Positions 1 through 64,000 of a stretch of DNA of 64,000 nt are shown in pieces (the stretch's first letter is position 1; each line of letters opens with the position of its first letter). Origin of the DNA: an uncultured bacterium. Lineage in GTDB: Bacteria > Desulfobacterota_D > UBA1144. The notes under the pieces were generated by a model that did no database searches, was not told the DNA's origin, and saw nothing but the letters and a program-made list of their open reading frames with translations. A program made the position numbers and the translations under genes. Where the stretch lies: contig CAJWZJ010000001.1 of the NCBI GenBank assembly GCA_913050245.1, positions 50,859 to 114,858 on the forward strand. Reading direction: 5' to 3'.

Positions 1-511
1 CTAACAAACTCTTAGCTTGAGAATGATAGGCATCAACTAATTGATCAAAATTAATATTACGCGCACCAGGATCTTCCACATCAGGAGATATTGATGCGGT
101 TCTATTTGTTGGACCCATTGCACCAGCAATTAAGATTCTTTTATTTGTTTGAGAATCTTTAATAGCCTCTTTGGCAATTCTAACCGAGCAAAGATTCATC
201 TCGTCAGCTAAATTTTCTAAGCCATAATCTGCCTGTGCAATAATATTGGCTCCAAAGGTATTAGTCTCTATAATATTTGCGCCTGAATTTATATATGCAG
301 AGTGTATTTCTTTTATAATCTTACTGTTAGTAATATTTAGAATTTCATTATTACCTTTTAAATCTATATTATGATTCTTGAATCTGTCACCCCTGAAGTG
401 TTCCTCTTTAAGATGATATTTTTGAACCATAGTTCCAAGTGGGCCATCCATTATCAATATTTCACTCTCAGATAATTTATCCAATTCTTTAAAAATTTTA
501 GATTTTTTCAT
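1..511 (-). CDS. metH: B12-dependent methionine synthase, N-terminal homocysteine-binding domain (runs off window start)
   Basis: Hand translation from ATG at 511 gives MKKSKIFKELDKLSESEILIMDGPLGTMVQK...AGANIIETNTFGA...AGAMGPTNRTASISPDVEDPGARNINFDQLV, which carries typical MetH motifs. Confidence 0.93.
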   Translation of the reverse strand, partial: MKKSKIFKELDKLSESEILIMDGPLGTMVQKYHLKEEHFRGDRFKNHNIDLKGNNEILNITNSKIIKEIHSAYINSGANIIETNTFGANIIAQADYGLENLADEMNLCSVRIAKEAIKDSQTNKRILIAGAMGPTNRTASISPDVEDPGARNINFDQLVDAYHSQAKSLL

Positions 512-519
512 TATTGCCC

Positions 520-1326
520 TTACCACTGATCCCTCATCTCTCTTAATTCTTTAAACCTTTCTTCCATATTAAGACCGCTAAATTTCTCATTTTCTTTTAT
601 CAAATCCATAAAAGAAAACTCATCAATTCTAAAAAAAGGATTATATTTTTTTTCGAAATCAATATTTTTAATCGGTGATAATATATTTTTATCATTTTGA
701 GACAATAACTTATCAACCTCATTATAGAAATCTGTACCTTTCAAAAGAATAGACTTTAAGAAACCAATATTATTTTCAAAATAGTCATGTCCAGGTAATA
801 ATTTAAATGTTTCAGGTAAATTTTTCATTTTATGTTGTATAGTTCTGAACAACATTGATACGTCACCTCTAAATTTTACATTACCAACTCCACACGAAAA
901 GATGGTATCACCACATAAAATATAATCATTGATAATAATTGAAATATGTTCTGGACAGTGTCCGGGCGTATGAAGAATTTTTGCTGATAGTTTTCCAAAG
1001 CTCAATATATCATTTTCAAAAATATTATCGAAATCATAATCAAATATTTTTTTACAAATATCATGTGCTCTAAGCTTGATACCATATTTCTCTAAGAAGT
1101 AAGAATTACCTGCAATATGATCAGGATGAGCATGAGTATTGATAACCATCTTTGGAATTAGATTATTGTCATTAATTATATTTTCAATTGTATTATTATC
1201 CAATGGATCTATTATCAGCGCTTCTTTAGTTTGTGGACATTCCACCACATAATTTATATTTCTGTCACTATTTTCAACTAAAAATCTATATATCGTTAAG
1301 TCTTTCTCATCAATTTTTTCATACAT
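520..1326 (-). CDS. gloB: Hydroxyacylglutathione hydrolase (glyoxalase II)-like metallo-beta-lactamase fold protein
   Basis: THAHPDH (HxHxDH), HTPGH, GD, PGHDY and EKKYNPF motifs. Confidence 0.75.
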   Translation of the reverse strand: MYEKIDEKDLTIYRFLVENSDRNINYVVECPQTKEALIIDPLDNNTIENIINDNNLIPKMVINTHAHPDHIAGNSYFLEKYGIKLRAHDICKKIFDYDFDNIFENDILSFGKLSAKILHTPGHCPEHISIIINDYILCGDTIFSCGVGNVKFRGDVSMLFRTIQHKMKNLPETFKLLPGHDYFENNIGFLKSILLKGTDFYNEVDKLLSQNDKNILSPIKNIDFEKKYNPFFRIDEFSFMDLIKENEKFSGLNMEERFKELREMRDQW

Positions 1327-1361
1327 AATCTTATTATACCCTTGTTAATCTAATGTTTTTG

Positions 1362-1389
1362 TTGTTTTTTCTATAATATTTATTATAAT
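1362..1389 (+). promoter_or_regulatory. Putative sigma70 promoter for the riboswitch/thrC-like transcript
   Basis: TTGTTT (1362-1367), 16 nt, TATAAT (1384-1389); predicted start site falls at the 5' arm of the riboswitch P1. Confidence 0.5.
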
Positions 1390-1391
1390 TT

Positions 1392-1446
1392 TTGATGTCG
1401 TCATTTAACTCTACTTGCAACGACATTAAAGAAATGCTAAACGGAG
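1392..1446 (+). promoter_or_regulatory. SAM-II class riboswitch aptamer
   Basis: P1 UUGAUGUCG(1392-1400)/CGACAUUAA(1421-1429); loop AUUUAA; UUGCA(1415-1419) pairs with UGC-U-AAA(1435-1441); P2a CUCU(1409-1412)/GGAG(1443-1446). Matches the SAM-II H-type pseudoknot consensus by eye and lies in a Met locus. Confidence 0.82.
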
Positions 1447-1504
1447 AAAAGGTTTTAACTTAAATCCTTTCCTCTTCGAGTTACGTATTTGATAGGAGCA
1501 TTTT

Positions 1505-2734
1505 ATGTCTTTTGTAACTTGTCTGAAATGTATTGATTGTAGTCCCGCTTGTGAGTTTGAGAAGCAAGCCTTATATGTTTGTGATGACTGCTTTGGTCCT
1601 CTAGAACCTAGCTACGACTATGAAAGAATTAAGGAAGAGCTCACAATTGATAAAATTTCAAAAAGACCTAAGAATATGTGGAGATACAAGGAACTGCTGC
1701 CAATAGATAATGAACCAACAGTTGGAATGAACACAGGCTTCACACCACTCATAAAGGCGAATAATCTTGCAGAAGTTTTAGGCGTTAAAAATTTATATAT
1801 TAAAAATGATGGTGTAAATTTTCCTTCTTTATCTTTTAAAGATAGAGTTGTAGCGGTTGCTCTATCCAAAGCAATAGAGCTTGGTTTTGATACTGTTGGA
1901 TGTGCATCTACAGGTAATTTGGCAAACTCAGTTGCTGCTCACTCAGCATCAGCAAAACTTAACAGCTTCATATTTATCCCATCTAATCTTGAAGAGGCAA
2001 AAATTCTTGGAACATCAATATATGGAAAAAATGTTATAGGTGTTAATGGAAACTATGATGAAGTTAATAGATTATGTACAGAAGTAATAGGTTCAAATAA
2101 ATGGGGTTTTGTTAATATCAATTTAAGAACATATTATGCCGAAGGCTCTAAGACAGTTGGCTATGAAATAGCAGAACAACTTGGATGGAAAGCTCCTAAG
2201 AACATTGTAGTGTGCATGGCATCAGGTTCATTACTTACAAAAATATATAAATCAATTAATGAACTAGTTGACCTAGGATTAGTTGAAGATAATCAGACTA
2301 AGATCTATGGAGCTCAAGCTTCGGGTTGTTCGCCAATATCTACAGCAGTTAAAAATGGTTGGGAAACATTTAAGCCTGTTAAGCCAGATACGATAGCTAA
2401 ATCACTAGCAATTGGTAATCCAGCTGATGGTCTTAATGCAATTAATTTGTTAAATGACATTAATTCTTATTCAGAAGATGTCTCTGATGATGAAATTGTT
2501 AGTGCGATGAAATTATTAGCTGAGACAGAGGGAATATTCACTGAAACAGCTGGTGGTGTAACTTTAGGTTGTACAATTAAAATGTTAGAAAATGGGAAAA
2601 TTAATAAAGATGAAGATTTAGTTCTTGTAATCACAGGAAATGGTCTCAAGACTCAAGATCCACTTGTGAATAATATTAAAAAACCATTTATAATTAATCC
2701 AAAATTAGATGAATTTAATAAAATAAAATATTAA
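1505..2734 (+). CDS. thrC: Threonine-synthase-family PLP enzyme; probably a homocysteine-forming (MetM-like) paralogue given its context
   Basis: N-terminal Cys-rich ribbon, SFKDR PLP lysine, ASTGN, EGSKT and TGNGLK motifs; SD AGGAG. Confidence 0.85.
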   Translation: MSFVTCLKCIDCSPACEFEKQALYVCDDCFGPLEPSYDYERIKEELTIDKISKRPKNMWRYKELLPIDNEPTVGMNTGFTPLIKANNLAEVLGVKNLYIKNDGVNFPSLSFKDRVVAVALSKAIELGFDTVGCASTGNLANSVAAHSASAKLNSFIFIPSNLEEAKILGTSIYGKNVIGVNGNYDEVNRLCTEVIGSNKWGFVNINLRTYYAEGSKTVGYEIAEQLGWKAPKNIVVCMASGSLLTKIYKSINELVDLGLVEDNQTKIYGAQASGCSPISTAVKNGWETFKPVKPDTIAKSLAIGNPADGLNAINLLNDINSYSEDVSDDEIVSAMKLLAETEGIFTETAGGVTLGCTIKMLENGKINKDEDLVLVITGNGLKTQDPLVNNIKKPFIINPKLDEFNKIKY

Positions 2735-2745
2735 GGAGAAATTTT

Positions 2746-3021
2746 ATGGCTATTGTTAGAATACCTACACCTTTAAGAAGATTGACCAAAGAGCAAGATG
2801 AGGTTAATTCTGGAGCTTCTAATGTTAATGACTTGATTCAGGATTTAGAGGATCAATTTCCTGGAATTAAAGATAAAATATGTGAAGATGATGGTTCAAT
2901 TAGAAAGTTTATTAATATCTACATCAATGATGAGGATATAAGATTTTTAGAAGGGCCTGAAACAAATATTAAGGAAGATGATACAATTTCTATAATTCCT
3001 GCAATTGCCGGTGGTATTTAA
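2746..3021 (+). CDS. MoaD/ThiS/CysO-family ubiquitin-like sulfur carrier protein
   Basis: VRIPTPLR...[14 protein letters not shown]...IIPAIAGG-I; beta-grasp pattern with C-terminal GG plus one extra residue. Confidence 0.9.
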
Positions 3022-4073
3022 TTAAAAAAATCTTTAACTTTATTTATATACTCTGAAAAAGGATTTTTAGAATCTTTATCTACTTCTTTTTGATATTCTT
3101 CCAGTAATTTCTTTTGCTTACTATTTATTGATTTTGGAATTACAATGTTTAATTTAACATATAAGTCTCCATAGCCATCTCTATTTAGTATTTTAATACC
3201 CTTACCTTTCAACCTCATCATTTGTCCAGGCTGTATTCCAGATGGGATTTTTAATTCTGATGTCCCATTTAAAGTGGGAATTTCTATATGGCCACCTAGT
3301 ATGGCTTGAGAAATACTTAGTGGGACTTCGCACATTATATTTTCATCCTCTCTTTTGAAGAAAGGATGATCACTTACAACTATATCTATATAAAGATCAC
3401 CACTGGGTCCATTATTAATTCCTGAATCACCTTCACCAGTCATTCTAAGACGTGTACCTGTATCAACACCAGAGGGAATTTTAACTTCTAACTTTTTATT
3501 TTCAGTGTCATCAGCAAAAGCTCCCACTCCACCACATGAACCACATGTCCTACTTACAGAAAACATTCCCTGAGAATAATTAACCTCCCCTGTGCCATTA
3601 CAAGCTTTACAGACTTCATATGTTTTGGCTCTTCTTATAGAAACATTTTTTTTGGTTCCAGTTACAGCTTCTTCGAAAGTCAATGATACTTCAAATCTTA
3701 AGTCTCTTCCTTTGAACTGAGAAGGCCCCCTGTTACCTCTTCTGGACCCTCCTCTTCCTCCACCAAAGAAGTCATTGATTAAATCATCTAGATCTGGGAA
3801 TCCTCCACCTGGGAATCCACCTCCAGGGAATCCTCCGCCACCTGGCCCACCAGGGTTGACTGTACCAAAAGTATCATATTGAGATCTTTTTTCACTATCT
3901 CCTAAAACTTGATAAGCTTCATTAATTTCTTTAAATTTTTCTTCAGCTTTTTTATCATTTTTATTTCTATCTGGATGATATTTCAATGCTAGCTTCTTAT
4001 AAGCTTTTTTAATTTGCTCCTCTGAAGAACCTCTATCAATACCAAGAACTGAATAATAATCTTTATTGCTCAT
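3018..4073 (-). CDS. dnaJ: Chaperone DnaJ with reduced zinc-finger region
   Basis: J-domain HPD, G/F region, only two CxxCxGxG motifs, C-terminal substrate-binding domains. Confidence 0.95.
3795..3839. repeat. Three imperfect 15-bp tandem coding repeats (GGGFP x3) in the DnaJ G/F region
   Basis: tgggaatcctccacc / tgggaatccacctcc / agggaatcctccgcc. Confidence 0.8.
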
Positions 4074-4728
4074 TTTCTACACCTGAGGATACAATAACTA
4101 ATGCTGGTCTAAGAATTTTATTATCCAGAGTATAGCCTGATTGAACCACTTCTATTATTTTATTATTTTCAAACTCATCAGAATTCTTCAATTCTAGTGC
4201 TTGATGGAAATTTGGATCAAATTCATCACCTCTATTCAGCTCAATCTTATTAATATTATTTTTTTCAATAAAATTTAAAAAATCTTTCTGCACACTGACC
4301 ATTCCTTTATAAAAATCTGAATTTTTATCAGTATCATGATATAAAGATAAACCTCTATCAAAATTATCAATAAAAAACAGTAAATCTCTCAACATATTTT
4401 CTTTTGCAGCAAAAGTAGCCTGACTCTTTTCTATTTGATTTCTTTTTTTATAATTATCAAAATCGGCGGCCATTCTTAATAATTTTTCATTGACTTCTTT
4501 TTTAGCTAAGTCTAGATCTTTCTGTAATTTTTCAAAAGATTGTATATCCTCATCTTCAATCTTATTTAAATAAATTGAGAATTTATCTTTCTCGTTAAAT
4601 TTTAAGATAATAGAATCATCTCCTTTTGAAGTAGTAATAATATTAGTACTTCCAATAAAATCTATTAAATCATTTAAAGACGTTATGCTGACATTATCTT
4701 TTTTTTCATTATTAGTTTGATCACTCAT
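4063..4728 (-). CDS. grpE: Nucleotide exchange factor GrpE
   Basis: [21 protein letters not shown] and [13 protein letters not shown] motifs; start moved to ATG 4728 behind a GGAG SD. Confidence 0.93.
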
Positions 4729-4761
4729 AAAGCACTCCAATCATAATATAGTCATAATTAA

Positions 4762-5670
4762 TTAAATCTCAATGTATTTTTCAAAAATTCCTTCCAGAAC
4801 CCCGAGGTCAGACACAAAATAATGATCAATTTTAAAATACTCTAGTATTTCTAGCAATATTAAAACTCCATAAACTATTACTTCTTCTCTTCCTTTTTCA
4901 ATGCCATTTATTTCTAATCTATCTTTAGATGTTTTATTGCAAAGTTTTTCAAATATTTTATGGGTTATTTTATTAGATAATCTTGAACCATTTATTTTTT
5001 CAGGGTCATATTTAATTAAATTCATACTTATCGCTGCTAATGTGGTGGGAGTACCTGAATTAAAGATAACTTGAGTATCATTTTTTATATATTCATAGAA
5101 ATCTATTTTGCTTAAAATGGATTTTATATAATTTTTTATATCAATTATTTTATCATTTGAAAAAATATTTGTTTCTTTAAAAATTTTTAACAATTTTATA
5201 ACACCTAGGTCCAAGGAAACATAGTCAACAAATTTATCATCTAATGTCAGAATTATTTCTGTACTTCCACCTCCTATATCAACAATTATTTTATTTGATG
5301 CTGATTCAACTCTTAAGGAATTTGTACCAAGAGAAGTTAACTCGGCTTCTGTTTTAGAACTTATTATATTTAAGTTTTGATTATATCTTGCTTTAAAATT
5401 ATCTACTATTTCTTCTTTATTTAATGCCTCTCTAAAAACGCTAGTTCCAACAATATGTATCTTATCAACATTATTTTTATTTATATCAGAAAAGATCATA
5501 TCTAGTGTTTCATAATAAAGTTTTGGGAGAACTAAATATGAATTATCATTTAGATACTTCCCTAACCCTACAACGTATCTTGATTTGTATCCATAATTAT
5601 TTTTTTCATCTAGATCTCTGATTAAAAATCTAAATGCGTTAGTTCCTAAATCAATTGCTGCTGCTTTCAT
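4762..5670 (-). CDS. ppx: Ppx/GppA family exopolyphosphatase
   Basis: IDLGTNAFR, TSVFREA, EA, DIGGGSTE and GVLEG motifs. Confidence 0.85.
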   Translation of the reverse strand: MKAAAIDLGTNAFRFLIRDLDEKNNYGYKSRYVVGLGKYLNDNSYLVLPKLYYETLDMIFSDINKNNVDKIHIVGTSVFREALNKEEIVDNFKARYNQNLNIISSKTEAELTSLGTNSLRVESASNKIIVDIGGGSTEIILTLDDKFVDYVSLDLGVIKLLKIFKETNIFSNDKIIDIKNYIKSILSKIDFYEYIKNDTQVIFNSGTPTTLAAISMNLIKYDPEKINGSRLSNKITHKIFEKLCNKTSKDRLEINGIEKGREEVIVYGVLILLEILEYFKIDHYFVSDLGVLEGIFEKYIEI

Positions 5671-6214
5671 TGTGTATTTTATGTTTTTGAGAGTTTATAA
5701 CATAGTTTGCTGCAGAATCTAATATCATTTTATAGTCATCTTCATTTATTGGTCTAATTTTTTTGCATGGTGATCCCATATAAAGATGACCTGGCTCAAG
5801 ATACATCCCGGGAGGCACCAATGAGCCTGCAGCTACTATAGTATTACATCTTATTTCAGCACCATCTAAAACAATTGCTCCCATTCCAATTAATATTCTA
5901 CTTCTCATTGTACAAGCATGAATAATACACCCATGACCTATTGTGACATCATTTTCTATATGTGTGGGGTAAGTTTTAGAGTCAATGTGAATAATGGATC
6001 CATCTTGGATATTAGTCCTTTTACCAATTTGAATGTAATTATTATCACCTCTTAAAACACAGTTGTACCAAACTGACGAATTTTCACCAATTTGAACATT
6101 TCCAATTATTTTAGAACCTGGCGCAACAAAAACTGAATTATCAATTTTGGGTTTTAATGATAAGTTATAATCAGGATCCTTGAATTTAGGATTTTGACCA
6201 AGAACTGTAGCCAT
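5651..6214 (-). CDS. Gamma carbonic anhydrase family (YrdA/PaaY-like) hexapeptide protein
   Basis: VLRGDNNYIQIG, NIQDGSIIH and TIGH...IHAC motifs. Confidence 0.9.
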   Translation of the reverse strand: MATVLGQNPKFKDPDYNLSLKPKIDNSVFVAPGSKIIGNVQIGENSSVWYNCVLRGDNNYIQIGKRTNIQDGSIIHIDSKTYPTHIENDVTIGHGCIIHACTMRSRILIGMGAIVLDGAEIRCNTIVAAGSLVPPGMYLEPGHLYMGSPCKKIRPINEDDYKMILDSAANYVINSQKHKIHNESSSN

Positions 6215-6216
6215 AT

Positions 6217-6462
6217 CTACTGCTTAATCTTATATTTTTTATTGAACTTTTCTATTCTACCAGTGGTGCCACCACTACGCTCTTTACCAGAATAAAAAGG
6301 ATGGGATGAGCTTGAGATTTCAACTTTAACAAGAGGGTATTCTTGACCTTCATGAGTAATTTTTTCATCTGTATCAACACATGAATCAATTATAAAACTT
6401 TCATCTGTTGTAATATCTTTAAATAAGACTTTTCTGCTAGCTGGATGAATATCTTTTTTCAT
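6217..6462 (-). CDS. rpmE2: 50S ribosomal protein L31, type B (zinc-independent)
   Basis: MKKDIHP...VEISSSSHPFYSG...GRIEKFNKKY; no CxxC pairs; start moved to ATG 6462. Confidence 0.93.
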   Translation of the reverse strand: MKKDIHPASRKVLFKDITTDESFIIDSCVDTDEKITHEGQEYPLVKVEISSSSHPFYSGKERSGGTTGRIEKFNKKYKIKQ

Positions 6463-6498
6463 AGTTTGAAATCTTAACACTAAATATACTATTTACAA

Positions 6499-8397
6499 CT
6501 ACTTATCTGTAAATTCAGCATCTATAACTTCCTCTTTATCATTTTTCTTTTTTTCATCCTCATTTTCTTGCTCAGGCTGTGATTCTTCTTGCGCCTTTGA
6601 TGCTTCAGCATACATTTTTTCGGCTAATTTATGAGAAACTTTCGTCAATTCTTCTGAGGCTGCTTTTATTTCATCCACATTATCTGATTTAACCGCTTCC
6701 CTTGCTTTATCAAGAGCTGTGTCTATATCTGCTTTCTCATTCTCCTCAACTTTATCTGCATTTTCAGAGACGGCTTTTTCAGTAGAATAAATTAACTGGT
6801 CTAAGGAATTTCTTTCATTAATAAGATCTTTTTTATCTTTATCTTCATCCGCTTTTGCCTCTGCGTCCTTTACCATTTGATCAATCTCATCTGAAGATAA
6901 ACCAGATGAGGCTTCAACCTTAATTTTTTGTTCCTTGTTTGTTGCTTTATCAACTGCAGATACATTAAGAATGCCATCAGAGTCAATATCAAATGTAACC
7001 TCTACTTGAGGAATTCCTCTTGGTGCTGGAGAAATACCATCTAGTATGAATTTGGCTAAAGTCCTATTATCTGCAGCCATAGATCTTTCACCTTGAGTAA
7101 CATGAATTTCAACACTAGGTTGATTATCTTGTGCGGTAGAAAAAATCTGGCTTTGTTTTGTAGGAATAGTTGTATTTCTATTTATTATAGGAGTATTTAC
7201 ACCACCAAGCGTTTCAATTCCTAAAGATAAAGGCGCCACATCCAGAAGTAAAACATCTTTTACATCACCTGATAAAACAGCTCCTTGTATTGCTGCTCCA
7301 AGAGCTACAACTTCATCAGGGTTAATTCCTTTATGTGGTTCTTTACCAAAAAAATCTTTTACAACTTTTTGAACCATAGGAATTCTAGTTGAACCACCAA
7401 CTAGGATTACCTCATTTATATCTGATGGTTTTAAGCCAGCATCATTTAAAGCATTTTTACAAGGTTCTAAAGATGATTTTATTTTAGAATCAATTATTTG
7501 TTCAAATTTAGACCTAGAAATTTTGATTAGTAAATGCTTAGGACCATTTTGGTCAGCTGTTATAAATGGTAAATTAATTTCAGTCTCTAATGATGAAGAT
7601 AATTCTATTTTTGCTTTTTCTGCAGCTTCTCTTAATCGTTGAAGCGCCATTTTATCAGAACTAAGATCAACACCATTTTCCTTCTTAAATTCTTCTATTA
7701 GATAATCAATAATCTGTCTATCAAAATCGTCACCGCCTAATGATGTGTCTCCGTTAGTTGATTTAACTTCAATAACATTATCTCCAATTTCTAATATAGA
7801 GACATCAAAAGTTCCACCACCTAAATCGTATACCGCAACTAGGCCATCTTTCTTCTTATCAAAACCATATGCTAAAGCTGCTGCTGTAGGCTCATTTATT
7901 ATCCTTTCAACATTTAAACCAGCTATTTTTCCGGCATCTTTAGTCGCTTGTCTCTGACTGTCATTAAAATAAGCTGGAACAGTTATTACCGCATCTGTTA
8001 CAGCAGATCCTAGAAAAGCTTCTGCGGCTTGCTTTAATTTTGATAAAACATTTGCAGATATTTGTGAAGGTGAATAATCATTCCCATCAACTTTGATCCA
8101 TGCATCACCATTTTTATTTTTTACAATTTCATATGGAAGAACTTTTCTGTCTTCATCTGTTTCTTCAAATCTTCTGCCAATTAATCGTTTCGCAGAGTAA
8201 ATAGTCTTCTCAGGATTAACGACTGCCTGTCTCTTTGCAGGCTCCCCAACAAGTATTTCTGATTCTTTACCGAAGCTTACTACTGAGGGGGTAGTTCTGT
8301 TTCCCTCTTCATTAATTATGACTTTAGGCTCTCCACTATCAACAAAAGAAATACATGAATTGGTAGTGCCTAAGTCTATCCCGATAACTTTTCCCAT
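6499..8397 (-). CDS. dnaK: Chaperone DnaK
   Basis: [27 protein letters not shown] and DLGGGTFD motifs. Confidence 0.99.
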
Positions 8398-8402
8398 ATG
8401 AA

Positions 8403-8457
8403 AACTCCTTTAATATAACTTTTATTTCAAATTAAGCATTAAAAAGGAGTTGTCAAG
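8403..8457 (-). promoter_or_regulatory. dnaK promoter (CTTGACA...CTTAATTT) overlapped by an inverted repeat that includes the SD
   Basis: TTGACA at 8456-8451 (minus strand); AACTCCTTT(8403-8411)/AAAGGAGTT(8443-8451) inverted repeat. Confidence 0.55.
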
Positions 8458-8469
8458 AAAAAACATAAT

Positions 8470-9627
8470 CTATATCAATGAAACTACTGTTGATGCAGCA
8501 TCCTTCATTGTATCTGCAGTTGTTATATTTAGACCAGATTCTTCAAGCATCTTTTTTCCTAAATCAACATTGGTACCTTCTAGTCTTACTACTAATGGAA
8601 CATCGATACCAACTTCTTTAGCAGCTGTAATAATACCATCAGCGATAGTATCACATTTCATAATTCCACCAAAAATATTAACTAGAATAGCCTTTACATT
8701 GTCATCGCTAAGAATCATTTTAAAGGCTTGAGTAACCTGTTCTACGGATGCTCCACCCCCTACATCCAAAAAGTTTGCAGGCTCTGCACCATGATATTTG
8801 ATTATGTCCATTGTTGCCATAGCCAATCCTGCGCCGTTGACAAGGCAGCCTATGTTCCCATCAAGTTTAACGAAACTAAAGCCCCAATTTTTAGCCTCTA
8901 GCTCTAAAGGCTCCTCTTCGGTTGGATCATGTAAATCCTCAAACTCTTTATGTCTAAATTCAGCATTATCATCAAAATTCACTTTGGCGTCTAGGGCTTT
9001 GACTTCATCTTCCTCTGTAACAATTAAGGGGTTGATTTCAACAAGAGCACAATCCATCTTGGTATAAAGGTTATAAATCCCTGAGATAATTGGACCAAGT
9101 TGTTTAGTCTGGTTCTTGTCTAACCCTAAAAAATAAGCAATCTTTCTAATATGAAATGGCTGAATACCACTTACAGGATCAATTGGTTGAGTTAATAATT
9201 TTTCTGGAGTTTCTTCTGCAACTTTTTCTATGTCCATTCCGCCCTCAGGGCTCGCAATAATTACATTTTTCTCTGAAGATCTGTCAGTAACAATAGATAA
9301 GTAATATTCTTTTTTTATTGTTGAAGATTTTTCAACATAGACTTTATTAACAAGCTTACCCTCTGGGCCAGTCTGATGAGTTATCAGTGTCATACCTAGC
9401 ATTTCTTTAACAGTCGACCCAACTTCTTCAGGTGTTTTTACAAGTTTGACACCTCCTGCCTTACCCCTACCACCTGCATGAATTTGTGCTTTTACAACAT
9501 ATTCATTGGTATCGAGTGACTTAGCATAATCTTGAGCATCTTTATCATTCTCAAAAACTCTTCCTTCCGATGTGTTGATATTAAATTTTCTGAATAAATC
9601 TTTTGCTTGATATTCATGAATGTTCAT
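8470..9627 (-). CDS. sucC: Succinyl-CoA synthetase beta subunit
   Basis: MNIHEYQAK, KAQIHAGGRGKAGG, NGAGLAMATMD and NIFGGI motifs. Confidence 0.97.
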   Translation of the reverse strand: MNIHEYQAKDLFRKFNINTSEGRVFENDKDAQDYAKSLDTNEYVVKAQIHAGGRGKAGGVKLVKTPEEVGSTVKEMLGMTLITHQTGPEGKLVNKVYVEKSSTIKKEYYLSIVTDRSSEKNVIIASPEGGMDIEKVAEETPEKLLTQPIDPVSGIQPFHIRKIAYFLGLDKNQTKQLGPIISGIYNLYTKMDCALVEINPLIVTEEDEVKALDAKVNFDDNAEFRHKEFEDLHDPTEEEPLELEAKNWGFSFVKLDGNIGCLVNGAGLAMATMDIIKYHGAEPANFLDVGGGASVEQVTQAFKMILSDDNVKAILVNIFGGIMKCDTIADGIITAAKEVGIDVPLVVRLEGTNVDLGKKMLEESGLNITTADTMKDAASTVVSLI

Positions 9628-9676
9628 AATAACCCCCAAGTAAATAAAAAAAGATAATAGATTTTAACAGAATATT

Positions 9677-10429
9677 TTACTTAACAATAGATTTAATTAA
9701 GCTTCTTCTCATATTTGCAATATTTTTGATTGAAATGCCCTTAGGACATACAGCTTCACATTCACCATGATTGGAGCATGCTCCAAATCCTTCATCGTCC
9801 ATTTTGTCTACCATTGATTTAACTCTAGCTCTTTCCTCAACTTGCCCTTGTGGTAACTGCAATAAATGAGAAATCTTAGCACTTGTAAACAAAGCAGCAG
9901 AAGCATTAGGGCATGAGGCTACACAAGCTCCACAACCAATACAAGCAGCAGAATCAAAAGCTTCCTCTGCATCTTCTTTTCCGATTAAAATACTATTCGC
10001 ATCAGGTCCATTACCAGTATTTATAGAAACATAACCACCTGCTTGAATAATCTTATCAAAGGACCCTCTATCAACAACTAGGTCTCTCACAATCTTGAAT
10101 GGTGTAGCTCTGAAAGGCTCAATAACAAGAGTATCTCCATCTTTAAAATGTCGCATATGCAGTTGGCAGACAGTAGTTCTGGCCATCGGTCCATGAGCAA
10201 CCCCATTAATAACAAAGCCACATGTACCACAAATACCTTCTCTACAGTCACTATCAAAAGATATGGGCTCAACACCACTTTTTGTAAGATTTTCGTTCAG
10301 AATATCAAGCATTTCCAGGAAAGAAATGTCAACTGGAACATCTTTCATAGAATAATAATGAAAATCTCCATCAGAATTTTCGTTCTCTTGGCGCCAAACT
10401 TGCAAATTTAAATTAATTACATCAGACAT
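9677..10429 (-). CDS. sdhB: Succinate dehydrogenase/fumarate reductase iron-sulfur subunit
   Basis: [22 protein letters not shown] and [12 protein letters not shown] motifs. Confidence 0.96.
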
Positions 10430-12390
10430 TATTTGTAATTCCTCTGAGTCATTTCAACATGCTCATAATTCAGGTCCTCTTTATGCAAAATTGATACCGA
10501 ATCAGGTACATACTCCCAAGCAGAAACATATGCATATTTTTCATCATTCCTTAAAGGTTCACCCTCACTAGTTTGATACTCTTCACGGAAGTGAGCGCCA
10601 CAAGATTCTTCCCTATCATAGGCATCTAAGGCCATCAACTCACCTAATTCTATAAAATCTGCTAGTCTTGCTGCATTTTCTAAAGATTTATTTAAATTAT
10701 TTTCTGTACCTTGTAAATTCAAATCATTCCAAAATTTTTCTTTTATCTGAGGTATTTTTTCCAGAGCTTCGTTTAGTGACTCTTTTGTTCTGGCCATGCC
10801 TACGAGATCCCACATAACAGCACCTAACTCTCTATGAAGTTCCAGCACAGTTGATGATCCTTTAATTTTGAGCAAGGACTCATTCTTTTTCTTAACTTCA
10901 TCAATTGATACTTTGAATTCATCTGCTGTATCAGAAACAGAATCAAGAGAATTATTTGCTAAGTAATTTCCAATTGTATAAGGAATGACAAAATATCCAT
11001 CCGCTAAGCCTTGCATAAGAGCACTAGCACCCAATCTATTAGCACCATGGTCAGAAAAGTTCGCTTCACCTAGAACAAATAATCCAGGAATATTACTCAT
11101 GCAATCATAATCAACCCAAAGTCCACCCATTGTATAGTGAATAGCAGGATAAATTCTCATAGGCTTATTATAAGGGCTTTCACCTGTTATAGTCTCATAC
11201 ATATCAAACAAGTTACCGTATTTATCAGAAATATTTTTATTTCCTAGACGATCAATAGCACTGGCAAAATCTAAATATACAGCTCTTCCAGTAGCACCCA
11301 ATCCTCTTCCTTCATCACAAACTCTTTTAATAGCTCTCGAACCAACATCTCTTGGAACCAAGTTTCCATAAGCAGGATACATTCTTTCAAGAAAATAATC
11401 TCTATCTTTTTCTGGAATTTCATCTGATGGCCTTTTGTCATCACCAGATTTTGGAACCCAAACTCTGCCGTCATTTCTTAAACTCTCAGACATTAAAGTA
11501 AGCTTTGATTGATATTCTCCAGAAGCTGGGATACATGTAGGATGTATTTGGGTAAAACATGGGTTTGCCATTAATGCTCCTTTTTTGTGACATCTCCAAG
11601 CAGCAGTTGCATTTGAATTCTTACCATTAGTAGATAAAAAGAAAACATTTCCATAGCCACCAGTACAGAGTACTACAGCCTCACCAGTATGAGTCTCAAT
11701 TTCACCGGTCTTTAAATCCCTAATAACTATTCCTCTTGCTTGACCATCTATTATAATTAGATCAAGCATTTCTTTATTTGTGTATAATTCAATTTGTTTT
11801 TTAGCAACTTGTCTCATCATAGAACTATAAGCACCAAGTAGAAGTTGCTGTCCAGTTTGGCCCCTAGCATAAAATGTTCTAGAGACTTGAGCTCCACCAA
11901 AAGATCTATTAGTTAAAAGTCCACCATAATCTCTTGCAAAAGGAACTCCTTGTGCAACACACTGATCAATAATATTTGTGCTTACTTCAGCTAATCTATA
12001 AACATTGGCTTCCCTGGCACGATAATCTCCACCTTTTATTGTATCCATAAATAATCTTTGAACACTATCACCGTCATTTTGATAATTCTTGGCAGCATTT
12101 ATTCCGCCTTGAGCTGCTATGCTATGGGCTCTCCTTGGAGTATCTTGGATACAAAAAGTCTTTACATTATATCCCAATTCAGCCAAAGTGGCAGATGCAG
12201 ATCCTCCTGCAAGGCCAGTACCTACAACTAGTATATTATATTTTCTTTTATTAGCTGGGTTCACAAGCTTCATCTCAGATTTATATTTAGACCATTTGTC
12301 CTGTAAATCCCCACCCGGTGTTTTACCATCAAGTTTTTTCACATGTGTAATAATTTCTTTTTCGGGTAAAGCTGCTTTTAAAATACTCAT
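10429..12390 (-). CDS. sdhA: Succinate dehydrogenase/fumarate reductase flavoprotein
   Basis: [28 protein letters not shown] and GANRLG motifs. Confidence 0.96.
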
Positions 12391-12403
12391 ATTAATATTT
12401 AAC

Positions 12404-13093
12404 CTAATTAATCCAAAAAATGTACAAGGGAATTACAAGAAAGCCTAGGCTTATAATTAACCCCAAAAGATAACTCATGCTATAAGTTACCCTAGTGAAT
12501 GTTTTACCATATATTCCTAGAGACTGAAATGAACTCCAAAAACCATGTCCTAAATGCAAAGAAAGTAAAGATAACGAAACTGTATAACCCAAAACTACCC
12601 ATAAATTTGAAAATTCTTCGGTAATCAATCTATAAAGATCTCTAACTGGTTCGCCACCATTAACGGAGGCATAAATTGTTTCATAGTATGGACCAAATCT
12701 GAATTGTAAAACATGCCAAATTAAAAAAGCCATAACTACAACACCAGTAATAACCATTGAAGTTGATGCATAGGTTTTTTTGCTTTTACCACCAGCAAAA
12801 TTCGATACCGCATATCTCGATTCTCTAGATTTATAATTTATAAAATTTGTATATAAAGCTGTTATTATGTGTAGTCCAAAAAAACCCAACAAACCTAACT
12901 CTGCAATTGTGAAAAGTATTCCAAAGGATTCTAGAAAATGAGCATATGCATTGAAATCTCGGCCAGGAGGAGATCCAGTAAATATAGTAATGTTTCCTAA
13001 AAGATGGACAATGAGAAAAAGAAAAAGAGAAATGCCTGTAATAGCAATAATAATTTTTTTTAATACTGAAGATACTGTAATAAAATTTGCCAT
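12404..13093 (-). CDS. sdhC: Succinate dehydrogenase cytochrome b558 subunit (5 TM, diheme type)
   Basis: Five hydrophobic segments with His ligands (IVHL, GLHI, IWHV, SLHLGHG); first gene of sdhCAB. Confidence 0.92.
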
Positions 13094-13100
13094 TTACTTA

Positions 13101-14045
13101 TTATAAAATCCCAAAGGTATCAATTAAATCACAAAGTTCTTTAACATGAGAAGCAGATTCATTAAGCTCTTTTTGTTCGTCTGCAGTCAAATTAATTTCG
13201 ATAATTTTCTCAACACCTTTGTTAGAGAGTATAACGGGTAACCCAACAAATTGGCCACTTATTTTGTATTCACCAGATGAAAAAACACAACAAGGTAATA
13301 GTTTTCTTTCATCAAAAATTATAGAATAAGCCATCTCAACAGCTGAAACACCAGGGGCATAGAAGGCACTCCCTGTTTTTAGTAATTTAACAATTTCAGC
13401 ACCGCCATCACGCGTTCTCTGTATAATTTCATCAAGCCTTTTTTCATTGATCAGCTGAGCAATCGGAACACCAGATACAGTGGTATAGTTCTTTAATGGA
13501 ACCATGTCATCACCATGTCCACCCAAAACTAATGTCTCAATCTTAGATACAGATATATCAAGCTCCATAGATAGAAAAGCTTTAAATCTAGCAGAATCTA
13601 AAATTCCAGCCATTCCCATCACTCTCTCCTTAGGGAATCCGCTGACCTTATGTGCAACATACGTCATTGCATCTAAAGGATTTGTAACAACAATGATTTT
13701 TGAATTTGGTGAGAATTTAACAACTTTTTCTGTAACATCTTTGATAATTTTGGTATTAGTAGAAATTAAATCATCTCGACTCATCCCAGGCTTTCTTGCA
13801 AGTCCTGAAGTAATAATTACAACATCGGAATTGCTTGTGTCCTTATAATCATTAGTACCGATTATTTTAGATGAAACACCTGTAACAGATAACATCTGTG
13901 TCATATCTAAAGCTTTACCTTGAGGAAGACCCTCAACTATATCAAGTAGAACAACATCACAGAAATCTAGCTCTAAAGCTCTATATGCTGCTGAAGAGCC
14001 AACATTACCTGCACCAATAATCGAAATTTTTGGATTAGAACTCAA
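13101..14045 (-). CDS. mdh: Malate dehydrogenase (LDH-like)
   Basis: IIGAGNVG, ARKPGMSRDDL, NPLD, LDSARF and GGHGD motifs. Confidence 0.96.
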   Translation of the reverse strand: MSSNPKISIIGAGNVGSSAAYRALELDFCDVVLLDIVEGLPQGKALDMTQMLSVTGVSSKIIGTNDYKDTSNSDVVIITSGLARKPGMSRDDLISTNTKIIKDVTEKVVKFSPNSKIIVVTNPLDAMTYVAHKVSGFPKERVMGMAGILDSARFKAFLSMELDISVSKIETLVLGGHGDDMVPLKNYTTVSGVPIAQLINEKRLDEIIQRTRDGGAEIVKLLKTGSAFYAPGVSAVEMAYSIIFDERKLLPCCVFSSGEYKISGQFVGLPVILSNKGVEKIIEINLTADEQKELNESASHVKELCDLIDTFGIL

Positions 14046-14079
14046 TCGAACCGCCTTTATAATAAACTAATTATATGGA

Positions 14080-15327
14080 TTATACATTATCCATATTTTT
14101 AATTATTGCATCACCAAATTCAGAACATTTTAAAAGATTTGCACCCTCTATCTGTCTATGAAGATCATAGGTAACGTCTTTATCTAAAACTGTCTTCTCT
14201 AATGCTTTAACTATTAATTCTGAAACGTTTCTCCATCCCATGTGTTCAAACATCATAACTCCAGAAAGAATTACTGATCCTGGATTAACTTTATCTTGAC
14301 CTGCATATTTAGGAGCAGTTCCATGTGTCGCTTCAAACAAAGCTATCTCATCACCAATATTTGCACCTGGAGCAAGCCCAAGTCCACCAATTTGTGCAGC
14401 ACATGCATCGGACATGTAATCTCCATTAAGGTTAGGAAGTGCTAAAACATCATATTCATCAGTTCTGGTAAGAATTTGCTGAAGCATATTATCAGCTATT
14501 CTATCATTGATAACAATTTTACCTTCTGGTGCTTTACCATCATACTTATCCCATAACTCATCCTCTGAAATAGTTTGCTCAGGGAATTCATCTTTTGCTA
14601 GTTCATAACCCCAATCTTTAAAAGCACCCTCTGTAAATTTCATTATATTGCCCTTATGAACAAGAGTTACGCTCTTTCTGTTGTTATCAATAGCATATTG
14701 CACAGCCTTTTTAACAAGTCTTTTTGTACCAAATGCGCTTATAGGTTTAATTCCAATGCCAGACAAATCTCTAACGTTAGCATTCAATTTTTTTTGTAAA
14801 AATTCTATCACTTCATTTGCTTCATCTGTTCCACTTTCATATTCAACACCAGAATAAACATCCTCAGTATTTTCTCTAAATAGAACGACATCCATTTTTT
14901 CAGGGTTTTTAACTGGAGAGGGAGTTCCATTAATCCATCTTACAGGTCTAACACATGCATATAAATCCATAATTTGCCTTAAGGCAACATTAAGACTTCT
15001 TATACCACCACCTACAGGTGTGGTTAGAGGGCCTTTAATGGAAATTAGGTATTCACTGATTACATCTGTTGTCTCTTGAGGTAGCCATTCTTTAGTTATT
15101 TCAACTGCTTTTTCTCCTGCGTAAACTTCAGCCCAAGAAATCTTTTTAGATCCCTTGAAAGCCTTTTCTACAGCTGCGTCAAAAACTCTTACAGAAGCTG
15201 CCCATAAATCGGGACCAATTCCATCTCCTTCAATGAAAGTTACAATGGGATTATCTGGAATGTTATAAGTCCCATCATTATTTACTGTTATTTTTGCCCC
15301 ATCGCTGGGAATTTTTACATGTGACAT
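14080..15327 (-). CDS. icd: NADP-dependent isocitrate dehydrogenase (dimeric)
   Basis: [36 protein letters not shown] and HGTAPKY motifs. Confidence 0.97.
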
Positions 15328-15388
15328 AGTCAAACTCCTTGGAAATTTATCACTAATATATTAATAAATAAAAAAGAAAAAACAATGT

Positions 15389-18049
15389 TTAATTTGTTTT
15401 CACCATTTGTCTTAATACTGTTTGCAGTATTCCGCCGTTATAAAAGTAATCTACTTCTACAACAGAATCTAGTCTACATATTGCATTTATATCCCTTTTT
15501 TCGCCAGATTCTGACTCAATTTTAATAGAAATTCTAGAAAGAGGACTTAATCCATCCTCAATACCAAGGATACTGAATTTCTCATTTCCAGTTAATGAAT
15601 GAAACTCAGCACTTTCACCTTCCAAAAACTGAATAGGGAGAACTCCCATTCCAACCAAATTACTTCTATGTATCCTTTCAAAACTTTCAGCTATTACAGC
15701 TTTTACACCTAGCAGCATTGAGCCTTTAGCAGCCCAATCTCTTGAGCTTCCAGTCCCATATTCTTTACCAGCTATGACAATTAGTTGCGTGTCAGTTTTT
15801 TTATAACTCATTGCAGCATCGTAAATAGACATCATATCTCCAGTATTAAAGCATTTTGTAAATCCACCCTCTACGTCATCAAGGATTTTATTTTTTATTC
15901 TAATATTTGCAAAAGTTCCTCTCATCATAACTTCATGGTTCCCTCTCCTAGATCCATAGCTATTAAAATCTTTAACATCAACACCCTTTTCTTTAAGATA
16001 TTTACCAGCAGGAGTTTCTACGGTAAAAGAACCCGCAGGAGATATATGATCTGTGGTAATAGAATCTCCAAGATATGCTAAAACTCTTGCATCCGTAATG
16101 TCTTTAACTTCTGGTAAATCAATAGAAAAATCATCAAAAAATCCTGGCTTCTGAATGTAGGTAGATTCAGACTTCCAATCATAAATTGACCCTTCTGGAA
16201 CGGAGATAGATTCCCACCTTTCATCTCCAATAAAAATATTTTCATACCTATTTGCAAAAGTATCAGGCTGAATTGAACTGTACACTGTATCGCTTATTTC
16301 TTTATTCGTAGGCCAAATATCTTTAAGAAAGACATCATTTCCATCAGAAGATTTTCCAATTGGTTGATGATATAAATCAATATCGATAGTCCCTGCTAAA
16401 GCATATGCTACTACTAATGGTGGTGAGCCAAGATAAGATAGCCTTATTAAAGGATGAACTCTACCTTCAAAATTTCTATTTCCACTAGATACAGCTGCAA
16501 CATGCATAGAATTGTTTTGAATAGTATCAGCTACTTCATCTGGTAAAGGACCACTATTACCAATACAGGTAGTACAACCGAAACCAACTGTTTTGAATCC
16601 AATATCAGACAAACTCTCTAACAAACCAGCGTTTTCAAGATAATCTACAACAACTTTTGAACCAGGTGCGAGACTTGTTTTAACATATGAAGGAACGGTC
16701 AAACCTAAATCCTTTGCTTTTTTAGCTACTAATCCAGCGGTAATCATTACATACGGATTTGAAGTATTTGTACAACTTGTAATTGCTGCTAAAACAACAG
16801 ATCCATTCTTAAGAGATTCATTTTGATCTTTTATTTTGTGAGAATCAGTTTTGGAGACTCCTCTATCATTAAGTTCATTATCCAGCGCCAATTTCATATC
16901 TGATAATAAAATTCTATCCTGCGGTCTTTTGGGGCCTGCAAGTGCAGGTTTAACCGATTCAAGATTTAAATATAAGGATTTATAGTACTCTGGATCTTTA
17001 GTATTAGAATCTCTAAAACTTGATTGTTTTTTATAATATTTTTCAACTAAATCAACTTCATCTGATGTTCTTCCAGTCAATTTTAAATAATTTAAAGCTT
17101 CTTGATCAACAGGGAAAAATCCCATTGTGGCTCCATATTCGGGTGCCATATTTGCAATAGTTGCTCTATCAGGAAGTGGAAGATTATCCAATCCAGGTCC
17201 ATAAAATTCAACAAACTTTCCGACAACTCCTTCCTTTCTTAGCATTTCAGTAATATTTAAAACTAAGTCGGTAGCAGTAACACCTTCACATAAATTTCCT
17301 TCTAATTTAAAACCTATTACATCAGGAATTAAAAAATATAACGGCTGTCCAAGCATTGCAGCTTCAGCTTCAATTCCACCTACTCCCCAACCTAAAACGC
17401 TTATTCCATTAATCATTGTTGTATGAGAATCTGTCCCAACCAAAGTATCAGGAATAGAAACCATTTCACCATTTGATTCAATTTGTTGAACTAATTTAGC
17501 TAGATATTCAAGGTTTACTTGATGAACTATACCATTGCCAGGTGGAACAGCTCTAAAGTTCTTAAAAGCAGTTTGAGCCCACCTCAAAAAAGAATATCGT
17601 TCCTGATTTCTCTCAAATTCAAGCTTCGTATTTAATGCAAGTGAATTTATTTCTTTAAAATGATCAACTTGAACAGAATGATCAATTACCAAATCAACTG
17701 GCACTAGTGGGTTAATTGAATCAGTGTTTTGCCCGAGTTTACTAATAATATCTCTCATTGCAGCTAAATCTGCAACACATGGCACTCCAGTAAAATCTTG
17801 AAGTACTACTCTCGAGGGTCTAAAAGGTATTTCGAATTTTTCTTTTTTATTGAAAATAAATTTATTTATTAAACTTTCATCAACAATTTTTTGATCATAA
17901 TTTCTAACTAAATTTTCTAAAAGTATTCGTAGAGAGTAAGGCATAAGTTCTAAATCAAAATCAAACTCTTCAGATACTTTTTTTAAAGAATAGAGCTTAG
18001 ACTCTCCTCCAGAATATTTAAAACTTTCTACAAAACTATTTTTGGTCAT
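15389..18049 (-). CDS. acnA: Aconitate hydratase A
   Basis: QDFTGVP, GTDSHT, AITSCTN, GCTTCIGNSG and GSSRDWAAKG motifs. Confidence 0.98.
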   Translation of the reverse strand: MTKNSFVESFKYSGGESKLYSLKKVSEEFDFDLELMPYSLRILLENLVRNYDQKIVDESLINKFIFNKKEKFEIPFRPSRVVLQDFTGVPCVADLAAMRDIISKLGQNTDSINPLVPVDLVIDHSVQVDHFKEINSLALNTKLEFERNQERYSFLRWAQTAFKNFRAVPPGNGIVHQVNLEYLAKLVQQIESNGEMVSIPDTLVGTDSHTTMINGISVLGWGVGGIEAEAAMLGQPLYFLIPDVIGFKLEGNLCEGVTATDLVLNITEMLRKEGVVGKFVEFYGPGLDNLPLPDRATIANMAPEYGATMGFFPVDQEALNYLKLTGRTSDEVDLVEKYYKKQSSFRDSNTKDPEYYKSLYLNLESVKPALAGPKRPQDRILLSDMKLALDNELNDRGVSKTDSHKIKDQNESLKNGSVVLAAITSCTNTSNPYVMITAGLVAKKAKDLGLTVPSYVKTSLAPGSKVVVDYLENAGLLESLSDIGFKTVGFGCTTCIGNSGPLPDEVADTIQNNSMHVAAVSSGNRNFEGRVHPLIRLSYLGSPPLVVAYALAGTIDIDLYHQPIGKSSDGNDVFLKDIWPTNKEISDTVYSSIQPDTFANRYENIFIGDERWESISVPEGSIYDWKSESTYIQKPGFFDDFSIDLPEVKDITDARVLAYLGDSITTDHISPAGSFTVETPAGKYLKEKGVDVKDFNSYGSRRGNHEVMMRGTFANIRIKNKILDDVEGGFTKCFNTGDMMSIYDAAMSYKKTDTQLIVIAGKEYGTGSSRDWAAKGSMLLGVKAVIAESFERIHRSNLVGMGVLPIQFLEGESAEFHSLTGNEKFSILGIEDGLSPLSRISIKIESESGEKRDINAICRLDSVVEVDYFYNGGILQTVLRQMVKTN

Positions 18050-18111
18050 AATTATAAATCACCCCTATTTTTAAATTTTACAAAATTTAATGGTATTTGT
18101 TAAATAAATTA

Positions 18112-18561
18112 TTAAGCAAAGTTAATATTTTCAATTTGCTTTAACTTATTTAATCTACCTTCATGTCTCTCACCTTCATAATCTGATGTTAGCCAAAGTT
18201 CAACAATATTCTTAGCAACATCAGAAGAAACATATTTAGATCCAATAGTTATAACATTAGTATCGTTATGAGCTCTCGATACGGTTGCGATGTTTACATC
18301 ATTTGCAATAACAGCCCTGATATTAGGAAATTTATTAGCAACTATATTCATACCACAACCTGAAGCACAAATTAATATACCTCTATCAAAATGTCCTTGT
18401 GAAACTTTATTTGCAACCTCAGACGCGGTATCAGGATAATCACATGTATCCTCATCATGACATCCAAAATCCTTTACATCAAAACCAAGTTTGTTTATAT
18501 AATTTTTCAATTCTTCTTTAAGCAAAAAGCCTCTATGATCAGATCCTATAGCGATTTTCAT
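18112..18561 (-). CDS. rpiB: Ribose-5-phosphate isomerase B
   Basis: IAIGSDHRG, DYPD, ICASGCGM and RAHND motifs. Confidence 0.93.
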   Translation of the reverse strand: MKIAIGSDHRGFLLKEELKNYINKLGFDVKDFGCHDEDTCDYPDTASEVANKVSQGHFDRGILICASGCGMNIVANKFPNIRAVIANDVNIATVSRAHNDTNVITIGSKYVSSDVAKNIVELWLTSDYEGERHEGRLNKLKQIENINFA

Positions 18562-18562
18562 T

Positions 18563-19798
18563 TTAATCCTCAAACTTCTTAAAAATTAATGTGCAATTAG
18601 TCCCACCAAAACCAAAAGAATTACTTAGAGCAATTTTCATATCATTATCAACAGAATTATGAGGAACATAATTTAAATCACAACCCTCTTGAGGGTTATC
18701 TAGGTTTATTGTAGGAGGTGCAATACCTTCATCCAAAGCCAACGAGGTTATTCCTGCTTCAAGTCCACCTGCTGCACCAAGTAAATGTCCTGTTATTGAC
18801 TTCGTTGAGCTAACCAGAAGTTTGTTTGAATGTTCTCCAAATACTCTTTTAATTGCATTAGTCTCGTTAATATCATTCTGCTGTGTAGATGTTCCGTGTG
18901 CATTTATATAATCAATGTCTTCGGGATTGATTTCCGAATTTTTCAAAGCCATTTCCATACAAATTACAGGTCCATCAATAGAGGGAGAAGTTATATGGTG
19001 AGCATCACCACTCATTCCTGAACCCAGAAGTTCGGCATATATTCTAGCACCCCTTTTTTTTGCATGTTCGAGCTCTTCCAGTAATACCAAGCCTGAGCCC
19101 TCAGCCATAACAAATCCATCCCTATCTTTATCGAATGGTCTTGACGCTGCTTTGGGATCTTCGTTCCTGGTAGATATTGCCCTCATAACATTAAAACCAG
19201 AGATAGCCACATGAACTAAAGGTGCTTCAGCTCCACCAGCAACCATAGCGACGGCGTCACCTCTTTGTATATTCATGGCAGCGTAAGCTATAGCATGTGC
19301 GCCTGCAGCGCATGCAGTTGCTGTAGCACAATTGGGTCCTTTTAATTGATTAAAGATTGAAACATATCCTGCTGCCATATTAGGAACCATAGAAGGAACA
19401 AAAAAAGGAGAAACTCTAGAAGGTCCTTTTTCTCTATATGCAATTACGTTGTCTACAAAAGTTTGAATACCACCAATTCCAGATCCAATATATGAACCAA
19501 TTAAGTGTTCATTATCTGGTGTCACTTTGAGGCCCGAATCTTTTAATGCAAGAACTGCCGCGGCTGCAGCATAACGAATAAATACATCACTCCTTCTTGC
19601 TTCCTTTGCATCAATAAAGTCCTCTGCATTGAAATCAGTTGATATTTCTCCACCAAACTTGGTTTTTAAATCACTACTATCAACTCTTTTTAAAAAATCT
19701 ATACCAGATATACCTTCTTTAACCTTAGGCCAAATAACGTCTTTCCCAACACCAAGGGAAGAAACCATTCCAATTCCTGTTATGACTACTCTTTTCAT
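18563..19798 (-). CDS. fabF: Beta-ketoacyl-ACP synthase II
   Basis: TACAAG, NAHGTST, GHLLGAAG and NSFGFGG motifs. Confidence 0.97.
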   Translation of the reverse strand: MKRVVITGIGMVSSLGVGKDVIWPKVKEGISGIDFLKRVDSSDLKTKFGGEISTDFNAEDFIDAKEARRSDVFIRYAAAAAVLALKDSGLKVTPDNEHLIGSYIGSGIGGIQTFVDNVIAYREKGPSRVSPFFVPSMVPNMAAGYVSIFNQLKGPNCATATACAAGAHAIAYAAMNIQRGDAVAMVAGGAEAPLVHVAISGFNVMRAISTRNEDPKAASRPFDKDRDGFVMAEGSGLVLLEELEHAKKRGARIYAELLGSGMSGDAHHITSPSIDGPVICMEMALKNSEINPEDIDYINAHGTSTQQNDINETNAIKRVFGEHSNKLLVSSTKSITGHLLGAAGGLEAGITSLALDEGIAPPTINLDNPQEGCDLNYVPHNSVDNDMKIALSNSFGFGGTNCTLIFKKFED

Positions 19799-20796
<998 letters not shown>

Positions 20797-21711
20797 TTAT
20801 ATTTTTTCCAAATCTGCCTTTTCACCAAAATTGGCTACAGAGCAATCTTTAGCAATTCTTTTTATCAGTCCTGATAAAACATTTTTTGGACCTACCTCTA
20901 TAAATTGATTAACACCTAAATTTTTATGGAGATAATTCACAGATTGATGCCATAAAACTGGACTGATTAATTGATCAAGTAATAAATTTTTAATTTTCAT
21001 CTTATCATTAAAAATTTTTGCATCAAAATTGGTAATCATAGGCACTTTAAAATCAAAAAAATTAACAGAATCTAAAACATTTTTCATTTTATCTACTGCA
21101 GAGGTCATTAACTTTGAGTGGAATGGAGCGCTAACATCTAATAAAACTACTCTTTTTGCACCTGCTTTTTTTGCTAATTCGGCAGCTTTCTCAACAGCAT
21201 ACTTAACCCCAGAAATAACCACCTGGCCAATACTGTTATAATTAGCAGGTGATACATGTGCTTCCTCAGTTGAGGCATCCTCACATATTTTATCTACATC
21301 CTCATCAGGTAGACCAAGAACTGCGGCCATACCTCCAACACCTAGTGGCACAGCTTCTTGAGTAAATTCTCCTCTTTTTCTAACTGCCCATACCGCATCT
21401 TCAAAATCGATTGAACCAGATGCGACAAGTGCAGAATATTCACCCAAACTATGACCTGCTACATATGATGGTGTTATATTTTTCTCAATTTTTAAAACTT
21501 CATGAGCTGCAGTGCTGACAGTAAGTATTGCTGGCTGTGCATTAACAGTTAAGTGAACATCATCACTTTCAAAACATAATTTTTTCATATCTAGTGAAAG
21601 CTTATCGCTGGCTTTTTCAAAAACTTCTTTAGCTACTTTGAAATTCTCATATAAATCTTTCCCCATTCCAACATATTGTGATCCTTGACCAGGAAAAACT
21701 AAAGCTAACAA
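20797..21711 (-). CDS. fabD: Malonyl-CoA:ACP transacylase
   Basis: FPGQGSQ, GHSLGEY and VSAPFHS motifs; TTG start. Confidence 0.97.
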   Translation of the reverse strand: MLALVFPGQGSQYVGMGKDLYENFKVAKEVFEKASDKLSLDMKKLCFESDDVHLTVNAQPAILTVSTAAHEVLKIEKNITPSYVAGHSLGEYSALVASGSIDFEDAVWAVRKRGEFTQEAVPLGVGGMAAVLGLPDEDVDKICEDASTEEAHVSPANYNSIGQVVISGVKYAVEKAAELAKKAGAKRVVLLDVSAPFHSKLMTSAVDKMKNVLDSVNFFDFKVPMITNFDAKIFNDKMKIKNLLLDQLISPVLWHQSVNYLHKNLGVNQFIEVGPKNVLSGLIKRIAKDCSVANFGEKADLEKI

Positions 21712-21738
21712 ATAAAAACTCCAATAAACATAAATAGA

Positions 21739-21903
21739 TTATGACTTTCTAGATTGTTGAAATTCCTCAACAGATGAATATCTATGAGCTATCTTTACTT
21801 CACCAGATTTTTTATCAACTGATAGACCAGGCAACTTTAAATCCTGATGATTTCGTCTTTTACCTACTTTTGACTTTGATTTCTTTCTTTTTGGTACTGC
21901 CAT
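21739..21903 (-). CDS. rpmF: 50S ribosomal protein L32, cysteine-free form (not in ORF track)
   Basis: Hand translation: MAVPKRKKSKSKVGKRRNHQDLKLPGLSVDKKSGEVKIAHRYSSVEEFQQSRKS*; AAGGA SD; canonical position upstream of fab genes. Confidence 0.93.
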   Translation of the reverse strand: MAVPKRKKSKSKVGKRRNHQDLKLPGLSVDKKSGEVKIAHRYSSVEEFQQSRKS

Positions 21904-21979
21904 TTTATTATCCTTATTTATCCACTATTATAGGGCAAAAAATTATTTTTACAATAAATTAAAAAAGCTTTTTATCCAT

Positions 21980-23428
21980 TCAGCTGGAGATCAACTCTTT
22001 TGTATATTCATGCTGTGGATTATTCAATATTTCACCTAGGGGCCCATTCTCTATTATTTGACCTTCCTTTAATATATATAGTCTATCGCAGACTTTTTCA
22101 ATGAATTTTATATCATGTGAAATTGCTAAAAAAGTGAGATTTTTATCATTTTTCAATGTGTTTATTATATCTATGATTTCATATTGAATCTCGGGATCAA
22201 GGGAAGATACAGGTTCGTCTAATACGATTAAACTTGGACTCCAAAGTAAAGATTTAATAATCAGTACTCTTTGCCTTTGTCCACCACTAATTTCTAAAGG
22301 TGTATTTTGAAGTATTTCGTAATCTAAATTCAGTTTTTTAAAATAATAGTTAATTAAATCTTTGAACTCTTTTTGTTCGATATTAATTAATTTGTTTAAA
22401 TCTAATAATATATTTTTAATTTTTTTTCTTGGATTTAAGGAACCCAACAAATCTTGATATACATGTTGTACCTTTGCAGAATATTCAACATAAGTATAGT
22501 CTTCTATATTTTTATCAAAAGCTTTAACTGACCCAGTAAAACCAGAATGATATTTAGTTATTAACTTAGCTATTGTTGACTTACCTGATCCACTTGAACC
22601 TAAAAGTCCTACAGATTCATTTTTTTTTATCAATAAATTAATATCATCTAGAATTTTATTATCATCTATAAAATAAGATACTTTAGACATAGAAATGATC
22701 TCTTCTTTAACATCAAATATTTTAAAATTTTCATTATTTATATTATCAATGATAGAATCTTTAGGTATTTGATTGATTATTTTATTTTCAATTTTAAAAA
22801 TACAATCACAAAATTCCTTCGCTATTCTGTAATCATGTGTAATAAGTATAATTCCAATATTTCTAGAATCGCATATAACTCTGAGAAGGTTTAATATTTT
22901 TTTTTCGTTAAGATTATCTAAAGAAGAAGTAGCCTCATCAGCTATAATTAAATCAGGATCATTTTGTAAGCTTAATGCTATTAAGATTCTCTGGGCCATA
23001 CCTCCACTAAGCTCATGAGGATATTTAAATAATATTTCTTCCTGATTTTCAAATCCGACTTCATTCAGTAGACTATCAATCTTTTCTCTTAAATTAATTT
23101 TAGTGGAATTTTTTTTATTATTTATTCTAAAGTGGTTCAATATGTTTAAGGTTGGGTTTAGTGATGACAATGGTTCCTGAGGAATATAGGAAATATTTTT
23201 TGGTTTTGAAATACTAAGACCATTTAGAGTTAAATTTTTATATTGTTTTTCGGCATTATATTCATTTTCAAAGCCAAGAATTGCATAAGCCAATAATGAT
23301 TTACCTGAACCACTTTTCCCGATAATTGCAATTTTACAGGGCCTTGCGACCAACAAGTCAGCATCATCTATTATTTTTTTTTCATCAATTGATATAGTTA
23401 GCTTTCTTATGTCTAAATAATTTTTCAT
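21980..23428 (-). CDS. Fused tandem ATPase of a peptide/nickel-type ABC transporter
   Basis: Two Walker A motifs (GKSGSGKS, GSSGSGKS), ELSGGMAQR/ISGGQRQR, DEAT/DEPV and PQHEYTKELI. Confidence 0.9.
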   Translation of the reverse strand: MKNYLDIRKLTISIDEKKIIDDADLLVARPCKIAIIGKSGSGKSLLAYAILGFENEYNAEKQYKNLTLNGLSISKPKNISYIPQEPLSSLNPTLNILNHFRINNKKNSTKINLREKIDSLLNEVGFENQEEILFKYPHELSGGMAQRILIALSLQNDPDLIIADEATSSLDNLNEKKILNLLRVICDSRNIGIILITHDYRIAKEFCDCIFKIENKIINQIPKDSIIDNINNENFKIFDVKEEIISMSKVSYFIDDNKILDDINLLIKKNESVGLLGSSGSGKSTIAKLITKYHSGFTGSVKAFDKNIEDYTYVEYSAKVQHVYQDLLGSLNPRKKIKNILLDLNKLINIEQKEFKDLINYYFKKLNLDYEILQNTPLEISGGQRQRVLIIKSLLWSPSLIVLDEPVSSLDPEIQYEIIDIINTLKNDKNLTFLAISHDIKFIEKVCDRLYILKEGQIIENGPLGEILNNPQHEYTKELISS

Positions 23429-23473
23429 TTTCTAATTTAAGATTCTTTTATATTAAAAGTGTATAATTTTATT

Positions 23474-23971
23474 ATGGAAAATAAAATTAAAATATTTATT
23501 ATTGCTATTTTAGTTATAACCTCAGGTTATTTTGGTATTTCATACTATCAAAATATGAATACAAAAAATGATCAACTTAAACTAGAAGAAATCAATAAAA
23601 GTTTTATTAATAATGATTTTGAAGATATTGAAAATCTAATTAAATATATAAATTTATTAGAAACGAACGATATAACTCAACCTCATTTATCTCTATTAAT
23701 AAAATCAATAAACTATAATATAGGAGAAAATAACTTCGTAAATGATCAAGAGATTAAGATATTAATAAATTTTTATAATGGAAAATATAAAACAAAATTT
23801 AATGATATTTCATCTGATATCATTCATGATTTTTACATATCATCAATAAGTAAACTATTTTATGGAATTGGTGATTGTGAGAACGCAAAATTGTATTCTA
23901 GTAAAATTAAATATTTTAATTCAATTAAAGATGATACGGATAATTTTATAAATTCGTGTCAAGGAGAGTAA
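23474..23971 (+). CDS. Hypothetical membrane-anchored helical protein (possibly YfgM/TPR-like)
   Basis: N-terminal TM ending GYFGISYYQ, then a helical region; start at ATG 23474. Confidence 0.5.
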   Translation: MENKIKIFIIAILVITSGYFGISYYQNMNTKNDQLKLEEINKSFINNDFEDIENLIKYINLLETNDITQPHLSLLIKSINYNIGENNFVNDQEIKILINFYNGKYKTKFNDISSDIIHDFYISSISKLFYGIGDCENAKLYSSKIKYFNSIKDDTDNFINSCQGE

Positions 23972-23972
23972 G

Positions 23973-24323
23973 ATGTTAATTTATATTTTAATAGGTATTA
24001 CAGGTGGATTTTTAAGTGGATTCATGGGAATTGGCGGTGGAATTATAATGGTTCCATTTATGGTTTATTTTGCTAACTTTTCTCAACATTTAGCCCAAGG
24101 AACATCACTTGCTGTATTAAGCATACCAGTGGTAATGTTTGGAGCCTATCAATATTATATTCAAGGTAATGTGAATATTAAGGCAGCCTTAATAATTGCT
24201 TTGTTTTTTTGTTTAGGAATTTTTTTAGGCTCGAAATATGCGCAAACTCTTAGTTCTGATACGTTAAAAATTATTTTTGGATTCCTTATGATATTGATTG
24301 GAATAAAGATGGTAACAACTTAG
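23973..24323 (+). CDS. Half-size TauE/SafE (TSUP) sulfite exporter family protein
   Basis: GFLSGFMGIGGGIIMVP and AQGTSL motifs; 116 aa equals a single repeat. Confidence 0.85.
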   Translation: MLIYILIGITGGFLSGFMGIGGGIIMVPFMVYFANFSQHLAQGTSLAVLSIPVVMFGAYQYYIQGNVNIKAALIIALFFCLGIFLGSKYAQTLSSDTLKIIFGFLMILIGIKMVTT

Positions 24324-25240
24324 GAACTATAAAACTCGTTAGATTTCTCAATAATTTCATTTAAATCTTTGCACCAATATACTTCCTTATCTTTTCTCAT
24401 CCATGTTAATTGTCTTTTTGCTAATCTCCTTGTATTGACGATTATCTTTCCTATTGCTTCTTCATAAGATAATTTACCTTGTAAGTAATAAGCGATCTCA
24501 CTGTATCCTATAGATTGTATTGGCTTAATTTTATCACCATATTTCGAGATTATTCTTTCAGCTTCTTTTAGAAGACCGCGATCTATCATGAAGTAGACTC
24601 TTTCCTCAATTAGAGAATCTAAATCTTTTTTTGGAATATCAAGAGACAATTTTATATATTTAATATTTTTAAATCCCATTTTTTTTGATGAAGACATAAA
24701 AACAGAAGGCTTGGTTTTTGTTATATAAAATATTTCTAAAAATCTTATAATTCTATTTTTATCATTTCTAGAAATCTTTCTGGCACAATCTTGATCAATT
24801 TCATTTAATTCATTATATAGATTTTCCAAACCATATTGATCTATCCGTTTTTTAAATTGGTCTCTTAATGAATCATTCTTTCCAATGCCCTCAGTAAGAC
24901 CATTTAGCAATGCATCAATATAAAGTTGTGTTCCACCAGAAATTATAAAAAAAGATTTTTCTGAATCATTAATAATTTTTCTAGAATCATGCATAAATCT
25001 CCATGCATCATAACTTTCATATGGCTTTATTATATCTATTAAATGATACTTAATCTCTTTTTGCTGATCCTTTGATGGCTTTCCAGTGCCAATATCGAAA
25101 GAATCATAAACATGCATAGAATCTGCACAAATAATTTCAGAGTTAAAATATTTCGCAAGATAAAAGGAATTTGTAGTTTTATCGGAACAAGTTGGGCCTG
25201 TTAAAATAATTAGCTTTTTAAATTTCTCTGTAGTTGTCAA
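24320..25240 (-). CDS. miaA: tRNA dimethylallyltransferase
   Basis: GPT..KT, ADSMHVY, DIGTGKP, SIGYSE and RRLAKRQLTW motifs; start uncertain. Confidence 0.9.
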   Translation of the reverse strand: MTTTEKFKKLIILTGPTCSDKTTNSFYLAKYFNSEIICADSMHVYDSFDIGTGKPSKDQQKEIKYHLIDIIKPYESYDAWRFMHDSRKIINDSEKSFFIISGGTQLYIDALLNGLTEGIGKNDSLRDQFKKRIDQYGLENLYNELNEIDQDCARKISRNDKNRIIRFLEIFYITKTKPSVFMSSSKKMGFKNIKYIKLSLDIPKKDLDSLIEERVYFMIDRGLLKEAERIISKYGDKIKPIQSIGYSEIAYYLQGKLSYEEAIGKIIVNTRRLAKRQLTWMRKDKEVYWCKDLNEIIEKSNEFYSS

Positions 25241-27320
25241 TGTTTTCGTCTAATGCTTCTTTTCTACTTAACCTAATTTTTCCATCTCTTTCCTTAGAAA
25301 TACACTTCACTAAAACTTCATCACCTTCATTTAAAATATCAGTAACTTGCTTTACCCTTTCTTTTGCTAATTCTGAGATATGAATTAAGCCATCTAATGT
25401 GGGACTAAGTCCTACTATAGCACCAAAATCAAGAATTCTTTTAACCGTTCCTACATAAAATTTACCTACCTCAATTTCTCTAACTATATAGGCGATATCT
25501 CTTAAAGCATTCTTACAATTCTCTTCATTCAATGATATAACATTTAATTTTCCTGTATCATCAACATCAATTTTGACATCATTATCTTCAGTTAATTTTC
25601 TTATATTTTTGCCACCAGAACCAATAATATCTTTAATTTTTGATGGATCTATCTGAATTGTTGTAATTCTTGGCGCATAAGGTGAGATATTCTCTTTTTT
25701 TGAATTTATCGTTTTTGCCATTTCATCTAATATATGCAATCTTCCTGCCTTGGCTTGAGTTAAAGCTGAGCTAAAAAGCTCTTTGCTTATACCTTTAATT
25801 TTTATATCCATTTGCAAGGCTGTGATTCCTTCTGAGGTCCCACAAACTTTGAAGTCCATGTCCCCTAAATGATCCTCATCACCCAAAATATCTGAGAGAA
25901 TAACAAAATCATCGCCTTCTTTTACTAATCCCATTGCAATACCTGCAACGGGTGACTTGACTGGAACGCCAGCATCCATTAGAGATAATGATGATCCACA
26001 AACTGTTGCCATTGAAGACGAACCATTTGATTCAAGTATGTCTGAAACAATTCTTAAGGTATAAGGAAAATCATCATCCTCGGGCAATATTGCTTGAACA
26101 GCTCTCTTAGCTAATTCACCATGCCCTATTTCTCGCCTACCAGTACCTAATCTGTTAGAAACCTCTCCAACGCTAAATGGAGGAAAATTATAGTGAAGCA
26201 TAAACTTTTTCTTCTCCTCTCCCATTAACGTATCAATTCTTTGTTGATCATCTTTACTACCCAATGTACATGCAACAAGTGCTTGAGTCTCACCTCTAGT
26301 AAAAACAGCTGAGCCATGAGCTCTTGGCAATAGGCTTATCTCAGAGGATATAGGTCTAATTTCCTCAAAGTTTCTCCCATCTATTCTTGTATTGTCATCA
26401 AACATCATTTTTCTAACATATTTCTTTTTTAAATTATCAAAAATTTCTTTAAATTCTTTTTCATTAAAATTTTCAATTGTAGATAATTCACTCAAAGCAT
26501 TTTGAAAAACTTCGCTTGATTTGGAGCTTCGTTCTTGTTTTAATTTAATTCTGATAGCTTCATTTAAAGAAGAAGAGATTTTAGATTCTACTATATTTAA
26601 AAAATCTTGATCAATTTCTTTTTCAGGAACTTCTCTTTTAATAATTTCATCAGAAACAAGTTGTTTCTGAATATCTATAATCTCTCTTATTTTCTCATGT
26701 CCAAAAAGTAAGGCTTCTATAACTTCTTCCTCAGGAACTATATCAGCACCACCTTCTACCATAAGGATAGCATCAGCACTACCTGCAATAATAAAATTTA
26801 AGTCTGAATTTTCTATTTCTTCGTATGATGGATTACAAATTAAATTTCCTTCAACTCTCACAACTCTAACACCCGCTAGGGGGCCGTCAAAAGGTATATT
26901 TGAAACTGTTAAGGCTGCGGAAGCAGCAGTAAGAGCAAGGACATCTGGAGGATTTACATCGTCTGCTGAGTAGACAGTAATAATTACTTGAGTTGGATAA
27001 TTATAGTCTTTAGGGAACATTGGCCTTAATGGTCTATCAATTAATCTAGAAATTAATGTTTCCATTTCAGACGGTCTAGCCTCTCTCTTGAAATAGCCGC
27101 CAGGTATTTTACCTGCGGCAAAAGTTTTTTCTTGGTAATTAACTGTTAAAGGAAGAAAATTATCATCGACCGGCTCTTTATTACTAACAACAGTTGCCAG
27201 AACTTGTGTTTCGCCTAATTGTGCGAAAATTGATCCATCAGCCTGCTTAGCAAGCTTTCCGGTTTCTAAAGAAAAATGCTTACCATCAATTGTTTCTGTG
27301 ACTTTTTTATATGAAATCAT
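25218..27320 (-). CDS. pnp: Polyribonucleotide nucleotidyltransferase
   Basis: SRLIDRPLRP, RREIGHG, ESNGSSSMA and GDMDFKV motifs; KH and S1 domains. Confidence 0.98.
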   Translation of the reverse strand: MISYKKVTETIDGKHFSLETGKLAKQADGSIFAQLGETQVLATVVSNKEPVDDNFLPLTVNYQEKTFAAGKIPGGYFKREARPSEMETLISRLIDRPLRPMFPKDYNYPTQVIITVYSADDVNPPDVLALTAASAALTVSNIPFDGPLAGVRVVRVEGNLICNPSYEEIENSDLNFIIAGSADAILMVEGGADIVPEEEVIEALLFGHEKIREIIDIQKQLVSDEIIKREVPEKEIDQDFLNIVESKISSSLNEAIRIKLKQERSSKSSEVFQNALSELSTIENFNEKEFKEIFDNLKKKYVRKMMFDDNTRIDGRNFEEIRPISSEISLLPRAHGSAVFTRGETQALVACTLGSKDDQQRIDTLMGEEKKKFMLHYNFPPFSVGEVSNRLGTGRREIGHGELAKRAVQAILPEDDDFPYTLRIVSDILESNGSSSMATVCGSSLSLMDAGVPVKSPVAGIAMGLVKEGDDFVILSDILGDEDHLGDMDFKVCGTSEGITALQMDIKIKGISKELFSSALTQAKAGRLHILDEMAKTINSKKENISPYAPRITTIQIDPSKIKDIIGSGGKNIRKLTEDNDVKIDVDDTGKLNVISLNEENCKNALRDIAYIVREIEVGKFYVGTVKRILDFGAIVGLSPTLDGLIHISELAKERVKQVTDILNEGDEVLVKCISKERDGKIRLSRKEALDENIDNYREI

Positions 27321-27326
27321 TGGATT

Positions 27327-27587
27327 CTACTTTCTAAGTCCAAGCTTAGATAAAATTTCGGAATAAACATCTAGATTCTTCTTCTTTATATAACTTAAAA
27401 GTTTTCTTCTTCTCTCTATCATTAGCAAAAGACCTCTTCTTGATGATGTATCTTTTTTAAATTTTTGCACATGTTTAGTAAGCAGTTCAATCTTTTTGGT
27501 TAGGATAGCGATTTGCACTTTACTTGAGCCGGTATCTCCAGACTTTGTGGCATATTCTTTAATTATTTCTTGTTTGTTTATTATCAA
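27327..27587 (-). CDS. rpsO: 30S ribosomal protein S15
   Basis: DTGSSKVQIAILT, SRRGLL and LGLRK motifs; TTG start with AAGGA SD. Confidence 0.97.
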   Translation of the reverse strand: MIINKQEIIKEYATKSGDTGSSKVQIAILTKKIELLTKHVQKFKKDTSSRRGLLLMIERRRKLLSYIKKKNLDVYSEILSKLGLRK

Positions 27588-27657
27588 TATTTAATCCTTA
27601 AAAATTAATAGCTTAATAATTAATGATTAATTGAAAAAAATCAAGTTAATAATTGAT

Positions 27658-28581
27658 TTATGAAAGTATTTCTACTTTCGAATAATGATAGTTACCATCA
27701 TTTTTGAAGAAACTTACCAGTAGTAGCTTTATTTCATTTTTGGTCGTTGCAATAATATTTACAACTTTATTATCAATTAATTCTTGTTTTCTTATTTGAT
27801 CTACAAGCTCATCTGATATTAGTCCAATATTGACTATTTTATAATTATTTGATCTAAGTATGCCTTTAATGCATTCATCGGATGCAAAAATTATTGTAAA
27901 AATATTTGAAATATCAAAGAATAGCTCTTCACTAATCTGAAAGTTCTTAATATCAATAGAATCTCTAATCTTAAAAGGACCACTTTCCAATCTTTCTAAA
28001 TCACATAAAGTAGCAAATACGTTCAATTTTGAACCAATTGAATCTACCAGGGATCTGATGTATGTGCCTTTTGAACATTTAACAAATAACTCAAATGAGG
28101 ATCTATTCAATTTAATTATTTCAATATCATGAATAATTGATCGATTTTTTATTGGTTTGAATTGCTTATTATCTCTTGCTAACTTGTAATACCTTTGACC
28201 ACTAATTTTTTTCGCAGAATATTTGGGTGCATCATATTCAAAATCACCCAAGAAAGTAAGAATTGTTTTTTTTATTACATCTTTTGATAAGTCATTAATT
28301 TTTTTTAATTTATTATAAGCAATTACTTTTCCTGTAATATCTAAAGTATCAGTCTTAAATCCTAATATTGCCCTTAATCTGTATACCTTTGGACCATCAT
28401 CCAAGTATTTTATTAGTTTAGTCATATTATCAGTAAATATTGGCAAAACGCCTTTAGCTAGTGGATCTAATGTACCTAAAAAACCAGCTTTTTTAACAGA
28501 CATCAATCTCTTAATTATTTGCAAATGGCTGTTAGAAGACTTCCCTTTAAATTTATTTAAAACTAATACTTTATTTTTCAT
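27658..28581 (-). CDS. truB: tRNA pseudouridine(55) synthase
   Basis: GTLDPLAKG, TDTLD, YSAKK and CSKGTYIRSL motifs. Confidence 0.93.
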   Translation of the reverse strand: MKNKVLVLNKFKGKSSNSHLQIIKRLMSVKKAGFLGTLDPLAKGVLPIFTDNMTKLIKYLDDGPKVYRLRAILGFKTDTLDITGKVIAYNKLKKINDLSKDVIKKTILTFLGDFEYDAPKYSAKKISGQRYYKLARDNKQFKPIKNRSIIHDIEIIKLNRSSFELFVKCSKGTYIRSLVDSIGSKLNVFATLCDLERLESGPFKIRDSIDIKNFQISEELFFDISNIFTIIFASDECIKGILRSNNYKIVNIGLISDELVDQIRKQELIDNKVVNIIATTKNEIKLLLVSFFKNDGNYHYSKVEILS

Positions 28582-29542
28582 TTAATATTTTATCAATTAA
28601 GTCATTTCTAAGTTTTTCAATAGAGCCTTGATATTTTAATCCAGAAGCATTTTTATGTCCTCCACCGCCAAATGTATTTGCAATTTTGGATAAATCAACA
28701 AAACCATTAGATCTCAAACTAGCTTTCCAGGAATTTTTTTCAATTTCTCTTATAAAAATTCCTACTTCTACTTCTTTGTGATTTAATAAAAAATTTGCGA
28801 TACCTTCGGAATCTTCTTTAGAAGTTTTGGTCTCTTTGTAGTCATTTAAGGTGCAATAACAAATTGCAACTCTTGAATTGTCATCAAATAAAATAGTTGA
28901 GAAGATTCTTTTTTCAAGATTCAATCTATATATAGATCTATCATTATAAATATTAGAATTAATTAATTTTAAATCAGCATTATCGTTCAATAATTTTGAA
29001 GCTATTAAAAAAGAATCAGTATTTACATTGGAATTTTTAAAAGATGAAGTATCAGTAATAATTCCAGTCATTAGACACGTGGCAATTTTATTATCTATTT
29101 CAATACCTAAGGCAACTATAATTTTATAAATTAAAATTGCTGTTGCAGATGCATTAACATCAATTAACATAAATTGTGATTCTATTTTGGGGCTTTGATG
29201 ATGATCTATTACTGCGATATGTCCTTGATACCCGTCAATATATTTTTCAATCTCCTCACCAGCTCTTTCGAAATCATTAAGATCTAAAAATAAAACTAGT
29301 TCAATATTATTTGGTATGTCGGATTTAGTATTAATTAATTTCTCAGCTTCAAGAAAATTTAAATATTCAGGAAATTTATCGCGATTATATATATAGCAAT
29401 TTTTGCCAATTTTTTTTAATGAATAATATAGCCCCATACTGGATCCAATAGCATCACCATCAGGATCATAATGTGAAACAATTAGTATATTTTGAGAATC
29501 CAATATTAATTTTGATATTTTGTTTAAATTCTTTAATGACAT
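28571..29542 (-). CDS. nrnA: DHH/DHHA1 phosphoesterase (NrnA-like nanoRNase/pAp phosphatase)
   Basis: HYDPDGDAIGS, IDHH, TDT, SLRS and GGGGHKNASG motifs. Confidence 0.88.
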   Translation of the reverse strand: MSLKNLNKISKLILDSQNILIVSHYDPDGDAIGSSMGLYYSLKKIGKNCYIYNRDKFPEYLNFLEAEKLINTKSDIPNNIELVLFLDLNDFERAGEEIEKYIDGYQGHIAVIDHHQSPKIESQFMLIDVNASATAILIYKIIVALGIEIDNKIATCLMTGIITDTSSFKNSNVNTDSFLIASKLLNDNADLKLINSNIYNDRSIYRLNLEKRIFSTILFDDNSRVAICYCTLNDYKETKTSKEDSEGIANFLLNHKEVEVGIFIREIEKNSWKASLRSNGFVDLSKIANTFGGGGHKNASGLKYQGSIEKLRNDLIDKILNEK

Positions 29543-32130
29543 TATATCGATTGTGCAATTTTATCATGCGTAAATATTTCTAAAATATCACCTTGCTTGA
29601 TATCAGTAGATTCATCTACTCCTATGCCACACTCAAAACCTGATGCAACTTCCTTCACATCATCTTTAAACCTTTTAAGAGAATCAAGTGGGCATTCACT
29701 TATGACTTCATCATTCCTCATTACTCTAAATTTATGACCTCTAATTGCTTTACCATCTTGAATATAACAACCTGCAATTTTTCCTTTTTTTGTTAAATTG
29801 AAGACCTCTCTTATCTCAGCATGACCTACTATTCTTTCTTCAAGTATTGGATCCAATAATCCCTCTAATAATTCTTTAATTCTGTCTAAAATTTCATATA
29901 TTATTTCATAAGTTTCACATCTAACACCTGATTTTTCCAAAAGCCTTTTAACATCATTCTCAATTTTAGTCGAAAAACCTAATATAATTGAGCCTGTAGA
30001 TTCGGCTAACATATGATCAGATTCGTTTATTGAACCTACAGCAGAATGAACGACCTTTGATTTGCATTTCTCTGATTCAAAATTATTAAGGGCAGAAATT
30101 AATGCATCCAATGATCCTTGCGTGTCAGCTTTCACGATAACTGGAAGTTCTTTTATTTGTCCTAATAAAACTTCTGAATTAATAAAGTCTAGCCCAACTG
30201 TGTGAGATTTGAATGCCTCCTCCTCTTTTATAGCCTGTTGCCTATTCCTGATAACTTCTTTTGCTATCTTATCGTTCTTAACAATATTGAAAGGCAACCC
30301 TGCATCCGGAACGCCATCTAAACCTAATATTTCAATTGGTAAAGATGGTCCTGAATTTTTCACTTGTGAACCTACATCATCAATTACAGCTCTAACTTTT
30401 CCAGAATTTGTACCACATATAATAAAATCACCTCTTTTAATCTCGCCCTCTTTTGGTATTAATGTTGCTACCACACCTCTTCCTTTATCAAGATAAGATT
30501 CAAGTACAAAACCGTTAGCAGGGACTTTATCGTTCGCTCTTAGTTCTAGCAAGTCTGCCTGAATAGTAATTAGCTCTAATAATTCATCAATCCCTGTTCC
30601 ATCCAAAGCTGAGACAGGTACGCATGAAGTATCGCCACCCCAATCATCAGGCGCAAGGTCATGTTCGGAAAGCTGAGATTTAATATTTTCTATATTTGAT
30701 TCAGGTTTATCAATCTTATTGATAGCAACAATAATTGGTACATTTGCAGATTTTGCATGATTTATAGCCTCTATGGTTTGAGGCATTATACCGTCATCTG
30801 CTGCTACAACTAAGATAACAATATCAGTCAAGCTTGCTCCTCTGGATCTCATAGCTGAAAAAGCTGCATGTCCAGGCGTATCGATAAAAACTAATTTTTT
30901 ATTTTTAAAATCGAAACTGTAAGCACCAATTGATTGAGTAATTCCACCATGTTCAGAATTTGCAACCTTGGCTTTTCTAATATAATCCAATAATGATGTT
31001 TTACCGTGGTCAACGTGTCCCATAACAGTAATTATTGGGGGTCTTAATTTAATATCTTTTTCATTAAATTTAATATCCTTATTAATAAATTCTTTTTCAT
31101 TAAATGTATCGACATCGACATCGTAATCAAATTCAGATGCTATAATCGTTGCTTCATCTGAATCAATTTCATCTTTAAAAGTTAAAGTCAGTCCTAAATC
31201 AGAAGCTTTTTTAATAACCTCATTAATTTTTAAATTCATTTTATTAGCTAATAAAGAAATTAATATCCTTTCTTGGATCTTTATTTTTTTTGTTTTTTTC
31301 TTCTCTTCCTTTACCTCTTCATCAGCTGCAATACCATTTTGTTCCGAATCCTTTAAATTATCTTTTTGTTTGGATTTTTTTTGATAATTATTTGATACAA
31401 GGAATTCCTTTCGAGCGCCTGGCAGTTTAGCTTTAACAGCACTTCTTAAGGCATCTAAAGCATCCTCATCAATTATTTCCGCATTTGATGGCTTAACCTT
31501 AACTTTCTTCTTTTGCTTGGTTATATCTTTAGACGTTGCCTGATTATCTTTTTTCTTTTTTTGCTCATTCTCTAGTTGATTTTTTGATAAATCTGCAGCG
31601 GGGATTGGATCATTCTCCTTAATGTTTTGCCTTTGTTCTCTTTTCAAATTTGAGGGCTGATTAGGCTTAGGTTTTTTCTTAACTTCTTCATTTTCCAAAG
31701 TTCTAACTACTTTTCTAGCATTAGAATTGATATTTTTTTCAGTTATTTTTTTTGGTTTTTTTCTAATCTGATCATCTGTATCAGAATCTTTTGATTTTGT
31801 TTTTATTTCATTTAAATCAGATGCTTTATGTTTTGGTTCAGAAGTTGCTTCATCATTATCAACTGGTAATTTTTCCTTTTTTGGCTCTTCCTTCTTCTTT
31901 CTTCTTATAGTAACTCGAGATCCAGATCTTTTTATAATATTGTTATCATCTTTGGGTTTATTGAGAATAGGCTCTCCTACTAATGAAACTTGAATTCTTT
32001 TTGCATCTTCAATCGATATAGAGCTTGATTGAGTTCTTGCAATAATAGAGAGTTCTTTACACTTAGAAAGAATATCTTTGACTTCTAGAGACATTTGCTC
32101 AGATAATTCTTTAATTTTAATTTTACCCAT
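29542..32130 (-). CDS. infB: Translation initiation factor IF-2
   Basis: [13 protein letters not shown] and NKID motifs; [12 protein letters not shown]. Confidence 0.98.
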
Positions 32131-32135
32131 AAAAA

Positions 32136-33446
32136 TTATTCCTCAACTTCCTCCTGTTCACTTTCTCCATCATTATCTATTTCTATATTCCTGAGCCTAT
32201 CTTTTAAAGCATTTCTTGCAGCCAACTGAATCTTACCTATATCCTCTTCGCTTGTTATTCCTGATGACTTAGAAATTGATTCTATTTCTCCAAAAGCTAT
32301 ATCCTCTAAAGTGTGAAAACCGCCAGCAAATAAGAGGTTTGCATTGACTTCAGAAATATTTGGTAAAGTTAAAAGTAACTTTACAACAGACTGTTGTTCT
32401 TCTTTCAGTTGTATGTCTGTCTTAACTGTAATCTCCCACTGAGTTAATTCGGATGCCAATCTTACATTCTGCCCTCTTCTCCCAATACACAGAGAATATT
32501 GATCTTCGTCAACAATAACCTCCATAATTTTGGATGATTCATCGAGAATAACTTTATTAACCCTTGCCGGTGATAATGCATTACATGAAAATCTTGCAGG
32601 ATCAGGAGACCAGGGAACAATATCAATCTTTTCTCCTTTTAATTCTTGAATTATGTTTTGAACTCTGGAGCCTCTCATGCCTACACATGCACCAACAGCA
32701 TCAATGTCAGAATCACCAGAAGATACTGCAATTTTGGTTCGACCACCTGGATCCCTTGAAATACCCATAATTTCTACAATTCCTTCATTGATTTCGGGCA
32801 CTTCAGATTTAAATAATGATTCAACAAAATTTTTATGTGCTCTTGATAAAACAAGCTGAGTTCCTCTTTTATCTTCCTCAATTCTCAAAAGAACTGCCCT
32901 TAGTCTATCTTTGGGTTGAAAATATTCACGAGGCACTTGTTCTTCATAAGGAATGATTGCTTCAGTTCTACCAATATCAACAATTATCGCACCTCTGACC
33001 ATCCTTCTTACAATACCGTTTACTAATTCACCTTGTCGTGTTTTAAATTCTTCAAAAATTACTTTTGCTTCTGCTTCTTTAATTTTCTGAATTATTTTTT
33101 GGCGAGCATTCTGTATAGCAATCCTGGAGTATTTAGGATTCAATTTAATTCCAATTTCTTCATCTATCTGGACTTCAGGGTCAAGCTCTTTGGCTTCTTT
33201 AATAGATATTTCCATGTCCTCATCAAATACATCTTCAACTACTTTTTTAAACTCAAAAAGTTCAATCTCATTAAATTCATTAAACTGACATTCTAAATCT
33301 TTATAAGATGGATCAGTTTTCATAAGCTTGTGTGCTGCAGCAACTACAGACTCATTAACAGCATCTAATATTATTTCTTTTTCTATTCCTTTATCTTTCG
33401 ATACAGAATCAATAACTCTAGCTAATTCATTAAATTCATTTACCAT
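32136..33446 (-). CDS. nusA: Transcription factor NusA
   Basis: EVPEI, RDPGGRTKIAV, GACVGMRGSR and IGRRGQNVRLA motifs. Confidence 0.97.
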   Translation of the reverse strand: MVNEFNELARVIDSVSKDKGIEKEIILDAVNESVVAAAHKLMKTDPSYKDLECQFNEFNEIELFEFKKVVEDVFDEDMEISIKEAKELDPEVQIDEEIGIKLNPKYSRIAIQNARQKIIQKIKEAEAKVIFEEFKTRQGELVNGIVRRMVRGAIIVDIGRTEAIIPYEEQVPREYFQPKDRLRAVLLRIEEDKRGTQLVLSRAHKNFVESLFKSEVPEINEGIVEIMGISRDPGGRTKIAVSSGDSDIDAVGACVGMRGSRVQNIIQELKGEKIDIVPWSPDPARFSCNALSPARVNKVILDESSKIMEVIVDEDQYSLCIGRRGQNVRLASELTQWEITVKTDIQLKEEQQSVVKLLLTLPNISEVNANLLFAGGFHTLEDIAFGEIESISKSSGITSEEDIGKIQLAARNALKDRLRNIEIDNDGESEQEEVEE

Positions 33447-33454
33447 TTCATCCT

Positions 33455-33898
33455 CTACATATTTAAGTTTGCTTTTTGAATATCTGACAAACTAATTTCA
33501 TATAATTTTCCGCTATCATTAACCATTACAGACTTATTATTAATATCTTCAAGCATTCCACTGAAGACACTTTTTCCATCTTCCGAGGTTAATGAAACAA
33601 TCTTAACTTTTTTACCTTTATACCTCTCAAAATCATTTTGTGTTTTTAAAGGCCTTTTTGGACCTGGAGACGAAACCTCTAGCGTATATTCGTTTTCAAA
33701 AAAATTATCAACTTCAGGAAACTGATTAACTAAGTTATTTACATTTATACAGTCATCAATTGTAACATTACCGCAATTATCAATATAAATAATCATTTTA
33801 TCTACCTTCTTTGATTGAACTATTTCCAACTCTACCAGCTCATATCCAGCATTTATACAAATTGAAGAAATAATCTCTTCTAATTTAATTCTATCCAT
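33455..33898 (-). CDS. rimP: Ribosome maturation factor RimP
   Basis: VTIDDC and YTLEVSSPG..RPL motifs. Confidence 0.95.
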   Translation of the reverse strand: MDRIKLEEIISSICINAGYELVELEIVQSKKVDKMIIYIDNCGNVTIDDCINVNNLVNQFPEVDNFFENEYTLEVSSPGPKRPLKTQNDFERYKGKKVKIVSLTSEDGKSVFSGMLEDINNKSVMVNDSGKLYEISLSDIQKANLNM

Positions 33899-33907
33899 TC
33901 CTTCATA

Positions 33908-33943
33908 CCCAAATAATAAAGAAGCGGGGCATGCCCCGCTTCT
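33908..33943 (-). terminator. GC-rich hairpin plus U-rich tail in the rimP leader (terminator/attenuator)
   Basis: Perfect 24-nt palindrome AGAAGCGGGGCATGCCCCGCTTCT (33920-33943) followed on the minus strand by TTATTATTT. Confidence 0.8.
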
Positions 33944-33974
33944 CTAACATTAAAATAATAACATTAGTAAATCA

Positions 33975-35972
33975 CTATTCAATCTTAGATAGAAAGGAAA
34001 GTTCAAGTTTTTTTAGCTTTTTAATCTGATCTCTTAATGATGCCGCCTCTTCAAACTTTAAATTATTAGATAATTCTTTCATTTGAAGTCTTAGTTCATC
34101 AATTTTGCCGCCAATCTCATGAGGTTGAATTTTCAAATCATTTAAAAAGTTATCTTCATTAATATCAAGTTTATATATGGTATTCATATTAAGGTCCACT
34201 TTTTTAGTTATAGATTTTGGAACGATATTATTTATTTTATTGTAATAAAGTTGCATATCTCTCCTTCTATTGCTTTCCTTAATAGCTTTATCCATTGAAT
34301 TTGTTATTTGATCGGCATACATTATAACTCTCCCTTTTATATTTCTTGCAGCACGACCAAAAATTTGTATTAAAGATGATTCAGATCTTAGATAACCTTC
34401 CTTATCAGCATCCAAAATAGCAACAAGCGAAACCTCAGGTAGATCTAGACCTTCTCTCAAAAGATTTATGCCTACCAAAACATCAAATCTATCAGCTCTA
34501 AAATTTTTAATTATCTCAATTCTTTCAAGTGTTTTAATTTCAGAATGCATATATTCTACACGTAAATCCTTTTCTTTATAAAATTCTGTTAGCTCTTCGG
34601 CCATACGCTTAGTTAGAGTTGTAACTAAAACTTTATCTCCATTCTTAACAGTTTCTTTTATTTCATTAAATAAATTATTAATCTGATTTTTTGAAGGTAA
34701 TACGTTTATTTCAGGATCAATTAATCCTGTTGGTCTAATTATTTGCTCCACAACTTCATTGCCAGATTTATCTAACTCGTACTTTGAGGGTGTAGCAGAA
34801 ACGTATATGATTTGATTAACTTTTTCCTCGAATTCTTTAATATTTAATGGTCTATTGTCTAAAGCAGATGGTAATCTGAATCCATGATCGACAAGAGTTT
34901 GTTTGCGAGATCTATCCCCTTCATACATTCCCCTAATTTGAGGGATTGTTTGGTGGCTCTCATCAATAATCATAAGAAAATCTTTAGGAAAGTAATCTAA
35001 TAAAGTATTTGGAGGCTGACCATACTTGCGTTGATCAAGGTGCATAGAATAATTCTCAATTCCAGGACAAAATCCCATAATCTCCATTAACTCCATATCT
35101 CTAAGAGTTCTTTCTTCTAACCTTTTACATTCATCGAGCTTGCCCATTTTTTTCAAATACTTTAATTGCTTTTTAAGCTCTTTCTCAATTGAGACAATAG
35201 CATGTTCAGTAGTTTTCTTTTCTACCACATAATGTGAGCTAGGAAAAATAACTGTTGAACTAACTTCTTCAATTATTTCAGTTGTATATAAGTCTATCAA
35301 AAAAATTTTGGCAATTTTATCATCGTCAAATTTTATCTTTAAGCCTATATCTTCCATATTTGATGGCATTATATCCACATAATTTCCTATAGCTCGAAAT
35401 GTTCCTCTTCTTAGGTCTATTCGAGTTCTTTCATATTGAACTTCTATAAGTTTTTTTAGGAATGAATCCCTATCTATAATGTCATTTACATTAATTTTGA
35501 TAATCATTTCGTAATATTCTTTAGGCGATCCAATTCCATAAATACACGATACGCTTGAAACGATTATGACATCTTTCTTATCAAATAAAGCACTTGTTGC
35601 AGAGTGCCTCAAATGATCAATATGCTCATTAATTTTAGAATCCTTCGCAATGTAGGTATTAGATGAGGGAATATATGCTTCAGGTTGATAGTAATCGTAA
35701 TAACTAACAAAATAGTGAACTTCATTATCAGGAAAAATTTCTTTAAACTCTTCGTATAATTGTGCAGCAAGAGTTTTATTGTGAGCCATTATTAAAGTTG
35801 GCTTAGATACTTTCTCTATAATATTTGCAATTGTAAAAGTCTTGCCGCTCCCAGTAACACCCAGTAAAGTTTGAGCTTTTTTACCAGAGTTAATATTACG
35901 AGAAAGCCTTTCGATAGATTTTGGCTGATCACCCTCTGGTTGATAGTCGACTTTTATTCTAAAATCACACAT
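33975..35972 (-). CDS. uvrB: Excinuclease ABC subunit B
   Basis: GVTGSGKT, YYDYYQPEAY, DESH and NLLREGLDLPEV motifs. Confidence 0.98.
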   Translation of the reverse strand: MCDFRIKVDYQPEGDQPKSIERLSRNINSGKKAQTLLGVTGSGKTFTIANIIEKVSKPTLIMAHNKTLAAQLYEEFKEIFPDNEVHYFVSYYDYYQPEAYIPSSNTYIAKDSKINEHIDHLRHSATSALFDKKDVIIVSSVSCIYGIGSPKEYYEMIIKINVNDIIDRDSFLKKLIEVQYERTRIDLRRGTFRAIGNYVDIMPSNMEDIGLKIKFDDDKIAKIFLIDLYTTEIIEEVSSTVIFPSSHYVVEKKTTEHAIVSIEKELKKQLKYLKKMGKLDECKRLEERTLRDMELMEIMGFCPGIENYSMHLDQRKYGQPPNTLLDYFPKDFLMIIDESHQTIPQIRGMYEGDRSRKQTLVDHGFRLPSALDNRPLNIKEFEEKVNQIIYVSATPSKYELDKSGNEVVEQIIRPTGLIDPEINVLPSKNQINNLFNEIKETVKNGDKVLVTTLTKRMAEELTEFYKEKDLRVEYMHSEIKTLERIEIIKNFRADRFDVLVGINLLREGLDLPEVSLVAILDADKEGYLRSESSLIQIFGRAARNIKGRVIMYADQITNSMDKAIKESNRRRDMQLYYNKINNIVPKSITKKVDLNMNTIYKLDINEDNFLNDLKIQPHEIGGKIDELRLQMKELSNNLKFEEAASLRDQIKKLKKLELSFLSKIE

Positions 35973-36037
35973 ATTACTATTGTAACGGAATTGTTAGGAA
36001 TTGACTTTTAACTTTCTTTTTGGTTTGCTTTGATACT

Positions 36038-37546
36038 ATGAAAAGCACTGTTTACTTAGTTGGCGCAGGACCTGGTGATCCAGGATTAATAACGATAAAA
36101 GGCCAAAAACTTATTTCAATTGCTGATGCAATTGTATTTGACTACCTATCTAATCCATTGTTGATGAAAAATGCAAAACCAAGTTGTATTAAAGTGAATG
36201 CAGGAAAAAGGTTGGGTTTTAAAACCATGACTCAAGATCAAATAAACAGAAAGTTAGTATCATTAGCAAAAAAAAATCTTAAAATAATAGTTAGGTTAAA
36301 AGGTGGTGATCCTTTACTTTTTGGAAGAGGTGGTGAGGAAGCAGAATATCTTAAAAAGAATAGAATCAAATTTGAAATTATTCCTGGTATAACTTCAGCA
36401 ATTGCTGTTCCTGCTTATGCAGGTATTCCAATAACCCATAGAGATAATACGAGCTCCTTAACAATAGTAACAGGTCATGAAGATCCAGATAAAGAATCTT
36501 CTTCTATAGATTGGGAATCACTATCAAAATCAAAATCAATAGTTTTTTTAATGGGTACTAAAAATTTAAAAAAAAATATTCAACAACTAATAAAATATGG
36601 AATGAGTGTAAAGACAAAAATAGCTGCTATACAATGGGGGACTTATCCAAAGCAAAAAACTGTAACTGGTAATTTTAAAAATATAATTGATAAAATTAAG
36701 ATTAATAAAATTAAATCTCCTTCGATTATTGTCATTGGTGAAGTTTGTAAATATAGAAATAAATTATCTTGGTTTGAAAAAAAACCTTTATTTGGTAAGA
36801 AAATAGTTGTTACTAGAGCAAGGAAAAATTCAAGCAGTTTAACAGAGAGGATTTTTGATAATGGTGGTGAATCAATAGAGATACCTACAATTGAAATCAA
36901 ACCTATAAAAAATAAAAAAAATAATAAAATAATAAAGAATACAAAAAATTTTGATTGGATTGTTTTTACTAGTGTTAATGGAGTTGATCAGTTTATGGAT
37001 AGATTTCTTGAAGAAAAGAAAGATATTAGAGAATTAGGGAAAATTAAAATTGCTGCGATTGGGAGCGAAACAGCAAGAAGTATTTCAAAGAGAGGATTAA
37101 GTGTTGACTTGGTTCCTAAAAAGTTTGTTGCAGAGTCACTTATTGATGAATTTAAAAAAAGAAGAATCAATAACACCAAAATTTTAATACCTAGAGCTAA
37201 AGGCTCTAGGAGAATATTAATTGATGGTTTATTAAAGTTAAAAAATGATGTAAAAGAAATATTTGTATATGAATCTTTAATTCCCAAGAAAAATATTAAG
37301 GAAGAGGTTAAAAAAAATATTATTAATAATAATATTTATGCGATAACTTTTACAAGTTCGTCAACTGTTGATAATTTTTTTAAATTCATAGATCCTAAAG
37401 TAATAAAAAAAGAGAGAAACATTAAATATTTTTGCATAGGACCAATCACAGCAAAAACTCTCATGTCATATGGGCTTAAGCCTTTCAGTATTGCATCTAA
37501 ATTTACAATTGAAAATCTTTTGCAGGATATTATTAAGTTGAAGTGA
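36038..37546 (+). CDS. cobA: Fused uroporphyrinogen-III C-methyltransferase / uroporphyrinogen-III synthase
   Basis: VGAGPGDPGLIT, RLKGGDP..FGRGGEE, then a HemD domain (VTRA, FTSVNGV, FTSSSTV, CIGPIT). Confidence 0.95.
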   Translation: MKSTVYLVGAGPGDPGLITIKGQKLISIADAIVFDYLSNPLLMKNAKPSCIKVNAGKRLGFKTMTQDQINRKLVSLAKKNLKIIVRLKGGDPLLFGRGGEEAEYLKKNRIKFEIIPGITSAIAVPAYAGIPITHRDNTSSLTIVTGHEDPDKESSSIDWESLSKSKSIVFLMGTKNLKKNIQQLIKYGMSVKTKIAAIQWGTYPKQKTVTGNFKNIIDKIKINKIKSPSIIVIGEVCKYRNKLSWFEKKPLFGKKIVVTRARKNSSSLTERIFDNGGESIEIPTIEIKPIKNKKNNKIIKNTKNFDWIVFTSVNGVDQFMDRFLEEKKDIRELGKIKIAAIGSETARSISKRGLSVDLVPKKFVAESLIDEFKKRRINNTKILIPRAKGSRRILIDGLLKLKNDVKEIFVYESLIPKKNIKEEVKKNIINNNIYAITFTSSSTVDNFFKFIDPKVIKKERNIKYFCIGPITAKTLMSYGLKPFSIASKFTIENLLQDIIKLK

Positions 37547-38256
37547 GAAGATTTTATTTAGAAGAAAAGATTGAATTAGAAAAAAAATTTTTTATTAAAA
37601 ATGATTTATTTAATCATGTAATAAATGTATTAAAATTTAAAAAGAACCAAAATATCGTTTTTTTTGATATTACCTCTAACAATTTCTTTTGTGAGATATT
37701 AAATGTTAATAAAACGAATGCAGAAGTTATTCCTTTATATAAAATACCCCAAAAAGTTCAAAGTAAAATTGAAATAAAGGTATATCAGTGTATTCCAAAA
37801 GGTAACATATTAAATGATATAATTGAGAAAGATGTAGAATTAGGAGTTACTGAGTTTACACCTATAATTTCTGAGAGAACCATAAAGAGAACAAAAGAAT
37901 TCAAAGAAAAATGGAATGAGATAATTAAAAACTCAACCCAACAATGTGGTAGGTCTAGACTAATGAAAATCAACACTCCAGTATATTTTAAAGATCTTTT
38001 TAAAAATGAATTTGATGGTGAGAAAATTATTTTTTATGAAAATGCAAATGAATTAATAAAATTAGATTTCTTTAATAAGAAAAAAAAGAACAGCGTACAT
38101 ATAATACTTGGCCCTGAAGGTGGATTTAGTTTAGATGAAGTGAATACTGCAAATTCTAACGGATTTAAATCTTACTCTCTGGGAAATAATGTTCTCAAAT
38201 GCCTTACTGCAAATATACTTGCTGTAGGATTTATTTATTTACTTAATTCTAAGTAG
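37543..38256 (+). CDS. rsmE: 16S rRNA m3U1498 methyltransferase
   Basis: HVINVL, ELGV, QQCGR and GPEGGFS motifs. Confidence 0.88.
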   Translation: MRRFYLEEKIELEKKFFIKNDLFNHVINVLKFKKNQNIVFFDITSNNFFCEILNVNKTNAEVIPLYKIPQKVQSKIEIKVYQCIPKGNILNDIIEKDVELGVTEFTPIISERTIKRTKEFKEKWNEIIKNSTQQCGRSRLMKINTPVYFKDLFKNEFDGEKIIFYENANELIKLDFFNKKKKNSVHIILGPEGGFSLDEVNTANSNGFKSYSLGNNVLKCLTANILAVGFIYLLNSK

Positions 38257-39492
38257 TTTTTTCTTATACAGATAGATAAGTATTAAAGTAACAACCAAAA
38301 TAAAGATAATAGTAATAAAAGACCTCTGAGATATAAGACTTTGAAAATCTTTATTAAATTCTAAATTTATCTCATCACCAATCTTTATAAAATCTATAGA
38401 ATATGTGACATATGATTGATCACTTAATTCTTTTATATCTGATTTAGATTTTGTAAATTCTAAACCTTCAATCAACATATTAATCTTATTTTCAGGAACT
38501 ATTATGGTAAGCGAATCAATATTATTATAGAAATTTTTTGTTAAATTAGCTCCTAAGAAATTTAGTTTTTTACTATATGTAAATACCACTCTCCTTTCTC
38601 CTGGAGGCAAAGGTATGGTCTCAATTATGGAATCATCGCTAACGATGAATGTTTCAAGTGATCGATGTGGAAATGATAAATCTTCAATATCTTTATATTT
38701 TGAGAATCTAAGAACTTTCCTTTGATCTTCAATAAGACTGTTATAACCAACATAGATATTTTTTGAAATATTATTGATATTGTATATCTCTGCAAAAAGT
38801 AAATTATTATTTGCCTCGTCATAACTTATAACCATATGTGAAGATTTTATTTCCACTACTTCTTTTTCTTGAGTTGAGTTATAAACGGTGAGATTAACAT
38901 CTTTAATATTTTCCTCTGGCATGTAATAGAATTTATCGGTTGAATATTCTATTCCATCATGAAGGATTTTAACTCTATATGCTATATTGCCTTTCAAATC
39001 TTTCAATTTAAAATATCCATCTTTAGTCTTAACATTTTTTTCACTTATTATTTTTTCAGCCATTACGGATTCTAATTTAATTTCATATTCTTCTTTACTA
39101 TCATCAGAAAAATTTCTGACTCTGCCTTCAAGTAAAACTGAAGAATTAGGTTTAATTTTATTTTTAAGAGAATCAATATAATCAATAATTCTTAGTGTTT
39201 CCGATGTTGACAAATTCATGTTTGGCATTGGTGGATAACCTTTATTTATAGGCCTACTTTCATATTTTTCATACAGCTTGTCAGTATTTGATATCCATTG
39301 TATTAAGTCTTGTTTCGAATATTTATTTCCAACTTTCCACAAGTCAGGTCCTACGAATTTCCCTCGTCCAATAACATGGCATGTTACACATCTTTTCTCA
39401 ACAAATAATTTTCTTCCCTCACTTGGATTTGCGAATGATTGATGTGAAACTACTAATAAAATTAGTAAAATAAATTTTAACAATTTAATCAT
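38239..39492 (-). CDS. Exported multidomain monoheme cytochrome c with C-terminal membrane anchor
   Basis: Signal peptide, CVTCH heme motif, VGPDL, PPMPNM distal Met, beta-rich region, C-terminal TM plus basic tail. Confidence 0.8.
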   Translation of the reverse strand: MIKLLKFILLILLVVSHQSFANPSEGRKLFVEKRCVTCHVIGRGKFVGPDLWKVGNKYSKQDLIQWISNTDKLYEKYESRPINKGYPPMPNMNLSTSETLRIIDYIDSLKNKIKPNSSVLLEGRVRNFSDDSKEEYEIKLESVMAEKIISEKNVKTKDGYFKLKDLKGNIAYRVKILHDGIEYSTDKFYYMPEENIKDVNLTVYNSTQEKEVVEIKSSHMVISYDEANNNLLFAEIYNINNISKNIYVGYNSLIEDQRKVLRFSKYKDIEDLSFPHRSLETFIVSDDSIIETIPLPPGERRVVFTYSKKLNFLGANLTKNFYNNIDSLTIIVPENKINMLIEGLEFTKSKSDIKELSDQSYVTYSIDFIKIGDEINLEFNKDFQSLISQRSFITIIFILVVTLILIYLYKKKLLRIK

Positions 39493-39601
39493 CTTTATAT
39501 TCCCAGTTGTACTCCTTAATCTTAGTTTTTTTAATAAACAATGGCTTTAGAGTGAAAAAAAATAACAACATTAGAATAAGAATAGGAAAAACTATTTCCA
39601 T
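39485..39601 (-). CDS. Small single-TM protein (38 aa), CcmI/CycH N-terminus-like (not in ORF track)
   Basis: MEIVFPILILMLLFFFTLKPLFIKKTKIKEYNWEYKDD*; strong AGGAGG SD; fills the gap between ccmF and the cytochrome gene and overlaps the cytochrome start. Confidence 0.7.
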   Translation of the reverse strand: MEIVFPILILMLLFFFTLKPLFIKKTKIKEYNWEYKDD

Positions 39602-39603
39602 AA

Positions 39604-41499
39604 TTAATTCCTCCTGACTAACAATAGAAAACCACCCAGAATTGAGATTAAACTTCCTATCCACAAAAAAGAGACGAGTGGGTTTATATAAAGTTTAAGG
39701 TTTAGGCTTCCCTCAAAATTTTTATCAACCAATATTAAATAATAATCTTTAATAAACGTTGATCTTATTGCTACCTCAGTTTCACGATTAATCTCTCTAT
39801 TGCCTTCATATTTATACAAATTTTGCTCTGGAAATAAATTAAATACTTTTTTTTGGTCGGTTAATGATATATTTGCACCAAGAATATTTTTTGCTTCAGT
39901 TTCTTTATCATAAATATAATTTAATTTTAGTAATAATTTGTCTACATAAACTTCATCGCCTTCATTTAAAGTTAAATCATATTTTTTTTCAAAGTTAGAT
40001 GAGAATGAAACACCCATGATCATAATGATTACACCAAAGTGAATTATGAAAGAACAATATCTTCTAAATTTTTCCTTAAAAAAATTATTTTTTAGTTTTA
40101 TGTCAATCATCAATTCTTTAATTATAGAAAAAAGTGGAAGCAAGCAAATCAAAAATACCATAGAGATTTTTATAGAATTAAATTGATAAAATATAAATAT
40201 AGATATCAGAGTTGATAGTAATAATGGAATTTTTAAATATTTAAGAACAGGTCTAATATTACCTCTTTCCCATGGAAGAAACGGGGCAAAGGTCATCAAT
40301 AAAATTAAAAGCAGTACATTAGGGAAATTTACTAAATCATAGAAACTTGGGCCAACCAGTATCCTTTTTCCTGTAAAAAACTCGGAGATTATTGGGAATA
40401 TAGTCCCAATCAATACTGTTATTGTAATTACTAAGAAGAGAATATTATTAAAAACAAAAAAGTTTTCTTTTGAAGACAAAGCCTTTATTTCTCTATCTGA
40501 CTCAATATATATTTTATTTTTGTAATATATCAATGATGAAAAAATAATTATTGAAAATATGAAAATCATAAAATAATCTCCAATACTTGATTGAGCAAAA
40601 GAGTGAACCGAGGATATTAATCCACTTCGTGTGATAAAAGTACCAAAAATTGTTAGAAAAAAAGCAAGAAATATTAGTAGCAGATTCCATCTTCGTAAAA
40701 CATTTTTTGATTCCTGAGCGTATGAAGAATGTATAAAGGCAGTTAAAAGAAGCCAGGGCATCAATGCAACATTCTCAACGGGATCCCATGCCCAATACCC
40801 TCCCCATCCAAGCTCTAAATATGCCCACCTTGAACCTAGAAGTAATCCTATTGATAAAAAAGTCCATGAAAAATATGTCCATTTTTTAGATTCTATTATC
40901 CATTTGTTTGATTTATCTTTTGAAATTATCGACGCAGTGGCAAAACAAAAAGGTATTGTAATACCTATGTATCCAAGATATAAAGATAATGGATGAATTG
41001 ACATATAAATATTCTGTAGAATAGGATTCAAACCTCTGCCATTATCAATAACTTGACTGTTAATTTCAAAAGGATTTTCAATGAAAGTTATTAAAAAAAT
41101 AAAAAAAGAAAGTGTAAAGGTTCCTGCAATTTTAGAAATTGGGATTAATTGATCTAAACTCTTTTTATTTTCTATAAAAATATAGATTGATAGAATCCAA
41201 GTCCAAAGTAAGAGCGATCCGGCTTGTCCAGCCCATAAGGATGTGGCCGAGAATATTGAATTTAAATCATTACTAACGTTTCTAGCAACATACAAATTTG
41301 TATAATCTTTTGTTATAAGTTGAAATTCGATTAAAACTATAGATACAGTCAGTAGAATAAGAACTGACAATAAAGATCTTTTTCCAATGCTAGAAAATAA
41401 ATTACTTCTCTTAAAAAAAGCTATAGTATAAAAAAAGAAAGATAATATTATGAATAAGAAGCTTAGGAAAATTACATTATCCCCAATTACATTAATCAA
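39604..41499 (-). CDS. ccmF: Heme lyase CcmF
   Basis: WAGQAGSLLLW, GLNPIL, HP, WGGYWAWDPVEN and SVHSF motifs. Confidence 0.97.
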   Translation of the reverse strand: MINVIGDNVIFLSFLFIILSFFFYTIAFFKRSNLFSSIGKRSLLSVLILLTVSIVLIEFQLITKDYTNLYVARNVSNDLNSIFSATSLWAGQAGSLLLWTWILSIYIFIENKKSLDQLIPISKIAGTFTLSFFIFLITFIENPFEINSQVIDNGRGLNPILQNIYMSIHPLSLYLGYIGITIPFCFATASIISKDKSNKWIIESKKWTYFSWTFLSIGLLLGSRWAYLELGWGGYWAWDPVENVALMPWLLLTAFIHSSYAQESKNVLRRWNLLLIFLAFFLTIFGTFITRSGLISSVHSFAQSSIGDYFMIFIFSIIIFSSLIYYKNKIYIESDREIKALSSKENFFVFNNILFLVITITVLIGTIFPIISEFFTGKRILVGPSFYDLVNFPNVLLLILLMTFAPFLPWERGNIRPVLKYLKIPLLLSTLISIFIFYQFNSIKISMVFLICLLPLFSIIKELMIDIKLKNNFFKEKFRRYCSFIIHFGVIIMIMGVSFSSNFEKKYDLTLNEGDEVYVDKLLLKLNYIYDKETEAKNILGANISLTDQKKVFNLFPEQNLYKYEGNREINRETEVAIRSTFIKDYYLILVDKNFEGSLNLKLYINPLVSFLWIGSLISILGGFLLLVRRN

Positions 41500-41900
41500 C
41501 TTTTCTCCTTTTCATAATCGGCATCTTCATATTTTGTTGGGCATTTTGCAAATAATTTTTCTGCTTTAAAAGTTGATCCGCGAAAGTCGCCCTCTACTAC
41601 AGCCTCTACACCGTCATCAAAGATATCTGGGATTATCCCTTTATATTCAACAATCATTGAGCTACCATCCTCCTCAATTACAAAAATAATGGAGCCATCC
41701 ATATTATTTATTATTGATCCTTCTTTTACTACTCCTAGGACGCGCAATTGTTTATATTTAGGAAAATTTCTATTCTTTTCTAAAACCTCATTGACGGTCA
41801 AATAATAGACTAACGACGAATCAACAGCTTTAAATATCAAAAAGCTAAAAAAAGCAATGATTACAAAAGCTAATACTCTTAATTTAATTTTTGGTCTCAT
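41496..41900 (-). CDS. ccmE: Heme chaperone CcmE, CxxxY variant
   Basis: YYLTV, YKGIIPDIF, VVEG and AKCPTKY motifs. Confidence 0.95.
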   Translation of the reverse strand: MRPKIKLRVLAFVIIAFFSFLIFKAVDSSLVYYLTVNEVLEKNRNFPKYKQLRVLGVVKEGSIINNMDGSIIFVIEEDGSSMIVEYKGIIPDIFDDGVEAVVEGDFRGSTFKAEKLFAKCPTKYEDADYEKEKS

Positions 41901-41907
41901 TTAAATA

Positions 41908-42027
41908 TTATTTGTCCTTAAGCTTATTTATTTTTCCATTTAAATAGAAGATATAAGCAAAAATAATAAGCCAGCAGGCAATTTGTGAATAAAATAGAAA
42001 TTTTAATGAATCAATAACTACTATCAT
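41908..42027 (-). CDS. ccmD: CcmD-family small membrane protein (not in ORF track)
   Basis: MIVVIDSLKFLFYSQIACWLIIFAYIFYLNGKINKLKDK*; lies between ccmC and ccmE; one TM with W....AY then a charged tail. Confidence 0.8.
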   Translation of the reverse strand: MIVVIDSLKFLFYSQIACWLIIFAYIFYLNGKINKLKDK

Positions 42028-42047
42028 AGTAATATTTTAACAATCAT

Positions 42048-42671
42048 TTAACTTTTATCTAGTTTTAATCTCATATTCACAAGGACTATATATAAAAAGA
42101 AAAAAGCAATAAAAGTTATTAAAAGTGTATCCATCATATTATCGGAAATTCCACCTCCCTCACCACCAAAAACTACAGGGGAGATACCTCTCATAACTCT
42201 TACTGAAATATAAACTATTGGTAAATCTATAAAGCTTATGATTGCAAAAACTGAAGCATATTTAGGCATATTATTTTTTAGAGAAAAATTATAAAAAATC
42301 AAATAGCTTCCATATAGCAGTAAAAGAATAAAAGTTGTTGTTAATTGAGGATCCCAAGTCCACCAGGTGCCCCATACGGGTTTTGCCCAAAACATTCCAG
42401 AGATAATTGTTAGAAAAGTAAATAGAACTCCTATTTCGGCATGACAATATGCTCTGAATGATAAATTTTTATCAGAACTGATTAAAAACCTTACTGAATA
42501 AAGAAGATTCATGATAAAAGCGAGAGTAAAAACCAAGACATACCCCATATGAAAATAGAATATTCTCTGCACATCTCCCATTATTTTCTCGGTAGGTGCA
42601 TATAAATAGTTCATATAAATAGCCAATGGCATAAAAATAAATAGTAAAATGTATGAAATTCTAATAAACAT
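42048..42671 (-). CDS. ccmC: Heme exporter protein CcmC
   Basis: QRIFYFH and WAKPVWGTWWTWDP (WWD) motifs. Confidence 0.95.
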   Translation of the reverse strand: MFIRISYILLFIFMPLAIYMNYLYAPTEKIMGDVQRIFYFHMGYVLVFTLAFIMNLLYSVRFLISSDKNLSFRAYCHAEIGVLFTFLTIISGMFWAKPVWGTWWTWDPQLTTTFILLLLYGSYLIFYNFSLKNNMPKYASVFAIISFIDLPIVYISVRVMRGISPVVFGGEGGGISDNMMDTLLITFIAFFFLYIVLVNMRLKLDKS

Positions 42672-42677
42672 TTAAAT

Positions 42678-43334
42678 TCACCTTCTTAAAGCATAACTGA
42701 ATAAAATGGGACAGACCGTAATTAAAAGTATATCGAAAGCAAGTAAAAGTTGAAAATTAAACGAATTAATATATTCACCTGTGCCCAAATAATATAAGTC
42801 ATTTAGTCCATTAAAGCATAAAAACAAAAAAGGAATAATTAGTGGAAAAATTGCAATAAACATGAATTGACCCTCACCCTTTATTCTTTCAAGTAGTAAG
42901 GAAAAACATGTAAAAAAAATTGATAATCCAATTAAAAATAATAAAGTGAAAGCGATAAAATTAAAATTAATTTCAATTATATAAGTTTGAGAAAAAAGAT
43001 TATAAAAAATAAAAAGAATGCTAGCTTGAAATAAAAATAATATTAATGAGTATATTATTTTGGAGATACAAAAAGCAGATAAATCAACTGGTAGATTGAA
43101 TACAATTAATTCATCATTTCTGCCAATCTCCAATCTAGATATTCTTTGACTTAACAAAATATTAGTAATCAAAAGCGTTACATAATATGAAAAAAGTATA
43201 TGATTTTCTTTTAAATAATTTGTAAATAAGAGACTAAAAGTACATGTTAATATAAAAACGTAATATAAATTACCTTTTTCACGATATTCAATTAATAAAT
43301 CTTTTAAGATTATACTTTTTATTAAACTAAACAT
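42678..43334 (-). CDS. ccmB: Heme exporter protein CcmB
   Basis: KDLLIEYR, FPLIIP and LLLAFD motifs; six TMs; position between ccmA and ccmC. Confidence 0.85.
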   Translation of the reverse strand: MFSLIKSIILKDLLIEYREKGNLYYVFILTCTFSLLFTNYLKENHILFSYYVTLLITNILLSQRISRLEIGRNDELIVFNLPVDLSAFCISKIIYSLILFLFQASILFIFYNLFSQTYIIEINFNFIAFTLLFLIGLSIFFTCFSLLLERIKGEGQFMFIAIFPLIIPFLFLCFNGLNDLYYLGTGEYINSFNFQLLLAFDILLITVCPILFSYALRR

Positions 43335-43941
43335 TGTTCAAATTGACCGAATTATTAACCTCAAAGGTATAAGAGTCTTTTGTATTATCAGAAAAAATTA
43401 TAGTTTTATTTTTTTTAACCAGTTCAATAAATATGTATGATATCTGGTTTTGACTTTCTATATCTAAAAAATTATAAGGTTCATCCATAACTAAAACTTC
43501 TGCATCAGATTGTATACCAATTGATAACTGAATTTTTTTTCTTTGCCCATCAGATAAATCTTTAACTTGTTTATCTTTAATTTGAGTTAATTTAAAAGAA
43601 CTATTAATATCTAATTTATCCAAGCCATAGACATTAGAAAGAAATCTCAGATTCTCTTCAACAGTAAGATTTTCATAAAATGAAGGAAGAGAAGGTAAAA
43701 AAACTACCTCTTTTAAAAAATTGGTTTCTATATTATTTAAATTAATATTTTTATAGTTAATTGTTCCTTCATAATCATTATCTAGGCCTGATAATATTTT
43801 TAATAAGGTTGTTTTACCAGTTCCATTATTTCCGTATACCTGAAATATTGAATTTTTTTTAATATCAAAAGTCAAATTTCTAAAAACCTTTGTCATAAAA
43901 AAATTTTTAGAAATACTTATACAATTAAAAACTGTCTCCAC
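43327..43941 (-). CDS. ccmA: Heme ABC exporter ATPase CcmA
   Basis: GNNGTGKTT, LSDGQRKK and MDEP motifs; start moved to GTG 43941 to avoid overlap with gloA. Confidence 0.85.
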   Translation of the reverse strand: METVFNCISISKNFFMTKVFRNLTFDIKKNSIFQVYGNNGTGKTTLLKILSGLDNDYEGTINYKNINLNNIETNFLKEVVFLPSLPSFYENLTVEENLRFLSNVYGLDKLDINSSFKLTQIKDKQVKDLSDGQRKKIQLSIGIQSDAEVLVMDEPYNFLDIESQNQISYIFIELVKKNKTIIFSDNTKDSYTFEVNNSVNLNNV

Positions 43942-43985
43942 ACCAATAACTTTACTTAATACCTTACATAAATTAAAATTTTTAA

Positions 43986-44366
43986 ATGAAATTTTTGCAT
44001 ACAATGATAAGGGTTGCTAATCTCGACAGGTCAATTGACTTTTATACATCGATTATAGGCCTGAAACTTGTAAGAAAAACTGATTATCCTCATGGAAAAT
44101 TTACTTTAGCTTTTCTATCTATAAATTCAAATGATGATGAGCCATTTTTAGAGCTAACCTATAATTGGGATATAGAAAAATATGAACTCGGTACGGCTTT
44201 TGGACATATAGCTATTGGGGTTGATGATATTTATCAAATATGCGATGAAATAAAATCAAAGGGTGGTACTATAACAAGAGAACCAGGTCCAATGAAGGGA
44301 AGTAAGTCTATCCTAGCATTTGTTGAAGATCCAGATGGTTATAAGATTGAGTTGTTGCAAAGATGA
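43986..44366 (+). CDS. gloA: Lactoylglutathione lyase (glyoxalase I)
   Basis: LHTMIRV, LELTYNW, FGHIAIGV and EDPDGYKIEL motifs. Confidence 0.96.
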   Translation: MKFLHTMIRVANLDRSIDFYTSIIGLKLVRKTDYPHGKFTLAFLSINSNDDEPFLELTYNWDIEKYELGTAFGHIAIGVDDIYQICDEIKSKGGTITREPGPMKGSKSILAFVEDPDGYKIELLQR

Positions 44367-44767
44367 TATCCGTAACTAGAAAGTCACATTTTAATGCAGC
44401 CCACAGGCTTCATAATAATAATTGGAGTGATGAAAAGAATCACGAATTTTATGGTTTATGTAACAATAAGAATTATCATGGACATAATTATGATTTAGAG
44501 GTAACTGTAAGCGGTGAAATTGATAAAGAATCAGGATATTTAATAGACATGAAATATTTAAGTGATTTAATCGATATAAATGTTTGTAATAAGTTCGATC
44601 ATAAGAATCTGAATTTGGATACAGAAGAATTTAAAGATTTAATTCCAACCGCCGAAAACATAGCTGTTGTTATATGGAATATCCTAAGAGAAAAGATTGA
44701 TAAGAAACTAAATATTAAAGTTAAACTTTTCGAAACTGAAAGAAATTCAGTAGAATATTCAGGCTAA
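44363..44767 (+). CDS. 6-pyruvoyl-tetrahydropterin synthase/QueD family protein (CX5HGH type)
   Basis: FNAAHRL, CNNKNYHGHNY, DHKNLN, PTAENIA and ETE motifs. Confidence 0.9.
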   Translation: MISVTRKSHFNAAHRLHNNNWSDEKNHEFYGLCNNKNYHGHNYDLEVTVSGEIDKESGYLIDMKYLSDLIDINVCNKFDHKNLNLDTEEFKDLIPTAENIAVVIWNILREKIDKKLNIKVKLFETERNSVEYSG

Positions 44768-44815
44768 ATTTAAATAATTCTAATAAAATAAATTTTATTC
44801 TTTATATTAAATATC

Positions 44816-46303
44816 ATGAATTTGTTCATTATTCTTGGAAATCAACTCTTTCCAGAGAGCCATTTTAAGCCATATAAAAAGAATCATCATTTTTTTATGT
44901 CTGAAAGCTTAAAAATGTGTAATAAATATAAATATCATAAAAAAAAATTACTATTTTTACTAACATCTATGAGAATATTTGCCCAGAATTTAAAGGATAA
45001 GAACTATGATATTTCGTATAACAAGATAGGTATCAAAGATTATGATGATTTTTATCCTAATTTAAGGAAATTAATTTTAAAATATAAAGTAAAAAAAATT
45101 AAGACTTTCGAAATCCTAAATAAAAATCACGAAATTAAAATGAAGAAATTTGTTAATGATAATGGTCTTGACTGGGAAATTATTGATTCTCCAATGTTTA
45201 TCAATAACAAAAAATATTTTAAAGAATTTTTATCAAATTATAAAAAACCATTGATGGTAAATTTCTACAAATCTATAAGAAAGAAATTGAACTTGTTAGT
45301 AGATATAGAAAATAAACCTTTAGGTGGCAAATGGAGTTTCGACGAAGAGAATAGAAAAAAACTACCAAAGAATATTGAAATACCACAAATGCCAAGACCA
45401 AAAAAAAATAAAGAATTAGATAATATTATAAAATTGGTTGATGTTATATTTAAAGATAATCCGGGTGATACTAAAAATTTTTGGCTCTCTACAGATCATA
45501 AAGGTGCAGAGCATGCACTAAAATCTTTTCTTGAAAATAAAATCAATTTGTTTGGCGACTATGAGGATGCTGTTAGTACAAGAGATAGCTTTTTATTCCA
45601 TAGCGCTATAAGTCCATATATGAATATAGGTCTTATTACACCTGAATTAATTATAAAAAAAGTTATAGAACACAGTAAAAAAAATAATATAAAGCTCAAC
45701 TCACTTGAAGGATTTATTAGACAGATAGTAGGATGGCGTGAATTCATAAAAGGTATATATGATAATTTTTCAGTTGAAATGAATAAAAATAATTTCTTTA
45801 ATCATACTAAAAACCTCACAGATAGTTGGTATGAAGGAACTACTGGCTTACTTCCATTAGATCATACAATTCGCAATGTCAAAAAAAATGCTTGGTCCCA
45901 TCATATCGAAAGGCTTATGATATTGTCCAATATAATGAATCTTTGCGAAATTAAACCTAAAAATGTATTTCAGTGGTTTATGGAAATGTATGTTGATGCA
46001 TATGAGTGGGTTATGGAACCAAACGTTTACGGAATGGGGCTTTTCAGCGATGGAGGAATATTCGCAACAAAACCATATATTTGTGGCTCTAATTATTTTG
46101 TAAAAATGATGGATTTTAAAAAAGGTGAATGGTGCGATATATTGGATGGGCTTTATTGGAGATTTATAGATAAAAATCAGAAATTTTTTAAGGGTAATCC
46201 TAGGCTTTCGTTAATGACAAAAACTTTACAAAAAATTAATCCAAATAGAAAAGAAAAGATATTTAATTTAGCTGAGGAATTTATAGAACAAAATACAAAT
46301 TAA
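44816..46303 (+). CDS. Bacterial (6-4) photolyase / cryptochrome (PhrB/CryB clade)
   Basis: ILGNQL, HKKKL, GGKWSFDEENR, EGFIRQIVGWREF, HHIERLM, DAYEWVM and KPY motifs. Confidence 0.9.
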   Translation: MNLFIILGNQLFPESHFKPYKKNHHFFMSESLKMCNKYKYHKKKLLFLLTSMRIFAQNLKDKNYDISYNKIGIKDYDDFYPNLRKLILKYKVKKIKTFEILNKNHEIKMKKFVNDNGLDWEIIDSPMFINNKKYFKEFLSNYKKPLMVNFYKSIRKKLNLLVDIENKPLGGKWSFDEENRKKLPKNIEIPQMPRPKKNKELDNIIKLVDVIFKDNPGDTKNFWLSTDHKGAEHALKSFLENKINLFGDYEDAVSTRDSFLFHSAISPYMNIGLITPELIIKKVIEHSKKNNIKLNSLEGFIRQIVGWREFIKGIYDNFSVEMNKNNFFNHTKNLTDSWYEGTTGLLPLDHTIRNVKKNAWSHHIERLMILSNIMNLCEIKPKNVFQWFMEMYVDAYEWVMEPNVYGMGLFSDGGIFATKPYICGSNYFVKMMDFKKGEWCDILDGLYWRFIDKNQKFFKGNPRLSLMTKTLQKINPNRKEKIFNLAEEFIEQNTN

Positions 46304-47478
46304 TTATTCCATTTTTTTCTATAAACATAATCATTATCGTACAGACTTTTTTGCTTATCTAAGTTAAAGACTCTTCCACCTCTGGGATCTGTCCCCAAAC
46401 CTGCAATATACATCCAATTACAAAAGTTTATTTCAGTATCATAATCTATCAAATTTTTCTTAAAATACAGAGCGCCAGCTAGCCAGTTCAATTTTTTATT
46501 ATAAATCAGATAACTTGAAAAGATTTGCCTCGCTCTATTAGATATATAACCCGTCTGTGTCAATTGATTGTTGATTGAATTAATTAAATCATCATCAAGT
46601 TTTGGGAAATTCCCTAAATTATTAGCAATACCACAAGAAGGATATTCTTTTTGGTTAAAAATTCCGGATGTATTAAAAATATTAGAGCCATAATGATAAC
46701 TAAGTAGCTTAAAATATTCTCTCCATAATAGTTCAAATTTTAGCCAATAAGTTGATTGATTAGAAACTATATTTTTTTCAAAAATTTTAATCAACTTAAA
46801 TACTACTCTTGGAGAAATTGTTCCTATTGATAGTGGAATAGATAGGCCAGAAGATATATTATTTCCATATAATTGATCTCTAGTTTGCTTATATGTTGGC
46901 AATGACTTTTTCATATAAAATAGAAAATTTTTAATTGTAAAATTTTCAACATCTCGAATCTTATCAATTTTATTATTTTTAATAATGTTATTATTTAATT
47001 TCTTAAAACTTCTTATTGTATCTACAGGCTCTAAAATAAGATTATTTTTTTCAACAATTTTCCTGAATTTAGTAAATGATTTTGGAAATCCATAATGTTG
47101 AATAAAAGTTTTTTGATTTATAAGATTTGCAAGCGTTATATATTTAATATCTAAATGAGGATAACTATCAGAAATTTTTTTAATCATCTGTTTTTCACTA
47201 TTATATATAGGGAATCTTAAGACTACTTTTTGTATATCGTTATTTTTAATTTCTTCTATTACTATATCCTCTAATTTCTTGCCACTTCTAAAAATAGGTA
47301 TTAAGTTTTTCTGAATTAACTTTTTAGCAAATGAAAGGCATGCATATTTTTTCAATTCATATCTTTTCCTAGAATAATCAGCAATGCTATTATTATCAGA
47401 ATTTGGAATCCAAAGAAGAACACTTACTTCATCGTTCAAATCGAATAAATCATTGCTAATGAATGTATTGTCATCCAT
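46300..47478 (-). CDS. DASH-type cryptochrome/photolyase, with a divergent N-terminal domain
   Basis: STYWLKFELLWREYF, TGYISNRARQ, LIDYD, NW.YIAG.GTDPRGGR.F and KQ..YD motifs. Confidence 0.85.
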   Translation of the reverse strand: MDDNTFISNDLFDLNDEVSVLLWIPNSDNNSIADYSRKRYELKKYACLSFAKKLIQKNLIPIFRSGKKLEDIVIEEIKNNDIQKVVLRFPIYNSEKQMIKKISDSYPHLDIKYITLANLINQKTFIQHYGFPKSFTKFRKIVEKNNLILEPVDTIRSFKKLNNNIIKNNKIDKIRDVENFTIKNFLFYMKKSLPTYKQTRDQLYGNNISSGLSIPLSIGTISPRVVFKLIKIFEKNIVSNQSTYWLKFELLWREYFKLLSYHYGSNIFNTSGIFNQKEYPSCGIANNLGNFPKLDDDLINSINNQLTQTGYISNRARQIFSSYLIYNKKLNWLAGALYFKKNLIDYDTEINFCNWMYIAGLGTDPRGGRVFNLDKQKSLYDNDYVYRKKWNN

Positions 47479-47488
47479 TCTATAGTTA

Positions 47489-47632
47489 TTATTTACTACT
47501 AATAAAACGTTGATTTTTGTTTCTCCTACATTTATTGCTACAATAAACTACTTGATCCCATATCAGTTTCCATTTTTTCCTATTTTGAAAGTGCCTTCCA
47601 CAGACAGGACATTTCTTGGTTTCTTTGTACAT
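47489..47632 (-). CDS. DUF2256-family small Cys-rich protein (not in ORF track)
   Basis: MYKETKKCPVCGRHFQNRKKWKLIWDQVVYCSNKCRRNKNQRFISSK*; CxxC..RKKW...W..V.YCS..CR signature; sits immediately upstream of the DASH gene. Confidence 0.85.
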   Translation of the reverse strand: MYKETKKCPVCGRHFQNRKKWKLIWDQVVYCSNKCRRNKNQRFISSK

Positions 47633-47699
47633 ATATATGAAAATAGCTAATTTTAAAAATTATTCCTCTTTTTATTTAAAACTTATATATAATAGAATT

Positions 47700-48740
47700 A
47701 TGGATTTAGAATTATTAAAAAATCTTTGCGATACGCCCGGTGTTCCAGGAGTGGAAGATGAAATTGCAAAAATAGTTTTTAAGAATATATCTTCTCTTTG
47801 TTTTAGTCATGAAGTTGACCCCATGGGAAATCATATTTTTCAAGTAAATAATAAAATTGAAGGTGCCCCTACAATACTTGTCGATGCCCATATGGATGAA
47901 GTTGGTTTTCTTGTATCTAATATTGAAGCCAATGGCATGCTTAGAGTCATATCTTTAGGAGGCATCGATCCTAAATTATTTTATGGTCAAAGATTAACTA
48001 TTTGGGGCAAGAAAAATGTTGAATCAACAGTTGCAGCAATACCTCCTCACATATCTGGTAAAAATGATTCTGTCACACAAGTTGAAGACTGTTTGATTGA
48101 TACCGGTTTATCAGTAAAGGAAGTTTTAAAATTAATAAAGATTGGAGACCAAGTTACCTTTTCTACTAAATGTGAAATTGGTTTCGATAGAGTAATTTCA
48201 AAAGCATTAGATGATAGAGTTGGTCTTTTTGTATTAATAGAATCTGTAAAAGCTCTTGCAAAAAAGAAACTGAATTGTAACTTTTTTGTTTCGGCCTCTG
48301 TCCAAGAAGAAATGGGACTTAGAGGCGCAAGAATAATTAACTCTAGAGTTAACCCTGATTTTTCAATTGCATTAGAAGGAACTGTATCTAATGATTTAGT
48401 TGGTGTTCCCCAATATAAATCTTTAGCGAATCTTGATAATGGGCCAGAAATTAGAATTTCAGATAAATATTTGATAGCTGATAGAAAACTTAATTCATTC
48501 ATTGAAGGATTAGCAAAAAAGAAAAAAATACCTTATCAACTAACAGCAAAAAATGCTGGAGGTACAAATTCAACTGCGTTCCAGGTCACAGGAAATGGAT
48601 CTAAGGCAACAGTACTATCAGTTCCTGTAAGGTATTTACATAGTCCAAGTTCAATATGTAAAATTAAAGACATTAAAAATACCATAAAATTATTAACCGA
48701 GATAATCAGTAAGATTAATACTTTTCAAAATGCAAAATAA
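47700..48740 (+). CDS. M42 family metallopeptidase (TET/FrvX-like)
   Basis: DAHMDEVG, KALDDRVG, VQEEMGLRGA, GGT and RYLHSP motifs; start moved to ATG 47700. Confidence 0.92.
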   Translation: MDLELLKNLCDTPGVPGVEDEIAKIVFKNISSLCFSHEVDPMGNHIFQVNNKIEGAPTILVDAHMDEVGFLVSNIEANGMLRVISLGGIDPKLFYGQRLTIWGKKNVESTVAAIPPHISGKNDSVTQVEDCLIDTGLSVKEVLKLIKIGDQVTFSTKCEIGFDRVISKALDDRVGLFVLIESVKALAKKKLNCNFFVSASVQEEMGLRGARIINSRVNPDFSIALEGTVSNDLVGVPQYKSLANLDNGPEIRISDKYLIADRKLNSFIEGLAKKKKIPYQLTAKNAGGTNSTAFQVTGNGSKATVLSVPVRYLHSPSSICKIKDIKNTIKLLTEIISKINTFQNAK

Positions 48741-49035
48741 GCAGATTTTTTCCATTTTTAAAGATTTCCTAGAAAATAAAAATTTAACATTATCTGATGA
48801 ACTAAATAATCTTTATTTAAAAACTTATAAAAATTTAAAAATAGATCTACAAGATGAGGCACTGCTTGAAACTATATCCAAAGAGGATAGATTGGAACTA
48901 TTGGAAAAAATTTCAGCTAAAATCAATGTTGATGATATAAATAACCAAAAAATAATAGATATTTTTTTTCATGAAATTACAGATTCTATAGACTATATAT
49001 ATAATCTCATAATTAGTAAGCAGCTTGGAGGCTAA
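48730..49035 (+). CDS. Hypothetical helical protein ending in -LGG
   Basis: 101-aa ORF overlapping the M42 stop; no family recognised. Confidence 0.6.
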   Translation: MQNKQIFSIFKDFLENKNLTLSDELNNLYLKTYKNLKIDLQDEALLETISKEDRLELLEKISAKINVDDINNQKIIDIFFHEITDSIDYIYNLIISKQLGG

Positions 49036-49089
49036 TATATTCTGAAATTGTTGATTTTAGGCGATTATCAGTAAAAATATTAAACAACT

Positions 49090-49455
49090 GTGATGAACTA
49101 TTACCCCTTTTTTCTTGTTTTATTTATTATGTTGCTTTCCTTACCTTTAATAATGATTGCGACTTCTAAAATAGTCAGATTTATTGCAGGGTATAGTAAT
49201 CAAACTTCAGATTCTATTTATGAATGTGGTGAACCTAGAGTAGAGAATTCATGGACAAAAATCCCAATAGCATATTATAAAGTAGCACTTATATTTATAT
49301 TATTCGATATAGAATTGGTTTTTGTCTTTCCTTGGATTTTAAGTTTGGGAAATCCTTCACCTGAAATTTATCTTTCTTTTATAACATTTATAGTAATATT
49401 ATTTGTTGGATGGATTTACGCTTATAAAAAAGGATTTTTAAAATGGGAAATGTAA
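49090..49455 (+). CDS. nuoA: NADH-quinone oxidoreductase subunit A
   Basis: YECGE and [14 protein letters not shown] motifs. Confidence 0.93.
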
Positions 49456-50429
49456 AAAAATCTCTAAAAGACATAGGGTCTTTCATGAAATTGCCAGGAG
49501 CAAACATGTTTATGACTAAGACCGAGGATTTGTTTAATTGGGCTAATAAATCAAGTCTATGGCCTTTGTCTTTTGGGCTCGCATGTTGTGCAATAGAAAT
49601 GATGGCAACTTTTTCATCAAGATATGATTTGGATAGACTCGGAATGATCACAAGGGCTTCCCCCAGACAAGCTGATCTAATGATTGTTGCTGGAACCGTT
49701 ACAGTTAAAATGGGTGAAAGGATAAAGACCCTATATGACCAAATGGCTGGTCCAAAATGGGTTATAGCTGCTGGAAGTTGTGCTATCTCTGGGGATCATT
49801 ACAGGCATGTTTACAGTGTAGTTCCGGGAGTGGATTGGATTATACCTGTTGATGTCTATGTTCCAGGATGTCCACCTACCCCAGAAGCTTTTATTGATGG
49901 AATCCTTGCTCTTCAGGATATAATTTCTAAAGGTAAAAGTGCCCCTACTTTTAACTCTGTCTCCTGTGAAAGAAAAAGTATTGATGAAGTAAAAGTTAAG
50001 AAAAAAGAGATATTATTTGATAAAGAGTTAATTGACTCAAATCTAATTTTTGAAAAATGCAATGAGATTAAATCTTTAGGTTATAACTACCTTAACTTTA
50101 TAACCGCGACAGATTTTGATAATAGCTTAGTGCTTACCTATATGTTTTCTAATAACTTTGAAAATAAAAAATTAGAAATAAATGTTAAATTAGGTCCTGA
50201 AAATAGATTAGACTCAATTTCTAATATTTATCCCGGTGCAGAATGGCAAGAGAGAGAAGTTTATGATATGTTCGGTGTAAAATTTAATAATCACCCAAAA
50301 TTAGAGAGAATCTTAATGCCAGATGATTGGATTGGACACCCTTTATTGAAAAATTATAAAATGGAACAAGCAAAATTACCCTACAGACCATCGAGAGAGG
50401 ACTATGAATCTTGGAAAACAAAATTATAG
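49443..50429 (+). CDS. nuoBC: Fused NADH-quinone oxidoreductase subunits B and C
   Basis: NuoB part [20 protein letters not shown]; NuoC part [23 protein letters not shown]. Confidence 0.92.
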
Positions 50430-51553
50430 AGAAAGACTTTGGTGATTTAGCCTTAAATATGGGCCCACAACATCCTTCTACACATGGAGTTTTTAGATTA
50501 AAACTTCATTTAGAAGGAGAAAAAATAAATAGAGTAGAATCCTATTTAGGTTATCTTCATAGAGGTGTTGAAAAATTAACTGAGAATTTAGATTACGATA
50601 TGATTCCTCCTGTTCTTGAAAGAGATGATTATTTATCTCCAACATCTAATTCCTTGGGATTTATAAATACTATAGAAGAAATGTGTAATATAGAAGTTCC
50701 AAAAAGGGCCTCGTATTTAAGAGTGTTAATTGCTGAGCTGCAAAGAATAAGCTCACATCTTGTAGCCCTAGGTACCTATGGTTTAGATTTAGGTGGTGCG
50801 TTAGGCGGTGGAGCTAGCTTATTCCTTTATTGTTTCAGAGAAAGAGAAAAAATTTTAGATGTCTTAGAAGTTATTACTGGAACAAGATTTCATACAAATA
50901 TGAACCAAGTTGGTGGAGTTAGATATGATGTTAATGATGAATCTTTAAATAAAATAAAGGACCTTATTAATTATTTAAAACCAAAGTTAAATGAATATTA
51001 TAATGTTATTTCTAATGACGAGATTTTTATGAAAAGAACTAAAAATATAGGAATTATCACTAAAGAGCTTGTGATGTCTTCTGGCGGTTCAGGACCAGTA
51101 GCAAGAGGATCAGGCATAAATTATGATATTAGAAAAAATAATTCTTATGAAATTTATGATGAATTATCTTTTGAAATTCCAATTGGAAAGAATGGGGATT
51201 CTTATGATAGAACTATGGTAAGAATGAGAGAAACTATAGAATCAATCAAAATCATAGAACAAATTTTAGAAAAACTTCCTGAGGGAGCTTTGTGTTCCAG
51301 AAAGCCTCTTAAAAGTGCAAAACTTCTTAAGCCACCGAAAGGCTCACATTATAAGGCAATAGAATCGCCTAGGGGAGAATTAGGGTTTTTTATAGTTTCG
51401 GATGGTACGTCTATGCCTTATAGAATGAAAATTAGAGCACCATCTTTTAGTAATTTATCTATTGTTGAGAAATTATTACCAGAAACTTATATTGCAGATG
51501 CTGTTGTTATTCTCGGATCCCTTGATCCAGTATTTGGAGATGTGGATAGATAA
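50411..51553 (+). CDS. nuoD: NADH-quinone oxidoreductase subunit D
   Basis: [24 protein letters not shown] and GDVDR motifs. Confidence 0.96.
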
Positions 51554-52527
51554 TGAATTTATTTATAGACTTTGTAACACCTATTTTTTTAACAATATCT
51601 ATACTGATTTTAATAGTTGCCTATTTAGTTTGGTTGGAAAGAAAAGTTGCTGCTAAAATGCAGTCACGTATTGGTCCATACTTAGTAGGTAAACCGCATG
51701 GTTTACTTCAACCTCTAGCTGATGCCCTAAAATTAATGTTAAAAGATGATTCTAGTCCAAAGAATTCAGATAGGCTACTATTCAATTTTGGACCTATATG
51801 GGTTATGGTCGTTAGCCTTGCCTCCTTCGCATTACTGCCTTTTGTTTTTGAAAATCAGATGATCAAAACTAATTTAGCTTTAATGTTATTTATTGCTATT
51901 AGCTCCTTAATTATAGTTGGCATATTCATAGCTGGTTGGTCCTCGAATAATAAATTCGCTTTAATATCAGTTATTAGGATAATTGCTCAAATAATATCTT
52001 ATGAAATACCTCTCATAATTTCACTTTTAATTCCTTGTATAATTATCGGAAGCCTTGGATTTATTGAAATTATTAATTATCAGCAAACAACTTGGTTTAT
52101 TTTTTATCCTGTTATTGGCCAAATAGCATTTATACTTTTTTTTATTTCATCTTTAGCAGAAGGTAACAGAATTCCATTTGATTTATCAGAAGCTGAATCA
52201 GAGCTTGTATCAGGATATACAACTGAATATTCAGGAATCAAGTTTGCCCTATTCTATCTTGCTGAATATGTACATTTATTTGGTATTTCAGTTTTAGGTT
52301 CGATAATTTTTTTAGGCGGTCCTAGTGGAATATTTTTTACCTCTAACTTTCTAATAGTTTTTAAAGCTCTTTTGTTATTCACAATAGTGCTTTTTGTGAG
52401 ATGGAGTTTTTTTAGGATTAGAATTGATCAATTATTAAAATTTAATTGGAATAATTTAATTCCTATTTCATTCGTTTTGCTTTTAATATCTTGCTTATTA
52501 AAATATTATATGGATTTGGTTATATGA
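51553..52527 (+). CDS. nuoH: NADH-quinone oxidoreductase subunit H
   Basis: ERKV..MQSRIGP, QPLADALK and RIPFDLSEAESELVSGY motifs. Confidence 0.96.
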   Translation: MNLFIDFVTPIFLTISILILIVAYLVWLERKVAAKMQSRIGPYLVGKPHGLLQPLADALKLMLKDDSSPKNSDRLLFNFGPIWVMVVSLASFALLPFVFENQMIKTNLALMLFIAISSLIIVGIFIAGWSSNNKFALISVIRIIAQIISYEIPLIISLLIPCIIIGSLGFIEIINYQQTTWFIFYPVIGQIAFILFFISSLAEGNRIPFDLSEAESELVSGYTTEYSGIKFALFYLAEYVHLFGISVLGSIIFLGGPSGIFFTSNFLIVFKALLLFTIVLFVRWSFFRIRIDQLLKFNWNNLIPISFVLLLISCLLKYYMDLVI

Positions 52528-53018
52528 AATTAAAAAAGATTTTTCAGAATATCATTAGAAATTTAAAATTTACAATGAGTAATATAACCAAAGGCTCAAC
52601 GACTATAAATTATCCAGATGAAAAAAGGGACTTTCCCGATAAGTTAAGAATAGGAACATTTGGTCTCACAGTTGATAAAGATAGTGGAGAAGAAAATTGT
52701 ATAGCATGTAAATTATGTGAGAGAATATGTCCTTCTAATATTATTGATATAGAAATTGAAAAGAGAGATGGTAGAGGTTTTGCTAAAAATTTCTTTTTAG
52801 ATTTACAAAGTTGTATTCAATGTGAATTATGCGTTCAAATATGTCCGGTTGATGCAATAATAATGATGAAAGTGCCTGCGGAACCTGTTACTCTGAGATC
52901 AGATCTTTATCTAAATAAATCTAAAATGATGTCTAATGCAAAGCTATATAAAGAGTCTTGGGCTCGCGGAAGTTTACTTCAAGAATCACATAAACCAATT
53001 ATTAAGGAAAGCAAATAG
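52524..53018 (+). CDS. nuoI: NADH-quinone oxidoreductase subunit I
   Basis: TINYP, CIACKLCERICP and CIQCELCVQICP motifs; ATGA overlap with the nuoH stop. Confidence 0.94.
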   Translation: MKLKKIFQNIIRNLKFTMSNITKGSTTINYPDEKRDFPDKLRIGTFGLTVDKDSGEENCIACKLCERICPSNIIDIEIEKRDGRGFAKNFFLDLQSCIQCELCVQICPVDAIIMMKVPAEPVTLRSDLYLNKSKMMSNAKLYKESWARGSLLQESHKPIIKESK

Positions 53019-53525
53019 ATGCTAACATCTCTAACAGTAATTTTTTCAATATTGTCAGTTATCTCCGCAATCATGTGTGCTTTAAGCTCAAAGATAATTA
53101 GAACTACTTTTTTCTTTGGTGTAACACTTTTCTTAATATCCTTTGTATTTATTACAATTGGATCTACAATGCTAGGAATTATTCAGATACTTCTCTATAC
53201 CGGGGGTACTCTTATATTATTTCTATTTGCAGTAATTCTAACTGCTGATTGGGATTATAATGAGCTAAGCCAAACTTTCAGCTCTCCAATAAAAGCCCTG
53301 ATAATTTCATTTGTATTCTTTTTAGTATCTTCTTATGTATTAACCAAGTCTAAAACTATGCAAGAATTATCCGAACGATTCTCTTGGGAATTTGTTCCGT
53401 CATCTGAATCAATAAGTACATCATTATTTACTGATTGGTATCCACTACTTGAGATTGCCTCAATACTTCTATTGGGAACAATTATTGGGTGTTTAGTTTT
53501 ATTAAAATTAAGGAAAGGTGAATAA
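53019..53525 (+). CDS. nuoJ: NADH-quinone oxidoreductase subunit J
   Basis: QILLYTGG..ILFLF and EIASILLL motifs. Confidence 0.9.
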   Translation: MLTSLTVIFSILSVISAIMCALSSKIIRTTFFFGVTLFLISFVFITIGSTMLGIIQILLYTGGTLILFLFAVILTADWDYNELSQTFSSPIKALIISFVFFLVSSYVLTKSKTMQELSERFSWEFVPSSESISTSLFTDWYPLLEIASILLLGTIIGCLVLLKLRKGE

Positions 53526-53527
53526 TA

Positions 53528-53824
53528 ATGTTTTGGATATTAATTTTTTCTGCTCTTTTAATTTCATCTCTTGGACTATTCATGTTATTGAGTAAAAAAC
53601 ATATTCTTTCTATACTTATTGGAATTGAACTTATATTAAATGGAATAAATCTTATTTTTATCGTAGTAGCTAAAACTCAATCTTCTTTTTTAGCAGACAT
53701 AATGATCATGTTTATATTAGTAATAACAGCCTGTGAAGTTGCTATCGGACTTGCAATATTTATATTGAATCAAAGATTAAATAAAACAATAGATATTGGG
53801 GAGCTTGATTCGCTGAGAGATTAA
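53528..53824 (+). CDS. nuoK: NADH-quinone oxidoreductase subunit K
   Basis: GIELILNG and ACEVAIGLA motifs. Confidence 0.93.
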   Translation: MFWILIFSALLISSLGLFMLLSKKHILSILIGIELILNGINLIFIVVAKTQSSFLADIMIMFILVITACEVAIGLAIFILNQRLNKTIDIGELDSLRD

Positions 53825-53825
53825 T

Positions 53826-55637
53826 ATGGAAAAATTTTTTTTATTTTTAATTTTAATTGTGCCATTTACTGTAATCTTGTTACATCAAATTAATCAAAGA
53901 TATGTAAAAGATATTGATTTAAAAGTTTATTTTGTATTACCAATAATGATTTATTTACTTGGTCTTTTTTTGCTTTTAACAAACTCTTCCAACTTGGGCT
54001 CCTACGAACTAAATTATATAGACATTCATTCTATAAATATTCCACTAACCTTCTTATTTAACTCTTCGAATATATTAATGTCCATTGTTGTTCTATTAGT
54101 ATCTTTATGTGTACTTGTATATTCTTCTAAATTTATATCAGGTGAAAATTTATATAGGCACTTTAGATATTCATTATTTTTAACAGTTTTTATTTCATCA
54201 ATGGTTTTTTTCAGTCTTTCCAATGATCTTTTAAGTAGTTTTATTTTTTGGGAATTTTTAGGATTATGCTCTTTTTTCTTAATCGCATTTTATAATCATG
54301 ATAAAAAGGCTATATATTCATCTATAATGGCATTTTGGCTGACTAGACTTGGTGATTTATTTTTTTTAATGGGTCTGATAATCATTTATTTTGGATCATC
54401 AAGTATGGGATTTGATGAAATAAATAAATTCCTGTCCACAACACCTAATAGTTTCAACAATATGGCATTTATTTTCATCTTGATTGGAATTCTTACGAAA
54501 TGCGCTCAATATCCATTTACAGTTTGGCTGCCGCGGGCAATGAAAGGTCCGACTCCTATTTCTGCACTAATACACTCAGCAACCATGGTTGTTGCAGGAA
54601 TTCTATTATTATACAAAATGTCACCATCCATAAGTTTCTTTCCATTTGTTCAAGATTCTATTTTGTACATTGGATTAATCACATCTTTACTATGTGCTAT
54701 TTATGCTTTATACGAAGATGATTTGAAAGCTGTCCTAGCATACTCAACACTTTCTCACATTGGATTTATGATGATTCCTTTAGGTCAAAATAGTCAAAAT
54801 CTAGGATTCTTTCATCTATATTCTCATAGCTTTTTTAAATCTTTATTATTTCTAATTGCGGGATATTTAATAATCAAATATAATGAGAATTCTATAAAAA
54901 AATTGAAAAACAAACTAACTTTATTCAGTCCGGTTGGAATTATTTTTACAATTGGATGTCTCTCCTTAGCCGGTATATTTCCCCTAACCGGGTCGTTCTC
55001 AAAAGAACATATAATTATAAATTTTTTGAATGTTGAAGGATATATACCGTCAGTGATTTTAATTATTAGCATAATATTTACTTGTCTATATTCGTCTAAA
55101 CTTCTATTCAATGTTATCAAGATTGAAAAGAATAATTTTAGCAATTTTTTCAATTCTTTTAATAACGAACTACTTTACCTTGTACCGATAACATTTTTAG
55201 GAATTCTATCTCTGTTAGGATTTTTCAGTCAAAATTTTTATTTAAATTTTTTAAACATCAGTTTTGAAGAAATTACAATAATTCAACTACTATCGATTCA
55301 GTTACCTATAATTTTTATATTTATACTAAATTATTTCTACGAAGAGAAAATAAAAATTATTACAAATGATATTATTCAAATTAGTAAATATTTTATTGAG
55401 ATAGAGAATATTTATCGAACATTATATAGAAATATTTTTGTACAATTCGGTAAATTTATTGGTTGGTTTGATAGAAATATAATTGATGGAATTATTAATT
55501 TACCTCCATATTTTATAGTAAACTTATCGAGTTATTTTCAAAAAGTTCAAAATGGTTTTATTAGAGGATATGCATCAAAATTTATAATAATAATTATTTT
55601 TGTAATCATAATATTAGGGATATCTTATAATATATAG
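53826..55637 (+). CDS. nuoL: NADH-quinone oxidoreductase subunit L
   Basis: WE.LG, RLGD, WLPRAMKGPTPISALIHSATMV and HSFFKSLLF motifs. Confidence 0.94.
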   Translation: MEKFFLFLILIVPFTVILLHQINQRYVKDIDLKVYFVLPIMIYLLGLFLLLTNSSNLGSYELNYIDIHSINIPLTFLFNSSNILMSIVVLLVSLCVLVYSSKFISGENLYRHFRYSLFLTVFISSMVFFSLSNDLLSSFIFWEFLGLCSFFLIAFYNHDKKAIYSSIMAFWLTRLGDLFFLMGLIIIYFGSSSMGFDEINKFLSTTPNSFNNMAFIFILIGILTKCAQYPFTVWLPRAMKGPTPISALIHSATMVVAGILLLYKMSPSISFFPFVQDSILYIGLITSLLCAIYALYEDDLKAVLAYSTLSHIGFMMIPLGQNSQNLGFFHLYSHSFFKSLLFLIAGYLIIKYNENSIKKLKNKLTLFSPVGIIFTIGCLSLAGIFPLTGSFSKEHIIINFLNVEGYIPSVILIISIIFTCLYSSKLLFNVIKIEKNNFSNFFNSFNNELLYLVPITFLGILSLLGFFSQNFYLNFLNISFEEITIIQLLSIQLPIIFIFILNYFYEEKIKIITNDIIQISKYFIEIENIYRTLYRNIFVQFGKFIGWFDRNIIDGIINLPPYFIVNLSSYFQKVQNGFIRGYASKFIIIIIFVIIILGISYNI

Positions 55638-55645
55638 GTTTTTTT

Positions 55646-57190
55646 ATGTCAGTTTTTTTTGTTTTAATTTTACCTCTTATTTCAATTATTACTTTATGTC
55701 TAAATAATAATCGAAACGTAATACGATACCTTCCAATATTAATTTCAACCTTATCTCTTGGAATAATTTTTCAATTTGTTTTTAAAAATCAATTAATCTC
55801 CGAAAGCACTTTTGATAGTTTATATGTGAATTTTTATTCTCTCTTGCCAATCTTTGATGTAAATATGAGTTTTAAAATTGATAGAATATCAGTTCTTTTA
55901 CTTTTTCTTTCACAAATTACAATCATCACGGCATTTTTCTCTACTTTAAAAATAGCCTCAAATGGTCAAAGCTTAGATGAAAGCTATACAAGATTAAAGC
56001 AGATAAATATATGGATATCATTCATATCGATTGGTATTTGTGGATTAATCATAAGTAGTAATTTATTTGTGTTTTTTCTTTTTTATGAGGTTGCTGCAGT
56101 ACCAATATTTTTAATGATTTCTACATGGGGTTATAATTTAAAAAGAGAAGTTTCAGGTCCATTCCAAAAAATACTTAAACATTTCAATGTTGGTACAAGA
56201 GAATATGGATCATATAAAATAACTATATATCTTTTTGTTGCATCTATTCTTATTTTTTTCGGGCTTGCAATTCTAGGAATATCTGCAGGAAGTTTTGAAA
56301 TTATGAATATTTCAAATTTAGATAGTTATAAAATTAATTCCAATTTAGTTTTCTGGCTTCTCCTTATAGGATTTGGTACACATTCGGCCCTTTGGCCATT
56401 CCATACATGGGCGCCTGATGGTCATGGTACTGCCCCTACCGCGGGGTCCATAATTTTTGCAGGCATTTTAATGAAAATTGGGGTAATTGGATTTATTAAA
56501 ATATTAATACCATTGATGAATGAAATAACATTGGATTATTCAAATTTAATAATAACTCTTGCTTCTATAAATATTGTTTATGGTGCATTTACTGCACTTA
56601 GACAAGACGATTTAAAATATGTTGCTGCTTATGCATCCCTTTCCCATATTGGCTATATATTTTTAGCACTTATGACTAATAATAAAACAGGAATTGATGG
56701 TGCAATTTTCCAAATAATATCTCACGGTTTAATTATTTGCTTATTATTTTTTACAGTTGGAGTTATCTATAGAATAAAGGGAACTAGGCTTATATCAGAA
56801 CTAAATTCCATGCTTGACTCTTCCCCAATTCTATCATCTTTTTTTATATTTTCAGCTTTTGCTAGTATTGGTTTTCCATTAACTAGCGGTTTTGTATCTG
56901 AATTCATGATTATTAATGGTATTTACAAATCCTTCGAACCAACTAATTTAGGAATACTCCTCATCTGTATTCCAACACTCGGTATTTTACTTACAACTGT
57001 ATATATGTTTAGAGCAGTTAAGGATTGCTTTATTACTTTAGCGAATAAAATTCAACAAATAATTGATATGGACAAAGACGAGATAATAATATGTTTTGTT
57101 TTATGCTTCTTTATCTTATTTATAGGCCTGTTCCCTAGCATTATTCAAGATATATTAAACGAATCATATAAAGGATTGGTAATGAAGTAA
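55646..57190 (+). CDS. nuoM: NADH-quinone oxidoreductase subunit M
   Basis: FYE, PFHTWAPD.H..APT, LMK, SHG and GFVSEF motifs. Confidence 0.93.
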   Translation: MSVFFVLILPLISIITLCLNNNRNVIRYLPILISTLSLGIIFQFVFKNQLISESTFDSLYVNFYSLLPIFDVNMSFKIDRISVLLLFLSQITIITAFFSTLKIASNGQSLDESYTRLKQINIWISFISIGICGLIISSNLFVFFLFYEVAAVPIFLMISTWGYNLKREVSGPFQKILKHFNVGTREYGSYKITIYLFVASILIFFGLAILGISAGSFEIMNISNLDSYKINSNLVFWLLLIGFGTHSALWPFHTWAPDGHGTAPTAGSIIFAGILMKIGVIGFIKILIPLMNEITLDYSNLIITLASINIVYGAFTALRQDDLKYVAAYASLSHIGYIFLALMTNNKTGIDGAIFQIISHGLIICLLFFTVGVIYRIKGTRLISELNSMLDSSPILSSFFIFSAFASIGFPLTSGFVSEFMIINGIYKSFEPTNLGILLICIPTLGILLTTVYMFRAVKDCFITLANKIQQIIDMDKDEIIICFVLCFFILFIGLFPSIIQDILNESYKGLVMK

Positions 57191-58587
57191 TGGGAAATCT
57201 AATTCATAATCTTTTACCAGAAATATTAATAATTATTTCTTCTTTTTTAGTTTTATTCAATTCATTATTTAATACAAAGAAAATTAAAGAAGTAAATATT
57301 TATATTTCTTCTGCAGGAATAATATTAGCACTTACTTTTCTTTTTATGCAAGCTGGAACTATAAGTTTCATGAATAATTCTTTAATTAATTCAGAATATA
57401 CAAAATCAATAAAAATACTCATTCTGATTTCTTCGTTTATTTCATTATGCTTTATAAACTTTGGTAAAAATGAATTAATAAATAAATTTTCTGGCGAATA
57501 CACCTTTCTAATATTAATTTCAATAACAGGATCATTGTTGCTGGTTTCTGCTAGAGAGTTTTTTACTCTAATAATCTCATTGGAACTTCTTAGCATACCT
57601 ATCTATCTAATAACAGCTATGGGTGGAAACCCCAAAGTAGCAATAGAGGGTGCCACAAAATTATTCTTTTTTGGAACAGTTTCAACTGTTTTAATTATTT
57701 TTTCAGCAGTATTATATTTTGCCGGTACTGGTACAACTCTAATTAATTTTTCAGAATTAGATTCTACTGATCTAATTTCTATGTTATCACTATTCTTTTT
57801 CTTCTTGTCAATTTGTTTTAAGTCTGGGCTTATTCCGATGCATTTTTGGCTCTCTGATACTTATCAATCCGCCCCATCGAATCTACTTCCATATTTAAGT
57901 ACTGTTCCAAAAATTGCTGTAATATCTATGCTAATAGGACTTATAAATTATAATAGTTTTTTTGAAAGTTTTAGCTCAATGAAAAATATTATTTTTATAT
58001 TTTCAGCTTGTTCAATAATATATGGCTCTATTCTAACTTTGAAACAGAATAATCTATTTAGGCTTCTTGCTTATTCTGGAATTCCCCATGCCGGTATGAT
58101 GGTAATCTTTTCAATAATTAATATTGAATTATCCTATTCATTTATTTTTATTTATTTCTGTTTTTATATATTTTCGAATTTAGCACTTTATATGACTCTA
58201 AGCTTTATAACAAATAATCAATATAGTTTTCTCGCTGATAATCTGAAAGGACTATATAAGGATTCTCCTTACATATCTATAATTTTAATAGTATCCATTT
58301 TATCTTTAGCAGGTGTTCCGCTTACTGCTGGTTTTTGGGGCAAATTTAATCTCATAATTTTAACTTATGCATCTTATGGTGCTTTTTATACATCTTTTAT
58401 ACTTATTGGTGCAGCAATAGGTTTCTATTATTATTTAAGAATAATAAAATTAATTTTATCTGATAAAAATATAAATAGTCTTAATAAAATTGATATTAGT
58501 ATTCAGAATAAAATCTTATTGGGATTCTGTATTTTAATAATAATTATTATTGGACTAAATCCTAACTTGATAAGCTATCTTATCTAG
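57190..58587 (+). CDS. nuoN: NADH-quinone oxidoreductase subunit N
   Basis: LELLS, FK...PMHFW..D.Y..AP, LLAYSGI.H, GVPLTAGF.GK and YYYLR motifs. Confidence 0.93.
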   Translation: MGNLIHNLLPEILIIISSFLVLFNSLFNTKKIKEVNIYISSAGIILALTFLFMQAGTISFMNNSLINSEYTKSIKILILISSFISLCFINFGKNELINKFSGEYTFLILISITGSLLLVSAREFFTLIISLELLSIPIYLITAMGGNPKVAIEGATKLFFFGTVSTVLIIFSAVLYFAGTGTTLINFSELDSTDLISMLSLFFFFLSICFKSGLIPMHFWLSDTYQSAPSNLLPYLSTVPKIAVISMLIGLINYNSFFESFSSMKNIIFIFSACSIIYGSILTLKQNNLFRLLAYSGIPHAGMMVIFSIINIELSYSFIFIYFCFYIFSNLALYMTLSFITNNQYSFLADNLKGLYKDSPYISIILIVSILSLAGVPLTAGFWGKFNLIILTYASYGAFYTSFILIGAAIGFYYYLRIIKLILSDKNINSLNKIDISIQNKILLGFCILIIIIIGLNPNLISYLI

Positions 58588-59863
58588 AACTTAGTTCGAC
58601 ATAATCTCTAGAATCATAGCCAGTATAAATTTGTCTTGGTCTTGCAATTTTTTGATCTTTATCATTCAAAAATTCTTTCCATTGTGCAAGCCAACCAGGA
58701 GTTCTGCCTATAGTAAATAATACTGTGAACATCGGAGTCGGAATACCCATGCTTTGATAAATCAAACCTGAATAGAAATCAACATTAGGATAAAGATTCC
58801 TTTGAATAAAATAATCTTCGCTCAAAGCAATTGATTCAAGCTCCAAGGCGATATCTAACAAAGGATTAGTTCCAGTAATTTCAAAAACACTGTCAGCAGC
58901 TTTTTTAATATATTTTGCTCTTGGATCATAAGATTTATAAACTCTATGTCCAAATCCCATAAGTAAAGCCTCTTTCTTTTGAACTTTTTCTAAAAATTCT
59001 GGAATATTATCAACAGTCTTAATTTCATTAGTTAGCATTTCCAGTACTGCTTCGTTAGCTCCACCATGGAGAGGACCATAGAGAGCAGCAGTAGCTGATG
59101 CGACAGCAGAATAAGGATCTGGCTCAGAGCTTCCAGTATTTCTCATTACACTGGCACTACAATTTTGCTCATGATCAGCATGGAGAATTAGAAGAGTATC
59201 CATGGCATCAACCAAAACAGGATTTAATTTTTTTTCATCTCCTTGGAATAACATGTTTAAGAAGTTTTCGGAATAGCTCATAGAATTATCTGGCGGTACA
59301 ATTGGCAATCCCTGGGAGTGCCTATAAAAATATGCAGCCAATATAGGAACCTGTGCCATAAGCCTACAGATATTCTTATAATTTTCTTCCTCGTCTGAAA
59401 TTTCTTTTGAATTAGGATAAAAAGTACCTAGAGCCGCAATAGCACTAATGAGAACTCCCATTGGGTGTGAATTTTTAGGAAATGATGTAATAATATTTTC
59501 AATTTCTTTAGGCACACTATTGAATTCTTTAACGTCAGAAATCCACTTATCAAGATCTACTTTATTTGGGAGCTCACCATCAATTAATAACTTTGATACT
59601 TCTAATTGAGTACTTTTCTCAGCGAGCTGCTCTATAGGATATCCCCTATATCTCAATATACCTTTGTCACCATCTATAAAAGTAACGCTACTTTTACAGG
59701 AAGCGGTGTTTTCAAATGAAGGGTCATAACTCATCATTCCAAATTCATCATCATTTACTTTAATTTGCCTTAAGTCTTTTGCACGAATATTACCATCTGT
59801 AACATCTAATTCGTATGATTTACCTGTTCTACTATCTGTAATACTTAAAATATCTTTGGACAC
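58580..59863 (-). CDS. gltA: Citrate synthase
   Basis: LRYRGY, LHADHEQN, GPLHGGAN, GFGHRVYK and NVDFYSG motifs; GTG start. Confidence 0.97.
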   Translation of the reverse strand: MSKDILSITDSRTGKSYELDVTDGNIRAKDLRQIKVNDDEFGMMSYDPSFENTASCKSSVTFIDGDKGILRYRGYPIEQLAEKSTQLEVSKLLIDGELPNKVDLDKWISDVKEFNSVPKEIENIITSFPKNSHPMGVLISAIAALGTFYPNSKEISDEEENYKNICRLMAQVPILAAYFYRHSQGLPIVPPDNSMSYSENFLNMLFQGDEKKLNPVLVDAMDTLLILHADHEQNCSASVMRNTGSSEPDPYSAVASATAALYGPLHGGANEAVLEMLTNEIKTVDNIPEFLEKVQKKEALLMGFGHRVYKSYDPRAKYIKKAADSVFEITGTNPLLDIALELESIALSEDYFIQRNLYPNVDFYSGLIYQSMGIPTPMFTVLFTIGRTPGWLAQWKEFLNDKDQKIARPRQIYTGYDSRDYVELSSR

Positions 59864-59954
59864 TTTAAATCCCCTTATGGAAAATTATTATATAATCTGT
59901 ATTAAATCCCTTTTATTATAACAAAAAAAAGGGTGAAAAAAAAGGTGGAAAAAC

Positions 59955-63462
<3,508 letters not shown>

Positions 63463-63484
63463 TTAATGTTTAATCCATTTACAA

Positions 63485-64000
63485 TCAAAAATTTAAATTT
63501 GAAAATAATTCTTTCATTGCAATAGCTCTATGACTTACTTTGTTTTTTTCATCTTCAGATAAATTAGCAAATGTTTTAGCTAAATTTTCATAAAAAAATA
63601 TCGGATCATAGCCAAAACCGCTATTTCCAGATTGATTATCAATTATAGAACCATGGCACTCACCCCTAAATAATCTTGGAAATGAAGAAAACTTCTCCCA
63701 AAAAAAGGATATCACACATACAAATTTTGCTTTTCTGTCTTTTTTTCCTTTTAAATTCCTTAAAACTTTATTTATATTATCTTGGTCTGAACAATCTTCA
63801 CCCGCATATCTAGCTGAAAATATTCCCGGCTCACCACTTAAAGATTCTATTTCTAACCCCGAATCATCACATAAAATAGCCATATTCAAATCCTTTCTTC
63901 TGAGAAATTCCAACTTTAATAGCGAATTTTCTTCATAGGTAGTACCAGTTTCAGCTACATCAAAATTTACCCCTATGTCTGCTGGTGTTAAAACATCAAA
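63485..64000 (-). CDS. rdgB: Non-canonical purine NTP pyrophosphatase (RdgB/HAM1), start beyond window
   Basis: Frame stays open to the window end (ETGTTYEEN); DDSGL, PGIFSARY, GFGYDPIF and SHR motifs. Confidence 0.95.
   Translation of the reverse strand, partial: FDVLTPADIGVNFDVAETGTTYEENSLLKLEFLRRKDLNMAILCDDSGLEIESLSGEPGIFSARYAGEDCSDQDNINKVLRNLKGKKDRKAKFVCVISFFWEKFSSFPRLFRGECHGSIIDNQSGNSGFGYDPIFFYENLAKTFANLSEDEKNKVSHRAIAMKELFSNLNF

Follow-up and report, generated by a model that had tools for sequence, protein, structure and literature searches.

The question that this locus raises is why a gene of the threonine synthase (ThrC) family, followed by a gene for a small MoaD/ThiS-family protein, should be preceded by an RNA leader that looks like a SAM riboswitch. 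The locus lies at the beginning of the window, by which we mean the whole stretch of 64,000 nucleotides that was analysed, from a marine bacterium whose genome is roughly 1 Mb in size with 30% GC. A sequence-only reading had proposed that the ThrC-like enzyme is under SAM control and makes homocysteine with the help of the carrier. Our results support this proposal at the level of computation, with the enzyme's function and SAM binding standing as predictions. We think it likely that the leader (about 1392-1504) is a divergent SAM-II-type riboswitch, and that the two genes under its control form an operon of MetM/MetO type, making homocysteine with the help of a carrier. This pathway is known and not new, since the MetM/MetO route of Streptomyces was published in 2024. 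The novel part is the switch, a SAM-II-like variant that occurs in marine Dadabacteria, is extended by a covarying hairpin and a conserved box, and in this form is absent from databases.

Layout of the locus

The open reading frames, the Pfam and NCBIfam profiles by which gene families were assigned, and Rfam agree on the arrangement described earlier, a SAM-II-like aptamer 5′ of a ThrC-like and carrier gene pair, divergent from an MBL-fold gene and metH (Table 1). The metH frame extends past the window edge and encodes 1223 aa in total on the genome contig. The GloB-like MBL protein scores 147 bits with TIGR03413, below the cut-off of 200.8. Its stop and the start of metH overlap by 7 bases, so the two genes are probably carried on one transcript. 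Contigs assembled from RNA libraries of four runs (three studies) cover 1430-3300 at at least 99%, and one such contig spans both the enzyme and the carrier genes; DNA may occur in such libraries, and the contigs are not proof of a transcript, its start or its level. Some RNA-library contigs begin at 1430 and 1453, and a short contig piece matches 1365-1396 and then departs from the window sequence. No contig covers 1000-1364. We draw no conclusion from these starts or from the uncovered parts.

Table 1. Features of the locus, in window coordinates
Feature	Position	Strand	Basis
metH 5′ end (cobalamin-dependent methionine synthase)	2..526	-	PF02574 125 bits; NF007024/TIGR02082 N-terminal match
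MBL-fold GloB-like protein, 268 aa	520..1326	-	Lactamase_B 59 bits; HAGH_C 36.5 bits
TATAAT, candidate -10 box	1384..1389	+	by eye; 7 bases 5′ of helix P1
SAM-II-like aptamer core	1397..1446	+	Rfam SAM_alpha 27.5 bits, SAM-II 24.2 bits, both below gathering
Helix P1	1397-1401 with 1420-1424	+	
U-rich third strand	1403-1408	+	
Helix P2a	1409-1412 with 1443-1446	+	
Helix P2b	1415-1418 with 1436-1437 and 1440-1441	+	
GCUAAA box	1436-1441	+	
P3 hairpin	1443..1475	+	RNAfold and compensatory changes
Conserved box CCUCUUCGAGUUAC	1471..1484	+	leader alignments
Shine-Dalgarno GGAG	1495..1498	+	read from sequence; 6 bases 5′ of the ATG at 1505
MetM-like ThrC-family PLP enzyme, 409 aa	1505..2734	+	ORF and profile matches
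MetO-like ThiS/MoaD-family sulfur carrier, 91 aa	2746..3021	+	ORF and PF02597

The leader RNA and its occurrence

An Rfam scan of the whole window at gathering thresholds returned no matches. A permissive scan of 1300-1560 returned exactly two, both on the plus strand and over the full model: SAM_alpha (RF00521) at 1387-1460 with 27.5 bits (gathering 36, E 1.5e-4) and the SAM-II long-loop model (RF01726) at 1391-1450 with 24.2 bits (gathering 44, E 0.013), where the E values refer to this 261-base search. The SAM-V model gave no match at E ≤ 10 in the same permissive scan. The earlier SAM-II-like call holds in that both models match over their full length, but both scores are below gathering and the SAM-V alternative has no match. 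Judged by sequence, the element is a sub-threshold SAM-II-like variant that annotation pipelines would overlook. The boxes conserved in the Rfam SAM-II models (AUUU, UUGCA and GCUAAA) are all present in the leader and invariant, and the leaders of relatives give the same sub-threshold SAM_alpha/SAM-II matches. All 13 proposed aptamer pairs are compatible with standard pairing throughout 16 distinct sequences, among which there are two one-sided changes and no pair changed on both sides; support for the pseudoknot is thus conservation and not covariation, because the aptamer helices hold no compensatory change. A shuffle control for aptamer pairing was uninformative (500/500). In all 18 loci from the same taxonomic family the core is unchanged while the flanks vary. 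A model built from the aptamer is family-specific: all 19 genomes searched from that family hold strong matches (38 copies in total, E ≤ 1.4e-8), and no match in the 12 genomes searched from other families of the class is better than E 0.11. These two observations indicate that the resemblance to SAM-II exceeds chance. At the candidate -10 site the leader alignments show a conserved ATTATAAT block; a consensus promoter scan reported no promoter upstream of the aptamer, and no terminator-like site was found from the aptamer to the ATG.

Beyond the core, the leader carries the hairpin P3, which RNAfold predicts in 23 of 23 leaders. Its lower stem pairs GGAG (1443-1446) with CUCU (1472-1475), the GGAG being common to aptamer helix P2a, and its upper stem has compensatory changes at four positions; the pairs at position 9 are G-C (8), G-U (6) and A-U (6), and those at position 10 are C-G (10), U-A (6) and U-G (2). 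The motif GAGTTAC is invariant in the alignments of 17-18 leaders and lies 3′ of the aptamer in 49 of 49 metagenome cases, and every aligned leader has a purine-rich box where the Shine-Dalgarno (SD) stands. CCUCUU is complementary to the SD, and GAGUUA to UAACUC (1406-1411) in the core; the pairings themselves are putative. In the switching scheme that we propose, SAM at high concentration would be bound by the pseudoknot and P2a would take GGAG 1443-1446, which without this capture would form the base of P3. The CCUCUU box, once freed from P3, would pair with the SD at 1495-1498 and translation would be turned off. This mechanism is a conjecture, because the folding test did not reproduce SD occlusion and the SD was no less accessible in the SAM-bound mimic (probability of being unpaired 0.27-0.70) than in the free fold (0.12-0.32). 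The ligand of the leader and the direction of switching are those that we infer. A constrained fold also paired GAGUUAC with GUAACU, which lies in codons 4-6 of the gene in the window, but this was rejected because leaders before uORFs keep GAGUUAC without that coding sequence.

The leader shares with SAM-II (RF00521, RF01726) and SAM-V, the latter as described in passages of PMC6061858, a short P1, a U-rich strand, the UUGCA and GCUAAA boxes and an H-type pseudoknot with triplex, and in addition the position of P2a directly 3′ of the triplex and the methionine or sulfur genes downstream. It differs from SAM-II in its scores below gathering, with no SAM-V match, and in that the 3′ strand of P2a, GGAG, is not the ribosome-binding site, which lies 50 bases further downstream. 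The covarying P3, the invariant CCUCUU(C)GAGUUAC box, the Dadabacteria lineage and the poly-cysteine leader peptides of sister genera also set it apart.

Among 49 metagenome contigs with the aptamer, the downstream gene is MetM-like in 26, sulfite reductase in 9 (plus cysH and cysN where the contig extends) and rhodanese/SufU-like in 12; two contigs were too short. All 47 classifiable loci therefore concern sulfur genes. An SBP56 gene is a fourth target of the aptamer. In sister genera the aptamer stands 5′ of poly-cysteine leader peptides, ahead of the sulfite reductase, rhodanese and SBP56 genes.

The enzyme, the carrier and the homocysteine route

The 409-aa protein matches PALP (PF00291) with 218 bits and TIGR00260 thrC with 275.5 bits (cut-off 167.1); the presumed housekeeping ThrC scores only 230.6 bits with TIGR00260, a model that does not separate the paralogue groups. 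Invariant residues include C9, C12, C26 and C29 of an N-terminal Cys4 ribbon and K112 in an SFKD motif, which we take, by likeness to ThrC, to be the PLP lysine. The protein is 57-62% identical to orthologues in other phyla and 28% identical to the housekeeping ThrC of the genus, and its best PDB matches are threonine synthase structures (181 and 176 bits). The sequence-only reading had looked to a phylogeny against ThrC, and a quick tree (SH-aLRT support only, midpoint root) separates the two: the genes linked to riboswitches and carriers group in a single clade (SH-aLRT 100), distinct from the ThrC paralogues that these genomes also encode, with the Nonomuraea orthologue inside the MetM-like clade. 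With canonical threonine synthases (2ZSJ, 6CGQ, 1UIM, 2D1F) the enzyme shares the fold, the PLP motif and, as predicted here, the substrate O-phosphohomoserine, whereas the additional N-terminal Cys4 ribbon, the putative SAM-riboswitch control, the linked sulfur carrier and the separate clade distinguish it from them.

The 91-aa carrier (PF02597, 62 bits) has the C-terminus ...AIAGG-I. All 36 orthologues keep A88, G89 and G90, and their extra C-terminal residues number from 0 to 15. MoaE (PF02391) was found in none of the 31 genomes of the class (a control for this search was positive in 11 of 14), so a MoaD would have no molybdopterin synthase to serve. Only two ThiS-family genes occur in the genome, the carrier gene and thiS. 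A predicted complex of enzyme and carrier scored 0.43, against 0.00 for the best of three controls; at least 76% of contacts recur between runs, and the partner pLDDT is at least 83. Of 80 solved complexes, 58 pass the mark applied, as do 2 of 110 mismatched pairs; at scores of 0.60 or lower, it is passed by 7 of the 80 and by both of these mismatched pairs. The structure of a CysM-CysO complex has already been solved, so likeness to it may contribute to the predicted complex, which lends the pairing weak support.

The genome set comprised 31 genomes of the class, namely this assembly, which is about 80% complete, and 30 relatives. The earlier claim of independence from metA and metX stood up, as MetX, MetA, PF01053 (MetB/C/Y/Z) and HcyBio were each found in 0 of the 31. 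HomK (TIGR02535) was found in all 31, with 450.6 bits in this genome (cut-off 446.3); the genome also contains hom, metK and a full-length metH. The activating enzyme and the JAMM protease that the proposal calls for both have candidates. A MoeZ-like protein of 372 aa with ThiF and rhodanese domains matches NF005902 (485.7 bits, E 9.6e-146, below the strict cut-off of 647) and has counterparts in 29 of the 31 genomes, counting this one; JAMM proteins occur in 30 of 31, and the one encoded here, a 141-aa Prok-JAB protein (70.4 bits), adjoins a CysM-like gene that has no carrier gene of its own. A second thrC, also expected, was found in the relatives. All 30 relatives searched have a second ThrC of 443-449 aa, 28% identical to the 409-aa protein, in a trkH-ribF-aroE-thrC-thiE-dhys block, but no ThrC-family match other than the 409-aa gene turned up in this 80%-complete assembly. 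The six genes of the block had no match in the assembly except for the 28% match of the thrC query to the MetM-like gene, and we attribute the missing second ThrC to an assembly gap because its whole gene block is without a match. Lack of any RNA match, a sole ThrC throughout the relatives, a metX/metY pathway and lack of an activator, any of which would have counted against the proposal, were each looked for, and none was found.

In the proposed pathway, homoserine would be converted to O-phosphohomoserine by the HomK-type enzyme, and the 409-aa enzyme would exchange the phosphate for the sulfur of the thiocarboxylate at the carrier's C-terminus. The MoeZ-like E1/rhodanese protein would charge the carrier, and the JAMM hydrolase would remove its extra C-terminal residue (GG-I) and set the product free. 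Homocysteine would then be methylated by the neighbouring MetH, and SAM made by MetK. The reaction of the 409-aa enzyme is thus a predicted one.

The ThrC-like MetM/MetO route that the sequence-only reading mentioned for Streptomyces does exist: the MetM/MetO/MoeZ/Mec route of Streptomyces albulus is described by Hasebe et al. 2024 (Appl Environ Microbiol 90:e0124724), as given in Table 2 of PMC13759103 and in passages of PMC12172450. PMC13759103 counts MetM, MetO, MoeZ and Mec among the proteins with experimental support in Streptomyces and equates TIGR02535 with HomK, which complements an E. coli thrB mutant. The route is already in GapMind 2026, and MetM is 33% identical to B. subtilis ThrC (bioRxiv 10.64898/2026.09.15.751699). 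Passages of PMC12172450 report a SAM riboswitch upstream of S. albulus metM, and a Microcystis homologue, 51.6% identical to MetM and with a metO-like neighbour, for which they describe threonine-deaminase moonlighting and report no rise in methionine. Compared by published description, the present system shares with that of S. albulus a ThrC-family enzyme beside a ThiS-like, GG-ending carrier, a MoeZ-type activator and JAMM (Mec) hydrolase, the predicted O-phosphohomoserine branch point, a putative SAM riboswitch upstream and, going by the relatives, a separate threonine synthase. It differs in that the riboswitch is SAM-II-like whereas the scanned orthologues carry SAM-I, in that O-phosphohomoserine would come from HomK (TIGR02535) and not ThrB, in the one extra carrier residue after GG, and in its host, a marine genome of about 1 Mb and 30% GC where the search for other homocysteine routes found none.

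In the CysO/CysM/Mec/MoeZ system of Mycobacterium tuberculosis a protein thiocarboxylate is the sulfur donor for a fold-type-II PLP enzyme whose substrate is a phosphorylated amino acid. A JAMM hydrolase and MoeZ are common to both systems, and here too there is a CysM-like gene, beside the JAMM gene; in contrast, the present enzyme belongs to the ThrC family and not to CysK/M, its expected substrate is O-phosphohomoserine, and the carrier gene adjoins the ThrC-like gene and not cysM. Homocysteine synthesis from a carrier thiocarboxylate is also known from the HcyS/HcyD/HcyF/MetY system of Wolinella succinogenes, where a JAMM protease removes the residue after GG and a MetY-type (PF01053) sulfhydrylase acts on an acyl-homoserine, unlike the lineage studied here, with PF01053, MetX and MetA in 0 of 31 genomes.

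The pairing of enzyme and carrier recurs outside the class. Of 109 orthologous loci, from many phyla, 81 have a carrier gene following the enzyme gene on the same strand, and 28 have no adjoining carrier gene. In other phyla, SAM-I above gathering lies directly 5′ of the orthologue and in its orientation at 22 of the 61 scanned loci (7/20, 8/20, 6/20 and 1/1), and in 34 of the 61 no riboswitch was detected. At the locus of the actinomycete Nonomuraea gerenzanensis, found by tblastn of plasmid records (the chromosome is filed as a plasmid), SAM-I precedes a 52% identical enzyme with a 45% identical carrier downstream. A homologue search from this orthologue gave only Streptosporangiales among the matches listed. 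In the phylum of orthologous locus L015, an orthologue occurs in 40 of 201 sampled genomes, none recognisable as Streptomyces; the tally includes one genome flagged unpublished (G084), and no other claim rests on it.

Taken as an ordinary threonine synthase beside a MoaD/ThiS-family protein, with a chance SAM-II likeness in an AT-rich spacer, the locus would fit the TIGR00260 score above cut-off, the single ThrC-family gene of this assembly, the sub-threshold Rfam scores and the names of actinomycete orthologues, of which 120 stand among the matches listed (81 named, all of them 'threonine synthase', and 39 nameless). This reading is already largely refuted, and we hold it to be very improbable, given the second ThrC of 30 of 30 relatives in a housekeeping context whose neighbourhood is missing here, the lack of MoaE in all 31 genomes, an RNA that is conserved far past its flanks and recurs 5′ of other sulfur genes, and the orthologues under SAM-I. 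It also seems quite unlikely that the 409-aa protein is a SAM-repressed enzyme of sulfur amino acid metabolism other than a carrier-dependent homocysteine synthase, using free sulfide on O-phosphohomoserine or making another product, while the carrier serves the CysM-like enzyme. The CysM-like gene does adjoin the JAMM gene and lacks a carrier of its own while the only other ThiS-family gene is thiS, more than a quarter of the orthologous loci (28/109) have no carrier gene beside the enzyme, and the complex prediction is weak; however, 81 of 109 loci from many phyla have the enzyme and carrier genes side by side on one strand, other homocysteine routes were found in 0 of 31 genomes, and the published MetM requires the MetO thiocarboxylate (PMC13759103, Table 2).

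The remaining alternative keeps the enzyme and carrier as proposed and concerns the leader, which might sense another metabolite of sulfur status (SAH, methionine, homocysteine or other) or be a protein- or ribosome-dependent SAM-II look-alike. We assign it a small share of the probability. It can draw on the scores below gathering for every SAM-II-type Rfam model and the lack of a SAM-V match at E ≤ 10, on an aptamer without compensatory covariation, and on the sister-genus regulon, which reaches beyond methionine genes into general sulfur acquisition (sir-cysH-cysN, rhodanese, SBP56). The S-box regulon of Bacillus, however, also takes in sulfate-assimilation genes. The AUUU, UUGCA and GCUAAA boxes are present and invariant, both Rfam models align end to end, and orthologous genes elsewhere are under SAM-I, all of which speaks for SAM. 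Ligand-changed riboswitch variants are on record for SAM-I in passages of PMC10853860; a spermidine-type ligand change was set aside as a precedent, as it concerns variants of SAM-I and not of SAM-II.

Implications for marine Dadabacteria

Pelagic Dadabacteria are cosmopolitan, streamlined heterotrophs of the ocean. In the literature searched we found no relevant report of SAM-II together with threonine synthase and nothing on Dadabacteria with methionine or a riboswitch; a term search of one Dadabacteria genomic survey (PMC8115339) gave no occurrence of methionine, threonine or riboswitch in the text covered.

A more far-reaching joint reading, which we offer tentatively and would sooner doubt than accept, is that the leader represents a distinct SAM-II subclass native to marine Dadabacteria, where it would act as master switch over all of sulfur metabolism, as a two-input gate with a single shared carrier. 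Under this joint reading the aptamer would gate the sole route to homocysteine in the streamlined genus of the window, while in sister genera it would control translation of the poly-Cys leader peptides ahead of sulfite reductase, rhodanese/SufU and SBP56 (methanethiol-oxidase family) genes. The two inputs would be SAM, read by the RNA, and cysteine, read by ribosome stalling at Cys codons, and the 91-aa carrier would supply the CysM-like as well as the MetM-like enzyme, making one protein thiocarboxylate the passage for all amino-acid sulfur.

Returning to the MetM/MetO-type route under a SAM-II-like switch, standard annotation would label the operon 'thrC-moaD' and, finding no metA/X/B/C/Y/Z, would predict methionine auxotrophy. 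Our results suggest that the lineage is prototrophic for methionine by way of this route, which bears on surface-ocean models of cross-feeding and of the demand for reduced sulfur. They extend the Streptomyces pathway of 2024 to a lineage of which 31 genomes were searched and gave no other route to homocysteine. The riboswitch variant lies below Rfam thresholds and has a small, clean regulon of four sulfur operons, so its ligand and mechanism are directly testable. The combination of aptamer and poly-Cys leader peptides would be a compact natural case of joint RNA- and translation-based sensing.

Gene layout and assembly

The reading frames and family matches in the window confirm the gene layout of the sequence-only reading, in which a ThrC-like enzyme and a sulfur carrier diverge from an MBL-fold gene and metH. 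The latter two share 7 bases and thus are probably co-transcribed. The MBL-fold protein falls short of the glyoxalase II cut-off and has a weak match (56 bits) to a sulfurtransferase/dioxygenase model; a sulfur-related role is possible. The neighbouring DnaJ (3018-4073, minus strand) is short at 351 aa, and its central CXXCXGXG zinc-finger domain matches only part of the profile, at 27.5 against a Pfam cut-off of 32.7; in this streamlined genome a reduced zinc finger is possible.

Features of the candidate methionine locus
Feature	Position	Strand	Remark
metH start	2..526	-	frame of 1223 aa in the genome
MBL-fold GloB-like gene	520..1326	-	
Spacer	between MBL gene and PLP-enzyme gene		178 bases
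SAM_alpha match	1387-1460	+	27.5 bits; gathering 36; E 1.5e-4
SAM-II long loop match	1391-1450	+	24.2 bits; gathering 44; E 0.013
Helix P1	1397-1401 with 1420-1424		
Helix P2a	1409-1412 with 1443-1446		CUCU with GGAG
Helix P2b			UUGC with GC..AA within GCUAAA box
U-rich strand	aptamer		
ThrC-family PLP enzyme	1505..2734	+	409 aa
ThiS/MoaD-family protein	2746..3021	+	91 aa
dnaJ-grpE-ppx-(gamma carbonic anhydrase)-dnaK	beyond carrier gene	opposite	

The window's own assembly comprises 0.80 Mb in 10 contigs (30% GC, rated 80% complete). The closest named public records are Candidatus Dadabacteria bacterium UBA1144 and Thermodesulfobacteriota bacterium (protein identity 76%). In size and GC content the assembly agrees with the streamlined pelagic Dadabacteria of PMC8115339.

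The MetM-like enzyme and its probable pathway

The 409-aa protein passes the NCBI thrC cut-off, and among solved structures its best matches are true threonine synthases. We set it apart from the housekeeping enzyme because of riboswitches on its orthologues, its ThiS-like neighbour, the presence of a second ThrC and its placement in a separate clade. Orthologues 49-62% identical occur in Planctomycetota, Thermodesulfobacteriota, Pseudomonadota, Acidobacteriota and Actinomycetota, as labelled by record titles and the tree tool. An above-threshold SAM-I riboswitch lies directly upstream of orthologues on the same strand at 7/20, 8/20 and 6/20 loci, and likewise in the actinomycete Nonomuraea gerenzanensis. 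A second ThrC of 443-449 aa, 28% identical to the 409-aa protein and neighboured by trkH, ribF, aroE, thiE and dhys, is found in 30/30 relatives, and 4/5 genomes with the SAM-I form also carry at least two ThrC-family genes. In the window's assembly a thrC query returned only the MetM-like gene (28%), and trkH, ribF, aroE, thiE and dhys had no match; since the whole block trkH-ribF-aroE-thrC-thiE-dhys of a same-genus genome is absent, the missing second ThrC is probably an assembly gap, and absences in this assembly are not to be taken as gene losses. A quick maximum-likelihood tree places the riboswitch- and carrier-linked genes in a single clade (SH-aLRT 100) on a long stem, with paralogues from the same genomes outside it. 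Database names for this family seem to be systematically wrong: of the 120 actinomycete orthologues listed for the SAM-I-linked gene (P0123-P0242, names from NCBI, UniRef or JGI), all 81 named ones are called 'threonine synthase' and 39 are nameless.

The remainder of the route was searched for across the class in 31 genomes, 25 of which have a completeness of 90% or more. MetA, MetX, the MetB/C/Y/Z family, the HcyBio route and MoaE were each found in 0/31, and the absence of MoaE rules out a part for the carrier in molybdopterin synthesis. HomK (TIGR02535), a family reported in PMC13759103 to complement an E. coli thrB mutant, is present in 31/31, scoring 450.6 bits (cut-off 446.3) in the window's assembly; hom and metK are present. 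A MoeZ-like ThiF-rhodanese protein occurs in 29/31 genomes and a JAMM protein in 30/31; the sequence-only reading had named such partners, and the absence of metX, metY and metB, as a check on its proposed route. In the window's assembly the gene of a CysM-like cysteine synthase, which reaches 327 bits with TIGR01138 (below its cut-off, 394), overlaps that of a 141-aa JAMM protein; the two lie on contig C4 at ~97.9-99.3 kb (L091:3982-5324). This pair resembles the mec-cysO-cysM gene cluster of mycobacteria, here with no carrier gene between. Because the only other ThiS-family gene of the genome is thiS, the 91-aa carrier may supply the CysM-like enzyme as well.

A ThiS-like gene follows on the same strand at 81/109 orthologous loci. 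The carriers have an invariant Ala-Gly-Gly and then 0-15 variable residues, a pattern typical of carriers that JAMM proteases trim; the 91-aa carrier ends GG-I. Structure prediction points weakly to an enzyme-carrier complex: the score was 0.43 (best control 0.00), the runs share at least 76% of contacts and the partner pLDDT is at least 83. The mark used is reached by 58/80 solved complexes and 2/110 mismatches, and it is reached at a score of 0.60 or less by only 7 of those 80 complexes, as against both passing mismatches.

A MetM/MetO/MoeZ/Mec route is known from Streptomyces albulus (Hasebe et al. 2024, as cited in PMC13759103 and PMC12172450), and all four count as experimentally supported in GapMind 2026 (PMC13759103, Table 2). 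PMC12172450 places a SAM riboswitch upstream of S. albulus metM and homologues in cyanobacteria; for the one from Microcystis it reports threonine-deaminase activity and no gain in methionine, which calls for caution in assigning one function to the whole clade. The comparative evidence, namely SAM-I on orthologues, carrier synteny, a separate ThrC in relatives and no alternative route found in the 31 genomes, supports the carrier-dependent homocysteine reading, and we place the operon in a probable MetM/MetO/MoeZ/Mec-type route, by genomic context rather than by direct alignment to a characterised MetM.

The leader RNA

At Rfam curated thresholds no RNA family was found in the window. A permissive scan of 1300-1560 gave two matches only, both full-model, on the plus strand and of SAM-II type, and relatives show the same sub-threshold matches. 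The RNA can be read onto the SAM-II/SAM-V architecture as depicted in PMC6061858. It shows the SAM-II architecture and boxes but falls short of the curated Rfam score, and we file the leader as a putative SAM-II variant rather than a member. All 13 proposed pairs can form in 16 distinct sequences; only two vary, each on one side, so covariation speaks neither for nor against the aptamer. Conservation does speak for such an aptamer: its core is invariant before the orthologous gene at 18/18 loci of the family, between variable flanks, and absent at 12/12 orthologous loci from the other families of the class. A covariance model made from 17 copies gave 38 strong matches in 19/19 family genomes, and none of the remaining 12 genomes gave a match below E 0.11. 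Aptamer-less orthologous operons of those other families have a conserved TTTCTTTGACATCAAAAGCCGTTAGGGTAGTTTTTACTC-like block ~60 bases before the start (L097-L099, L102, L105, L108-L111, L116, L118, L121), which could serve as a promoter or be bound by another regulator.

Every copy has a hairpin, P3, 3′ of the aptamer, predicted by RNAfold in 23/23 leaders and with compensatory changes at four upper-stem positions; its base is the GGAG that P2a would also use. It is followed by an invariant CCUCUU(C)GAGUUAC box, a purine-rich Shine-Dalgarno sequence and ATG, and no terminator-like site was found in the leader. We infer a switch in which SAM would stabilise P2a and open the base of P3, releasing CCUCUU to mask the Shine-Dalgarno sequence; in the free state GAGUUA may base-pair with the aptamer's UAACUC. 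A simple constrained fold testing this masking did not lower Shine-Dalgarno accessibility.

Regulon of the aptamer

Genomes of the window's genus have one aptamer copy, and those of two sister genera three or four. The extra copies are followed, in 8/8 cases, by a 21-32-codon frame ending in 3-5 Cys codons (aptamer, platform and such frames at L196, L198, L199, L200, L193, L194, L195, L184 and L197, and in metagenome loci L209-L257). Behind these frames lie sir-cysH-cysN, an SBP56-family protein (601 bits), or a double rhodanese with a SufU/IscU-like protein and a 449-aa protein (L196:1831-3180) that matches neither Pfam nor NCBIfam and has a counterpart of 42% identity in the window's assembly (contig C2:84600-85877). 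Metagenome contigs scanned for the exact pattern yielded 49 loci. Of these, 26 precede the MetM-like gene, 12 the rhodanese set and 9 sulfite reductase, and the other 2 are too short to be assigned. The sister-genus leaders look like riboswitch control over a cysteine-sensing leader peptide; poly-cysteine leader peptides are described as cysteine-responsive attenuators in mycobacteria (bioRxiv 10.1101/834739). At L201, before an SBP56 gene of one genome (G010 contig C13), the aptamer is decayed to model positions 4-42 and the Cys run is gone, which suggests recent loss of this control there.

A regulon solely of sulfur-acquisition and homocysteine genes fits, without proving, a SAM-type ligand. 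SAM binding by the leader RNA and homocysteine chemistry of the enzyme are predictions that the comparative evidence supports. The pathway itself had been described before; what is new is the riboswitch variant, together with its lineage and regulon.
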